In this document: positions 1 through 64,000 of the stretch, in pieces
Layout of the letters: every line of letters starts with the position of its first letter
Position numbering within the stretch: position 1 is the first letter of the stretch
Assembly (NCBI GenBank): GCA_014729395.1
Contig: WJJZ01000002.1
Coordinates: 64,673 to 128,672, forward strand
From: Candidatus Magasanikiibacteriota bacterium
GTDB lineage: Bacteria; Patescibacteriota; Patescibacteriia; Magasanikbacterales; UBA922
DNA: 64,000 nucleotides
Reading direction: 5' to 3'
Program-made: the position numbers and the translations under genes
The notes under the pieces: model-generated
Database searches by the model: none
What the model was told of the DNA's origin: nothing
Seen by the model: only the letters and a program-made list of their open reading frames with translations

Positions 1-64
1 TGAAATGGCCGAGACATTTAAAAGTAAAATAGATAAAATGGCTTAGTGCTTTACCTATTAAAAA

Positions 65-95
65 ACGACCGGGTAAAATAAGGGTCGTTTTTTTG
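65..95. terminator. Hairpin (ACGACC..GGTCGT) with a T-run, usable on either strand, downstream of the minus-strand PRTase gene
   Basis: 6-bp GC-rich stem, 12-nt loop and a T7 run read directly from the sequence. Confidence 0.5.
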
Positions 96-110
96 TTCTC
101 CTTTGGGTGT

Positions 111-764
111 TTAGGCCGGAACCAGCAATCCATTGCTGTCATCGACTTTCCACTCGAGTTGTTGGCCTTGGGCGCAATAAGGGCATTCATCCGGTTTGAA
201 GAATTGCCAGTTCTTGTCTTCCTTGGATATCTCTAATAAAGAGTACAGTTTTTCCACCCCGAGCTGTTCTGCGGTGATGCCACCGCGGTTGCACATATAG
301 GCGGCAAAAGTCACTTCTGCCCCGCAGTCTCTGGTTGCCTGAATCATGGCCTTCATTGTGGCGTCGGTTGTACCAACGTCTTCAATAATGCCAATAGTCT
401 CACCGTTTAGCTGGGCAGAGTAGAGATGGTCGAAGTAAACAAGGGGATTTCCGTCCGAGCTCTTTTCTCGCGGCATAGACTGCAAACTCAGAGGTTTATC
501 TTTTTTTGAGTTGCGAGCCAACATTTTGGCCAGTTCGTGGGCAAATACCACGCAGTGTGGACTTCTGCCCACAATTCCGGTTACATTCATTTTGATTTGC
601 TCTGACAAAAGACCAACCAAGGTTTCTGTGCTCTCTGGAAAAAGTTGAGCACGTCGCATGTCCAGAAAGCGTTGGCTATGTTTGCCGGATCTTAGTTGAA
701 CATGTCCGCTGATTAGTGCTCCACATTTTTCAAGTATGTGGAAAACTTGCTCTTGTCTTTTCAT
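111..764 (-). CDS. Type I phosphoribosyltransferase, orotate PRTase-like (PyrE paralog)
   Basis: 217-aa ORF. An HVQLRSGKHSQRFLD segment resembles the OPRT PRPP/orotate loop, and IGIIEDVGTTDATM is the PRPP-binding motif. Confidence 0.6.
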   Translation of the reverse strand: MKRQEQVFHILEKCGALISGHVQLRSGKHSQRFLDMRRAQLFPESTETLVGLLSEQIKMNVTGIVGRSPHCVVFAHELAKMLARNSKKDKPLSLQSMPREKSSDGNPLVYFDHLYSAQLNGETIGIIEDVGTTDATMKAMIQATRDCGAEVTFAAYMCNRGGITAEQLGVEKLYSLLEISKEDKNWQFFKPDECPYCAQGQQLEWKVDDSNGLLVPA

Positions 765-846
765 GATTAGCTACCTCCTTTAGTTTAAAGGTTTCAGTCT
801 TTTGACCCGGGGCTTATGTTAGCAAGAGTTAGGCTGATGTGTCAAC

Positions 847-2241
847 CTAGGAAATTCTTTTTTTGTATGCTTGCCAACCGGCCTCCCGATATTTTTTTGC
901 TTCCTCTGTTGGGTTTTCGGCTTGGTAAATACCTCGACCAACTATAATAATGTCACTTCCTTGTTCAAAAATCACTTTTTCCGGAGTATTATATTGTTGG
1001 CCCAAAGTATCTCCACCTTTGTCTAGCTTAACTCCGGGAGTAAAGTTTATAAAACCGGGATCATCAGTTAGTTTGCCCATGGCGATAAAACCAATCACAA
1101 AGTCTTTATTTTCCGCAGCCATCATTAGTGTTTTTTCTGTATAACTTCCATAAGCCAGATTTCCGGCTGAGCTCATTTCTGCCAACAAGAGCAGGGCTCT
1201 TTCTCGGGGTAGACCCACCTCTTTTAATCCCATGATTATGCCGGGACCCGCCACAGTGTGGGCGTTTACAATATGAGCCCAATCAGCAATTTTATATATT
1301 CCCTTTTCGTATTGATATTTTACCGTATTTCCAATGTCAGCAAATTTTCTGTCTTCAAAGAAAATAAAGTTATGTTTATTGGCCAAAAATTGTAATTGTT
1401 CAATCAGAGATTGATCAAAATCTTCAATAATATCAATATGTGTCTTGAGGACACAAATTTCCGGTCCTATTTCATCAGCAATTTTTATAAGTTCTGCTTT
1501 GGTGGTTACATCAGCGGCGATTGCTAAATTGCTTTGTTTTTTATCCATCAGATTGAGTAGTTTTTTTGCGATCGGGTTTGTGCATAAATCAGCTCTTCGA
1601 GTATAAGTTTTATGGGGGTTATCATTCTTCATAGGTGGATTTTTAATTTGGTTTGCATTAAGATATTTATTTATCTCTTCATATTTAAATTTATCAATTT
1701 TTCCAAAGTCAAGCAGTGTATCCATAAGTTCTGTCATTGTAAATATGGAATGCAGATTATATCCTTGGCTACTTAGTGTCCTTCTGCCCCCCTGTTCCCG
1801 GTCTAATAAAACCACTACGTCACTAACTTGCAGGTCTAGTTGTACAAGTGGTTCAATCGTTTCGAAAACACTTGAACCGCTGGTCACAAGGTCCTCAACT
1901 ATTAGACATTTTTGTCCGGGTTTATATACACCTTCAATTGATTTTTTTGTACCATGATCTTTTACTTCTTTCCTGCGCATAACCATAGGAATTTTATTTT
2001 TCAAAGACATGGCTGTGGCAATAGGTAAGGCGGTATATGGTACCCCGCAAAGTATATTAAAATCCAGACCATGGACTTTTTCCCACATAATGTCGGCAAT
2101 TTCTTGTAAAAGTTCGGGATAAGAGATGGTTACTCTCAGGTCTATATAGATTGGAGAGATGCTGCCGGTTTTTAATTTAAATTCTCCAAATTTAATTCCT
2201 CCTACTTCGTAAAGTTTTAGAATAAGATCTTTTCTTGACAT
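847..2241 (-). CDS. Bifunctional orotate phosphoribosyltransferase / orotidine-5'-phosphate decarboxylase (UMP synthase-like fusion)
   Basis: The N-terminus carries OPRT motifs ([31 protein letters not shown]). The C-terminus carries OMP decarboxylase motifs ([22 protein letters not shown]). Single 464-aa ORF. Confidence 0.75.
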
Positions 2242-2255
2242 AGATCAATATATTA

Positions 2256-2825
2256 TTAATTAATACTGTTTAATTGTTGTATAATTTTTTGTACTAATAA
2301 TTCAGGTGAATTTTCAAATATTAATATCGATTTTGTTTGTTTGTTTATTTTTTTGTTAAGTTGATATAGTTCATCCGCTATTCCGCCAGTTTCGGTTAAT
2401 ATTCCTATTACCTTACCCATGTCTATCAAGTTAGTGAATTCATTTAGAGTACCCCAGCGTCCGGCAATTATTATTCCACTGTCACATTCTGATGTCGATA
2501 GTACATTTCGATATTTTCTACGAGCAAATTTATCATGATTTTCAGCAAATTTTTTATCAACGTAGATTATTTTACCATATATTGAAAGATCATCATTAGG
2601 TGTGAACTGTTTTTGGTTTTCAATGTCGACCTCCGGAGAAAAGCCCCAGACTTCCGCACCGGACCTTTTTGCATTAATGGCAACTTTGTACGGTATTCCG
2701 GAGCAAGCTCCGGTAATAACAATACTTTTTGTTTTACCCAAACTTTGGCCAAGTTCGCTTGCCTTTTGGATTGTGTTTTCGTTTTCGTCCATGGCTGAGC
2801 CGAAAACAGCAATTTTAAAGCTCAT
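2256..2825 (-). CDS. LOG / TIGR00730-family Rossmann-fold protein (cytokinin riboside 5'-monophosphate phosphoribohydrolase-like)
   Basis: 189 aa. It has the glycine-rich ITGACSG motif and the IIAGRWGTLNEF (GGxGTxxE-like) motif typical of the LOG family. Confidence 0.55.
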   Translation of the reverse strand: MSFKIAVFGSAMDENENTIQKASELGQSLGKTKSIVITGACSGIPYKVAINAKRSGAEVWGFSPEVDIENQKQFTPNDDLSIYGKIIYVDKKFAENHDKFARRKYRNVLSTSECDSGIIIAGRWGTLNEFTNLIDMGKVIGILTETGGIADELYQLNKKINKQTKSILIFENSPELLVQKIIQQLNSIN

Positions 2826-2835
2826 ATGTAAAAAA

Positions 2836-3927
2836 TTAAGATTTAGTTGATGAAATTTGGTGGTATTTATTTGCCAAATAGGGATTCCACATCATGCCGG
2901 TAGCGCTCATGGCGATATCGGCTCCCGCTTCAAGTAAATTACTAAAACCTTGCGGCGTAGTTACACCACCTGTTCCAAGTAGTGTGAGCCCCAGTTTTTC
3001 ATTATCAATAATAGTTCGTCCATATTTAACAAATTCAATAGCGGCTTTATGAATTGGGGCACCGCAAATCCCGGATTTTAGTCTATTGGGGCCAAGAGCC
3101 GGCTTTCCATACTTGTTTTGTACGGCCATGCCAATTGTATTTATACCGCATATGCCTCTGGCGCCGGCTTTGGCGACGGCATAAAAAACTTGTCGCATTT
3201 TTTCCAAATTGGTAAAGATACCGACTTTTATTATTAAGGGAATTTCTTTGAGTTCTTTTACCAAACTCCTGGCGATTGTATAGACATAATCCGGGTCAGT
3301 GTAAATACTACCTTCGCCGGTGGCTACATTTGGACAAGAAAAATTGGCTTCTATAATCTTTGCACCCGCTTCTTTGGCTAGGGCGACTGTCCTTACAAAA
3401 TCACTGATAAAATCTTCTTCCGAGCGGGGTGTCCCGACAGTTGACACTATCATTATTTGTCCCTCTTGCAGTGATTTATTTGCTTTTTCAATGTCCTTCA
3501 AAAGGGATAATGTACCGGAAGAGGGCATGCCGAAAGAATTGGTAATTGCCAAATTTTCCATGTTGGTCGGTTCAGAATCTTTTTGTTCTAAGGTTTCTTC
3601 CAGCCGTTTTTTATTTAAAGATCCGTTGGTATTCACATAGACACAATTTGGAAGAGGTTGGCAAGCGTGGGCCCTACTTCTTATGGTTTTATAAGTTACA
3701 ACATCAAATCCCAAATTTGCCGCTAGGGTGGTCCATTTGGAATTTAGTAATGGTCCGGCCGGTACACCCAGAGGCGAAGCTATTTTATAACCAAAAAAAT
3801 CTATCCATTTTTCTTTTTGCGGTTTTATTCTTTGTGGTATTTTTCCGCTAAAAAAAGGACCTTTGGAAAAATTTTCTTGATAACTTTTTTCTATGTGATA
3901 AATCGGTTCTTGGTTTTTCAAAATCAT
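2836..3927 (-). CDS. pyrD: Dihydroorotate dehydrogenase
   Basis: 363 aa. It shows the ANFSCPNV active-site motif and FMN-binding TIM-barrel signatures (GGV, GADIAMSATG), and sits in a pyrimidine biosynthesis gene context. Confidence 0.75.
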   Translation of the reverse strand: MILKNQEPIYHIEKSYQENFSKGPFFSGKIPQRIKPQKEKWIDFFGYKIASPLGVPAGPLLNSKWTTLAANLGFDVVTYKTIRSRAHACQPLPNCVYVNTNGSLNKKRLEETLEQKDSEPTNMENLAITNSFGMPSSGTLSLLKDIEKANKSLQEGQIMIVSTVGTPRSEEDFISDFVRTVALAKEAGAKIIEANFSCPNVATGEGSIYTDPDYVYTIARSLVKELKEIPLIIKVGIFTNLEKMRQVFYAVAKAGARGICGINTIGMAVQNKYGKPALGPNRLKSGICGAPIHKAAIEFVKYGRTIIDNEKLGLTLLGTGGVTTPQGFSNLLEAGADIAMSATGMMWNPYLANKYHQISSTKS

Positions 3928-5210
3928 AGCGGTCTATCTAGTACATAGTTTTCCAATCCCAGATTACCCGGACCTCCCAAAGATACCACTTCTTCTAAAG
4001 CTTTTTTGGGATCAATTTTTTCCAAGTGTTCAATATCTTCTTTTACTTTTTGATAGGCATCTCTAAAGGCCAGTCCGGTTTTTACATGGCGATTAACCGC
4101 ATGGGTTGCAAATAATTCAGCTGTCATCGCTTGTTGAAGATTTTCTACCTTTGGTTCTACGTCTTTCATTACTAGAGCAACTACCTCCAGACTTCGCCTT
4201 GCTATACCCATGCCTTTAATAAGAGGTTCTTTGGTAAGCTGGGTATCGCGATTGTATCCGGAAATAAGATCTTTACAAATGTCTTTTACTTGGGTTTGCA
4301 AGCCCACAATAACCCCTACATTACTTCTAAGAATTTCAAATATGTCCGGATTACGTTTTTGCGGCATGATTGATGAGCCGGTTGTGTATTGGTAAGGAAG
4401 GTGGAAGAAGTCAAATTCGGGAGTCGTAAAGAGAATCATTTCAGTTGATAGACGCCCCAAAGTCATCATAATTTGAGTCAAAACAGACAATATATAGCTT
4501 TCTGTGGTACCTCGACTATTGACGCAGTATAAAGAGTTTATTTGCGTTCTTTTAAAATCCATCAGTTCAGTCGTATATTTTCTTTGTAAATTTAAATTTA
4601 CTCCAAAACCGGCTGCCGCCCCCAAAGGATTTTGATCATTTAGTTTATAAGCGGTCTCAAGCAGCATGTGATTGTTGATGAGCTCTTCCAAATAAGCGGC
4701 CGCCCAGTGAGCAATGCTTGATGGCATGGCTCGTCTGGTGTGAGTGTATCCGGGCATGGGCACACCTTTATATTTTTTGGCAAAGTTCAAAAAAACTTTT
4801 TCCAATTCTATTACATTTTCACTGATTTGCTTTAATTTTTTTCTGGTATAGAGCCTGGTGGCTACCAAAACTTGATCATTTCTGGATCGTCCGGTGTGCA
4901 CTTTTTTCCCAAGCGTACCCAGTTTTTCCACCAAGTAATTTTCAATGGCTGTATGGCAATCTTCATCAGATTGTTGGATTATAAATTCACCTCGCTGAAA
5001 TTTTTCCAAAATTTCATTTAAGCCGGCCACAATTTGGACCAGCTCTTGGGCTGTGATAACACCAATTTTTTCCAAACCCTTCACATGAGCAATCGATGCC
5101 TCTATGTCAAAGGGGAGTATTTTTTTATCAAGCTTATAGTCATTACCGACCGTATACCTTTCGACCATGGGGTGTAGGCTGGTAGAGACTGTTTGCCAGA
5201 GTTTTGCCAT
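3924..5210 (-). CDS. argH: Argininosuccinate lyase-like class II fumarase/aspartase-family lyase
   Basis: 428 aa. HTGRSRNDQV and GSSIMPQKRNPD match the ArgH signatures more closely than those of PurB or fumarase. Confidence 0.65.
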   Translation of the reverse strand: MAKLWQTVSTSLHPMVERYTVGNDYKLDKKILPFDIEASIAHVKGLEKIGVITAQELVQIVAGLNEILEKFQRGEFIIQQSDEDCHTAIENYLVEKLGTLGKKVHTGRSRNDQVLVATRLYTRKKLKQISENVIELEKVFLNFAKKYKGVPMPGYTHTRRAMPSSIAHWAAAYLEELINNHMLLETAYKLNDQNPLGAAAGFGVNLNLQRKYTTELMDFKRTQINSLYCVNSRGTTESYILSVLTQIMMTLGRLSTEMILFTTPEFDFFHLPYQYTTGSSIMPQKRNPDIFEILRSNVGVIVGLQTQVKDICKDLISGYNRDTQLTKEPLIKGMGIARRSLEVVALVMKDVEPKVENLQQAMTAELFATHAVNRHVKTGLAFRDAYQKVKEDIEHLEKIDPKKALEEVVSLGGPGNLGLENYVLDRPL

Positions 5211-5229
5211 AGTTTTGGTAATTAGTTTA

Positions 5230-6201
5230 TTAAACGATATTCAAAATTTTTCTTCCGTTAATAGTGGCAATATCTACCAGATCATCAAAGTTGTAATATC
5301 GACATGCTTCTTGGAGGAGACGCATTTCAGTCCACATGTCGCCATCTACAAATGGCTGATAAAAATCATAGACATTGTCTACTCCCAAGGCTACAACCAC
5401 TCCGGCCTCTAGCATTTCCGGTACATTGGCAATAGAGTTATGAACCGGAGAAGTATATTGATCCAACTGTCGCATGGCAAGCGCCGCCGAAGGGCAGACT
5501 ACCACTCCAATTCCAAGTTCAGCCAGTTCTTTATATATTTTTTTACGATACTCTTTTGTTTGGGCCGAAACAGACAAGGCATGAACGGCTACCACCCGGC
5601 CTTCGTAGCCGTATTTTTTGGTAGCGGCTATTAGTTTTTCCGTGTCACGTTCATGTGGATTGTTTTCTTGATCAATATGAACATGAATCGGTTTGTTTAA
5701 ATTTTTTGCAATCGAAAATAGCATATCATAATGTTTGTCATCATGAGGTCTATCTTTAGAAGGGAGGCCGCCGGCAATGTCAGCTTTCTGAGTGATTGCT
5801 TCATAAAGTTCTATGGCTGCTAGATTTGTTAAACCACCAAGAGGTTGAGTAATAGTTAGAAAATTAATTTTGTTTTTGTATTCTTGTTTTACTTGAATGG
5901 CTGCGTCAATGGCGCGATGATCTACAGCGTCATAAGCATCAATAAAACTGCAAGTGTGTTTTACACCTTGCGCAATCATAATATCAAGGGCTGTTCTGAT
6001 TCTATCCGCGATTTCTTCTTGGCTTGAGTTTTTTTTAATATCATCACTCATGAGCCATTTTTGCTCCATATCAACCATTGTTTTATCCAAACCCGCCTTG
6101 GTAATATAAAATGCTTTATCAAAATGACCATGGCAGTTTACAAAACCGCCTTTAGGTCTTATGCTTTCAAGCATTTTCTCCTTTAGGTTCCATTGATTCA
6201 T
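5230..6201 (-). CDS. Metal-dependent amidohydrolase (cytosine deaminase / dihydroorotase-like)
   Basis: 323 aa. An N-terminal VNCHGHFD (HxH metal ligand) motif and internal H/D ligands fit the amidohydrolase superfamily. The substrate is not resolved. Confidence 0.5.
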   Translation of the reverse strand: MNQWNLKEKMLESIRPKGGFVNCHGHFDKAFYITKAGLDKTMVDMEQKWLMSDDIKKNSSQEEIADRIRTALDIMIAQGVKHTCSFIDAYDAVDHRAIDAAIQVKQEYKNKINFLTITQPLGGLTNLAAIELYEAITQKADIAGGLPSKDRPHDDKHYDMLFSIAKNLNKPIHVHIDQENNPHERDTEKLIAATKKYGYEGRVVAVHALSVSAQTKEYRKKIYKELAELGIGVVVCPSAALAMRQLDQYTSPVHNSIANVPEMLEAGVVVALGVDNVYDFYQPFVDGDMWTEMRLLQEACRYYNFDDLVDIATINGRKILNIV

Positions 6202-6279
6202 AAACTAAATGATTAAAAAACACTACTCATGGTTTGAGTAGTGTTTTGGAAAATAAAATTTCCCCCTATTTGCACTTAA

Positions 6280-6381
6280 CTCGTAAATTTTTTTATGCTT
6301 ATGGCTTTGTCTCATGCTCCCTTTTAAAAAAGGCCACCCCTTTCGGAGTGGCCGCGTACAAAAAGTTTATTTGTGTAGGTG
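6280..6381 (-). repeat. Copy 1 of a ~100-bp intergenic terminator module (hairpin GGCCACTCCGAAAGGGGTGGCC plus T6 on the minus strand)
   Basis: Near-identical to 7511-7609. Acts as a rho-independent terminator for the minus-strand membrane-protein gene. Confidence 0.6.
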
Positions 6382-6507
6382 ATTGTTAATCATATCTTTA
6401 TAAAGAATAACATAGTATTCCTTTTGTGTGAAATCTTATTTTGTGGATAATTATAAGAATAAAAAAACCGTCTATTTTTATGAATGGACGGCTCTCCTTT
6501 TAGTTTG

Positions 6508-7398
6508 TTATTTGGTGGTAATTGTCGCGACTATACAATGGTGTCGATAGCGAATCATGGTCATAAGAAGCATGCCGAAAGCAATCGGGATGATGAACAA
6601 CCATTCATCCGGCATATCATCGGTTATGAGAGTGACTAGAGGCGAGCCGACAAGGATACCATCATATACAAGTGGTGATACAATGGATGCTTGACCTTTA
6701 TGGCCAAAGTGAATATAACTTTGCCCCAGTTCCCTTACCAACATAAAGATTCCTATGGCCCCAAGAATGAAACCACCTATAAAGATGGGGTCCCAGTCCC
6801 AGTGGCCGATATCCTTAAGTATAGTAGCGTATACTAACAGTAAAGTTCCTCCACCCATATTCATCGTTATATTAGTAGCACGGTGGCCATTGCTTAGCTT
6901 GATACTGATATTGAATAGTGCATAGCCGGCTATGGCTATTATGATGCTAGGGGTTGCCGAAACTATCAGGTCTTTTTGGTCACAAGTCATTATTCTCATA
7001 TAAACCAGTAGGCCCATGAGACCGTGACAATATAAGTCAAAACGATTTGGTTTTTCTTGGAAGTTTTTTGACCAAAACCGATTGAGCAGAAGAAACAATG
7101 GCCAGCTGGAGATGGCAAAACCATTGTATACCATTTCCATACTGATACTTACGTCCAGTTCGCTGTGGCCACCTCGTAGTCCAACCACAATGAGTAATAT
7201 TCCAACTGAGCCCAACAAGGCTACAAACCATTTGGGTTTGATGCTCGGTTTGATTTGTTTTCGGTAGTAGAGGCCGGTAATGACGGCGGCCAGGATATTG
7301 GCTCCGGCAATGGCGATAAGTCCACCCTTTCCAATGGACATCCAGACGGCGATGTTGAACACGAGATATGCAAAGATGGTAAATATGACATGTCGCAC
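6508..7398 (-). CDS. Polytopic integral membrane protein, function unknown
   Basis: 296 aa with roughly 8 predicted hydrophobic helices. No confident family assignment. Confidence 0.4.
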   Translation of the reverse strand: MRHVIFTIFAYLVFNIAVWMSIGKGGLIAIAGANILAAVITGLYYRKQIKPSIKPKWFVALLGSVGILLIVVGLRGGHSELDVSISMEMVYNGFAISSWPLFLLLNRFWSKNFQEKPNRFDLYCHGLMGLLVYMRIMTCDQKDLIVSATPSIIIAIAGYALFNISIKLSNGHRATNITMNMGGGTLLLVYATILKDIGHWDWDPIFIGGFILGAIGIFMLVRELGQSYIHFGHKGQASIVSPLVYDGILVGSPLVTLITDDMPDEWLFIIPIAFGMLLMTMIRYRHHCIVATITTK

Positions 7399-7510
7399 CG
7401 TTTGCTCCTTTGTGCAAATATGTAACGGGAATTGGCTAAAAGGATCTGGTTGGAGCTTAGTTTAAATTTTAAATTTTGTCAATATTACAATTTTCCCATT
7501 TTGTAATCAA

Positions 7511-7609
7511 ATCGTAAATTTTTTTGTTTATAAATTTTTTCATGATCCCTTTTAAAAAAGACCACCCCTTTAGGAGTAGCCGCGTACAAAAAATTTATTT
7601 GTGTAGGTG
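7511..7609 (-). repeat. Copy 2 of the intergenic terminator module (hairpin partly degenerated)
   Basis: Shares the tail AAAAGGGAnCATGA...CCGCGTACAAAAAnTTTATTTGTGTAGGTG with copy 1. Lies downstream of guaB on the minus strand. Confidence 0.55.
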
Positions 7610-7681
7610 TAATGTTTATAAATCACATTAAAGGTTTTCACTTTTTTGTTTTTTTGGCAAATGTACTTTTGAGGGTAATAT

Positions 7682-9115
7682 TTATGTTATTGCCTTAACA
7701 TCATGAGCACCACTTTCTTTTTGACCGGCACCACTAATTCTTACAAATTCCGTATTACGCTGTAATTCGGCGATTGAATGAGAATTGGTATAGCTCATAC
7801 CGGATTTTATACCGCCGGTAAGTTGGTTTATTATGTCTTTTACACCCCCTTTGTAAGGGACAATTGATTCAACACCTTCCGGAACCACTTCATTCAATTT
7901 TTTACCCTCCTGCTTAATTTTTTTTCTACGGTTGGCCACTGTAAAACTTGCACTTCCTCGGCAAACTTTAAATTTTTTGTCACCTTTTGTCATAACCACC
8001 CCCGGACTTTCAGAAGTACCTGCTAACATGCCTCCTAACATTACCGTATCAGCTCCGGCGCCAATAGCTTTTACTATATCGCCGGATTTTTGAATACCGC
8101 CATCAGCTATTACCGGTACGCCATAATGTTTTGCAACCCCGCTCGCTTCCATAACGGCTGTTAGTTGTGGTACACCGCAGCCGGTTACTATTCGGGTTAT
8201 ACAGATTGTACCCGGCCCAACACCAACTTTTAGAGCATCAGCTCCGGCTTCACAAAGTTCTTCAGCGGCTTTTGCTGTAGCAATATTACCAACTATCAAT
8301 TCTGTTTGACCACAAATATCTCTTAATTTACAAATCGCATTAAACATAAGGTCGGAGTGTCCATGAGCAATATCCACAACAATTACATCAACTTCGGCTT
8401 TTACCAATTCTTGTGCTCGTTCAAGGTAATCTCCGTGTACTCCGACTGATGCTCCCACTAGCAATCTACCTTGTTTATCATTTACCGCCATAGGGTATTT
8501 AACCAAATGTCTTATATCATCACTTGTGATTAGTCCGACAATACGATAATTGTCATCAACGAGGGGTAATTTTTCAATTTTGTGTTTGGCAAATATTTTT
8601 TTTGCTTCTTCAAATGTTGTTTCCGGATTACCTACGATTAATTTTTCTTTGGGAGTCATAATTTCAGAGACTTTTTCGTAGTCTCCATTGGCAAACATAA
8701 AATCTCTGCTGGATAGGATACCAAGTAATTTTCGATCTTCTCTTGCTACCAGCAAACCACTTACTCCAACAGATTGAATAAAGGTCTTTACTTCTTCAAT
8801 TTTTTTTTCGGGATCAATTATATATGGATCTGATATTATATAACTTTGCGCACGTTTTACTTTTTTTACTTCCTCAACATTGTCTTCAATTGTCATAAAT
8901 CTATGCAATATCCCGATACCTCCAAGCCTGGCCAATTTAATGGCCATTTTAGATTCAGTTACCGAATCCATATTCGAACTTACAATTGGAATATTAATAT
9001 CAATTTTTTTTGTTAATTTGGTTTTTGTTTGTGCTTCCGATCTTGATTTAAAGCTGGATCTTTTTGGTATTATTAGAACATCGTCATAGGTTAGGGCAAG
9101 AGGTATATGCTTCAT
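7682..9115 (-). CDS. guaB: Inosine-5'-monophosphate dehydrogenase
   Basis: 477 aa. It has the catalytic loop [12 protein letters not shown], an inserted CBS pair, and the N-terminal [10 protein letters not shown] segment. Confidence 0.85.
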
Positions 9116-9160
9116 ATTTTGAGGACTTTAAAACAACACCTTTTTGGTGTCGTTTTTGAA

Positions 9161-10714
9161 TTATTTTGATAATTGTTCTTTTAATAGTTTATCGACAACT
9201 TGCGGATCTGCAGTTCCTTCAGTTGCCTTCATAACCATACCGACTAAAAATTTCAACACGGCTTCTTTGCCTGATTTATATTCTTCTACTTGTTTGGGGT
9301 AACTTTTTATTGTATCAGAAATTATTTTCGATAGTTCTCTTTCATCACTGACTTGACCATAGCCTTTTTCTTCCATTATATGCGTAGGGTCTTTATCGGT
9401 TTCCGCTTCAACCATTTCCAAAAGGATTTTTTGGGCGTTGGTTGAATTTACTTTATTAGTGTAGACCAGGGCAATTAGCTCGGCAAAATTTTCAGCCGAT
9501 AATTTGATATCAGCTATCACTTTATTTTTTTCACTCATTATCCCCGTCAATTTACTGGTCAACCAACCACCGGCCAGTCGAGCTATCTTATTTTTTTTAT
9601 CTTCTTTTATTTTATCGCTTTCGCCTTTTACTTCGGGTAAACTGTATAACCAATCAACCAATTCGCTCATTACTGATTCAGTAAAGTCGGCCCATTGCCG
9701 ATCGTTTGTCAATATCTTTGAGTCAGACAGTGAAAAACCATATTCACTGTGAAAACGATTTTGCTTTTCAATGGGAGTTTCTCCTATATCAATTTTTCCG
9801 GCTATTTCCATAGGATGAAACGGTGGAATATCGGGTTCTGGAAAATATCTGTAATCCTCGGCATTTTCTTTGGTTCTTTGCAGTATTGTCTCTTGTTTTT
9901 TTTCGTCCCAGCCTCGGGTTTGTTGTTGCCAGGTCTTATTTTTTTTCAATAGATTAAGCTGTCTTTCTATTTCATATTCAATCGCTTTTTCTACAGCTTT
10001 GAAAGAATTTAAATTTTTTAATTCAACTTTGTGATTTAGTTTGTGGTCATCTAGTGGCTTCACAACTCCTTTTACAATTTCAAAAGATCCGGCCGGTTGA
10101 ACTGATATATTAGCCTCACATCTCATTTGACCTTTTTCCATATCAGCATCACTAACTCCCAGATATCGGAATAGTGTTCTTAGGTTTTTACAATATATTT
10201 TTGCTTCAACGGCTGATTTAAAGTCCGGTTTTGTTACTATTTCAACCAAAGGTACGCCGGCGCGATTAAAATCAACCAGGGTTGCGTTTTTTTTATTATG
10301 TATAAGTTTGGCTGTATCTTCTTCCAAATGTACTCTTTCTATGCCAATATCGGCATTTTTTCTAATATTATCTTCAAGCTTCATGTCCAAGTTCATAGTA
10401 CCGTTATAAGCGATCGGTTCGTCATATTGGGAGATTTGATAAGCTTTTGGCAAATCCGGATAGAAGTAGTGTTTACGGTCAAACTTTGAAGTTTCATTTA
10501 TTTTACAATTCAAAGCTTTACCGATTTTGACGGTCCACTCAATTGCTTTTTTATTGGGTACGGGCAGTGTACCGGGTTGGCCGGTACAGATTTCACAGAT
10601 ATTTGTATTGGACTGATTTTCGTTTGTATCATTTTTACACGAACAAAACATTTTGCTTTTTGTGGCTAGTTCAACATGAACCTCCATGCCAATGATTGAT
10701 ATATATTTTTCCAT
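9161..10714 (-). CDS. gatB: Asp-tRNA(Asn)/Glu-tRNA(Gln) amidotransferase subunit B
   Basis: 517 aa. It has the N-terminal IGMEVHVEL segment, the Cys cluster CSC...CEIC, and a C-terminal YqeY-like helical domain. Confidence 0.9.
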   Translation of the reverse strand: MEKYISIIGMEVHVELATKSKMFCSCKNDTNENQSNTNICEICTGQPGTLPVPNKKAIEWTVKIGKALNCKINETSKFDRKHYFYPDLPKAYQISQYDEPIAYNGTMNLDMKLEDNIRKNADIGIERVHLEEDTAKLIHNKKNATLVDFNRAGVPLVEIVTKPDFKSAVEAKIYCKNLRTLFRYLGVSDADMEKGQMRCEANISVQPAGSFEIVKGVVKPLDDHKLNHKVELKNLNSFKAVEKAIEYEIERQLNLLKKNKTWQQQTRGWDEKKQETILQRTKENAEDYRYFPEPDIPPFHPMEIAGKIDIGETPIEKQNRFHSEYGFSLSDSKILTNDRQWADFTESVMSELVDWLYSLPEVKGESDKIKEDKKNKIARLAGGWLTSKLTGIMSEKNKVIADIKLSAENFAELIALVYTNKVNSTNAQKILLEMVEAETDKDPTHIMEEKGYGQVSDERELSKIISDTIKSYPKQVEEYKSGKEAVLKFLVGMVMKATEGTADPQVVDKLLKEQLSK

Positions 10715-10754
10715 ATTAATTCAATAAGTATGTTTTGATTTTATCATTATCGGC

Positions 10755-10790
10755 AAAAAAATAAAAGACCCGCTCTTGGCAGGTCTTTTT
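10755..10790 (-). terminator. Rho-independent terminator downstream of the membrane-protein gene
   Basis: AAGACC..GGTCTT stem followed by an A-rich run on the plus strand (a T-run on the minus strand). Confidence 0.45.
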
Positions 10791-10805
10791 AAATAATATA
10801 GTTTA

Positions 10806-11576
10806 TTATTTCTTCTCTTCTTTCATATTTGAATCATCCATTTTTGTCTCCCGATTTGCCTCCGGGGACATATTTACAGCAGCGGGAGTTTTCTTGAGTT
10901 CAATATATAAGATTGACTGAGCAGCACTGCCAAACGGTGCTATGACAAGCGCAACCGCTGAGCTGAAGAAACTTGCCAACATTACACCCATTTGTGTATC
11001 CATGATTGGACGAAATGGAAGCATTATAATAGCCTGAGCTATGAATCCAAGAAGCGCAAAAACGATTCCCGGTGCAAGTAATCTCCAAAAAACACCAAAC
11101 CATCTGCCCTGTACCATTTGTTTGCTGGCTTTTAAGGCTTCTGTACCTTTTTTATTATCTAAAATAACAATATAATATGAAAAAGCAAACCACACAGCAA
11201 ATATTATTCCGGGGATAATGAGTAGAATTAATCCTCCAAGAACCGCCAATCCGGTTAAGATGGATACTAATACGACCGGTAAAATCATTTCTGTCGCTTT
11301 TTGTAATTCCGGTTGGATGGCACCGGCTTTTTTATTCTGGTATCTGTCAACCACTGCCCTGATAAAAGCAATGGAAATCCAAATGCTTACCACTGCAGCT
11401 GCGATAGCTACCAATAAATTAATGAAAACCATAGCGCCATTATTGCCAAAAAGCGCTAAGACGCTTGTTATTGCAGCCGGGATAAAAAGTAGCCCCATGT
11501 ACTGCAAGAAAAGCTTGGCATTATCTCTATAGAGTTTTATACTCTCGGAGATAATATTACCTGCGGAAATTAACAT
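10806..11576 (-). CDS. Integral membrane protein (DUF-type), unknown function
   Basis: 256 aa with 5-6 transmembrane helices and a charged C-terminal tail. Confidence 0.4.
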   Translation of the reverse strand: MLISAGNIISESIKLYRDNAKLFLQYMGLLFIPAAITSVLALFGNNGAMVFINLLVAIAAAVVSIWISIAFIRAVVDRYQNKKAGAIQPELQKATEMILPVVLVSILTGLAVLGGLILLIIPGIIFAVWFAFSYYIVILDNKKGTEALKASKQMVQGRWFGVFWRLLAPGIVFALLGFIAQAIIMLPFRPIMDTQMGVMLASFFSSAVALVIAPFGSAAQSILYIELKKTPAAVNMSPEANRETKMDDSNMKEEKK

Positions 11577-11596
11577 ATTGTGATGTTATTTATTAA

Positions 11597-12301
11597 TTAA
11601 ATAATGCTTTGTAATAGTTCAATACCTCTTTGTTTCATTATATCAATTTTTTCATTACAATCCAAGAGATGGATTTGTGTTCCACGTTCAGTAAAGTATT
11701 TTTGATAATCAGGGCTTTTAAAAGTATGTGCTGCTTTTTCCAAAAAGTTCTTCTTCTCGAAGATAGCTAGATCTTGTTTCTCCACTCTGCCACTAAGTCT
11801 ATTTATAGCTTCGTTAGCGTTTACATCGGCAATTACAAGATGCTCAGGTGCATTATTCAAGGCATAAGTATTTCCTTCAATCGCAGCAATATCATCCATT
11901 TTCAGGTTACTGTTGGTTTGTAAGGGCTGATAGCAAATAGATGTGCTCACAGATCGATCTTGCAGAATAATTTTATTCTTTGATCTAAGAGGTAGAATTA
12001 ATCTTTTTAGCAAAACCATTCTGTCAAGGGCGTACGCATCAGCCATAGATGTTGGGGTGTAATTTTTACCATTCAGGATCATTTCTTGTCTAATGGACGC
12101 TCCGGCCCAAACAGTGGTCGGTTCGGCAGATACAACAACATCATAATCGTCCAGTTCACCTGGATTAGGGTGGCAGTGTTTTTTTTGCCAATAGTTTTTT
12201 AGGTCAAATACTTTTTTATTTTGATTAACAAAAAAATCAGCCCAAGCTTTAATGACCGTGCTTTTACCCGATCCATCAATGCCGTCTATTACAATATACA
12301 T
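11597..12301 (-). CDS. tmk: Thymidylate kinase-like deoxynucleotide kinase
   Basis: 234 aa. It has the P-loop IDGIDGSGKST, a DRSVSTSICYQ (DRY-like) motif, and a thymidylate gene context. Confidence 0.6.
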   Translation of the reverse strand: MYIVIDGIDGSGKSTVIKAWADFFVNQNKKVFDLKNYWQKKHCHPNPGELDDYDVVVSAEPTTVWAGASIRQEMILNGKNYTPTSMADAYALDRMVLLKRLILPLRSKNKIILQDRSVSTSICYQPLQTNSNLKMDDIAAIEGNTYALNNAPEHLVIADVNANEAINRLSGRVEKQDLAIFEKKNFLEKAAHTFKSPDYQKYFTERGTQIHLLDCNEKIDIMKQRGIELLQSII

Positions 12302-12305
12302 AATA

Positions 12306-12815
12306 CTATTTGTTAATTTTGTATCTTAGCTGGAGGACATTATCATCAAGTTGTCTTGTTTCCAGAAGTTTTAAGTCTAGATCGACATCAGCTTTGGCAA
12401 ATAGAGGTAGGCCTTCGCCAAAAAGTTTTGGTTCCACTGTCAGCCAGAGTTCATCAAGTAGGCCAAGTTTTAGGAAAAGTCCGTTAATGGTGGCGCCGCC
12501 ACCGATTATCACTGCTTCAAAACCTCTGTTTTTGAGTTCATCAAGTAATTCTCTTGGCTGTGAATTGGTAAATTCCAATAAATCCGGAATATTTTTGTTT
12601 GTGTCCGGTTCAAAATCCATAACAACATTAAGTCTACCCGGGAGTGGCCGGCCGATTGTTTCATAGGTGGTTAGACCCATAATAATGGCGCCGGCTTTTT
12701 TGGTTTCTGTTACAAAGATTTTTTTATCGGCTTTACTGGTCCAATCAGCGGCATGGGTTGTGTGTTTGGCAATTTTTCCGTCAACGGTAATAGCCATCAT
12801 TAGGATTGTTTTCAT
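12306..12815 (-). CDS. folA: Dihydrofolate reductase
   Basis: 169 aa. TYETIGRPLPGR closely matches the DHFR signature and IIGGGATI is the NADPH-binding glycine motif. It lies near thyA. Confidence 0.7.
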   Translation of the reverse strand: MKTILMMAITVDGKIAKHTTHAADWTSKADKKIFVTETKKAGAIIMGLTTYETIGRPLPGRLNVVMDFEPDTNKNIPDLLEFTNSQPRELLDELKNRGFEAVIIGGGATINGLFLKLGLLDELWLTVEPKLFGEGLPLFAKADVDLDLKLLETRQLDDNVLQLRYKINK

Positions 12816-12845
12816 ATCTTTATATATACAACTGTGACTTCTTTT

Positions 12846-14963
12846 TTATTTGTTTTTTTCGTTGTGTTTATCCATGTCGATTAAAATTAATGTCGCATCA
12901 TCCGGTTTGTTGAGTGAGGGGTCTGTGACAGTACGTACGAAGTCTTCAGGATTTTTGTATTTATCAAAATCCATAGGTTCACGTGTAAAATTTCTTTTAT
13001 TTGCCGTATTTCCGACTTGACCTGAACTATTATTTTCAGCTTTTGCATCCTTATCTGAAAAATCTAAGTAATTATCTGAAAAAAAATCTGTGGCTATGCA
13101 AATTTGTCTTCCCGGTTGGTATTCTATATTGTGAATATTTTCAACAAAACCTATATCAGTATTTCCGAGCTCTATGCCAAAAGCATGATCCGCTAAACTG
13201 ATTCCGGCAGTTTCATCGCCGAACCCTGTATACTCACCATTTTCATTTCTTATATAAAGTGGACTGTCTCCCATCACGACAAATTTCCACGAACCATCTG
13301 TTTGCTTTTGGACAATAGTTAGGGTGGTAAATGCCGATTCCAAATCTCTTCGGGTTGTCCATTTCCCTTCTCTCTCATTTGCATTTTTATATTCCTGAGA
13401 TTTTTTTATTTTATCCAATATAAGATACAATTTATTTCTTCCGTTACTTGTATTAAAAATTTCATCCAAAGACATATCAAGATTCACCAGCTCATGAGAA
13501 ATTTGTTTTGCCAAAACTCCGGATTTTCCATAGCTACCCATACCGTCACAGACAGCAAAGGTTTTTCGGTCCCCACTTACGGCAAAAGCGTCTTGACCGG
13601 CTTTGTGGTTACTGTGAAGTATTTTAAAACCGTATTTATTCAAATCACCAATAATTACCGGTTCATCTTTGGCTATATCTAAAGAATTCAGCTCTTTTCC
13701 TTCGATTATTTTATTCCTCCCTTCTTTTATTTGTTTGTAAGCCTCATAAATTTTATCATTGTCATCGAAATAATCATTCTTATCATCTTCAATCCATTTA
13801 TTGATCAAGCGTCTGACATCATGAGATATTTTTTTGTTAGTTGTCTCTCCTTGTGATTTAATAATTTCTTCTATTTTCACTATTTGACTGCGAATTTCGG
13901 GATCATCGTTTTCAAGAGCTTCATTATACATGTCTAAAACGGCTTCTTTGTTTTTTAGATCTTCCGGCGATCTGTCTAAGGTAGCTATTTGAGCAATTAT
14001 TTTATTCAACAGTTTGTCATCAATGTTTTCATCGTATTCGTCTCTTATGGTTTTTTTCATACTATCTTTTATGTCATCTTCTACGCTCGAAGCTGTTAGA
14101 TCTCTCATCTCTGATCCAGTCATTTCTGCGTATTCGGGTTTTTTTTCCGGTTCTTTCGGTTCGGGCTGATCGTTTTTATCTTCGGCTTCCGAGGTATCCG
14201 GCTGTGGCTCAGCATCGGTTTCTTTTTCAGATTCATCCTCTTTCGGAGTTTCTGTTTCCGGTTCAATTTTGGCGTCAGTTTTGGATGTTTCCTCGCTTTC
14301 TTCTTTTGTGGTAGACGAGGCAGAAGAAGGTTGGTCAACTTCGGTGTCAATCTCGGAACCGGTTGCTTTATCAGTAGATTCAGTCTCAGTCGGAATTGCT
14401 TCACGAACTTGATTTAACCAGTCGTCATCCAAGAATTTTTTTAGCTTTTCACTCATCTGACCTCTGTTTTTATTCACATATTCATATACACCTTTATATC
14501 CACCTAAGTGAAACTGGTCAACAACATTATCAAATTCAGCTTTATCTTTTTTCGACATTTTTCGATATGTTTTTGTCTCTTTTCTCAGACTTTCGCCTCT
14601 ACCAAATATTTTTCCGGTTGCTTTGCCGGCAACTCTTTTTATTTTGGACAAAAAGCCTTTTATATTCCTTTTATTTTGAGCTTCCAATTTGGTTACTCTA
14701 TTGTCTATATCATTGATTTTTTCATTGTGTCCGCCAACTGTCTTTTTAATTTCTTCAGTATCTTTTTTTATGGTTCCCAGCTCGTTTTCGTTATTTTCGG
14801 ACAAGAGGGTGGCCTGTTTTTCTTCTTCGTTCATTTCTTCAAGACCCTGTTCCAGCGGGCTTTGTTCGGTTTTTTCCAGGTCGGCTTTTTGTTCCGGTGA
14901 GGGTGGCGGCGGGGGCGAGACCTGTTCCGAGCCGGTATTTTTTTGTGGTACTGCTTCTGGCAT
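12846..14963 (-). CDS. Large low-complexity protein with a C-terminal PP2C-like Ser/Thr phosphatase domain
   Basis: 705 aa. The N-terminal ~430 aa are an acidic/Lys-rich region with a proline run. The C-terminus has GQDAFAV...FAVCDGMGSYG and later Asp-rich metal-binding motifs typical of PP2C/SpoIIE. Confidence 0.55.
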   Translation of the reverse strand: MPEAVPQKNTGSEQVSPPPPPSPEQKADLEKTEQSPLEQGLEEMNEEEKQATLLSENNENELGTIKKDTEEIKKTVGGHNEKINDIDNRVTKLEAQNKRNIKGFLSKIKRVAGKATGKIFGRGESLRKETKTYRKMSKKDKAEFDNVVDQFHLGGYKGVYEYVNKNRGQMSEKLKKFLDDDWLNQVREAIPTETESTDKATGSEIDTEVDQPSSASSTTKEESEETSKTDAKIEPETETPKEDESEKETDAEPQPDTSEAEDKNDQPEPKEPEKKPEYAEMTGSEMRDLTASSVEDDIKDSMKKTIRDEYDENIDDKLLNKIIAQIATLDRSPEDLKNKEAVLDMYNEALENDDPEIRSQIVKIEEIIKSQGETTNKKISHDVRRLINKWIEDDKNDYFDDNDKIYEAYKQIKEGRNKIIEGKELNSLDIAKDEPVIIGDLNKYGFKILHSNHKAGQDAFAVSGDRKTFAVCDGMGSYGKSGVLAKQISHELVNLDMSLDEIFNTSNGRNKLYLILDKIKKSQEYKNANEREGKWTTRRDLESAFTTLTIVQKQTDGSWKFVVMGDSPLYIRNENGEYTGFGDETAGISLADHAFGIELGNTDIGFVENIHNIEYQPGRQICIATDFFSDNYLDFSDKDAKAENNSSGQVGNTANKRNFTREPMDFDKYKNPEDFVRTVTDPSLNKPDDATLILIDMDKHNEKNK

Positions 14964-14973
14964 ATATTTTAAT

Positions 14974-15132
14974 TTATGACAATTTATCTAAATTACCTTT
15001 TTGTTTTAATATATCTACTTCTTTGCGAAGTTCCTCAAGTTCTTTTTTAATTTCCTTATCCCTTCGCAAGAATTTTTTGAAAGCCTCCCTGGCTTCTTTT
15101 AAATATTGATCGATTTTATTTTGGGTTGGCAT
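14974..15132 (-). CDS. 52-aa coiled-coil micro-ORF just upstream of the PP2C-like gene (below the ORF-track cutoff)
   Basis: Translated by hand as MPTQNKIDQYLKEAREAFKKFLRRDKEIKKELEELRKEVDILKQKGNLDKLS. Its stop lies 13 nt before the PP2C start codon. Confidence 0.25.
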   Translation of the reverse strand: MPTQNKIDQYLKEAREAFKKFLRRDKEIKKELEELRKEVDILKQKGNLDKLS

Positions 15133-15151
15133 ATTAATATATTAATTATTA

Positions 15152-15586
15152 TTAATAGGTTCCGGTACTTCCAAAACCTCCGCGGTTGTTTTCGTTCATT
15201 TTTTCCACTTCTTCAAAATTTACTTTTTCAATCGGGACAAAATAAGCTTGGCCGATTCTTTCGCCTTTTTTTATGTCTACCTTATCATCAGTATAATTAT
15301 ACAACATTAGTTTTATCTCGTCTTCCTCACCATGATAATCCTGATCAATTATACCGACTCCATGCGGACTTAATAGGCCTTTTTTGCGGGGTGTACTGGA
15401 GCGGGGAGTAATAGAGAGCATAAAGCCTACCGGGATTTTTATAATAAAATTTGTCGGTATAAAATCCAAAGTTTTCGGCTCTATTATCATATCAACTCGG
15501 CTGTACAGATCAAAAGCCACCGAACCATCTGTTTGGTATTGTGGCAAGGGGAGTGACTTATCTATTCTTTTGATTTGAATTTTCAT
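15152..15586 (-). CDS. dut: dUTP diphosphatase
   Basis: 144 aa. It has the GIIDQDYHGE and C-terminal GGFGSTG motifs. Confidence 0.9.
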   Translation of the reverse strand: MKIQIKRIDKSLPLPQYQTDGSVAFDLYSRVDMIIEPKTLDFIPTNFIIKIPVGFMLSITPRSSTPRKKGLLSPHGVGIIDQDYHGEEDEIKLMLYNYTDDKVDIKKGERIGQAYFVPIEKVNFEEVEKMNENNRGGFGSTGTY

Positions 15587-15592
15587 AAGTTT

Positions 15593-16465
15593 TTAAACAG
15601 CTATATCAAATTTTATACTCGGATAGCTTTGGTAATCAATTATTTTGGTCTGATCAGATGACCAATCAAAAATGGATGTAAAATTTTCAGTTCCTATTTT
15701 TGGTAAATTATATTTGGTATAGTCACGACTAATTTGTTCTTTGGCGCCCTCAATATGATTTTTGTAAATATGTGTATCCGCTAAAAAACCAACCAATTTA
15801 CCTTCGGCAAAACTACTTTCTTTTGCAAGTAGATGTAGCAGAAGTGCATAGCTTGCAATATTAAAGGGAAGACCAAGCATAGAGTCAACCGAACGCTGAT
15901 TCCAAAGGAGATTTAATTTATTGTTTATTATTGTCACTTGGAAACAATAGTGACATGGTGGTAGTGCCATTTGATCCAGCATGCAGGGATTCCATGCGGA
16001 AAGAATCATACGCCGGTCACTGGGGTTGTTTTTCAGTGTATTGACAATTTTTTTCAGCTGGTCAACACCTTGGCCGCGGTAGTCTGTCTTATAATCATCA
16101 TAGGGAGCATTGAAATGACGCCACTGAAAACCATATATGGCACCTAAATCTCTCTCTTCGGCCATTCTTTTTTTAGATTCCTCGTCATGTCCATACGGGG
16201 CTTTTTTGGGATTAGCCCATTCGTCCCAAATATGATTTTTTTTATCTTGAAGCCATTTTTTATCAGTTATTCCTTTTATAAAAAATTCCAATTCGGTTTT
16301 TACCAGCCTGAAAGGAACTTTTTTTGTGGTTAGCAGGGGGAAGCCATCGCTCATATCATGTTCAAATATCATTCCCGGTATAGCAATCGTACCGACTCCC
16401 GTTCTGTCATCTTTTTTTTCTCCTTGTTCTAAAATTGTTTTTACTATTTCAATATATTGTTTCAT
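15593..16465 (-). CDS. thyA: Thymidylate synthase (ThyA type)
   Basis: 290 aa. It has RTGVGT, FPLLTTKK and the active-site segment ALPPCHYCFQ. Confidence 0.9.
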   Translation of the reverse strand: MKQYIEIVKTILEQGEKKDDRTGVGTIAIPGMIFEHDMSDGFPLLTTKKVPFRLVKTELEFFIKGITDKKWLQDKKNHIWDEWANPKKAPYGHDEESKKRMAEERDLGAIYGFQWRHFNAPYDDYKTDYRGQGVDQLKKIVNTLKNNPSDRRMILSAWNPCMLDQMALPPCHYCFQVTIINNKLNLLWNQRSVDSMLGLPFNIASYALLLHLLAKESSFAEGKLVGFLADTHIYKNHIEGAKEQISRDYTKYNLPKIGTENFTSIFDWSSDQTKIIDYQSYPSIKFDIAV

Positions 16466-16466
16466 A

Positions 16467-17054
16467 TCATCTATATTTATTTACTAATTTATCAAGTTGG
16501 GAGTAAAGTTCTTGCAAACTGCCATTATTATCAATATTTTCATCAGCTTCAGCCATTACACCTGGAATTGTTACTTCGGTCGATCTTTGGTGGTCGGCTT
16601 GAAACTCTTCAAAGGTTTTGCTTTTATCATCCGCATTTTCTCCTCTTTTAATTATTCTTTCATATCTTTTTTCTATATCTGCATCTATCGCCACCAAGAT
16701 AAAATCCGGATTTTGACTTAGATATTCAATATCTGCCGGACGTCTGATACCATCAATTACCACGATATTATTCGGGTCTTTTTTTGCATCGCCTGCCATT
16801 GCCTTTGCCATTATGTCTTCGCCGAATTTTTCTCTGATAGCCTCGGACATTTTTATGAGATTGTCTCTGCTTTTATCCAGATAGATTCTATCCAACATAT
16901 CGCGGAGCATGGTAGAAAATCGATGCGTATTTGCAGCATATTTTTCTTTGAGATAGCTGGCCGATGTTCCTTTTCCGCTTGCCAGAGGTCCTACAAATCC
17001 CAAAATAATTTTATTGGTTGTCATATTTTTCAAATTCTTCTTCAAAATAGTCAA
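16467..17054 (-). CDS. P-loop nucleoside monophosphate kinase (adenylate/cytidylate/dNMP kinase-like)
   Basis: 195 aa. It has the GPLASGKGT P-loop and sits between thyA and the dCMP deaminase. The substrate is not resolved. Confidence 0.5.
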   Translation of the reverse strand: MTILKKNLKNMTTNKIILGFVGPLASGKGTSASYLKEKYAANTHRFSTMLRDMLDRIYLDKSRDNLIKMSEAIREKFGEDIMAKAMAGDAKKDPNNIVVIDGIRRPADIEYLSQNPDFILVAIDADIEKRYERIIKRGENADDKSKTFEEFQADHQRSTEVTIPGVMAEADENIDNNGSLQELYSQLDKLVNKYR

Positions 17055-17502
17055 GTTCTATACCGACTTTTCTAAACATAATTTCGCTTTCTTCACCGGC
17101 ATGATATTTTTTTTCACAGACCACTCTTTTTATTCCTGCGTTTATTATCATACGAGCGCAAACCGTACAGGGTGTCATTTTACAATAAAGCGTGGCATTT
17201 TTTATAGCAATACCGATTTTTGCAGCCTGAACAATAGCGTTTTGCTCAGCGTGCGTTGTTCTTACGCAGTGTTGGCTTTGGTGGCCATCTTCATGGGTAA
17301 CCGTTTTCATTTGGTGGCCGACTTCATCACAGTGTGGAAGTCCGGCAGCTGAACCTACATATCCGGTTACCAAAATTTGCTTATTTTTGGCAATTACACA
17401 GCCGGAGCGACCTCTGTCGCAAGTGGCTCTTTTGGCGACAGCGTGTGCCACCTCCATAAAATATTCGTCCCAAGTGGGTCTTTTATGTTCATTTACAGAC
17501 AT
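17011..17502 (-). CDS. Deoxycytidylate (dCMP) deaminase
   Basis: 163 aa. It has the zinc motifs HAEQNAI and PCTVCARMI of the cytidine/dCMP deaminase fold. Confidence 0.8.
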   Translation of the reverse strand: MSVNEHKRPTWDEYFMEVAHAVAKRATCDRGRSGCVIAKNKQILVTGYVGSAAGLPHCDEVGHQMKTVTHEDGHQSQHCVRTTHAEQNAIVQAAKIGIAIKNATLYCKMTPCTVCARMIINAGIKRVVCEKKYHAGEESEIMFRKVGIELDYFEEEFEKYDNQ

Positions 17503-17565
17503 AAGGTATTTTAATTATTATGTTTTATTTTACAGGACACCAGAGAGCTGGTCAAACCGTATACA

Positions 17566-17600
17566 AATTAAAAAACCGCCTATTTATGGCGGTCTTTTTT
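17566..17600 (-). terminator. Terminator downstream of rplA
   Basis: ACCGCC-TATTTATG-GGCGGT hairpin flanked by A/T runs on both sides. Confidence 0.55.
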
Positions 17601-17602
17601 AT

Positions 17603-18316
17603 TTAAATTTCAATTTTGATGCTCGGCCCCATCGAACTGGTTAGGTAAAGGGCTTTTATAAAGGTACCCTTCATTCCAATCGGTTTGGCTTTTTTTAGTG
17701 CGTCAATAAAAGTCTCTATATTCTCTTTCAGCTTTTTTTCATCAAAACTTATTTTTCCAACCATTAAATGTATGTTACCACCGTCATCATTTCTAAAAGC
17801 CATTTTTCCTTTTTTCAATTCTTCAACCATCTCGGCCACGTTTGGTCCTACAGTTCCAGTTTTCGGACTGGGCATCAGGCCTTTTGGTCCCAGAACTTTG
17901 GCAGCTACAGCCAGCTTTGGCATCATTTCAGGTGTGGCAACGGCAATATCGAACTCAATTTTACCGGTATCTTTGATTTTTTTTATATCTTCTTCACCGC
18001 AGACAAAATCCGCTCCGGCATCTTTGGCAGCACTCTCATCATTAGATCCGACAAAAGCGGCAACTTTTTTTGTTTTACCGCTGCCATGAGGTAATACAAC
18101 TGTGGTACGAATTTGTTGGTCGCCTTTTTTAGGATCAATCCCAAGACTAGCGTGAAGTTCTACAGAAGCATCAAATTTTACTGTAGATGTTTCTTTAACG
18201 AGTGCTATCGCCTCGTCTAAACTATAGGCTTTCGTAGGGTCTAATTTAGCCTTTTGCTCATTCATTCTTTTTGACATAGATATATTTTTGTGTGGTACAA
18301 GCCCTTGAGTGGTCAA
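17603..18316 (-). CDS. rplA: 50S ribosomal protein L1 (true start probably at the internal MSKRMNEQ)
   Basis: Conserved L1 core ([41 protein letters not shown]). Confidence 0.9.
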
Positions 18317-18363
18317 GGTCCCACTTGTTTAAAGTGCTATATTTATACTAAATTTGGAGTTTT

Positions 18364-18501
18364 TTGTCAAGGAAAGGTAGTTCACTGTTCACAGCTCCTC
18401 AAGTCTGAGCGACGAAATCGCTAGACTTCGGAGTCGAAGACCAGCAGAGGTCGATTAAATTTTGACTTTAAACAATGCCTGTTGGCTGTGAACTGAGAAC
18501 T
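18364..18501 (-). repeat. ~140-bp intergenic repeat element, copy a (inverted copy at 62619-62763), ending in an outward -35 box for rplA
   Basis: ~85% identity to 62619-62763 over ~135 bp. It has terminal inverted motifs CAGTTCnCAG / CTGTGAACnG, and on the minus strand TTGACA-17-TATAAA (-35 at 18364-18369, -10 at 18341-18346). Confidence 0.65.
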
Positions 18502-18502
18502 G

Positions 18503-19513
18503 TTATGTAACATCATTCTGTCTCTTACCACTAAGATAAGCATTTACATTATCAACGGCCGTATCAATTATACGTTTTATAGCTTCAGTACTGTTGAAAG
18601 CGCTGTGCGGGGTAACAACTGTATTGGGGTGATTGATTATTTTGTGATTGATTTCATTGTTTTTTAGTTTTTTCTTATCTTTTATTTTATTTAAGACTCT
18701 TTTTGGTGCATCTATAAGTTCTTCATCTTCAAAAACATCCAGGCCGGCTCCGTTTATCCTGTTTGTTTCCAGTGCCCAAAGAAGTGCTTTTGGCTCTATC
18801 AGCCCACCTCTCGCGGTGTTTATTATATATGAACCTTTTTTTATTTTTTTTATATTTTTAGTATTTATCATATGGTAGGTACTGGGGAAAAGGGGAACAT
18901 GCATAGAAATGATATCTGACTTTGAAAGCAAAGTGTTTAAAGTGGAGACATACTTAAAACCATGCTTTTTCTGCAAAGATTTTTTTGGAAAGGCATCATA
19001 GGCAATTACGTCCACCTCAAAACCTTTGAGCATTTTTATCAAATAAATACCAATATGCCCGGTACCAACAACACCGACAGTTTTATCTTTTAAATCAAAA
19101 CCTCTTAGGCCATGATAATCATATATGCCGTGTTTGGCGCGCTCGGCTGCAACAAAAATTCTTCTTGAAAGGGTCAAAATTAAAGCCATGGCGTGCTGAG
19201 CAACTGTATTTTCTCCATAAGTCGGAACATTGCAAACCGGAATACCTCTTTTTTTGGCTTCTTTTATATCTACATTGTCGTAACCTGTGGAGAATGTGGT
19301 TATCATTTTCAGTTCCGGTAGTTTATCCAATACCTCTTTGTTTACTTTAGAATCCACAAATACTCCCAGTATTTCTGTCTTTGGGTCAATATTTTTTTTA
19401 TTCAATGGCTCGTTGATTATTTTTACATTCAATTTTTTTGTTTTGCTTTTTAGATAGTCATTCATGTCCGGGACGAAGGTATAGAAGACCGCTTTTGGTT
19501 TATTTTTGGGCAT
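18503..19513 (-). CDS. D-isomer-specific 2-hydroxyacid dehydrogenase (NAD-binding)
   Basis: 336 aa. It has the GVVGTGHIG Rossmann motif and a conserved catalytic R/E/H pattern. It sits between rplK and rplA. Confidence 0.8.
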   Translation of the reverse strand: MPKNKPKAVFYTFVPDMNDYLKSKTKKLNVKIINEPLNKKNIDPKTEILGVFVDSKVNKEVLDKLPELKMITTFSTGYDNVDIKEAKKRGIPVCNVPTYGENTVAQHAMALILTLSRRIFVAAERAKHGIYDYHGLRGFDLKDKTVGVVGTGHIGIYLIKMLKGFEVDVIAYDAFPKKSLQKKHGFKYVSTLNTLLSKSDIISMHVPLFPSTYHMINTKNIKKIKKGSYIINTARGGLIEPKALLWALETNRINGAGLDVFEDEELIDAPKRVLNKIKDKKKLKNNEINHKIINHPNTVVTPHSAFNSTEAIKRIIDTAVDNVNAYLSGKRQNDVT

Positions 19514-19564
19514 AAAAATTTTAAATAATGATAAAAATATTGATTTATAATATATAGCTGTTTT

Positions 19565-19641
19565 GTCATTCCCGCGAAGGCGGGAATCCAGGAGAAGAAG
19601 TTTGTTGTGGTAGGCTGGATTCCCGCCTTCGCGGGAATGAC
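19565..19641. repeat. Nested palindrome: two 27-nt arms GTCATTCCCGCGAAGGCGGGAATCCAG and its exact reverse complement, separated by 23 nt
   Basis: The arms are perfect reverse complements, and each arm is itself a hairpin (TTCCCGC-GAAG-GCGGGAA). Read directly. Confidence 0.7.
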
Positions 19642-19785
19642 ACGGTTCTGCCGGGGTTTATTTTGATGAATGATACCTGGAAACTTTGATAGGTTTATTT
19701 ATTTTATATATTATAGCAAATTAATTTAGAACTTAAAAAACACCGGCCTTAGAGCCGATGTCTTTTTATTTTTTAATACGCAGTT

Positions 19786-20208
19786 TTACTCCACCTTCAC
19801 ACCCATTTGCCTGGCTGTACCTTCTATGATTTTCATGGCGGCCTCTACATCATTTGCATTCAAGTCAGGCATTTTCTTTTCTGCGATTTCTTTTACTTGG
19901 GCCTTGGTAATTTTACCAACCTTATCTTTCAAAGGATTACCCGCACCCTTTTTTATACCGGCCGCTTTTTTAATCAATGCGCTTGCCGGAGCTACCTTGG
20001 TAATAAAGTCAAATGTTCTATCTTCATAGACATTAATTACCACCGGTACCACCTCACCTTTTTTATCCTGGGTGGCATTGTTAAATTGGGTGCAAAAATC
20101 TTGGATGTTCAATCCGTGCTGACCAAGTGCAGGTCCAACCGGTGGGGCGGGGTTAGCCGCTCCTCCCATAATTTGCAGTTTGATTTGTGTCATTAATTTT
20201 TTTGCCAT
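19786..20208 (-). CDS. rplK: 50S ribosomal protein L11
   Basis: 140 aa. It has the [11 protein letters not shown] signature. Confidence 0.9.
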
Positions 20209-20270
20209 ATTATTTTCGTTGTTTTTATGAGGTGAGAAGCTTGTCCATAAAGGAGCACCTCGGATTATAT

Positions 20271-20816
20271 TTATAATTTTTTGACTTGTAGCGCATCAAG
20301 CTCAACCGGTGTTTCTCTTCCAAACATACTAACAAGTACTTTTACTTTACCTCTACCATCGTCAACTGTTTCCACCTTTCCTTCAAAGTTTTTAAACGGT
20401 CCATCTATAATTCTTACCGGATCATCAATATTTACATCAATTTTGTGTGTTGGTTCTTCCACTTTCATCCTCTTGGTAAGATTTAACATTTCTTTCGGAT
20501 CGATTGGAGTTGGCGTGGTTCCGGAACCGACAAAACCGGTAACATTCGGGGTATTCCTTACCACATACCAGGAATCATCTGTAACAATCATCTCCACCAA
20601 AACATAACCGGGGAAGATCTTTTCTTCTACAGTTTGGCGTTTACCGTTTTTTATTTTAATCTTTTTTTCTTTTGGAACCAGAACCGAACAGATTTTATCA
20701 TGCATATCAAAAGTGTCAATTCTTTGTTCCAGGTTTCTTTTTACGTTTTCCTCGTAACCGCTATATGTATGAAGTACGTACCAGCGTTTGCCGAGGTCTA
20801 GAGTTTGTTTAGCCAT
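20271..20816 (-). CDS. nusG: Transcription antitermination factor NusG
   Basis: 181 aa. It has the NGN domain segment [11 protein letters not shown] and a C-terminal KOW domain. Confidence 0.9.
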
Positions 20817-20879
20817 AGGTTAAATGCTTAAAATGCTAGAAAAGCTCGAAAGGCCTAAAAAGGCTTTTTTTTGCCTTTT

Positions 20880-21080
20880 TTAAATGATTTTTTCTAAGAT
20901 GATATTAAAGATATAATCCAAAACTCCAAAGAAAACAGCTACTCCGATACTCATAGCGATAACGATAATGGAGTAGGTAGTGGTCTGTTTTTTTGTTGGC
21001 CAGACCACTTTTTTCATTTCCGCAACCGAACCTTTGAAATAGTCAGTTATTTTTTGGCTCATTTTAGTCATTTTTGCCAT
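20880..21080 (-). CDS. secE: Preprotein translocase subunit SecE
   Basis: 66 aa, single transmembrane helix, located upstream of nusG. Confidence 0.75.
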   Translation of the reverse strand: MAKMTKMSQKITDYFKGSVAEMKKVVWPTKKQTTTYSIIVIAMSIGVAVFFGVLDYIFNIILEKII

Positions 21081-21153
21081 AAAATTAAAATTTTTTTATT
21101 TAAAAACGGCCCGTGGCCGATTGATGCTGATAATATACTAAAGTTAGGTAAGT

Positions 21154-22446
21154 TTGTCAAGTAGTTTTGTGAATATTTTAATCTATAGTATTATTAGTAT
21201 ATTGAATAATTTTTTAGTTTTAATGTATATGCTGAGAAACAGAGAAGTTGGTATAATGGAGTTACCGGAGAAAGAAAAATATAAAAATTATACCCGCCAT
21301 GAGATAAAAAGCGTTGTCAACCCTGATGAAACCGATAGAGCCTTAAAAGATTTAAGGGAATATGAAAACGATGAACCGACTTTGGAAGAGATTGAATTTA
21401 ATAGGCAGGTAAGAGAAGAAGGGGAAAAGATACTAAGGGAAAAAGGTTTGCCAAATAATGCCGAGACTGTATTTTGGGTGGATGAGACTGTAGCGGACAA
21501 AGAACCGGAAGATAAGGATAAACCGGATTTTACCATCCTTTCCTGGAATATTGAGAGAGGCTATAAAGTAGACAAACAAATTGAATATTTAAAAAAAGAG
21601 TCCCCGGATGTAGTTTGTCTACAAGAGGTAGACTGGGGCTGTGAAAGAACCGGAGATCAGAACATAGCTTTAAAAATGGCAGCCGAATCCGGCTATAAAT
21701 ACGTAGGCTATACAACCGAATTCGTGGAAGTTGATGATAAACAAAAATTTCCCACACAACAAAGAGATAATCCTAGGCTTGGCAAAGGAGGTGGGGTGCA
21801 CGGTCAAGCTTTTCTGAGCAAGTACCCGATTGAATCTGATGGAGTGGCTTGCTTGAAATTGCACAAGCTCTGGCATGATTGGGAAAGAAAGAGCAAGAGT
21901 GGAGAAGCGGAACCAAGAATTGGACAGAGAATTAGTCAGAAGATAAGAGTCAAAATAGGTAATCGTGAAGTTTTGCTTTATAATTCTCATTTTGAGGATA
22001 AAGTTGGCGGAGAAACAGGTCGGCTGGCTCAGTTTGATCAGGTGGCGGATGATGCGGAAAAAGAAGATGCACCCACAATCATTGTGGGCGATCTTAATAC
22101 CTTAACTCATGGATTGGCCGGGCTTATGCCCGGTAACCGTGGAGATTTTTTTGTAAAAGGAGCAAAAAGAATTGGCAAATCAGCTGCTGATATGTGGAAA
22201 GATTTGGAGTTCTCTCAATCAAAGACTAGAGAAAATGCAGAAGAAGGGACTTTAAAAACAAGGGATAAAGAATATAGAGATCCGTTTGAATCACAAGATA
22301 AAACTTTTGAGATTTTTAAAGTTTATAAAGGCAAGCTTGATTGGACATTGTTTCAGGAGGATAAATTTGACGTTTTAAAAAAGGAAATTGGTCCGAAAGG
22401 TTTAAGCGACCACCAGCCTTTGTTAGTGGATGTTAAGATGAAATAA
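21154..22446 (+). CDS. Endonuclease/exonuclease/phosphatase (EEP) family protein; true start possibly at 21223 or 21256
   Basis: It has LSWNIERG, VVCLQEV, IVGDLNTL and a C-terminal SDHQPL segment, typical of EEP-fold nucleases/phosphatases. Confidence 0.65.
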   Translation: MSSSFVNILIYSIISILNNFLVLMYMLRNREVGIMELPEKEKYKNYTRHEIKSVVNPDETDRALKDLREYENDEPTLEEIEFNRQVREEGEKILREKGLPNNAETVFWVDETVADKEPEDKDKPDFTILSWNIERGYKVDKQIEYLKKESPDVVCLQEVDWGCERTGDQNIALKMAAESGYKYVGYTTEFVEVDDKQKFPTQQRDNPRLGKGGGVHGQAFLSKYPIESDGVACLKLHKLWHDWERKSKSGEAEPRIGQRISQKIRVKIGNREVLLYNSHFEDKVGGETGRLAQFDQVADDAEKEDAPTIIVGDLNTLTHGLAGLMPGNRGDFFVKGAKRIGKSAADMWKDLEFSQSKTRENAEEGTLKTRDKEYRDPFESQDKTFEIFKVYKGKLDWTLFQEDKFDVLKKEIGPKGLSDHQPLLVDVKMK

Positions 22447-22468
22447 GTTTTATAGGATTACTAAAAAT

Positions 22469-22491
22469 TACCGGATTTCCGGTAGTTTTTG
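22469..22491 (+). terminator. Terminator after the EEP gene
   Basis: TACCGGA-TT-TCCGGTA hairpin followed by GTTTTT. Confidence 0.5.
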
Positions 22492-22610
22492 TTTGTCCTG
22501 ATAAAAAAGTAAAAAGGCGGGAATCAAGAAAGGTGTATATGGAGAAGGGGCGAGATGGTAGCTGTCTTATTTTATATAAGAAGAAGTTTTTGCACCCTCT
22601 TTTTTTATCT

Positions 22611-22642
22611 AATAAAAAACCACCGGCAATCCCGGTGGTTTT
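22611..22642 (-). terminator. Terminator after gyrB
   Basis: CCACCGG-CAATC-CCGGTGG hairpin with an A-run upstream on the plus strand (a T-run on the minus strand). Confidence 0.5.
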
Positions 22643-22678
22643 AGATTTCAATAGCTTTTCCGGTCTTTTGGGCCTTTT

Positions 22679-24838
<2,160 letters not shown>

Positions 24839-24931
24839 TTATTATACCATGTATCAGCCCCGCGGACAAGGGCTGTTTATAATGCTTTTTTTAGTGTATA
24901 ATAGTAAAAAATACAAAAATACATCTTTGAT

Positions 24932-25856
24932 TATGTTATTTGATAAATTAAAATTTGGAAAAAATAAAAAAGAAGATTTAGCTTCGCGTTATGAAGACCC
25001 AAGCGGTAGTTTTGGCAGTGGTGAATTAAAAGCGGCAACTTGGTATGTAAAGAATAAATTGCTCTTGCAAAAAATCGGTATCGGAGCGTTAGCGGTTTTT
25101 TGTATAATAACTGTAGGTTATAGTTTGTTTGGATGGGGGAAGTATTTGATTTTTGATTATTTTTCCGATAGAGACATGCTGACAAAACAAACACTTGAAT
25201 TGAATGACTATCAAAGTTTGCATGCATTATATGGTGCGCAACAACTTCAGTTGGGAAATGCCGAAGTTTTTACTTCTTCAAATGGACAATATGATTTTGT
25301 GACGACCGTGCAAAATCCCAATAATAGGTGGGCGGCTCGAGTAAAATTTAAATATATCTATAATGGCGGAGAAACAGAAAGTGAAGAGGCAATTATTTTG
25401 CCTTTGCAGGAAAGACCGTTTGTGGTTTTTGCTCATGAAGAAAGTTCTTATCCAACCAGAGCCAGGCTGGTTATTGAAAATATTGAATGGCGCAGTATAG
25501 ATGCTCATATGGTTCCAAATGTTTCAGACTATATTAATCAAAGATTTATTTTTATAACTGACAACTTTGAATTTACAAGAGCCGGGGGCAGTTTGGATCT
25601 TCCCGCAAGTAGTATTAAATTTGACTTAACAAATGATACCGCATATAGTTACTGGGAAGCGGAATTTTATGTTGAATTGCTAAATAGCGGAAATCGAACC
25701 GGTGTACTATACCTGGCGGTTCCCGAGTTTAGAGCCGGAGAAACCAGGACGATCGATTTGAGAAGTTTTAGCGAGGGAATAGACGTGGATGCTATTTTAC
25801 TCAATCCGATTATCAATGTTTTTGACAGCTCCGAGTATATTCAACCGGGTAAATGA
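24932..25856 (+). CDS. Hypothetical single-pass membrane protein (the track start at 24750 overlaps gyrB and was moved downstream)
   Basis: N-terminal transmembrane helix (IGIGALAVFCIITVGYSLFGW) then a ~250-aa domain with no recognisable motifs. Confidence 0.35.
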
Positions 25857-25913
25857 CGATAGATTTTACAATACAAGACGAAAAAATCTGCTTTGACCAT
25901 CATTTAATCTAAT

Positions 25914-27017
25914 ATGAACTGGCTGCTTGGCAAAATTTCCTTATTGAAAAATTACGATTGTTTTTTGACAATCGTAGTTTTTATTTTGGCCGGTATTGGT
26001 CTTATATCCATATACAGTGTAGATTTATCGAGAGGCGAGAATTTAACCTATTTTCCAACTCAAATTATAGCCTTGTCAATTGGTATTTCCGTTTATTTTT
26101 TATCAGGCAGTGTACATCAGACTTTTTATCAGTATGCGGCAAGATTTTTTTATATATCGGCTTTTTTTCTATTGATTGCCGTATTGATTTGGGGTGTAAA
26201 CATAAGAGGTACGACCGGGTGGTTTCAATTTGCCGGCTTTTCTTTTCAGCCGGTGGAGTATGCCAAGGTGGCTTTGATAGTGTTTTTAGCCTGGTGGATA
26301 GAAAGACACGGAAGGCAGTTTGATAAATGGCAATTTGTGTTTACAAGCGGTTTATCCGCAGTAATACTCGCCGGTTTGGTTATGTTGCAGCCCGACTTGG
26401 GTTCGGCTGTGGTATTATTCTCCATCTGGTTTTTACTGTTATTTTTGACCGGTACAAAAAAAAGATATCTGGCCGGCTTGATATCCCTATTATTTTTAAC
26501 TTCCGTGATGTCATGGTTTTTTTTACTCCAGGATTATCAAAAAGACAGATTGAGAATATTTTTAAATCCCGACTTGGATCCATTAGGTGCCGGTTATAAC
26601 GTCAGTCAATCGATAATAGCGATTGGAGCCGGTAATTTTTTTGGCAGGGGTTTGGGCTTTGGATCACAAAGCCAATTACATTTTTTACCGGAAGCGCAAA
26701 CTGATTTTATTTTTTCCGTTTTGGCCGAAGAATTGGGTTTTGTAGGTGTAATAATAGTATTAATTTTATATTTTCTTTTAATTTGGCGTTTGGTTGCGAT
26801 AGCCAAAAAAAGCAATGATGATTTTGGTTCATATTTGGCAATAGGGATAGCTTGTTTATTTTTTATACAAATTTTTTTCAATATTGGCGGTGCTTTGGGT
26901 ATATTACCGGTTACGGGCATTACGCTGCCGTATTTAAGTTATGGAGGGTCTTCATTAATAATCAATTTTTTTCTACTGGGTATAGCCCAAAGCGTATTTC
27001 GTTCAGCCAATAAATAG
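25914..27017 (+). CDS. SEDS-family peptidoglycan glycosyltransferase (FtsW/RodA)
   Basis: 367 aa, ~10 transmembrane helices, with SQSQLHFLPEAQTDFIFSVLAEELGFVG and a C-terminal PYLSYGGSS segment. Confidence 0.85.
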   Translation: MNWLLGKISLLKNYDCFLTIVVFILAGIGLISIYSVDLSRGENLTYFPTQIIALSIGISVYFLSGSVHQTFYQYAARFFYISAFFLLIAVLIWGVNIRGTTGWFQFAGFSFQPVEYAKVALIVFLAWWIERHGRQFDKWQFVFTSGLSAVILAGLVMLQPDLGSAVVLFSIWFLLLFLTGTKKRYLAGLISLLFLTSVMSWFFLLQDYQKDRLRIFLNPDLDPLGAGYNVSQSIIAIGAGNFFGRGLGFGSQSQLHFLPEAQTDFIFSVLAEELGFVGVIIVLILYFLLIWRLVAIAKKSNDDFGSYLAIGIACLFFIQIFFNIGGALGILPVTGITLPYLSYGGSSLIINFFLLGIAQSVFRSANK

Positions 27018-27070
27018 TGCTAAAATACACTTGACTTTTTTATTTTTTTTGCTATAATGCAGCTCACATT

Positions 27071-27433
27071 ATGAATAAAGATAATTCCCAGAGGGATAAA
27101 AAAAACGACTCGGACGAGAGGGGCATTAAAATAATTCGAGAATGCCCTTTGTGTAATGTTGAATATGAAATGCAGGATATGAGTGTTTTGAAAAGAAATG
27201 ATCATGCCAATTTGGTACATTCCACTTGTCCCGAGTGTAATAATTCCGTATTGTCCGTTGTATTGATCACCGAGACGGGGCTAAGCTCAATTGGGATGGT
27301 AACCGATCTGAGTGCCGATGATGTTATTAAATTTAGCAAATTCGGACCGGTCACAGAAGAGGAATTACTTGATTTTCATACTTTCATGAGAAAAAAATTT
27401 TGTCGATTATTTGATAAATTATATAAAATATGA
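27071..27433 (+). CDS. Small zinc-ribbon protein, unknown function
   Basis: 120 aa with CPLC...CPEC paired CxxC motifs. Confidence 0.35.
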   Translation: MNKDNSQRDKKNDSDERGIKIIRECPLCNVEYEMQDMSVLKRNDHANLVHSTCPECNNSVLSVVLITETGLSSIGMVTDLSADDVIKFSKFGPVTEEELLDFHTFMRKKFCRLFDKLYKI

Positions 27434-28158
27434 ATTATTCGCTAAAAGTTGATAAAAGAGAGCCGAAAAATTCCGGTGAACTAAGAGAACAGGGTAAAAT
27501 TCCCGCTATTTTATACGGACCGGAACGGGAGGAAGCACAACCTGTTAGTTTGGATTATAATGTTTTTGAAAAATTATATGATGAAGCCGGTGAATCCAGC
27601 TTGATTGATTTAACGGTTGAGGGAGAAAAAGAACCGGTAAAGGTTTTGATTCAGGATATTCAGTATGATCCTGTAAAAAATGACATCATTCATGTAGATT
27701 TTAGACAGATAAAAATGGGAGAAGAAATGTATACTACGATTGAGCTGGAATTTGTCAATGAATCTCCCGCTGTCAAAGAGTTGGGTGGTACTTTGGTCAA
27801 AGGAAATGATTATTTAAATGTAAAATGTTTGCCAAAAGATTTGGTATCTGAAATAAAAGTTGACTTGGCTGTTTTGGAAACATTCGATGACACTATTACA
27901 ATAGCTGACTTAAGTATTCCCGAAGGTATTACTGTTACTGATAATCCTGACGCCTTAATCGCCAAAGTGTCAGCGCCTCTAACTGAGGAACAACTAAAAG
28001 CAATGGAAGAAGAAACAGCCTCTGTAGAAGATGTTGAGGTTGAAGAAAAGGGTAAAGAAGGTGAGGAAACTGAAGAAGGAGAAGAAGGACAAGAATCGGA
28101 AAAATCGGAAACCGAGGGAGAGGGTGAAAAAGAAGAAGACAAAAAAGAAGAAAAATAA
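27430..28158 (+). CDS. rplY: 50S ribosomal protein L25 / general stress protein Ctc, with a long acidic C-terminal tail
   Basis: The N-terminal beta-barrel (REQGKIPAILYG...VKVLIQDIQYDPVKNDIIHVDF) is followed by ~60 aa rich in E/K/G. Confidence 0.8.
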   Translation: MNYSLKVDKREPKNSGELREQGKIPAILYGPEREEAQPVSLDYNVFEKLYDEAGESSLIDLTVEGEKEPVKVLIQDIQYDPVKNDIIHVDFRQIKMGEEMYTTIELEFVNESPAVKELGGTLVKGNDYLNVKCLPKDLVSEIKVDLAVLETFDDTITIADLSIPEGITVTDNPDALIAKVSAPLTEEQLKAMEEETASVEDVEVEEKGKEGEETEEGEEGQESEKSETEGEGEKEEDKKEEK

Positions 28159-28168
28159 ACAAAAAAAT

Positions 28169-28193
28169 CTCGCTCTTCTCAGCGAGGTTTTTT
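28169..28193 (+). terminator. Terminator after rplY
   Basis: CTCGCT-CTTCTC-AGCGAG hairpin followed by GTTTTTT. Confidence 0.55.
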
Positions 28194-28208
28194 AAATTAA
28201 TCGGAAGC

Positions 28209-29354
28209 TTGTGGTATAATTTAGTGGTTATGGCAAAAGAAATTTTAAAAAAAATTGTAAATAAAAAATCTCCCATAAAAAGCGGAATTACGTGGCTTGA
28301 TGAAATAAGGTATATTTATTTGCTAAGCGCATTGGTTTTGATCACCGCTTTTTTTCTTTTGCTGTTTTTTGGTTTTAACTACTTATCGTCCATATTTTCC
28401 GGTACCAGTTTGGTAGATACCGTGCAAGAGAAAATCGAACAAAAAAGCGAATGTACCTCAAGACGATTGGTGGACGGTTTATGTTTGCAGGGTAATGAGA
28501 ATAACAACCCGCCTTTGGTTGTTGCCATGATAGACAATCATATGGACGCGCGTCCACAATCAGGTTTATCAGAAGCGGTGCTGGTTTACGAAGCACCGGT
28601 GGAGGGAAATTATACACGTTTTATGGCGTTTTATATTATGGATGAAAAAGTGGAATCCGTTGGCCCCATCAGAAGTGCCAGACCATATTTTTTAGACTGG
28701 ACAGAGGAGTATGGCAAGCCGATGTATTTTCATGTTGGCGGTTCACCACAGGCATTACAACTGATAAAAAATTATAATATTTTTGATTTTAATGAATTTT
28801 TCAGAAGCTGGTATTTTTGGAGATCTGTTGATCGTTTGGCGCCTCACAATACTTATACATCGTCTGAACTTTGGAAAAAGGGTTTTGATAAATATTCTTA
28901 TGAAGCCAGCAGTACGAAATTTAGTTCTTGGAAATATGAAGATTATGAAAATTGTCACGAAGACGAATGTGTTACGGAAATAACAATCAATTATTTGTCG
29001 TATTATTTTGAACCTACATGGAAATATAATACATCAACCGAAAAATATGTCAGATATGAAAATAATGCGATAAAAAAGGATAAAAATGGGAGCAAGATAA
29101 TCGCGGATAATATAATAGTTCAGTTTGTTGAATCACGGGTAATTGACGGTGTTGGCCGTCTGGATATTGAAACAATCGGAGAGGGAAAGGCGCTTGTTTT
29201 TACAGCCGGACGAGTTTTTGAAGGTACTTGGAAAAAACCTAATAGACAAGCGCGAACAAAATGGTATAATGAAAATGGTGAACAAATTAACCTAACAGTC
29301 GGCACGACTTGGGTGCAGGTCACACCGCAAAGCACCAAAACAGAATGGAAATAA
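28209..29354 (+). CDS. DUF3048-like (YerB-type) membrane-anchored protein
   Basis: N-terminal transmembrane helix, then VVAMIDNHMDARPQSGLSEAVLVYEAPVEG, which resembles the conserved DUF3048 N-domain. Confidence 0.45.
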   Translation: MWYNLVVMAKEILKKIVNKKSPIKSGITWLDEIRYIYLLSALVLITAFFLLLFFGFNYLSSIFSGTSLVDTVQEKIEQKSECTSRRLVDGLCLQGNENNNPPLVVAMIDNHMDARPQSGLSEAVLVYEAPVEGNYTRFMAFYIMDEKVESVGPIRSARPYFLDWTEEYGKPMYFHVGGSPQALQLIKNYNIFDFNEFFRSWYFWRSVDRLAPHNTYTSSELWKKGFDKYSYEASSTKFSSWKYEDYENCHEDECVTEITINYLSYYFEPTWKYNTSTEKYVRYENNAIKKDKNGSKIIADNIIVQFVESRVIDGVGRLDIETIGEGKALVFTAGRVFEGTWKKPNRQARTKWYNENGEQINLTVGTTWVQVTPQSTKTEWK

Positions 29355-29375
29355 ATAATTTTATAAATAAATATT

Positions 29376-29822
29376 ATGGTAAAACGAAAATTAACAGGGC
29401 CTCTTCCCGAACATGTAAGAAGAACGCTACAGAAAAGAAGAGAGCGCCTAAAAAGAGAATCTGATGAAGAGGAAACAAATATACAAACTAAAGATAGTAC
29501 AAAAGAAGATGTCACAAACTCCAAAGATGAAAAATTGGACAATGCCATAATTCAAGTAACGGGTAATAAAGAAATCCCCGAACTAAAAAATAAAATAACT
29601 GAACTGGAAAAGGAAGTTGAAAAATGGGAAGATGAAGTTGGAGAAATGTGGTCTCAAGCTGAGCCTGATGAAATGAAAATACGAGATTTAAATGAAAAAA
29701 TAAGGAGTTCCGTAATGGAATTAACTGAATTAAAACGTGAATTAAGTTCGCTAAGAACTAAATACAAAGAAATGATTGAGAAAGGAAATGAGTTGGATCG
29801 GGATATTAGATCAGCCGGATGA
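29376..29822 (+). CDS. Hypothetical charged coiled-coil protein
   Basis: 148 aa, heptad-rich, no recognisable motif. Confidence 0.3.
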   Translation: MVKRKLTGPLPEHVRRTLQKRRERLKRESDEEETNIQTKDSTKEDVTNSKDEKLDNAIIQVTGNKEIPELKNKITELEKEVEKWEDEVGEMWSQAEPDEMKIRDLNEKIRSSVMELTELKRELSSLRTKYKEMIEKGNELDRDIRSAG

Positions 29823-29834
29823 TCAAGCAAAAAC

Positions 29835-30707
29835 CTATTTATTTAGGTTTTTTTTAATACTAAAAATTACAAGCCTGCTTAATTCTGCCAAATCTTTTTT
29901 TATTTCGATTTTTGTTTTTGGAAAATATTTTTTTATCAGATTTGGGATTGCTTCGGATTGGGAGGGGTCGATTTCGATGATTGTGGTGATTTGTGACTGG
30001 TGATTAGAGATTAGTGACCGGACTTGCTTGAAGAGTTTTTCATATAGCGCCAGGCCTTGATTTCTCGCTACAAGAGCTTTTTTGGGTTCGTGCTGGATTG
30101 AGGGTTCGGATCGGTACTGGTCTTCGGTTAAGTAGGGGAGGTTGGCGACAATGAGCAATGAACAATGAGTAGTGAGCAATTTTTTATTTATAATTGGTTG
30201 GAGTAAATTGCCATGGAGAAATTCTATTTTTACCTTGTGTTTTTTTGCATTTTTTTTGGCGATCCTGATGGCCTTTCGGGATATATCGGTTGCAAAAATT
30301 TTATATGTTGTCCCGCTGCTGTCCCCGAGTGCTGAAGAGACGGATATTGGAATGCAGCCGGATCCGGTGCCGACATCAATTAAGATTGTCTTATCCTTAT
30401 TTTTTAAAATCGACAAAACTTCTTCCACAATCATTTCCGTTTCCGGACGGGGAATCAATACATACTTATTTACTAAAAAATTTGTACCATAAAATTCTTT
30501 GTTTCCGGTTAGGTAGGCGATTGGAACAACCCGGGAACGTTTTTTTGCCAAGGCTTTGTATTTTATCTCCTGCAGCTTGGAAATTTTTTGTTTGGGATGA
30601 GAAATAATAAACTCGCGTGTTTTTTGCAAAACATGAGACAGTAGCAATTCGCTTTCGCGTCTATCGATTTTTGATTTTTGTAAAAGTTTAGCTATTGTTT
30701 CCGCCAT
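29835..30707 (-). CDS. prmC: Release factor glutamine N5-methyltransferase (PrmC/HemK)
   Basis: It has the SAM motif IDVGTGSG and the substrate motif NLPY (an NPPY variant), and lies directly downstream of prfA. Confidence 0.8.
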   Translation of the reverse strand: MAETIAKLLQKSKIDRRESELLLSHVLQKTREFIISHPKQKISKLQEIKYKALAKKRSRVVPIAYLTGNKEFYGTNFLVNKYVLIPRPETEMIVEEVLSILKNKDKTILIDVGTGSGCIPISVSSALGDSSGTTYKIFATDISRKAIRIAKKNAKKHKVKIEFLHGNLLQPIINKKLLTTHCSLLIVANLPYLTEDQYRSEPSIQHEPKKALVARNQGLALYEKLFKQVRSLISNHQSQITTIIEIDPSQSEAIPNLIKKYFPKTKIEIKKDLAELSRLVIFSIKKNLNK

Positions 30708-30737
30708 ATTAAAATTTAAAAATTCCGGATTCGAAAT

Positions 30738-31808
30738 TCAAGATTCCATTTCTTCATAATCAGCCACACGAAGAGCTTCGATGATGTCCTCCAAGTCTCC
30801 ATCCAAAATTTTTTGTATGTTATTCCAGCTTTTTTTAATACGATGATCGGTAATACGATCTTGCGGAAAATTGTAAGTGCGAATTTTTTCACTTCTGTCG
30901 GCTCTACCAATTTGTTTTTTTCGTTTTGTGTCAATCTCAGCTTGCTGTTTTTCTCTTTCCAGTTCATAAAGCCTGGCACGTAAAACATTCATGGCTTTGG
31001 TTTTGTTTTGTAGTTGCGATCTTTCATCCTGACATTGGACTACGGTGTCGGTTGGAATATGAGTAATGCGAACGGCGCTATAGGTTGTGTTTACGCTTTG
31101 GCCGCCATGGCCGCCGGCACAGAATGTATCTATACGCAGGTCATTGGGATCTATTTCAAATTCAGTTTCTTCTATTTCAGGTAGAACAGCCACGCTGGCG
31201 GTAGAGGTGTGTATACGTCCCGATTTTTCCGTTTCGGGAATTCTTTGAACTCTATGAACACCCATTTCATATTTCAAATTTTTATAAACATTGTTTCCTT
31301 CTATGGAAAAAATAACTTCCTTATATCCGCCAATTCCGATTTGATTTTCATTTAAGAGTTTTGTCTTCCATTTTTTACTTTCAGCGTATTTCATATACAT
31401 TCGCATTAGATCGCCAGCAAAAAGGGCGGCCTCATCTCCACCGGCACCGGCTCTAATTTCTATGATGACATCTTTTTTGTCCAAAGGATCGGTCGGTTTG
31501 GTTAAATTTTTCAATTCAGATTCTAATTTTTGTTTTTTCTTTTCCAATTCCGCAAGTTCGGCTTCAGCCATTTTCTTCATGTCGTCAGTTTCATTGTCTA
31601 CCATTTCTTGAGTGCCTGTTAAATTGGTTTCTACTTGTTCCAAATCCATAATTTTTTCTATGATAGGTTTTAAGTCATCATATTCTTGTGCTACTGTTTT
31701 TAGTCTTTTTTGGTCAGCAATAACATCAGGATTTTGTAAATCCTGTTCCAGTTGATTATATTTATTTTTTAGTTGTATATATTTTTTTTGCATATATTTA
31801 CAGTTCAC
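30738..31808 (-). CDS. prfA: Peptide chain release factor 1
   Basis: It has the GGQ motif ([23 protein letters not shown]) and class-I release-factor architecture. Confidence 0.9.
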
Positions 31809-31870
31809 AGTTTTCGGTTCACAGTCAACAGGGAAGTAATATCCTGAGAATTGAGAACGTCTGACTATAA
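31800..31870. repeat. Partial copy (d) of the CAGTTCACAG repeat family, between rpmE and prfA
   Basis: CAGTTCACAGTTTTCGGTTCACAGTCAACAGG shares the GTTCnCAG(C/T)CAACAG core with copies a, b and c. Confidence 0.5.
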
Positions 31871-31922
31871 ACCGTTAAAAAAACAGCCCCAAAAATAAGG
31901 GTCTGCTTTTAATTGTTAACGG

Positions 31923-32237
31923 CTATTTTGATTTTTTATCTTTTTTTTCGGATTTTGACTTTTTCTCTTGTTTTTCTTTTTTTGCCTTGGCAGCTCTTTT
32001 TACTTTTTTTCCTTTGCGAGTGCCGGCAACTTTTTTAACGCGTTTCATTTTTTCTTGGAATTTTTCAACTCTGCGAGCAGTATCTACAAATTTTTGTTTA
32101 CCGGTATAAAAAGGATGACACATATTGCAGAGTTCAACCCTGATGCTGTCTTTGGTGGAGCCAACTTTAAAATTATTACCACAAGCACAGGTAACAGTAG
32201 CTTCCTCATTGTATTTTGGGTGTATATCTTTCTTCAT
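31923..32237 (-). CDS. rpmE: 50S ribosomal protein L31 with a Lys-rich C-terminal extension
   Basis: It has the IHPKY...CxC...[11 protein letters not shown] zinc-ribbon core, and the last ~40 aa are K-rich. Confidence 0.85.
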
Positions 32238-32310
32238 AATTTACGGATAAGTAATAATGCGGATTTACTGATAACTTGCCTGCCGGCAGACAGGCACATA
32301 TCTGAATTAT
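32238..32310. repeat. Copy A of the modular intergenic repeat family (TTACGGATAA / GCGGATTTAC / CTGATAAC / GCCTGCCGGCAGaCAGGC)
   Basis: It shares sub-modules with 61596-61660, 62176-62225 and 62826-62979. Confidence 0.55.
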
Positions 32311-32426
32311 TGTTTAAAAAGTGAGAAAACTATAACATGTCTTGATTATTTTGTCAATGAATAAAAAATTTGCCTTTTTTGACAAATTGCACTATAATCC
32401 AACGAGCAGAATGATAAATTTATCTT

Positions 32427-32645
32427 ATGATAGTTCAAATAATTCAAATTGTACAATTGGTCTTGGCAGTATTATTAATCGTAGTGATTTTATTGCAACA
32501 GCAAAGTGCGGGTTTAGGCTCAGCTTTTGGTGGAAGCGGTTCGGTCCAGACCACTCGTCGTGGGGCTGATAAGTTTTTATTTAGAGCAACAATCATTATT
32601 TCTATACTTTTTTTCCTATCCGCATTGGCCCAAATTATAATATAA
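32427..32645 (+). CDS. secG: Preprotein translocase subunit SecG
   Basis: 72 aa, two transmembrane helices, with LLQQQSAGLGSAFGGSGS typical of SecG. Confidence 0.65.
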   Translation: MIVQIIQIVQLVLAVLLIVVILLQQQSAGLGSAFGGSGSVQTTRRGADKFLFRATIIISILFFLSALAQIII

Positions 32646-34715
32646 TTGGTAATTGATCAATCGTTTTTTTGTTCAAAAACCTTTTCTTTTGTGTCTTCAA
32701 CAATTATAGAAAAAATTAAAAAAAATATTAACTTGCTTGTTTCGCAAATAAAAAGAAAAAAGAAGCGATCTTTTGTTGATGCCGAACATGATATAAAATT
32801 ATTACGCAACGCTCACGGACGTAAATTTCCCAGTCTTAAACAGCTAATTAAATTTAAAAAAGTATTAAACAAACGGGAAAAATTTTTTCTGAATTTAGCA
32901 TTTGTTTTTTTTGCGATAGCCATTGTATGGTTCGGAATTGATTTTGTGGCTAAAAACAGAACCAAAGTTCCTGCAGTAGGGGGTACTTATATAGAAGCTG
33001 TCGTCGGTTCTCCGGAGTTAATAAATCCGGTTTTTGCAAGTATGAATGACGTTGACTTTGATATAAGCAGATTGGTTTTTTCCGGATTGCTTCGTTATGA
33101 CGAAAAACAGAGATTGGTTCCGGATTTGGCTGTAAAGTATAATGTAAGTGAAGATGGTCGGGTTTATACCTTTGAATTAAAAAAAGATGTGGTATGGCAT
33201 GATGGCGAGCCTTTTTCAGCGAGAGATGTTGTTTTTACAATAGAAACAATACAAGATCCAAGTGTTAATAGTCCGCTTTTGGTAAGCTTTCAAGGGGTAA
33301 AAGCGGAAGCTATTGATGATTATACGGTTCAATTTACTCTGCAAGAGTCTTTTCCGCCATTTGTATCCAGCTTGACTCTGGGAATACTGCCGGAGCATAT
33401 TTGGGCATCAATTCCCGCTGAAAGAATGAAATTGGCTCAGCAAAATTGGCAGCCCATTGGCACCGGACCTTTTATTTTTACAAATTTAGCTAAGGACGAA
33501 TCCGGATATATCTACAGCTATAGTTTGAGCAGGTATGATAAGTATTACAGGCAAAGTCCTTTTATTGAAGAATTTATTTTTCAATTTTATCCTGAATATG
33601 CCGGACCGGCCGGTGCTATTGAAGCATTGAGAAGTCAAAAAGTGGATGGAATAAGTTTTGTTCCCTCTGATTTAAAAGAAAAAGTAGCTCGAAAACATAT
33701 CAACTTGCACACTTTGCAATTACCGCAGTACACAGCTTTGTTTTTTAATGCCGAGAAGCAGAGTTTGCTTGAAGATTTGGATTTCAAAACATCTCTTGCT
33801 AAAGCGATTGATAAGGATAGAATTTTGCGGGATGTTTTAAAAGGGGATGGTCAGATAATATACAGCCCAATTTTGCCCGGATTCCCCGGATTTAATCCTG
33901 AGATAGAAAAAGTAAATTATTCAACCGAAGAAGCCAATGCAATATTGGATGAGATGTGGGAGAGGATTACATATTCAGATTATAGGCAAGAACGAAAAGA
34001 ATTCATGCTTTCCAAGTGGGAGACTGTTTATGATGAGGAGCATCAGGAAAGCAGCACTTCTACCGAAGACAACACGGAAAACAGCGATGAAGCCAAAGAA
34101 ATGGCGAGAAGAGAAATGGAAGCTGAAATTGATAAGCAGCTGGATGAAGAATTGAATGAAGCACAGATTTTTTTCAGAAAAGACGACGATGGCAATTTGA
34201 TTCAATTAAATTTGGTTACAGCCGATACCCAGGAGTACAGACAAGTAGCCCAACTTATTGCCGGATTTTGGCAGGAAATTGGAATAAAGACGAATTTGAA
34301 ATTCGTTCCTTCACGCAGTATTTCAAGAGAGGTATTGAGAGAAAGGGACTATGATGTTTTACTCTATGGAGAGATAATCGGAAGTGATCCGGATCAGTAT
34401 CCTTTTTGGCATTCCAGTCAAATAGAATTTCCCGGTTTAAATTTAAGTTTATATGAAAATGAAAGAGTGGACGAAATTTTGGAAGAAGCCAGAGAAACCA
34501 GTGATCAGGATAAGATAGTGGAATTATATCAGGAGTTTGAGGATATTATTCTAGAGGAAAAACCGGCTGTGTTTTTATACATGCCAACATATACTTATGC
34601 GACCACAGATGAGATAAAAGGTTTTGATGTTACCAGGATTTCCAATCCGGCTGATCGGTTCGCCGATGTCACTACATGGTACATTGAAACAGACGGAAGG
34701 TGGGATTTTAAATAG
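32646..34715 (+). CDS. Extracellular solute-binding protein family 5 (peptide/oligopeptide OppA/DppA-like), membrane-anchored
   Basis: 689 aa. N-terminal transmembrane helix, then a family-5 SBP core (GGTYIEAVVGSPELINPV..., LVPDLAVKYNVSEDGRVYTFELKKDVVWHDG). No permease genes are adjacent. Confidence 0.7.
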   Translation: MVIDQSFFCSKTFSFVSSTIIEKIKKNINLLVSQIKRKKKRSFVDAEHDIKLLRNAHGRKFPSLKQLIKFKKVLNKREKFFLNLAFVFFAIAIVWFGIDFVAKNRTKVPAVGGTYIEAVVGSPELINPVFASMNDVDFDISRLVFSGLLRYDEKQRLVPDLAVKYNVSEDGRVYTFELKKDVVWHDGEPFSARDVVFTIETIQDPSVNSPLLVSFQGVKAEAIDDYTVQFTLQESFPPFVSSLTLGILPEHIWASIPAERMKLAQQNWQPIGTGPFIFTNLAKDESGYIYSYSLSRYDKYYRQSPFIEEFIFQFYPEYAGPAGAIEALRSQKVDGISFVPSDLKEKVARKHINLHTLQLPQYTALFFNAEKQSLLEDLDFKTSLAKAIDKDRILRDVLKGDGQIIYSPILPGFPGFNPEIEKVNYSTEEANAILDEMWERITYSDYRQERKEFMLSKWETVYDEEHQESSTSTEDNTENSDEAKEMARREMEAEIDKQLDEELNEAQIFFRKDDDGNLIQLNLVTADTQEYRQVAQLIAGFWQEIGIKTNLKFVPSRSISREVLRERDYDVLLYGEIIGSDPDQYPFWHSSQIEFPGLNLSLYENERVDEILEEARETSDQDKIVELYQEFEDIILEEKPAVFLYMPTYTYATTDEIKGFDVTRISNPADRFADVTTWYIETDGRWDFK

Positions 34716-34852
34716 TAGTTTTCAGTTCGCAGCCAACAGTTCGCAGACGTTGTTGTTAGTTAGATATATTGCACTATATCAGACATAAACAATGTTTGTT
34801 GTCTGCGCACTGTGAACTGTAGACTGTGTACTGTGTACTGTGAACTGACAAA
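34716..34852. repeat. Copy c of the CAGTTCnCAG repeat family (CAGTTCGCAGCCAACAGTTCGCAG ... CTGTGAACTGTAGACTGTGTACTGTGTACTGTGAACTG), immediately upstream of tRNA-Leu
   Basis: It has terminal inverted GTTCGCAG / CTGTGAAC motifs and the shared CCAACAG core. Confidence 0.55.
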
Positions 34853-34940
34853 GCCGAAGTGGCGGAATTGGTAGACGCGCTAGCTTCAGGAGCTAGTTCC
34901 CACCTTGGGAGTGCGAGTTCAACTCTCGCCTTCGGCACCA
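34853..34940 (+). tRNA. tRNA-Leu (anticodon CAG), type II with a long variable arm, CCA encoded
   Basis: Hand-folded. Acceptor GCCGAAG/CTTCGGC, anticodon stem CTAGC/GCTAG with loop TTCAGGA, variable arm, T-arm GCGAG-TTCAACT-CTCGC, then ACCA. Confidence 0.85.
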
Positions 34941-35040
34941 GTATTTGTTATCTTCTTTTATAAGAAAAAATTTTATTAAACATTATTTCATTCAAAGCTT
35001 TTTAGCTTATATCTAATTACATCTTCTAAATAATTAATTT

Positions 35041-36891
35041 ATGCAGAAAACATCAAATATAACTCGTAACAGTGGTAGAAAATCTCATCAAAAAAGATCT
35101 TCTAATTCAAAAAGAAGGCCCGGTAGTTCGAGAAAAACAAATAAAAAGAGATCCAACAAGAAAAGAAGAAGTCATGTACAAGGAAAGAAAAGCGGACAAA
35201 AAGTAAATGGTAGCCCGCTCTATAAAAAAGGTGTCCTTCGGATAATCCCTCTTGGAGGTTGTGAAGAAGTGGGAAGAAATATGACTGTTTTTGAGTATGA
35301 GGGGGATATCGTAATTTTGGATATGGGACTCCAATTTCCGGAAGAGGATATGCCGGGAATAGATTTTATAATTCCAAATGTAAAATACTTGGAATCAAAG
35401 TCAAAAAAAATACGTGGAGTAATTTTTAGTCATGGTCATCTCGATCACATCGGCGCAGCGCCGATTTTGTTGGAAAAACTGGGTAATCCACCGATTATTG
35501 GTCGAGATTTAACTTTGGCATTGGTAAAACATAAGCAGGAAGATTATAAAAAGAATTCATCAAAGAAATTAAAAACCATTCGAATTGAAAAAATTAGCGA
35601 TGTCATTAAGTTGGGAAAGTTTAAAATTAAATTTTTTCAGGTTGAGCATTCAATTATGGATGCGGTCGGAGTTATTGTTGAAACACCCGGCGGAATTGCC
35701 ATCCATCCGGGAGATTGGACACTGGAGAGGGACAAGCGTGGTAAGCCGACAGTTGATTACAAGCATCTCAGAAAATTAAAAAAACCAACAGTTTTAATGC
35801 TGGAAAGCTTGGGAGCGGTAAACGAGAAAGCACACGGCAGTTATGAAGAAATGTACAAAAACTTATTAAACATTATTTCCAAATCGCCGGGCAGGGTAAT
35901 TATTGGAACTTTTTCTTCTCAAATTGAGAGAATCAAATGGATTTTGCAAGTAGCGCAAAAACTGGGTAAAAAAGTCGCGCTTGATGGCTATAGCATGAAA
36001 ATGAATGTTGAAATAGCTAAAAAGTTGGGATATTTAAAAATTAAAAAAGGACAGCTGGTCGACATCAGAAAAATAGATAAGTATCCTGATAAAAAGGTTA
36101 TAGTTATTGGAACGGGAGCCCAGGGAGAAGAAAATGCCGTTCTGATGAGAATTGTAAACGGTCAGCATAAATATATAAAACTAAAAAAACAGGATACGGT
36201 CATTTTTTCATCCTCTGTAATTCCCGGTAACGAAAGAAGTATTCAAAGACTAAAAGACAATATTTACAGACAGTGTGATAGAGTAATACATGGTGAAGTA
36301 ATGGATGTTCATGTTAGCGGACACGCCACCAGGGCTGATATTTGGGAAATGATTAGGCAGATCAAGCCGACATATTTTGTTCCGGTATATGCCAATCATT
36401 ATATGCTAAAAGAAGCTGCTTGGCTTGCTCGTGACAATGGCTTTAGGGAAGATAAAATCTTTGTTCCGGACAATGGTTCGGTTATTGAAATAAGTAAAAA
36501 AGATGGAAAAGTTTTGCAAAACAAGGTACCTAGCGACTATGTGTTTGTAGATGGCTTGGGTGTTACCGATACACAAAATATAGTACTTAGAGATAGACAG
36601 GTTCTGGCCGAAGACGGTATGGTGGTGGTGATTGCCACGCTAGATACTAAAACCGGAAAATTGGTGCAAAATCCCGATATAATCTCCAGAGGTTTTGTCT
36701 TTTTAAAAGAAAACAAACAGTTGATAGAAGACTTAAGGCATAAAGTAAAGAAGATGGTCATTGAATCAGACCCGCTAACTTGGGCGGATACAAATCAGAT
36801 AAAAAATGACATAAGAGATAAGGTGGGACAGTTTTTGTTTAGTAAAACTCAAAAAAGACCGATGGTGCTGCCGGTGGTTATAGAGGTCTAA
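35041..36891 (+). CDS. rnj: Ribonuclease J (metallo-beta-lactamase / beta-CASP) with a Lys/Arg-rich N-terminal extension
   Basis: IIPLGGCEEVGRNMTVFEYEGDIVILDMGLQFPE, HGHLDHIG, GDWTLER and beta-CASP motifs. The first ~55 aa are K/R/S-rich. Confidence 0.85.
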   Translation: MQKTSNITRNSGRKSHQKRSSNSKRRPGSSRKTNKKRSNKKRRSHVQGKKSGQKVNGSPLYKKGVLRIIPLGGCEEVGRNMTVFEYEGDIVILDMGLQFPEEDMPGIDFIIPNVKYLESKSKKIRGVIFSHGHLDHIGAAPILLEKLGNPPIIGRDLTLALVKHKQEDYKKNSSKKLKTIRIEKISDVIKLGKFKIKFFQVEHSIMDAVGVIVETPGGIAIHPGDWTLERDKRGKPTVDYKHLRKLKKPTVLMLESLGAVNEKAHGSYEEMYKNLLNIISKSPGRVIIGTFSSQIERIKWILQVAQKLGKKVALDGYSMKMNVEIAKKLGYLKIKKGQLVDIRKIDKYPDKKVIVIGTGAQGEENAVLMRIVNGQHKYIKLKKQDTVIFSSSVIPGNERSIQRLKDNIYRQCDRVIHGEVMDVHVSGHATRADIWEMIRQIKPTYFVPVYANHYMLKEAAWLARDNGFREDKIFVPDNGSVIEISKKDGKVLQNKVPSDYVFVDGLGVTDTQNIVLRDRQVLAEDGMVVVIATLDTKTGKLVQNPDIISRGFVFLKENKQLIEDLRHKVKKMVIESDPLTWADTNQIKNDIRDKVGQFLFSKTQKRPMVLPVVIEV

Positions 36892-36950
36892 CAGATTTGA
36901 CAAACAATTTAAAAAATATATTATAAGAACAGGTCTTTCAACCATAGGAG

Positions 36951-37211
36951 GTGCAGATGACAATTCAACCTAAAAAAGTAAAAGCGGGTCAGGAAACCAG
37001 AGTAAAGGGTCCGGAACGGATTGAGGTAATTTTCCGAAAAAGCAATGGCTGTACTGAAATGGGTTTCAGTTATACAAATGGTGATGAAGTTGGTTTTTTT
37101 GGAAGAGGTAATGAAGAGTTATTACAAAATTGTTTGAATAAGCATTTTTTGAGTCCGATTGAAACCACATTTGTGATTGAGCAGTATAGAAAAAATTTTC
37201 CGGCGGGATGA
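36951..37211 (+). CDS. Hypothetical small protein (strong SD AGGAGG upstream)
   Basis: 86 aa, preceded by AGGAGGTGCAG. Confidence 0.35.
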   Translation: MQMTIQPKKVKAGQETRVKGPERIEVIFRKSNGCTEMGFSYTNGDEVGFFGRGNEELLQNCLNKHFLSPIETTFVIEQYRKNFPAG

Positions 37212-37217
37212 ACTGAG

Positions 37218-37466
37218 ATGAGAGTGAAAGGAGAAAATATTCGCGACTCCATTTATATTCATAATGGGTTGTTGGAGGTTGAGTTTTTGCTGACTGAGAG
37301 TGGCCTATATATATTCTATTTCACTTGTTTTGGTGTGGAATACGGGCCGTTTTCAGACGATGAGGAATCTTTGGCGGCGTTCAACCACCTCTTGAATGAT
37401 TTGGAAATGGATATGGGGGCGAAAAAGTATTTACGCTCCCAGTATAGAAAGATTTTATTTTTCTGA
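37218..37466 (+). CDS. Hypothetical small protein
   Basis: 82 aa, followed by a strong terminator. Confidence 0.3.
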   Translation: MRVKGENIRDSIYIHNGLLEVEFLLTESGLYIFYFTCFGVEYGPFSDDEESLAAFNHLLNDLEMDMGAKKYLRSQYRKILFF

Positions 37467-37473
37467 CTATTCA

Positions 37474-37501
37474 GGGACGATCAATTCGTCCCCTTTTTTT
37501 C
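37474..37501 (+). terminator. Rho-independent terminator
   Basis: GGGACGA-TCAAT-TCGTCCC followed by TTTTTTTTT. Confidence 0.7.
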
Positions 37502-37511
37502 ACAATTATAT

Positions 37512-37540
37512 TTGACAAGCAAAATTTATATTTATATACT
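37512..37540 (+). promoter_or_regulatory. Sigma70-like promoter TTGACA-17-TATACT
   Basis: Exact consensus -35, 17-nt spacer, near-consensus -10, read directly. Confidence 0.6.
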
Positions 37541-37547
37541 CAATTTA

Positions 37548-37663
37548 GCAGCAAAATCTATGAATCAATTTAGAGTTAACAATTCTTGGTGGAAAGCCCG
37601 CTTGAGTGGGTAGGTTTTGTTTTTTCTTTTTTGCAGAATCGATCCGCTCCGGCGGGTTTTTTT
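37548..37663 (+). ncRNA. Candidate ~115-nt leader or small RNA ending in a terminator-like hairpin (CCGCTCCGGCGG plus T7), upstream of the GCS2-like gene
   Basis: A promoter 5' and a hairpin plus T-run 3', followed by the strong SD AAGGAGG of the downstream ORF. A riboswitch or attenuator is possible. Confidence 0.3.
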
Positions 37664-37718
37664 GTTTGTGGAATAATGCGTAGCGTGTAGATCGTTTTTT
37701 AAAAAAGGAGGAAAGAAG

Positions 37719-38477
37719 ATGGGAGTTTCAAACACGATACAGTACAATCCGGACATGGTCGGTTACTGGGGAGTGGAGTGGGAGATGTTTTTGCTCAATA
37801 GCGAAGGCCAATATTCTCCCAAAGCTTACGATTTTTTACAGAATGCCAAAAATTACTATGGGCATGAAAGGTGGACCTATGAATTATCCGCGTGTCAGGT
37901 AGAGTGCAGAACCGAGCCAAGTGCCGATCTTAGTGCCTTGGAGTTTGATTTGAGAGAAGCTAAAAAACAAGCTACTCATATCGGGCGAATTATTGGTTGT
38001 AAAACAGTCGGCATTGAGGTCGCCGATGACACACTGTCTTCAGATGTATATGATGATGACGAGCGATATCGGAAATTGGCCAAAACCATTCCACAGGATA
38101 GACTGCGGGCCGCTTGTTCGGTCGCCAATGTACAAGTACATATTGGGTGTCGGGATATTCATCATGCCATTGAAGTAAACAACAAGCTGGTGCCGCACCT
38201 GGAATTTCTTTCCGACATCGGAGATAATTCCAATGGAAACAGACTGAAGTTGTATAAACAAATGGCTAAAAATTGGCATCCGCAGATCTACCGAGATCCT
38301 GAACATTTTGATAAGGTGGCCGAGTCACAGGGGTTTGATCAGGATCTTCGGAATTGCTGGCACATGGTCAGGATCTCTCGGCACGGCACAGTGGAGCTAA
38401 GGATGTTTGGTAATTCGGATAGTGTTAATCACATTCTTTGTTGGGTCAAAGTTGTAGATTGGCTGCTCAAGCATTGA
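37719..38477 (+). CDS. Glutamate-cysteine ligase family 2 (YbdK-like carboxylate-amine ligase) homolog, short form
   Basis: It has WGVEWEMFLL, ELSACQVECRTEP and TVELRMFGNSD, which resemble GCS2 motifs. GC is higher than the surroundings. Confidence 0.45.
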   Translation: MGVSNTIQYNPDMVGYWGVEWEMFLLNSEGQYSPKAYDFLQNAKNYYGHERWTYELSACQVECRTEPSADLSALEFDLREAKKQATHIGRIIGCKTVGIEVADDTLSSDVYDDDERYRKLAKTIPQDRLRAACSVANVQVHIGCRDIHHAIEVNNKLVPHLEFLSDIGDNSNGNRLKLYKQMAKNWHPQIYRDPEHFDKVAESQGFDQDLRNCWHMVRISRHGTVELRMFGNSDSVNHILCWVKVVDWLLKH

Positions 38478-38598
38478 ATCTGTTCATTTTTGTATCTTGC
38501 TCTGCAGTTCTTTGGGGGGCTGCAGGGCATTACTTGTTTATACTGAGTTTTTACGATAGTATATATACAAATAAATAATATTCTTTTCGACTAATTTT

Positions 38599-39582
38599 AT
38601 GGCAAAACCAATCATTATATCAGGTATCCAACCCACAGGTAATCTCCATATTGGAAATTATTTGGGTGCGGTTAAAAATTGGGTGGAATTACAAAATTCC
38701 GGCAAATATGAAATGTATATTTTTATTGCCGACCTGCACTCCTTGACCGGTAATATGTCCGCTCTTGATAGACGAGAACAAATTATTAGAACTGCGGTTG
38801 AATTAATGGCCGCCGGGATTAACCCGGAGAAGACTGTATTTTTTGTACAGTCGCATATAACAGAACACAGTGAATTGGCCTGGATTTTTAATTGTGTTTG
38901 CCCCATATCTGAACTTGAAAGAATGACCCAATTCAAAGATAAGTCCGAACGACAAGTAAAAAATATCAATACCGGCTTGCTTACTTATCCGATTTTACAA
39001 GCGGCGGATATTTTGATGTATAAAGCGGCCAAAGTACCGGTTGGCCAAGACCAAATTCAACATATTGAGTTAACCCGCGATATTGCTCGCTGGTTTAATA
39101 ATCGTTTTGAAGACTACTTCCCCGAGACCGAACCACTCTTGACCGAAACCCCAAAAGTGATGAGTCTGCTTGAACCGGCCAAAAAGATGAGTAAAAGTTT
39201 GGGCGAGGGGCATGTGATTGAGTTGGCTGATGAACCCAAAGTAATTGAGAAAAAAATTAAAAAAGCGGTTACCGCGACCGAAGGCGGAGGAGAAGCTCCG
39301 GGAGTAGCAAATTTGTTATTGTTCCTGAAAAATTTTGCTGATAAGTCAGTTTATGATCAGTTTGTGGAAGAAGAAAAAACCGGCAAGATTCAGTATGGTG
39401 ATTTGAAAAAACAAGTCAGTGATTCAATATCAAGCTACTTTCAAAATTTTAGAGATATAAGAGAGGAATTAATGCTTGATCACGATAAAATAGCTGAAAC
39501 ATTGATTGTCGGAGCTGAAAAAGCGAGTGCGGTGGCGAAAAAGACAATGGAGGATGTGAGGAGAATGGTTGGGGTTAGGTGA
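38599..39582 (+). CDS. trpS: Tryptophan--tRNA ligase
   Basis: It has the HIGH motif (TGNLHIGNYLG) and KMSKS. Confidence 0.9.
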   Translation: MAKPIIISGIQPTGNLHIGNYLGAVKNWVELQNSGKYEMYIFIADLHSLTGNMSALDRREQIIRTAVELMAAGINPEKTVFFVQSHITEHSELAWIFNCVCPISELERMTQFKDKSERQVKNINTGLLTYPILQAADILMYKAAKVPVGQDQIQHIELTRDIARWFNNRFEDYFPETEPLLTETPKVMSLLEPAKKMSKSLGEGHVIELADEPKVIEKKIKKAVTATEGGGEAPGVANLLLFLKNFADKSVYDQFVEEEKTGKIQYGDLKKQVSDSISSYFQNFRDIREELMLDHDKIAETLIVGAEKASAVAKKTMEDVRRMVGVR

Positions 39583-39617
39583 TTGGAGACTGGAGATTGG
39601 AGATTGGTTCGATACTG

Positions 39618-39646
39618 TTGACTTTTTTATAGAAATCTATTATTAT
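39618..39646 (+). promoter_or_regulatory. Sigma70-like promoter TTGACT-17-TATTAT upstream of tRNA-Asn
   Basis: Read directly. Confidence 0.5.
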
Positions 39647-39652
39647 ATATGC

Positions 39653-39748
39653 ACTATGCAAAGAAAAAATAACAATAATAATTTTGAAGTCTCCTAGGCG
39701 GTGCATAGTTTTACATTACTAAACAAGCCCGCCGAGAGCGGGTTTTTC
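39653..39748 (+). ncRNA. Candidate ~95-nt small RNA or tRNA leader: long-range stem (ACTATGCA...TGCATAGT), then terminator GCCCGC-CGAGA-GCGGG plus T5
   Basis: A promoter upstream and an intrinsic terminator at the 3' end, immediately before tRNA-Asn. Confidence 0.3.
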
Positions 39749-39750
39749 AT

Positions 39751-39825
39751 TCCCAGATAGTTCAGCGGTAGAACACCACGCTGTTAACGTGGATGTCCCT
39801 GGTTCGAATCCAGGTCTGGGAGCCA
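39751..39825 (+). tRNA. tRNA-Asn (anticodon GTT), CCA encoded
   Basis: Hand-folded. Acceptor TCCCAGA/TCTGGGA, D-arm GTTC/GAAC, anticodon stem CCACG/CGTGG with loop CTGTTAA, T-arm CCTGG-TTCGAAT-CCAGG, then GCCA. Confidence 0.85.
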
Positions 39826-41406
39826 AGAGAGATTAAGCGAGGTTAAAGCCTCGTTTTTTCTTTTACTTAAGGGAAAATTTAGCGGTTCTAACCTTGTTAA
39901 TTTGTCGTTGTGATTTTTTGCGTTTTCTAAAATAGGGTTAAGCCAGTCATGCACTGAAATTAGCACTTTTTTGTCTTTAAATTCTCGGTTCGAACCTAAA
40001 CTTGTTACTATTTCTTTTTTCTTTGTTTTGTCGCCATTATTAAAGTCTTCCAAGGCATGAGCAGAGAAACAAAACCTTTCTTTTGTTAGTTCGATTGAAT
40101 CATTTTTTTTGTCCTCGTTATTATTTATATTTTTTAAGTTTGCAATTTGTTTTTCAAGTGTATTCTTTTGTTTTAAGAAATTATTGTCGTCAATCAACTT
40201 TTTACTTCTCATAATAATTAGTTCAGATAACTGATTTTTTAATTCTTCTAACTCGTTATTTTTATTTTTTTCAATAACCTTACTTTGAGATTTCTCTATT
40301 CCTTTCTGTTTATCTAAATGTTTCAAAGTTAAATCAAGAAAATGCGGATGTATAACTAACTTTTCTAATTTATCGGTAACATCTCTCGTTATCTCTTTTT
40401 CTTCAACCGAACCTTGTTTACAATTTGCCTCCTTCTTTTTGTGGGTGCAGTGATAATAACTATATCCTTTAACTTTATTTTTACTTTTAATATACTTTGT
40501 TTTATGTTCGGCTGTAATACTGCAACCGCAAACTGCACACTTAAACATGCCTGCATAAGTAAAATTTTGTTTAGTTGGCTGTCTTTTACATCCTCTTTTA
40601 CCAAGCAGTTCTTGAATACGATTAAATTCATCTAAGCTAAGTAAGGGCTTATGTTTACCTTTGCTTTCTTTGCCATTATAAACGATTATACCAGCGTAAA
40701 AAGGGTTAGATAATATTTTATACCAACTAGAACGAGATAAGCTCTTACCGCCTGATTTTTTCTTTTTCCGTGTTTTATAATGCCACTCATTATTTAAAAT
40801 ATCAAAAACTTCTTGGGCGGTATAAGCACCAGTTAAAAATAAGTCAAAAGCCTTTCTAAGAAGCGTTGACCTCTCTTTATCTACGATGATAGTCCGTTGA
40901 CCTTTCTCTAGTCGTAGATCGTTCAAATAGCCCTCTGGAGCAATCCCAGGTCGCCACCCTAAAGATATTTTTTTCTCCAAACCTCGTTTTACATCTTTAC
41001 CTAATTTTGAAGAAAAATATTGAGATTGAGAAAGGGCTAATTGCAACATCATTATACCCTCGGGAGAGTTATCAAAGTTATATGAAGCAAATTTTAAATC
41101 ATGGATAATCCCAGTTCTCACCAAGTATGTAATACTTGAAGCGTCAATTTCGTTTCGGCTTAATCTATCAGGATGCCATGCAATTATTCCTTGTGCCTCG
41201 CCTAATTTAATCCGTCTAATCATATCTTCAAAGACAGGTCGGTTATATGGTTTAAAGGCAGAGTGTTTTTCCTCCATGACTTCCACAATATCCAAATCAG
41301 GGTGAATTTCTTTCACTTTGTCTTTTTGGTTTTCTATTGATAATGCCTGTCGTTCATCGCCCTCGGTGGACTTTCGAACATAGGCAAAATATTTAGTTTG
41401 AGTATT
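39784..41406 (-). CDS. Large serine recombinase (integrase); 3' end overlaps the tRNA-Asn 3' end
   Basis: N-terminal resolvase domain (YVRKSTEGDERQ..., HPDRLSRN), recombinase domain, Cys4 zinc ribbon (CAVCGC...CTHK..C) and a C-terminal coiled coil. Start taken at MNTQTK. Confidence 0.8.
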   Translation of the reverse strand, partial: NTQTKYFAYVRKSTEGDERQALSIENQKDKVKEIHPDLDIVEVMEEKHSAFKPYNRPVFEDMIRRIKLGEAQGIIAWHPDRLSRNEIDASSITYLVRTGIIHDLKFASYNFDNSPEGIMMLQLALSQSQYFSSKLGKDVKRGLEKKISLGWRPGIAPEGYLNDLRLEKGQRTIIVDKERSTLLRKAFDLFLTGAYTAQEVFDILNNEWHYKTRKKKKSGGKSLSRSSWYKILSNPFYAGIIVYNGKESKGKHKPLLSLDEFNRIQELLGKRGCKRQPTKQNFTYAGMFKCAVCGCSITAEHKTKYIKSKNKVKGYSYYHCTHKKKEANCKQGSVEEKEITRDVTDKLEKLVIHPHFLDLTLKHLDKQKGIEKSQSKVIEKNKNNELEELKNQLSELIIMRSKKLIDDNNFLKQKNTLEKQIANLKNINNNEDKKNDSIELTKERFCFSAHALEDFNNGDKTKKKEIVTSLGSNREFKDKKVLISVHDWLNPILENAKNHNDKLTRLEPLNFPLSKRKNEALTSLNLSWLPDLDSNQGHPR

Positions 41407-41561
41407 CATAAAATTTATTAAAAACAAAAAGGGACGGTCGTGGAGACCCAACTAAACATTACCAAAAGCAATATTTGTCGGCACAAACCGCCCCTTTCTG
41501 GGGACAAATATAAAACAAAAGCTCTCGGTATTTAATTGTTTAGTTAGGTCTCACATTTATA

Positions 41562-41756
41562 CTAACAATAATCATCAGGATTATCAAGATGTTTACTGTA
41601 TTTTTTCCAGTTCTTTTTACTCATCGGCTTATAAGTAATTTTAACAAGCGTAATCAGGGCGGTAGCTTGTTCTAATGCCTCGGCTCTATCAAGGGTTTTT
41701 CCAAACTCTTGTTTATACAAAGCTATGAAGTCATTTAAAAATTCTTCTGTAATCAT
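41562..41756 (-). CDS. Hypothetical small protein encoded within the element
   Basis: 64 aa; overlaps the Rep stop codon by 4 nt. Confidence 0.3.
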   Translation of the reverse strand: MITEEFLNDFIALYKQEFGKTLDRAEALEQATALITLVKITYKPMSKKNWKKYSKHLDNPDDYC

Positions 41757-50840: not shown

Positions 50841-51314
50841 ATGAAAATTATCAAAATATCTCTGATTGTTGTTATCGTGGTTTTAGGACTGTTTATATCA
50901 TATCGCTCCATTCGCGGCAGTACTGAAAGCGGGGAAGAATTAAGCCGAGCTGCCGGAACCGTTATGGTATATAAGTCGCCGGACTGCGGATGTTGTGTCA
51001 ATCATATAGCCTACTTACGCAGACATGGTTTTGAAGTGGGAGTTGTGGAAATGAATAATATGCCATCTGTCAAGAAAAAATTCGGAGTAACTAGAGAATT
51101 GGAAAGTTGTCATACTTCCGTTTTTGGTGATTATGTAGTTGAAGGGCATGTACCGATAGAGGCAATAAATAAATTATTAACAGAACAACCGGATATAAGC
51201 GGTATTGCCTTGCCGGAAATGCCGCCCGGTTCTCCGGGTATGCCGGGAATAAAAAGAGCTCCTTTTGTTATATACACTTTGGGTAAGGAAAAAGATGAAT
51301 TTATTAAGATTTAA
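50841..51314 (+). CDS. DUF411 (CopG-like) metal-binding protein
   Basis: It has the YKSPDCGCC motif characteristic of DUF411/CopG-family copper-associated proteins, plus an N-terminal transmembrane helix. Confidence 0.5.
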   Translation: MKIIKISLIVVIVVLGLFISYRSIRGSTESGEELSRAAGTVMVYKSPDCGCCVNHIAYLRRHGFEVGVVEMNNMPSVKKKFGVTRELESCHTSVFGDYVVEGHVPIEAINKLLTEQPDISGIALPEMPPGSPGMPGIKRAPFVIYTLGKEKDEFIKI

Positions 51315-51320
51315 AAAAAT

Positions 51321-51803
51321 ATGAAATTCGATACTAATAATATTTTGACTATTATCGCTTTGGTGGTGGCTGTTTTATCATTTGTCATGATTACACAGAG
51401 CCTGCTTGTAAACACTTATCACGCAATGCTTGATAATCAAAGCAAAAATGAAGTGGCTCTTTTGGAACACACCGGCCAATTCAGTGAAGCAAAAGAAGGG
51501 ATTATTTCCAAACTGATTGTTCAAGGAGATTACGCCTGTTGCTTGGAAAAGCCTTGTACATATTGTATTGAAAAAACTCCAAAGCATGGAGAGGGACCTA
51601 CCTGCAGCTGCCTTGACGATGTAATGAACGGCAGACATCCTTGCGGTGAGTGTATCGGTGAGATTTTGGAGGGTCATGGAAATAAATACATATCAAGATA
51701 TTTTGCCACGTCTATAGCTGAGGAGGTCGGTATGAAACACATCGGAACTATTAGAGAAATAATTGAATCAAAGTATGGAATACCGGTTGAAGAGCAAGAA
51801 TAA
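51321..51803 (+). CDS. Membrane-anchored Cys-rich protein (8+ Cys in CC/CxxC/CxC arrangements), unknown
   Basis: It has CCLEKPCTYC...CSCLDD...PCGEC; possibly metal-binding. Confidence 0.35.
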   Translation: MKFDTNNILTIIALVVAVLSFVMITQSLLVNTYHAMLDNQSKNEVALLEHTGQFSEAKEGIISKLIVQGDYACCLEKPCTYCIEKTPKHGEGPTCSCLDDVMNGRHPCGECIGEILEGHGNKYISRYFATSIAEEVGMKHIGTIREIIESKYGIPVEEQE

Positions 51804-51842
51804 TAAAGATAAGTAGTTTGGCGTGCATTCTTTGGTATATAA

Positions 51843-51877
51843 TAACCACCGGACTTGCAATCGGTGGTTATTTTTTT
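51843..51877. terminator. Bidirectional terminator AACCACCG-(10 nt)-CGGTGGTT flanked by A- and T-runs
   Basis: Lies between convergent genes. Confidence 0.6.
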
Positions 51878-51905
51878 GAACTTATTTTTTACTAGAAGAG
51901 TAGCA

Positions 51906-52106
51906 TTATTTTTTCTTTGTATTTATTCCCAGCAATTTATATAGTCCACAATATCCCGTAAGAGCTGTAAGAAGAAGAATGGCAGCCACAATATATAATA
52001 TAACTTGGCTGATTCCGCTAAGTGTGAAAAAGGCAACCAATAAGAATATTATTCCAGCGATTGCGCGAATTACTCTGTCTGCTTTACCTTCGTTTGGTTT
52101 GAACAT
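51906..52106 (-). CDS. DUF2892 (YgaP-like) small membrane protein
   Basis: 66 aa, two transmembrane helices, with TALTGYCGLYKLLGINT. Confidence 0.45.
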   Translation of the reverse strand: MFKPNEGKADRVIRAIAGIIFLLVAFFTLSGISQVILYIVAAILLLTALTGYCGLYKLLGINTKKK

Positions 52107-52244
52107 AAATTTATAATTAATATTATATATTATATGTCAATTTTCAATTTGGAACAAATTGCAAGTAATAAAATTTTTTAGTTTTTATTCTTGGGACATG
52201 CATGATTTTAGTGTATACTATTAACAAAACATGATAATTTTTTT

Positions 52245-52478
52245 ATGAATAATATTTTGAGCGAGGCATCAAAAAAAGCCTTTATTACAAGTACACTGGA
52301 AAAGTACCCCAATATTTTGGATGACTTTAAAAGAAAATTGAATGAAGATAATATGGGGGATTATGCTGATTTTGACATGGATAATTTTTCCGAGACACAG
52401 GTAGGTTCAATGTATGATAAATTAAAAGATTTACTGGAAGAAAAAGGCATTGAAGTTGCCGATAAAGGAATATCATAA
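52245..52478 (+). CDS. Hypothetical acidic small protein
   Basis: 77 aa. TTGGGA-17-TATACT promoter at 52190-52218. Confidence 0.25.
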   Translation: MNNILSEASKKAFITSTLEKYPNILDDFKRKLNEDNMGDYADFDMDNFSETQVGSMYDKLKDLLEEKGIEVADKGIS

Positions 52479-52493
52479 TTTAATAATTTTTAT

Positions 52494-53435
52494 ATGAGTA
52501 AAAAAATAGTGAATATAATAATTTTAACAATTATCAGTGGTCTGCTTTGGTATATAGATTTTTTATATCCAAATGATCTTATTCGGAGAATTCTTTTAAC
52601 ATCGGTATATTTTTTATTATTATATTTTTTATTTACTTTCTTTTTGACCGGTTTTGTCAGCAAAAGAATAAAAGACTACAAATTGCGTTATTCTTTTAAA
52701 AAAATTGCCAATATTTTATTCTTTATTACCATAACAGCCGTAGTCATCAGGATTTGGATTGAAGACCCACAGACATTATTGGTTTCCTATGGCTTGATTG
52801 CCGCCGGTGTGGCCATTGCATTACAGGATTTTTTCAAAAATTTTATTGGCGGCGTGCTAATAATCGTCAATAGTTTGTTCAAAGTGGGTGATAGAATAGA
52901 GATAAAAGGAAAATATGGCGATGTGATTGACATTGGCATACTCTATACCACATTATTGGAAATAAAGGGTTGGGTTGATGGTGACCAAGCAACCGGTAGG
53001 GTAACGAGAATTCCAAACGGAGCAGTACTGACAGAGAATATAAATAATTATACAGAAGACCATGGTTTTATATGGGATGAGATTTTTATTCCGGTCACAT
53101 ATGAGAGTAATTGGCAGGACGCTATTAAAAAAGTATTGGCAATCGTCAAGAAAGAAACAAAAAGTACATTGGATTTGGCAAAAAAGGATTTTAAAAAATT
53201 ACGCCGAAAATATTTTGTTGGTGAAAAAGTGATCGAGCCTATTATATTCGTTAAAATGACTGATAATTGGATTGAATTGCATGTTCGCTACATCACAGAG
53301 GTGAAACAAAGGAGGAATATGCACAATGTTCTGAGTCAGAAAATATTAAAAAAATTGTCTTCTGAAAAAAATATTTCAGTCGCATCGGCGACTTTGGGTA
53401 TTGTGGATATACCGCCAATAAAATTAAAAAAATAA
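52494..53435 (+). CDS. Small-conductance mechanosensitive channel (MscS family)
   Basis: Three transmembrane helices, then FKVGDRIEIKGKYGDVIDIGILYTTLLEIKG...TRIPNG. Confidence 0.8.
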   Translation: MSKKIVNIIILTIISGLLWYIDFLYPNDLIRRILLTSVYFLLLYFLFTFFLTGFVSKRIKDYKLRYSFKKIANILFFITITAVVIRIWIEDPQTLLVSYGLIAAGVAIALQDFFKNFIGGVLIIVNSLFKVGDRIEIKGKYGDVIDIGILYTTLLEIKGWVDGDQATGRVTRIPNGAVLTENINNYTEDHGFIWDEIFIPVTYESNWQDAIKKVLAIVKKETKSTLDLAKKDFKKLRRKYFVGEKVIEPIIFVKMTDNWIELHVRYITEVKQRRNMHNVLSQKILKKLSSEKNISVASATLGIVDIPPIKLKK

Positions 53436-53447
53436 ACTATTGATTAT

Positions 53448-53918
53448 ATGAATTATAAGCGTTTACTGATCAGTTTGGTTTTACCGCAATTGGCCGGTTT
53501 GCTCGGTTCTTTTTTTACGGCCTCTTCCATACCAAGCTGGTACACAACAATTGAAAAGCCCTTTTTTACTCCGCCAAACTGGCTTTTTGGGCCTGTATGG
53601 ATTAGTTTATATATTTTGATGGGTATAAGCGTTTATTTAATTTGGCAAAAGGCGGAAAAAAACAAGAAAGCAAAAAAGCTGGTTTGGTTATTTTGGGTAC
53701 ATCTAATATTTAATGCGACTTGGTCGATAGTTTTTTTCGGATTGCAAAATATAGGTTTGGCTTTTCTAAATATAATTATTATTTGGATTCTTATACTTGT
53801 TTTGATGTGGAAGTTCGAGAAAATAAACAAAGTATCAGCTTGGCTTTTGGTCCCTTATATGTTGTGGGTTAGTTATGCGACGGTTCTAAATTTGGCCATC
53901 TGGTTTTTAAATAAATAG
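53448..53918 (+). CDS. tspO: TspO/MBR family tryptophan-rich sensory protein
   Basis: Five transmembrane helices with a W-rich pattern (PSWYTTIEKPFFTPPNWLFGPVW). Confidence 0.8.
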   Translation: MNYKRLLISLVLPQLAGLLGSFFTASSIPSWYTTIEKPFFTPPNWLFGPVWISLYILMGISVYLIWQKAEKNKKAKKLVWLFWVHLIFNATWSIVFFGLQNIGLAFLNIIIIWILILVLMWKFEKINKVSAWLLVPYMLWVSYATVLNLAIWFLNK

Positions 53919-53919
53919 T

Positions 53920-54858
53920 ATGGCGCATGCAGAAGCAAGAAATTTCGAAAGACAAGAACCCTCACCGGAAGAGCTTGATGATTTGATTGATGAGGTAGAA
54001 GATATGATTGACGCTATACCGCTTCAAATAAGAGATATTTGGCAGAAAAAATTTGATGATTTGATTGACAACGATGTGGAAGATTTTAAAACTTGGTTGG
54101 AATTCAAAGATAATATTGGTGGCTTGAGAGATAAACGAAATTCGGCGGTTGATAAGCTGCAAGCTGATTTTTTTATCGATGAAATAGATAGATACAGAGA
54201 ATTATTTGTTTCAGAGCTGCCTTTTTACGAACAAAGAGAGGAATGCTCTTTTTTAGTAGAATTGTTGGAAGACAAACAAAATAAAATTATTGGTGCGGGA
54301 CAAGTGGCCGAAGTATTTGCAAATTCAGATCACTTGAATTCATGTTTTAAGGTTGTAAAAGATTGGAGAAAATATAGAGAAGGAAATAATTTGTTAAAAG
54401 AAGCTTATTTACAGCTGAGAATGTCAAAGTTCAACAGTGAATTAATAGCAAAAGTGCCTGAGGTCCAATATTGCGCAGCATTGGATGATTTTAGAGTAAT
54501 AGCTATGGATAGAGTGGATGGCGCCAGTCTGAGTGAATTAATGTTAGATATAAAGAGAGTTCCTGACAATTTTGAATTTGATGTTTTTTTTCGAGAAATT
54601 CAAAATACTGTCGATAAAATGCATTCTTTAAATATTCATCATCGAGATTTACACGCCGGTAATATAATGATGGATTATGAAACCGGATTACCATACATAA
54701 TTGACTTTGGCTTGGCTGTGGAGGCCGGTCCATTATTTGATGAAGATGAAATATATAAACAAAGATTGGCGGATGGTTCGGTGCTTAGATTTAATTATGA
54801 TAATCTACAGTTGCAAGAAGTAAAAAGTAGATTCAAGTCTGCTCTCGCCGGTACTTGA
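53920..54858 (+). CDS. Protein kinase-like fold protein (eukaryotic-type or aminoglycoside phosphotransferase-like)
   Basis: Catalytic loop HRDLHAGNIM and DFGLA (DFG) motif. Confidence 0.55.
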   Translation: MAHAEARNFERQEPSPEELDDLIDEVEDMIDAIPLQIRDIWQKKFDDLIDNDVEDFKTWLEFKDNIGGLRDKRNSAVDKLQADFFIDEIDRYRELFVSELPFYEQREECSFLVELLEDKQNKIIGAGQVAEVFANSDHLNSCFKVVKDWRKYREGNNLLKEAYLQLRMSKFNSELIAKVPEVQYCAALDDFRVIAMDRVDGASLSELMLDIKRVPDNFEFDVFFREIQNTVDKMHSLNIHHRDLHAGNIMMDYETGLPYIIDFGLAVEAGPLFDEDEIYKQRLADGSVLRFNYDNLQLQEVKSRFKSALAGT

Positions 54859-54873
54859 CAAATAAAAAAAAGT

Positions 54874-55128
54874 ATGAAAGAATTAAATATCGATCAATAT
54901 AAACAAAAGGAGGTAAAAGAAGTGATAGCGATATCTGATACAATGCTTCAAAGTATGACCAAAACCGCACGGAGGATGGATCCAAAAGAAAGTATGAGAG
55001 AGTTATCTGATAAAAGGGGGTTTTATGTTTTACGTCAAAAAGATGATCGTTTCATTCATCTCCATAAAATGGAGCTGAATGGAGAATCTTTCTGGCTTGG
55101 CCAGATTAAACTCCATGTAAAATTATAA
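54874..55128 (+). CDS. Hypothetical protein
   Basis: 84 aa. Confidence 0.25.
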   Translation: MKELNIDQYKQKEVKEVIAISDTMLQSMTKTARRMDPKESMRELSDKRGFYVLRQKDDRFIHLHKMELNGESFWLGQIKLHVKL

Positions 55129-55217
55129 AAATATACTCGCAACATTTGCGGGTTTTATTTTTTTTATTTATAATTAAACAAAGGTCATTTTATAATAAAT
55201 TTATTAAAAATAATACT

Positions 55218-55748
55218 ATGTTTAGAAAAAAAGCATTCATGGGAGCTTTGCTTGTTTTCTTTATAGCCACTCCTGTTTTTGCACAAAACCAGGTGGCTGA
55301 AAAAAGACAGTTAAAAACCAAAAAAGCCATTGAGCACCGCAGCGAGGTGGCAAATTTTGTCCAAAATTTATTGGATGTTTCCGAGAGACAGGAATTGGGG
55401 GGGTTGGGTGAACAAGTTAGAGAAATAGCGCGTGAGCAACAAAGTAGATCTGAAGAAATAGTTTTACCGATGTTGGAAAGAGTTGAGAATAGAAGTTGGT
55501 TGAGGAAATTTGTTTTTGGTCCCGACTATGATGCTCTAAAAAGAATAAGGATGGAAATGAAAGAGACAAGGCAGAGAATGAATGAATTATCCCATATTCG
55601 TTCACAGTTACATTCTGATGAAATTAGTTCTCAAATTGAAGAGAATATTGCAAGTATGGATGAATTGGTGGGTGAGGTTATAAATAAAGTAGAAGAAGAG
55701 GAGGGTAGATTTAGCTTATTTGGTTGGTTCAAGAGGTTCAATCAATAA
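55218..55748 (+). CDS. Secreted coiled-coil protein (signal peptide; start moved to the internal ATG)
   Basis: MFRKKAFMGALLVFFIATPVFAQ signal sequence, then a charged helical region. Confidence 0.35.
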   Translation: MFRKKAFMGALLVFFIATPVFAQNQVAEKRQLKTKKAIEHRSEVANFVQNLLDVSERQELGGLGEQVREIAREQQSRSEEIVLPMLERVENRSWLRKFVFGPDYDALKRIRMEMKETRQRMNELSHIRSQLHSDEISSQIEENIASMDELVGEVINKVEEEEGRFSLFGWFKRFNQ

Positions 55749-55776
55749 TAAACTCTTGAATTAGTTCTATAATTTT

Positions 55777-56292
55777 ATGCCCGGAAGGCGCAAAAAAAGT
55801 GTTGTAGTAAACGACAAGATGCAAAAAAAATATAGTTATGAACTGACAGAACCGATAGGTAAAAATTTTTCTCCGGACTTCAAGCCGGAACTGACTCCAA
55901 AAGAAATGCTTGAGTTGGGAATTTTTTGCGGGCGTTATATGCGCGATTGCAAAAAGGAATTTCCCAAAACTTGGTTTAAGAATGCCAAGTTTGCCAAAGA
56001 AAAAAAGAACTGTGACCTGAATTATTTCCGTGTTAAGGCCAGTATGCCTTTGTCGTATTGGCAAGAAAAAGATTGGATTCATCCGGATGATCCGCGTGGC
56101 TGGTTTCAATGGTATTGCCGTTATTATATGGGTCGGCGCCATGAGGATGATGAAAGACAGATAAAACGTTGGAAAGCGATGAAGCGTCATGTTGGGCAGA
56201 TAAAAAAGAATTGTGAAAAGGGCGATATGAACTGCCGTCGTCGGCAGCGACAGGCTTTGCTTCACTGGGCTTATGATAGTAGGAAGATATAA
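55777..56292 (+). CDS. Hypothetical basic Trp/Cys-rich protein, GC above background
   Basis: 171 aa with conserved-looking W and C spacing (WFQWYCRYYMGRR). Family not recognised. Confidence 0.3.
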   Translation: MPGRRKKSVVVNDKMQKKYSYELTEPIGKNFSPDFKPELTPKEMLELGIFCGRYMRDCKKEFPKTWFKNAKFAKEKKNCDLNYFRVKASMPLSYWQEKDWIHPDDPRGWFQWYCRYYMGRRHEDDERQIKRWKAMKRHVGQIKKNCEKGDMNCRRRQRQALLHWAYDSRKI

Positions 56293-56387
56293 ACTTATAA
56301 TTAATAAAAAACACGGCATTGGCGGTGTTTTTTCTTTGCCCAAAAAACCACCGGCTGTGTGCCGGTAGTCATTATTTTTGTTTAATT

Positions 56388-59051
56388 TTATTTTTTCTTG
56401 CCTCGTATTTTTCTTACGATAAATTTCAATAATCTCCAAACAGCGTAGATAACCGCTCCCATTATACCCAAACCGATAATCCAGTCCCAGGCACTCAATT
56501 CATTGCCATAATTCGGGTCATCAAGACCCAATTCTTCCACTCTAATTTTATTGGCATCATAGCTGGTTTGTGCCATTTGTTTTTCTTGGGCGATGCGATC
56601 ATTTAAAGCAATTAGGTCGGTGTTCTCCGGTTCAATTTGAACCAAGAGATTTGTCAGTTCAGCAAGGCTTGAATAAAATTCCACGTCGGTTTGGGCTTCA
56701 ACATATTGGACAGCGTGTTCAAAATCTTCAGAACCCGGGTCAATATCGCTAATATATAAATTTTGTAATATATCCACTTCTTCACCGGCAAACGTCACTT
56801 CTGCAAAAGGTCTGTATGAAGGGTCTTGGGGCGCTAACGCAACCGGAATTATCATTTTGACATGCTTGTACATCATATCTTGATTGCGGGTGTAGGCTCT
56901 TATCCAAGTTGCCAGTTGTACATTGTTGATTACCCCACTTCTAATGCCTTTATAAACCGTTTCCATCCAGTCAACGATTTCTCCGGCTGTGGCCGGGTAA
57001 AGAATTTTGGCAGCCTTGCCGGCAATATTAAAGCCAAGCTCTGTCCATTGTTTTACCATGGTGGCATTGTATTCCAAGTCATGTTTTTGTAGATACCAGT
57101 CTGAAAATTCTATATAAGAATTCCGTGCACCCTCCAGATACCCGTCGCCATATTCATTAAAGCTATTGTTGTTTATGGTACCTTCGAGAGAAGTTAATAG
57201 ATCATCGGCCATTTCTTGATTCAAGTCCTGTAGTTCGTCAGCCACAAATGTTTTTATACTGGCTGCATCGCCACTTTTGTTTATACCATACTGCAAAGCC
57301 CCGTCAATCGCTTCTTTTAAAGTCCTATCAAGCCAATTTGGACTAAATTTGTTGGTTCCGATTGTTGCTCTCACTGCAGCTACGCGGATGTTATTAATAA
57401 ATGAACGAATGACGCCGTGTTGGCCCTTTTCATAGACTTCGGATAATTTGTTAGCTAAATCAAATTTAAAAGTTTGGGAGACTTTGTCAGAGATTTCAAT
57501 ATTTAGTCCACCGCTTTTTTTATTTAGCCAATCTTTGATTGGGTTTTTAAAGCTATCAAAGACAGACAATAGGTCCGCCAAATCCCAGACTGCGTTACCC
57601 ATTGCTTCAGCCAAAGCATCTGATGAATCTTTGCCCAAACTAAGGCCCTGCTTTATATAAAATAAAACATATTTGCTTTGTTTTATGCCGGCTACGGCTT
57701 TTTTGCTTTTTTCTTCACTGCCTTGTTTGGCCAGATAGCTGCCAAAGTTATAAACAAATTCTTTTATATTTGGGTTTACCAGGGCATAATTTGCAATGAT
57801 GTCCGTGTACTGTTCTTGGGCGTCGGCCATATGCTTTTTTACTTCGGGAGTCAACTCCAGCACCACTTCAACCGGGGGAAGTTCTGCCCCCAGCTCTTCC
57901 ATTTCTGTTGGCGCTTCAAGATTGGCTTTCCCATCTTTGTTGGTACGGGCGGAAAAATATTCTTCATAATCAATCGCCGCATCGTTTACCGGAATTTTAT
58001 TTCCACTTTGGTCAAGTGTGTATATGTTTATTTGCGCCTTGTCTCCGGCAAAATAGACTTTGACTTCTTGGCCTGTAAAACCGATTTTACTTACTTTTAC
58101 CATTACCGCTTCCGTATTTACCAGGTTGATGTCAAAGGTTTTATATAATTCCTGATCAAGTTTTTTACTGTAATAAAACATGTACAATACATCTTTACCC
58201 GATTGAATATCTGTTTCGCTCAAATCAGCGGTTTGGTAAGTAACCGTGTATTCACCGGGGTCACCCTCGACATTTGTAATGGTTCCGGGCTTTCCGGTTG
58301 TAGAATATTTAATTTCAAAACGCAGTTCTGCGGGTGATTCGGTATCAGCATATATGGCGTTAATTTTAAATTTACCCGTGGTTTCGCCATCAGCCATGTA
58401 TGGCATTTTTGAACCTTCGGTTATTTCTTCTATGTTTAAAACTAATTCAGGTATTTCTTCACATACATATTCATCGTCTTCATTTGTTTTTAATTCATAT
58501 CCGGGTACGCAAGCACAATCATTTTCTTCCGTGCTAAAGAAAATATTTGGGTCTTCACCACACATAGATTCACAAGTTTTTTCACTCGTCATTTCAAAGC
58601 CGGCCGGGCAAAAACATTGTCCGGTTTCTCTATTATAATCTATATTTGGGTCATCCGAACAAAGGTCGTTTATGTGTTTACATTCATTCCCTACCGGATA
58701 ATGCGGTTCATAGCAGTGCAAACATCCGATTGCGCCGTTTTTATTAACCCACAATCCACCGTTTCTTTGGCAAGTATTTTGTACAGATGTACGGTTGCTA
58801 TTTACCCATTTTGTATAACCCGATTGCACAATATTATTGGCACTACCCGAATCCATACCGATAGAGTCACAATATTGACCATGAAAAGCACACTTGCAAT
58901 ACTTAAAGTCTATTCCTACACCACAGTAAGAATTTTTTATACTGGGTTCGGTATAAGGAAAAAATTCTTCACTGGCTTTAGCTGTATTGTTGGGTATTAA
59001 AAAAAGAGCAAGCATGCATGCCCCGACGAAAAAAATTTTTTTCATATGCAT
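56388..59051 (-). CDS. Large secreted Cys-rich surface protein with EGF-like repeats and a C-terminal transmembrane anchor
   Basis: Signal peptide, then N-terminal Cys-dense repeats (CxC...C patterns), a long alpha-rich region, and a C-terminal transmembrane helix followed by RKIRGKKK. Confidence 0.5.
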   Translation of the reverse strand: MHMKKIFFVGACMLALFLIPNNTAKASEEFFPYTEPSIKNSYCGVGIDFKYCKCAFHGQYCDSIGMDSGSANNIVQSGYTKWVNSNRTSVQNTCQRNGGLWVNKNGAIGCLHCYEPHYPVGNECKHINDLCSDDPNIDYNRETGQCFCPAGFEMTSEKTCESMCGEDPNIFFSTEENDCACVPGYELKTNEDDEYVCEEIPELVLNIEEITEGSKMPYMADGETTGKFKINAIYADTESPAELRFEIKYSTTGKPGTITNVEGDPGEYTVTYQTADLSETDIQSGKDVLYMFYYSKKLDQELYKTFDINLVNTEAVMVKVSKIGFTGQEVKVYFAGDKAQINIYTLDQSGNKIPVNDAAIDYEEYFSARTNKDGKANLEAPTEMEELGAELPPVEVVLELTPEVKKHMADAQEQYTDIIANYALVNPNIKEFVYNFGSYLAKQGSEEKSKKAVAGIKQSKYVLFYIKQGLSLGKDSSDALAEAMGNAVWDLADLLSVFDSFKNPIKDWLNKKSGGLNIEISDKVSQTFKFDLANKLSEVYEKGQHGVIRSFINNIRVAAVRATIGTNKFSPNWLDRTLKEAIDGALQYGINKSGDAASIKTFVADELQDLNQEMADDLLTSLEGTINNNSFNEYGDGYLEGARNSYIEFSDWYLQKHDLEYNATMVKQWTELGFNIAGKAAKILYPATAGEIVDWMETVYKGIRSGVINNVQLATWIRAYTRNQDMMYKHVKMIIPVALAPQDPSYRPFAEVTFAGEEVDILQNLYISDIDPGSEDFEHAVQYVEAQTDVEFYSSLAELTNLLVQIEPENTDLIALNDRIAQEKQMAQTSYDANKIRVEELGLDDPNYGNELSAWDWIIGLGIMGAVIYAVWRLLKFIVRKIRGKKK

Positions 59052-59171
59052 TTAAAAAAGTATAAAAATTCATCTACATTATAGCATAATTTTAATATTT
59101 TTGTAATAAAAAAGAGCACCCTTTGCAAAAGAGTGCTCTTGGTGTTTAGCCGGATAACCTCTTGAGCGAGG

Positions 59172-60563
59172 TTAGTCGGCATTGTTTTGGTCATTGTGAA
59201 TCTGCCAGCGTCTTTTGCGGCAGAAGCTCAGGCCGTACTGCCAGAGCTGGCAGTTCCCATTGGGGCAACCCTTTTCCCGGCAGGGATCGGGTTTGAGTCC
59301 AAGGCGGATCAGGCGAACCAACCGCTCCAAGTTGATCCGGGTGGGCTCTACCCCCGGATGGGAAAGAGAGCCATTGAGGATCCAGCCCGGTCTATTTTCA
59401 AAATACCAGTTTGGAACCTCTTCGATGCTGCCCTCTTGTCGGATGTAATCCCAGTCAGGTGTTTCTCCGAGAGAGCCGCCCTTGCAGGACATCTCTTCAA
59501 CTCTCAGGATGGCCATTATGTCGCGAAGATCTACTCTATTCTTTCGATTAGTGTAGATCTGGACATTTCCGGTGGAATTTTGCTGAACGATTAGGCCGGC
59601 TCGATGCCTCCACCTGGCGTAGGCGTTTACTGCTTGCAGATCGCTCTGCACTACCAGCGCCTTAATTCTGCCAATTTTGGAATCGAAATTATACCAAGTA
59701 CCAAAATTTTTAATTTCAGTCTCGGCATGGTAATGGAAATCATATTGCTCCGCCATATAGGCGTTGAGATAAATTTCCATTTCCTCGACTACCTCGTCCG
59801 GTCTCGTCCGCCTGATCCACTCGACCATGGTCAGCAAGTCGAATGTGTCTTCTGATCTACTCGACAGACTTCCCATGTACTGAGCCAGAAGCCGGTACTC
59901 AGGACGAACTTTGGAAATCTCCAGAAGAGTCCCGATAAGGTCTTCAGGATTTCCTTGGCTACTGAGATCGATTTTTTCTGAATCAAGGTAGCCAAAGATG
60001 ATATCGTTCAGATCCGGTCCGGGTTGAACTGCTATGTTTTTCCCCAACATACAGTCCATGTAGTCGGCCAGGATGTCGTACACCCAGTCGACTACCTCCT
60101 TTGGATCTTTGTGGTTTCGCTGCGCCGTTTTAATGATGCTGGCGAAGGCAAACTTGTCCTTGTCGCCAAAGGCATCTGACTGTTGGGCGTACTCGATGAG
60201 GCGCTTAATTTCCGGGTAATGTGAAATTCCCAGAAATTCAGCCATCAGGCTGGCGGCGCACTTGCCGTTTCTACCGCCTTCCTTGTGCTCATCAAAACGT
60301 CCACCGCCGATCCCGATCAAGAGGTAGCCCTCCTTTTCGAGTTCGTCAGCTGTTTTGCCACCCGGTAGTAAGATACCGGTTCCCCAAAATTCGATCTTGG
60401 CATCGATGATCCCGTGAAAAATGTCGTAGCCGTAACACCCGGCCAAGAAAAAGGCCAGCAACTCGTCCAGATGAGGACGGACGTGCATGACCACCGTGTG
60501 TATATTGTTGAATTTTAATGGTTTTTTGCTTGTACTCCATGTTGGTACTGCCGACATATGCAC
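59172..60563 (-). CDS. Hypothetical protein with a possible MYG1/UPF0160-like N-terminal metal-hydrolase motif and a C-terminal Cys cluster; markedly GC-rich
   Basis: H..H.DE...GIGGGRFDEH pattern. ~50%+ GC against a low-GC background. C-terminal CREKGCPNGNC...C. Confidence 0.3.
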   Translation of the reverse strand: MHMSAVPTWSTSKKPLKFNNIHTVVMHVRPHLDELLAFFLAGCYGYDIFHGIIDAKIEFWGTGILLPGGKTADELEKEGYLLIGIGGGRFDEHKEGGRNGKCAASLMAEFLGISHYPEIKRLIEYAQQSDAFGDKDKFAFASIIKTAQRNHKDPKEVVDWVYDILADYMDCMLGKNIAVQPGPDLNDIIFGYLDSEKIDLSSQGNPEDLIGTLLEISKVRPEYRLLAQYMGSLSSRSEDTFDLLTMVEWIRRTRPDEVVEEMEIYLNAYMAEQYDFHYHAETEIKNFGTWYNFDSKIGRIKALVVQSDLQAVNAYARWRHRAGLIVQQNSTGNVQIYTNRKNRVDLRDIMAILRVEEMSCKGGSLGETPDWDYIRQEGSIEEVPNWYFENRPGWILNGSLSHPGVEPTRINLERLVRLIRLGLKPDPCREKGCPNGNCQLWQYGLSFCRKRRWQIHNDQNNAD

Positions 60564-60704
60564 CTCCTATACATGTTGGCTGTTTGTGTAAAAAGAACGC
60601 TAAACTATAGCAAATTTTGGCGGTTTTGTCAAGATGTCAGATTTTTTCTTATTTATTTATAAATTTAGCAAAATGTTGTATAATATAAGGGCTTTTAATA
60701 AAGT

Positions 60705-60953
60705 TTGAATATGAAATATATAATTGGCTTACTGGGAATTGCGGTCGGCGTAATTTTGGTAATAAAAACCGAATGGTTCGTGCAAAATTTCGGCACTAAT
60801 GCTTGGGCCGAGCAGCACTTGGGAACAAGCGGTGGAACCAGACTAATGTACAAGTTAATCGGTATTGCCATTATTTTGGTGGCCATGCTCGGAGTGACCG
60901 GACTGCTTGGTCCACTCGTGCTGGCAACATTTGGTCGACTTTTTGGACTTTAA
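60705..60953 (+). CDS. Small membrane protein (2 transmembrane helices)
   Basis: 82 aa. Confidence 0.3.
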   Translation: MNMKYIIGLLGIAVGVILVIKTEWFVQNFGTNAWAEQHLGTSGGTRLMYKLIGIAIILVAMLGVTGLLGPLVLATFGRLFGL

Positions 60954-61044
60954 TAAACCATAAATTTTTAATCAGAAATAATAAATGATTTTAATTCTGA
61001 ATTTTAGATTTATGATTTCTGATTTTGTATTTATGATTTAAATT

Positions 61045-61599
61045 ATGGCTTATCACACAGGCAATGAAATGGTAGATCCATATCTTCTTTTTGAAAGAGC
61101 CCAGTTGCGTCCCGGGATGCATGTGGCTGATTTGGGTTGTGGACGAACCGGACATGTGGTTTTTCCGGCCGCCGTGGTTTTAGGTGAAAGAGGTATTGTT
61201 TATGCTGTTGATATTTTGAAAGACGTATTGGAGATAATTCAAAAAAGAGCAAACACGAACCGGCTTTACAATATTCATACCGTATGGGCTAACTTGGAAC
61301 ATGTGGGAGCTACTGCTATTCCGGAAAAAAGCTTGGATGTGGCTTTTTTGGTAAATACTTTGGTACAAGCTGATAATCGTCATGGGGTTTTGGAAGAGGC
61401 TAAAAGGCTTTTGAAAGATAAGGCAAGATTAGTGATAGTGGATTGGGCTAGAAAGGGATTAAAATTCGGACCGCAGGATGAGAGATTTGTGGATTTTGAA
61501 AATATAAAGAAGTGGGCAAATATGCACGGCTTTGCTTTTCAGGAAGAATTTGATGTCGGTAGGTTCCATAAAGGTTTAGTGTTTTTTAAGCAGGAGTAA
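61045..61599 (+). CDS. Class I SAM-dependent methyltransferase
   Basis: Motif I VADLGCGRTG and motif II GIVYAVDI. Confidence 0.7.
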   Translation: MAYHTGNEMVDPYLLFERAQLRPGMHVADLGCGRTGHVVFPAAVVLGERGIVYAVDILKDVLEIIQKRANTNRLYNIHTVWANLEHVGATAIPEKSLDVAFLVNTLVQADNRHGVLEEAKRLLKDKARLVIVDWARKGLKFGPQDERFVDFENIKKWANMHGFAFQEEFDVGRFHKGLVFFKQE

Positions 61600-61660
61600 T
61601 AATTCGGATATGCTGATAACCTGCCTGCCGGCAGGCGGTGCAGATTTTCGGATAGTTTAA
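61596..61660. repeat. Copy B of the modular repeat family (AATAATTCGGATATGCTGATAAC-CTGCCTGCCGGCAGGCGG-TGCAGATTTTCGGATAG)
   Basis: Contains the perfect 14-mer palindrome GCCTGCCGGCAGGC. Confidence 0.55.
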
Positions 61661-61777
61661 AATTAAATTAATATTTAGATCGGGATTATTCCCGTTTTTT
61701 TTATTTTTTATAAAAAATTTAAGTTTATTTCATAAGCATTATGATAAGATTATAAATATTAAATTAATTAAGATTTT

Positions 61778-62173
61778 ATGGAAAATAAATTAATATATGA
61801 GGAGTTAACTTATAAAATAAGAGGGTGTTTATATAAAGTCCATAATGAATTAGGCAGGTTATGTAATGAAAAACAATATGGTGATGCTTTAGAAGGCGAG
61901 TTAAAGAAAGAAGGAATACAACATAAAAGAGAGAAAATATTGGATAAATGTTTTGACGTTGAAAAATTTGGTAGAAATAGAGTTGATTTTATTGTTGAGG
62001 ATAAAATAATTTTAGAGCTCAAAACCAGTAATTGTTTAAGTAAAAATGATTATTTTCAGTGTCAAAGATACTTAACAAGTTCTGGTTTAAGACTGGCTTT
62101 ATTAGTCAATTTTAGATCAAAAAGAGTTGTAATCAAGAGAGTTCTCAATACGAAGATGTATAAAAATAAATAA
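61778..62173 (+). CDS. GxxExxY-family protein (PD-(D/E)XK nuclease-like)
   Basis: N-terminal YEELTYKIRGCLYKVHNELG and RVDFIV...LELK motifs. Confidence 0.55.
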   Translation: MENKLIYEELTYKIRGCLYKVHNELGRLCNEKQYGDALEGELKKEGIQHKREKILDKCFDVEKFGRNRVDFIVEDKIILELKTSNCLSKNDYFQCQRYLTSSGLRLALLVNFRSKRVVIKRVLNTKMYKNK

Positions 62174-62175
62174 TT

Positions 62176-62225
62176 TTATAAAGGACTATCCGTAAATCCG
62201 CATTATCAGCATATCCGAATTATTA
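62176..62225. repeat. Copy C of the modular repeat family (reverse orientation, lacks the palindrome core)
   Basis: Its reverse complement AATAATTCGGATATGCTGATAATGCGGATTTACGGATAGTCC joins the left module of copy B to the GCGGATTTACGGATA module of copy A. Confidence 0.55.
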
Positions 62226-62228
62226 TTT

Positions 62229-62621
62229 ATGTCACAAACAACCAAACAAAGAACCGGAAGTTGGGGAGAGCAACAAGCTGCTCTTTTTTTAACTAACCTG
62301 GGTTATAATATTTTAGAAAGAAATTATAAAATAAACGGTGGTAAAGAGGGTGAGCTTGATATTGTTGCTATCCATAAAAAGGATTTTTTAGGTGAAACCT
62401 TGTGTTTCGTAGAAGTAAAAACCAGAGGCCAAAAAGACGGTTCAGCCGAACGGGCTACAAGAGGAAATAAGATCAACAAATTTATGAAAGCCGGGCGTGC
62501 TTATTGTTTGGAGCAAGATATTAATATTGATTCTACTCCAATTCAGTTTGAGCAGGTTAGTGTGTACAAGGGTGAAGATGGGAGTGTTGAAATAAAGCAT
62601 TATGAAATTCCGGTGGGTTAG
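62229..62621 (+). CDS. yraN: YraN / UPF0102 family endonuclease
   Basis: GEQQAALFLTNLGYNILERNYK...GELDIVA. Confidence 0.6.
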   Translation: MSQTTKQRTGSWGEQQAALFLTNLGYNILERNYKINGGKEGELDIVAIHKKDFLGETLCFVEVKTRGQKDGSAERATRGNKINKFMKAGRAYCLEQDINIDSTPIQFEQVSVYKGEDGSVEIKHYEIPVG

Positions 62622-62763
62622 CAGTTCTCAGTTCTCAGTTCTCAGCCAACAGTATTGTTTAAAGTCAAAATTTAATCGACTTCTGCTGGTCTTCGACTCC
62701 GGGCTCTAGCGATTTCGTCGTTCAGGTTTGAGGAGTTGTGAATTGTGAACTGTTGTATTGACA
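62619..62763 (+). repeat. ~140-bp repeat element copy b (inverted relative to copy a), ending in a TTGACA that forms a promoter facing nusA
   Basis: Starts at the yraN stop codon. ~85% identity to the reverse complement of 18364-18501. TTGACA(62758-62763)-17-TATTAT(62781-62786). Confidence 0.65.
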
Positions 62764-62825
62764 AACGTGAAAAAATGTGATATTATCTATTTATAGTAGC
62801 ATAATCACAATGCTGCTTTTTTTAT

Positions 62826-62979
62826 ATCACGATACTGATATACGGATAATTCAGATTTACGGATCGTATTTTCTTAAATCAATATATTATTAACAAATTA
62901 AGAACAAATGATCCGTAGATCGGTGTGCATCCCTGCCTGCCGGCAGGCAGGTGTAAATCCGTATCGTGATTATCCGTAT
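62826..62979. repeat. Copy D of the modular repeat family: ~35-bp inverted arms (ATCACGATAC..TACGGATAAT..GATTTACGG / CCGTAAATC..ATTATCCGTA..GTATCGTGAT) enclosing GCCTGCCGGCAGGC
   Basis: Arms and central palindrome read directly; MITE-like architecture. Confidence 0.6.
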
Positions 62980-62999
62980 TATTATTAATAAATTGACGT

Positions 63000-64000
63000 A
63001 TGTCAGAAGTATCAAAAATGATAAAAATGATTTGCGATGAAAAAGGTCTTGATTATGACACTGTGCTTGAAGCTATTCAAACAGCTTTGGGGGCGGCTTA
63101 TCGTAAAGATTTTGGAAATCGTCAACAAAATATAAAAACAAAATTTGATCCCGATTCACAGGACATGGAAATGTGGGACGTAAAAGAGGTGGTGGAGGAT
63201 ATTGATGAGGAGACTTTGGAAAAAGCCCAAGAAGAGTTGGCCGAAAGGCGCGAAAAGGCTTTGGCGGAAGGCAGAGAATTGTCTGAAGAGGAAATTGAAG
63301 ATTTGCCGCGTTTTAACCCAAAGACTCAGATGATGATTAGTGATGCCAAAGAAATCGATAAAAAAGCAAGTGTTGGGGATATATTGGAAATACCTTTGGA
63401 AATTCCTGGTGATTTTGGTCGCATGGCTGCCCAGACCGCCAAACAAGTTATTATTCAAAAATTACGTGAAGCCGAGAGAAATAGCGTTTATGATGATTTG
63501 AAAGAACAGGAAGAACAAATAATTCAAGGGGTGGTACAAAGACGTGATCGTTCAGGAGCTGTAATAATTGATCTTGGTAAAATTACCGGACTTTTACCTC
63601 AAAATGAACAAATTCGTGGTGAAAAGTATATTCCGGGCAAACGCATGCGTTTTTACGTAATTTCTGTTGATATCGGTACTCGCGGTCCGGAAGTGGTCTT
63701 ATCCAGATCACATGAGGATATGGTTAAAACCGTTTTTGAACAGGAAATCCCTGAAATTGCCGACGGTTCGGTGATTATAAAAAAGATCGCTCGCGATCCG
63801 GGTCACCGTTCAAAAGTTTCCGTTTTTACAGAAGATGAATCAATTGATCCAATTGGCTCATGTATTGGCCAGCGTGGTAGTCGTATTACTACAATTATAG
63901 ATGAGCTTGGCGGTGAAAAAGTTGATATAATTTTATACAGTGAAGATATAGTTGAATATATTAAAAATTCTTTATCACCGGCAAAAATAGATGAAGTTGA
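63000..64000 (+). CDS. nusA: Transcription termination/antitermination factor NusA (5' portion; runs off the window)
   Basis: Hand-translated MSEVSKMIKMICDEKGLDYDTVLEAIQTALGAAYRK... with FGRMAAQTAKQVIIQKLREAER and an S1-domain segment (QGVVQRRDRSGAVIIDLG). Confidence 0.85.
   Translation, partial: MSEVSKMIKMICDEKGLDYDTVLEAIQTALGAAYRKDFGNRQQNIKTKFDPDSQDMEMWDVKEVVEDIDEETLEKAQEELAERREKALAEGRELSEEEIEDLPRFNPKTQMMISDAKEIDKKASVGDILEIPLEIPGDFGRMAAQTAKQVIIQKLREAERNSVYDDLKEQEEQIIQGVVQRRDRSGAVIIDLGKITGLLPQNEQIRGEKYIPGKRMRFYVISVDIGTRGPEVVLSRSHEDMVKTVFEQEIPEIADGSVIIKKIARDPGHRSKVSVFTEDESIDPIGSCIGQRGSRITTIIDELGGEKVDIILYSEDIVEYIKNSLSPAKIDEV

Follow-up and report, generated by a model that had tools for sequence, protein, structure and literature searches.

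Heptamer-armed elements in the window

The 64-kb stretch of Patescibacteria DNA analyzed here (hereinafter, the window) contains two ~130-nt copies of a repeat, A and B, that lie in opposite chromosomal orientation. Copy A (18379 to 18502, minus strand) separates a 2-hydroxyacid dehydrogenase gene from rplA (ATG at 18277), and copy B (62622 to 62752, plus strand) separates yraN, the product of which belongs to UPF0102 (Pfam), from nusA (ATG at 63000). The dehydrogenase and NusA of the window, as well as its RNase J, are 100% identical to the proteins of a Candidatus Magasanikbacteria MAG. The dispersed repeat of about 140 bp that was noticed in the preliminary description of this DNA is real: the two copies share 89.4% identity over 123 nt (blastn, E = 9e-41), an ungapped comparison of positions 18379-18476 with 62654-62751 gives 90% complementarity over 98 nt, the mean column identity in the trimmed alignment is 91%, and copies A and B score 165.8 and 159.4 bits, respectively, with a covariance model of the repeat. 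The length of the unit is 124-131 nt. As originally described, each copy starts at the stop codon of the upstream gene; the first base of copy A (18502) directly follows the TAA of the dehydrogenase gene (18505-18503, minus strand), and the first base of copy B (62622) directly follows the TAG of yraN (62619-62621).

In the gene sense, both copies consist of a 5' arm, a core of ~95 nt and a 3' arm. The 5' end is formed by tandem CAGTTCN heptamers followed by CAGCCAACAG, and the 3' end, (C/T)TGTGAA(CA/TT)GTGAACT, is paired with the 5' heptamers. The 5' arm of copy A reads CAGTTCT CAGTTCA CAGCCAA CAG and the 3' arm CTGTGAA CAGTGAACT; the corresponding arms of copy B, which has the same core, are (CAGTTCT)x3 CAGCCAA CA and TTGTGAA TTGTGAACTG. 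The ends, which had been taken for CAGTTCnCAG terminal inverted repeats, are indeed inverted but represent variable arrays of a 7-nt unit (CAGTTCN ... NGAACTG), and the number of outer heptamers is unequal between A and B. The differences between the cores are unevenly distributed, with 1 in the 5' 48 nt and about 10 in the 3' 50 nt. The only ORFs in the element are 40-44 aa long, and all of them run past its ends. We also considered the possibility that the element extends the upstream ORF by read-through, given that A and B are both in frame to one TAA; such a shared frame arises by chance in one case out of three, the peptides in between are not alike, and the candidate was rejected. The homology between A and B ends at ...GTGAACT(G), and the next 6-8 nt, up to TTGACA, are unalignable. 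By this boundary comparison, the repeated unit does not include the TTGACA boxes: a TTGACA promoter with a 17-nt spacer adjoins each copy, in agreement with the preliminary description, but the box is not the end of the repeat.

Two additional elements, C and D, had been described as partial relatives with the same GTTCnCAG(C/T)CAACAG motif; both have the arms in common with A and B, but not the core. Element C (34716 to 34847, plus strand; 132 nt) fills the space from the stop codon of an SBP_bac_5 gene to tRNA-Leu (34853). Its arms, CAGTTCG CAGCCAA CAGTTCG and six ACTG-type heptamers, differ in the number of units and enclose a core unrelated to that of A and B. The score of C with the A/B covariance model is 25.9 bits on the plus strand (about 26-28 bits across the strands), and the similarity is confined to the arms. 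No promoter-like site was detected between C and tRNA-Leu, and there is no room for one, so that C must be co-transcribed with the tRNA, which indicates that such elements are tolerated inside transcripts. Element D (31801 to 31865, plus strand) is a short heptamer hairpin, CAGTTCA CAGTTTT CGGTTCA CAGTCAA CAG ... CTGAGAA TTGAGAA, that is flanked by the terminator of rpmE and the start codon of prfA (31793), both genes being on the minus strand, and that matches the A/B model weakly (17.5 bits).

Heptamers of this type are abundant in the window: CAGTTCNCAG, with at most one mismatch, occurs 25 times vs 7.0 +/- 2.5 expected, and CAGYCAACAG occurs 4 times vs 0.16 expected. Tandem repeat detection with TRF yielded 13 period-7 arrays, compared with 3 trivial ones in the syntenic contig of the closest available relative, GCA_964433095.1. 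The arrays of the CAGT type are located at 31800-31825, 34809-34847 (5.6 copies) and 62622-62645 (3.4 copies, 100% match). Arrays of other units include TTTATGA (60954-61040, 5.6 copies, hairpin-forming) and GATTGGA (39581-39607, 3.9 copies); another Magasanikbacteria contig (L141) also carries several heptamer arrays, of still other units. The presence of one heptamer family at four sites, while the other arrays in the window consist of unrelated units, favors copying over independent growth.

Elsewhere in the window, a serine recombinase and a Rep protein are encoded as part of a tRNA-Asn island. Directly upstream of tRNA-Asn, a mini-ORF that contains five Asn codons in a row precedes a terminator, an arrangement that is kept in GCA_964433095.1.

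Empty sites in the closest relative

From loci L129, L136 and L121 of GCA_964433095.1, 53.8 kb of contig were rebuilt. The rebuilt contig is largely syntenic with the window, and the amino acid identity between the two is 86% for NusA, 81% for RNase J and 72% for the dehydrogenase. All four elements, A, B, C and D, are missing from this contig, with the empty sites of A and B in L121 and L129, respectively. The comparison with relatives that had been suggested for the repeat shows an empty orthologous site for every heptamer-armed element (four of four). The gap from the stop codon to the -35 box in the relative is about 13 nt at both the rplA and the nusA loci. At the site of element C, an unrelated 43-nt spacer connects the SBP_bac_5 stop codon with tRNA-Leu(CAG), and at the site of element D, the conserved rpmE terminator hairpin is followed by 51 unrelated nt and the prfA ATG.

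Across roughly 300 kb of Magasanikbacteria loci, no CAGT/ACTG heptamer hairpins were detected, and the search returned three isolated single period-7 CAGT coincidences; in the window, there are four heptamer-armed elements in 64 kb. Two interpretations of the repeat had been put forward in the preliminary description. A conserved 3'-UTR or terminator-plus-promoter cassette for translation and transcription genes is not supported, the element being absent from these approximately 300 kb of DNA from other Magasanikbacteria. The idea of a MITE held in part: A and B are insertion-like copies of a dispersed repeat with inverted ends, and all four sites are empty in the closest relative, but there is no target-site duplication. 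Inspection of the sequences revealed no matching direct repeat flanking A, B, C or D; the bases on the two sides of the elements are ACATAA and ACCTTTCC for A, GGTTAG and TTGTATT for B, and AAATAG and ACAAAG for C.

Promoters and leaders of rplA and nusA

The predicted rplA promoter, TTGACA-17-TATAAA (18342 to 18370, minus strand), is ancestral and lies outside the repeat. In GCA_964433095.1, 107 nt separate the dehydrogenase stop codon from the rplA ATG, and the order is TAA, 13 nt, TTGACA-17-TATAAC, GTGGGACCTTGATCATTCAAGGGCTAGTACCAC and ATG; the TTGACA-17-TATAAC promoter is followed by a GTGGGACCTTGA...GTACCAC leader, as in the window. The window contains the same promoter and leader and, in addition, the 124-nt element, which separates the -35 box from the stop codon. 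Orthologous promoters of the form TTGAC(A/T)-17-TAT(A/T)A(A/C/T) precede rplA in L121, L122, L123 and L125, all of which lack the element; L122, L123 and L125 come from more distant Magasanikbacteria and carry other genes upstream of rplA. The rplA leader, GTGGGACCTTGACCACTCAAGGGCTTGTACCAC (18292 to 18324, minus strand), upstream of the ATG at 18277, is kept in L121, L123 and L125; the GTGGGA...CCAC leader is complete in L123 and L125, and the L122 excerpt ends within the leader. This leader has no Rfam match and may represent a mimic of the L1-binding site.

The predicted nusA promoter, TTGACA-17-TATTAT with a TG extension (62758 to 62786, plus strand; 11 of 12 matches), is likewise ancestral and is located outside the repeat. 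The nusA locus of GCA_964433095.1 has the arrangement ...GTATTGACAAACGCG...TAACAT...AGTAGCAT-loop-ATGCTGCTTTTTTTATA...ATG, and that of the window is GTATTGACAAACGTG...TATTAT...AGTAGCAT-loop-ATGCTGCTTTTTTTATA; a 13-nt string at the promoter, GTATTGACAAACG, is identical in the two. The homology between the window and L129 restarts at GTATTGACA (62755), directly after copy B and 3 nt before the -35 box. A AGTAGCAT..ATGCTGCTTTTTTT hairpin follows the nusA promoter in GCA_964433095.1 as it does in the window, where the leader hairpin and T-run, AGTAGCAT..ATGCTGCT TTTTTTT, occupy positions 62795 to 62825 (plus strand); the stem and the T-run are also present in L129 and are ancestral. An equivalent nusA promoter with an analogous leader hairpin is found in the more distant loci L130, L131 and L127; in total, four relatives more distant than GCA_964433095.1 have the rplA or nusA promoters. 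Across the rplA and nusA loci of GCA_964433095.1, the promoter spacing is TTGACA-N17/18.

Given that the promoters and leaders are present in relatives without the element, both promoters predate it. The position of the repeat, with a stop codon on one side and TTGACA on the other, is accounted for by the insertion site, a gap of ~13 nt that offers no other tolerated place, and the main argument for promoter donation is thereby removed. TTGACA aligns between A and B because both are -35 boxes, and nothing more. As far as the comparison of sequences can show, copies A and B were inserted upstream of pre-existing promoters and are not promoter donors, contrary to the earlier proposal that the element delivers outward promoters to rplA and nusA.

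Predicted folding and RNA features

The heptamer arms are predicted to pair into a long closing stem, interrupted about every 7 bp, around the ~95-nt core. The folding z-scores are -3.74 for A, -2.35 for B and -3.22 for C. In the predicted stems, all five differences between A and B that fall within helices keep the pairing via G-U. There is no compensatory base change between A and B, the two sequences compared. For copy B, with 10 G-U pairs, the gene sense is favored over the antisense by 8 kcal/mol. The gene sense is also the better-folding strand of C and D, and the antisense folds slightly better in A; the heptamer hairpins from other phyla show no consistent bias (7 of 12 in the strand comparison). 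Strand-biased folding was accordingly discarded as evidence of RNA function, as it fails for A and for the other phyla.

A search of the whole window against Rfam, at the gathering threshold and at E up to 10, produced no match at A-D. There is no terminator-like site at A or C, and the only one at B, 43 nt downstream, corresponds to the ancestral leader hairpin of nusA. Beyond the arms, the sequence continues with ACCTTTCC in A and TTGTATT in B; since no T-run follows the closing stem, the A/B element is not a canonical intrinsic terminator. A tRNA-like core was considered and dismissed, there being no call by ARAGORN or Rfam. The long imperfect palindrome after a stop codon also brought to mind an integron attC site, and this candidate was rejected as well: there are no RYYYAAC/GTTRRRY core sites pairing at the ends and no integrase, and the dehydrogenase gene occupies the same position in relatives without the element.

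Searches for the core and for heptamer hairpins elsewhere

The best-conserved stretch of the core, a 21-mer, had 0 matches in metagenome contigs, a collection that contains neither the source genome nor close copies; NusA as the metagenome query retrieved only two loci, at 48% identity. In viral contigs, a 19-mer gave 0 matches and a 16-mer gave 4 chance matches in unrelated sequence, and no match to the element was found in phage records. In plasmid records, the heptamer arm alone has matches, in Paraburkholderia, Rhodococcus and Vibrio. When the A/B covariance model was run over 227 kb, including the relatives, only A and B were recovered, along with weak hits to C and D and nothing else credible. 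The core also had no match in any of the other loci retrieved for comparison.

A genome collection of 596 Gb was scanned with CAGTTCNCAGYCAACAG, a short pattern for which the matches listed are mostly due to chance. The A/B core is in none of the at least 120 loci among the matches listed. In at least 16 of these loci, there are at least 21 pairings of a CAGT-heptamer array with a complementary ACTG array within 200 nt. Among the matches listed, the units of these hairpins are 7 nt long, for example, CAGTTCA, CAGTCAA, CAGTTGA and CAGTCGA; the hosts are Terriglobia and other Acidobacteriota, Bacteroidota, Actinomycetes, Rhodoferax and others; the hairpins are tightly packed between genes and have loops of 6-96 nt; and those of Plebeiibacterium (Bacteroidota) reach 16 units per arm. 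A similar hairpin, shorter and less regular, is present in an Uhrbacteria locus (L053). The loops are unlike each other even among the hairpins of one genome, and for these hairpins, arms arising around local sequence fit as well as a mobile unit. The Rfam search at the gathering threshold returned no match in 15 heptamer-hairpin loci of other phyla. Judging from these comparisons, the ~95-nt core is common to A and B only among the sequences searched.

Origin and possible role of the repeat

A and B are two copies of a lineage-specific, non-coding dispersed repeat that post-dates the promoters; we consider it probable, with some reservation, that the repeat was copied as a MITE- or REPIN-like unit, and it is most likely neutral or selfish. 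Under this scenario, the whole unit, arms and core, would be copied between sites as a non-autonomous element, the heptamer arms would be the recognized or recombining ends, and mobilization would depend on an enzyme supplied in trans by another part of the genome. Copies A and B would form the tail end of the upstream gene's transcript, where the large hairpin may shield the 3' terminus or provide the downstream promoter with partial insulation.

Three other explanations have to be weighed against this one. That the element is a promoter-donating MITE, the outward -35 at its end having created the rplA and nusA promoters in the manner of Correia elements in Neisseria, is suggested by the perfect TTGACA within 3-8 nt of both copies, with a 17-nt spacer and a -10-like box, and by the existence of promoter-carrying MITEs (reviewed in PMC3184786). 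We regard it as highly improbable: the closest and the distant relatives without the element have the same promoters at the same position relative to the downstream leaders, the similarity between A and B is lost before TTGACA, the homology of the empty site at locus B restarts 3 nt before TTGACA, and the version of this scenario in which the donor copies were later excised is countered by the lack of arm remnants at the promoters of the relatives. The main mechanistic rival, an origin without transposition in which the arrays grow in place by slippage or hairpin-templated copying and the core is moved by recombination or gene conversion through the arms, agrees with several of the observations. 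Arrays of several unrelated heptamers are enriched in this genome and are also found in contig L141, A and B have unequal numbers of outer heptamers, as do the two arms of C, the hairpins in other genomes have unique loops, and there is neither a target-site duplication at A-D nor a transposase in about 55 window ORFs; moreover, slippage has already been proposed for the bacterial heptamer excess (Mrazek 2007, in the form in which it is cited in PMC4679880 and PMC4692102). Growth in place, however, fails to explain why one CAGTTCN/CAGYCAA unit occupies four unlinked sites while the neighboring arrays have other units, and leaves identical arms at sites that are empty in the relative without an explanation; we consider it rather unlikely.

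The remaining explanation is that A and B are a selected structured RNA that functions in the gene sense as a 3'-UTR or ncRNA, that is, a stabilizer, a factor-dependent terminator or insulator, or a protein-binding RNA. In its favor are the near-invariance of the core in its 5' half (one change in 48 nt, against about 10 in 50 nt in the 3' half), the retention of pairing through G-U at all five stem differences, the 8 kcal/mol advantage of the gene sense in B together with its 10 G-U pairs, and the orientation of all three long elements, which is that of their flanking genes. Against it, the element is missing in every relative examined, so that the flanking genes manage without it; there is no compensatory double change (n = 2), and A folds slightly better in the antisense; Rfam offers no match, the element possesses neither a promoter nor a terminator, and its stem is not followed by a T-run; and ordinary C-to-T transitions would produce the same G-U pattern just as well. 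A selected RNA seems to us doubtful.

The case is also corrective in that a repeat next to a perfect -35 box gives the impression of donating a promoter, whereas the empty sites reveal old promoters and a recent repeat in a 13-nt gap. In addition, the comparison allows the promoters and leaders of rplA and nusA to be annotated provisionally for the Magasanikbacteria.

A broader and speculative possibility, to which we attach little weight, is that inverted CAGTYNA arrays with a variable loop constitute one cross-phylum class of mobile or factor-bound elements, in which A and B would represent a copied 95-nt cargo. Hairpins of this kind were encountered in Acidobacteriota, Bacteroidota, Actinomycetota, Proteobacteria, Cyanobacteria and Patescibacteria. 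If such a class exists, the STRR and TAACTGA repeats would be half-sites of CAGT/ACTG-heptamer hairpins, and a common recognition or copying machinery, beyond polymerase slippage, would be implied.

Comparison with known repeat systems

Non-autonomous mobile elements and short tandem repeats both provide precedents for parts of the A/B unit. REPINs are REP doublets that form a hairpin and are extragenic and non-coding (Bertels and Rainey 2011, PMC3116915). Similarly, A and B consist of two inverted arms and a spacer, are predicted to form a hairpin of roughly 100 nt in single-stranded DNA or mRNA, and are dispersed in one genome. Unlike REPINs, they contain no GTAG or CGTC head, their arms beginning with CAGTTC, and each arm is built of tandem heptamers, where REPINs have a single REP palindrome; neither a RAYT nor a Y1 transposase was found in the window. 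With bacterial MITEs, such as Correia, ERIC and Nezha (PMC3184786), A and B share a size below 200 bp, within the limit of about 400 bp for this type of element, inverted ends, a transposase-free core and a long stem-loop, as well as the location at the 3' end of a gene with probable co-transcription and, as far as the window and the syntenic contig show, a presence that varies among relatives. In contrast to MITEs, no target-site duplication or cognate IS was found for A and B, and the ends are arrays of variable length, not fixed terminal inverted repeats; in contrast to Correia elements in particular, A and B do not supply the neighboring promoter. A Pfam search of about 55 window ORFs detected no transposase. 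In the 64-kb window, there are two full copies and two arm-only relatives, all four of which are missing in the contig of the relative. The A/B unit is thus devoid of the features examined that define each of these mobile families, namely, a target-site duplication, a GTAG or CGTC head and, in the window, a RAYT or IS.

The arms have closer counterparts among heptanucleotide repeats. The cyanobacterial STRR units are CCCCAGT, TTGGTCA and CAACAGT. In many bacteria, no long simple repeats are as over-represented as heptamers, and three heptanucleotide repeats have been reported in Calothrix (PMC4692102); polymerase slippage has been proposed for this bacterial heptamer excess (Mrazek 2007, as cited in PMC4679880 and PMC4692102). 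Direct repeats of TAACTGA adjoin start and stop codons in Beggiatoaceae, Cyanobacteria and Bacteroidetes (MacGregor 2015, PMC4679880). These repeats are missing in the same intergenic regions of close relatives, vary by 7-nt steps and have an unexplained function, and, of the 170 sets, only one was inverted (PMC4679880). The resemblance of the arms of A-D to ACTG-type repeats extends to the 7-nt unit, the CAGT/ACTG core, the 2-6 head-to-tail copies accompanied by related heptamers, the intergenic location, often at a stop or start codon, the variation in 7-nt steps and the absence from a close relative; element D, which ends 7 nt before the prfA start codon, is comparable to the 'forward' TAACTGA sets. 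By these sequence characters, the arms of A-D belong to the known, unexplained class of ACTG-type heptanucleotide repeats. Unlike the TAACTGA sets, the arrays of A-D form inverted pairs, and hence a hairpin, and the pairs of A and B enclose a common 95-nt core; unlike the ACTG-type repeats described in PMC4679880 and PMC4692102, they reside in Patescibacteria, a group outside those papers. With the elements described here, the ACTG-type heptamer repeats, themselves poorly understood, gain an example in Patescibacteria, and a hairpin that encloses a duplicated core may help to decide between copying and slippage as the origin of these repeats.

Heptamer arrays in other phyla and in the window

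Among the matches listed in the scan of the genome collection, inverted arrays of CAGTYNA heptamers, the unit class of the repeat arms, form hairpins tightly packed into the intergenic spaces of Acidobacteriota, Bacteroidota, Actinomycetes and Proteobacteria, with loops of 6-96 nt, each of which is unique. The listed loci are L002, L007, L044, L050, L052, L061, L063, L081, L085, L086, L093, L104, L108, L110, L113 and L114. One 8-kb stretch of Plebeiibacterium sediminum contains three of these hairpins, whose arms run to as many as 16 units. At the gathering threshold, 15 loci with hairpins from other phyla gave no match to an Rfam family.

The window contains 13 period-7 arrays, compared with three, all trivial, in the syntenic 53.8 kb of the closest relative. 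In one, at 60954-61040, TTTATGA/CATAAAT-type units make up a hairpin in the gap that separates an 82-aa ORF from the methyltransferase gene and measures 37 nt in the relative; another, (GATTGGA)x3.9 at 39581-39607, lies immediately 3' of the trpS stop codon. The units of both are unrelated to the CAGTTCN type. Periodicity of 7 nt is also seen within the coding region of prmC (minus strand; CAATGAG x4.6 at 30149-30180) and in prmC of another Magasanikbacteria contig, L141 (AGTGATC x4 at 846-873). The two stretches occupy the same protein position, just before the ANLPY motif, and encode KLLTTHCSLLIV in the window versus RSLITDHQSL in L141. Separately, a direct repeat of 75 nt (6307-6381 and 7535-7609; 91% identical, 1228 nt apart) contains a GGCCACCCCTTTCGGAGTGGCC hairpin and adjoining conserved sequence, with similarity reaching on to 6250-6294 and 7481-7525.

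Second repeat family and variable gene content

In a second family of intergenic repeats in the window, ATCCGTA/TACGGAT-like units flank a palindrome rich in G+C, CCTGCCTGCCGG(C/T)AGGCAGG. Copies are located at 32240-32300, 61585-61650 and 62826-62990, with a half copy at 62173-62229. The palindrome and the ATCCGTA-type units are present also in other genera of Magasanikbacteria, and the family recurs in the spacer between SBP and tRNA-Leu in loci L137 and L139 and in the rplA 5' region of L123 and L125. These repeats fold as long hairpins (-57.7 kcal/mol for 62826-62999). Compared with L129, the corresponding locus of the closest relative, the nusA 5' leader of the window carries the ~165-nt copy at 62826-62990 as an insertion.

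Between the methyltransferase gene and nusA, the window (61778-62621) encodes a PDDEXK_3 nuclease-family ORF (61778-62173) and yraN (UPF0102). As judged by this comparison, the interval is variable in genes as well as in repeats because both genes are absent from L129, and in the more distant L130 yraN is present next to a different neighbor. The content of the rplK-rplA interval (18503-19785) also varies across Magasanikbacteria (the window, L121, L122, L123, L125 and L126): a 2-hydroxyacid dehydrogenase gene is found there every time, and the extras are, depending on the genome, Kazal/DUF6970, ArsP/SBF transporter genes or unknown ORFs.

The window further carries an integrated element adjoining tRNA-Asn (~39790-48737), which is absent from the closest relative. 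Its genes include those for a large serine recombinase (39784-41451, minus strand), an ORF2/G2P-family Rep protein (41753-42526, minus strand) and a DpnI-like endonuclease (43026-43853), alongside ORFs without a Pfam match. A displaced 3' half of tRNA-Asn, at 48698-48737, matches the tRNA-Asn of the relative at 97.5% identity.

Candidate regulatory leaders

The region directly upstream of tRNA-Asn(GTT) (39751), on the plus strand of 39618-39750, starts with a sequence resembling a promoter (TTGACT-17-TATTAT, 39618-39646). Next come a mini-ORF encoding MQRKNNNNNFEVS and a stop (39656-39697), with five Asn codons in a row at 39668-39682, and then the hairpin CCCGCCGAGAGCGGG followed by TTTTT (39728-39747). 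The TAG of the mini-ORF directly adjoins GGCGG, which could pair with CCGCC in the 5' arm of the terminator. In the counterpart in the closest relative (L136, ~13560-13675), the hairpin is the same, the run of five Asn codons is kept, in MQINTGNNNNNSKDF before the stop, and the four-codon spacing from this run to TAG-GGCGG is identical; the codons outside the run differ. From its sequence, this region looks like a leader-peptide attenuator in which cognate codons control a tRNA gene, an arrangement for which, to our knowledge, there is no precedent.

In the window, inserted genes part rplA from rplK, and rplA has its own promoter, which together with the leader is retained throughout the compared Magasanikbacteria. 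Between this promoter and the start codon lies a conserved element, GTGGGAC(C)...CAAGGGC..GTACCAC (18292-18324, minus strand; also in L121, L123 and L125), which has no Rfam family match; it probably mimics the L1-binding site and would serve autoregulation.

Just upstream of nusA, Magasanikbacteria conserve a promoter followed within ~10 nt by a hairpin and a T-run (window 62758-62825, plus strand; L129 9913-9985; L130, L131 and L127); the stem is conserved and the loop is variable. This arrangement may function as a NusA-sensitive autoregulatory attenuator, a mode of control that is known for the nusA operons of other bacteria.
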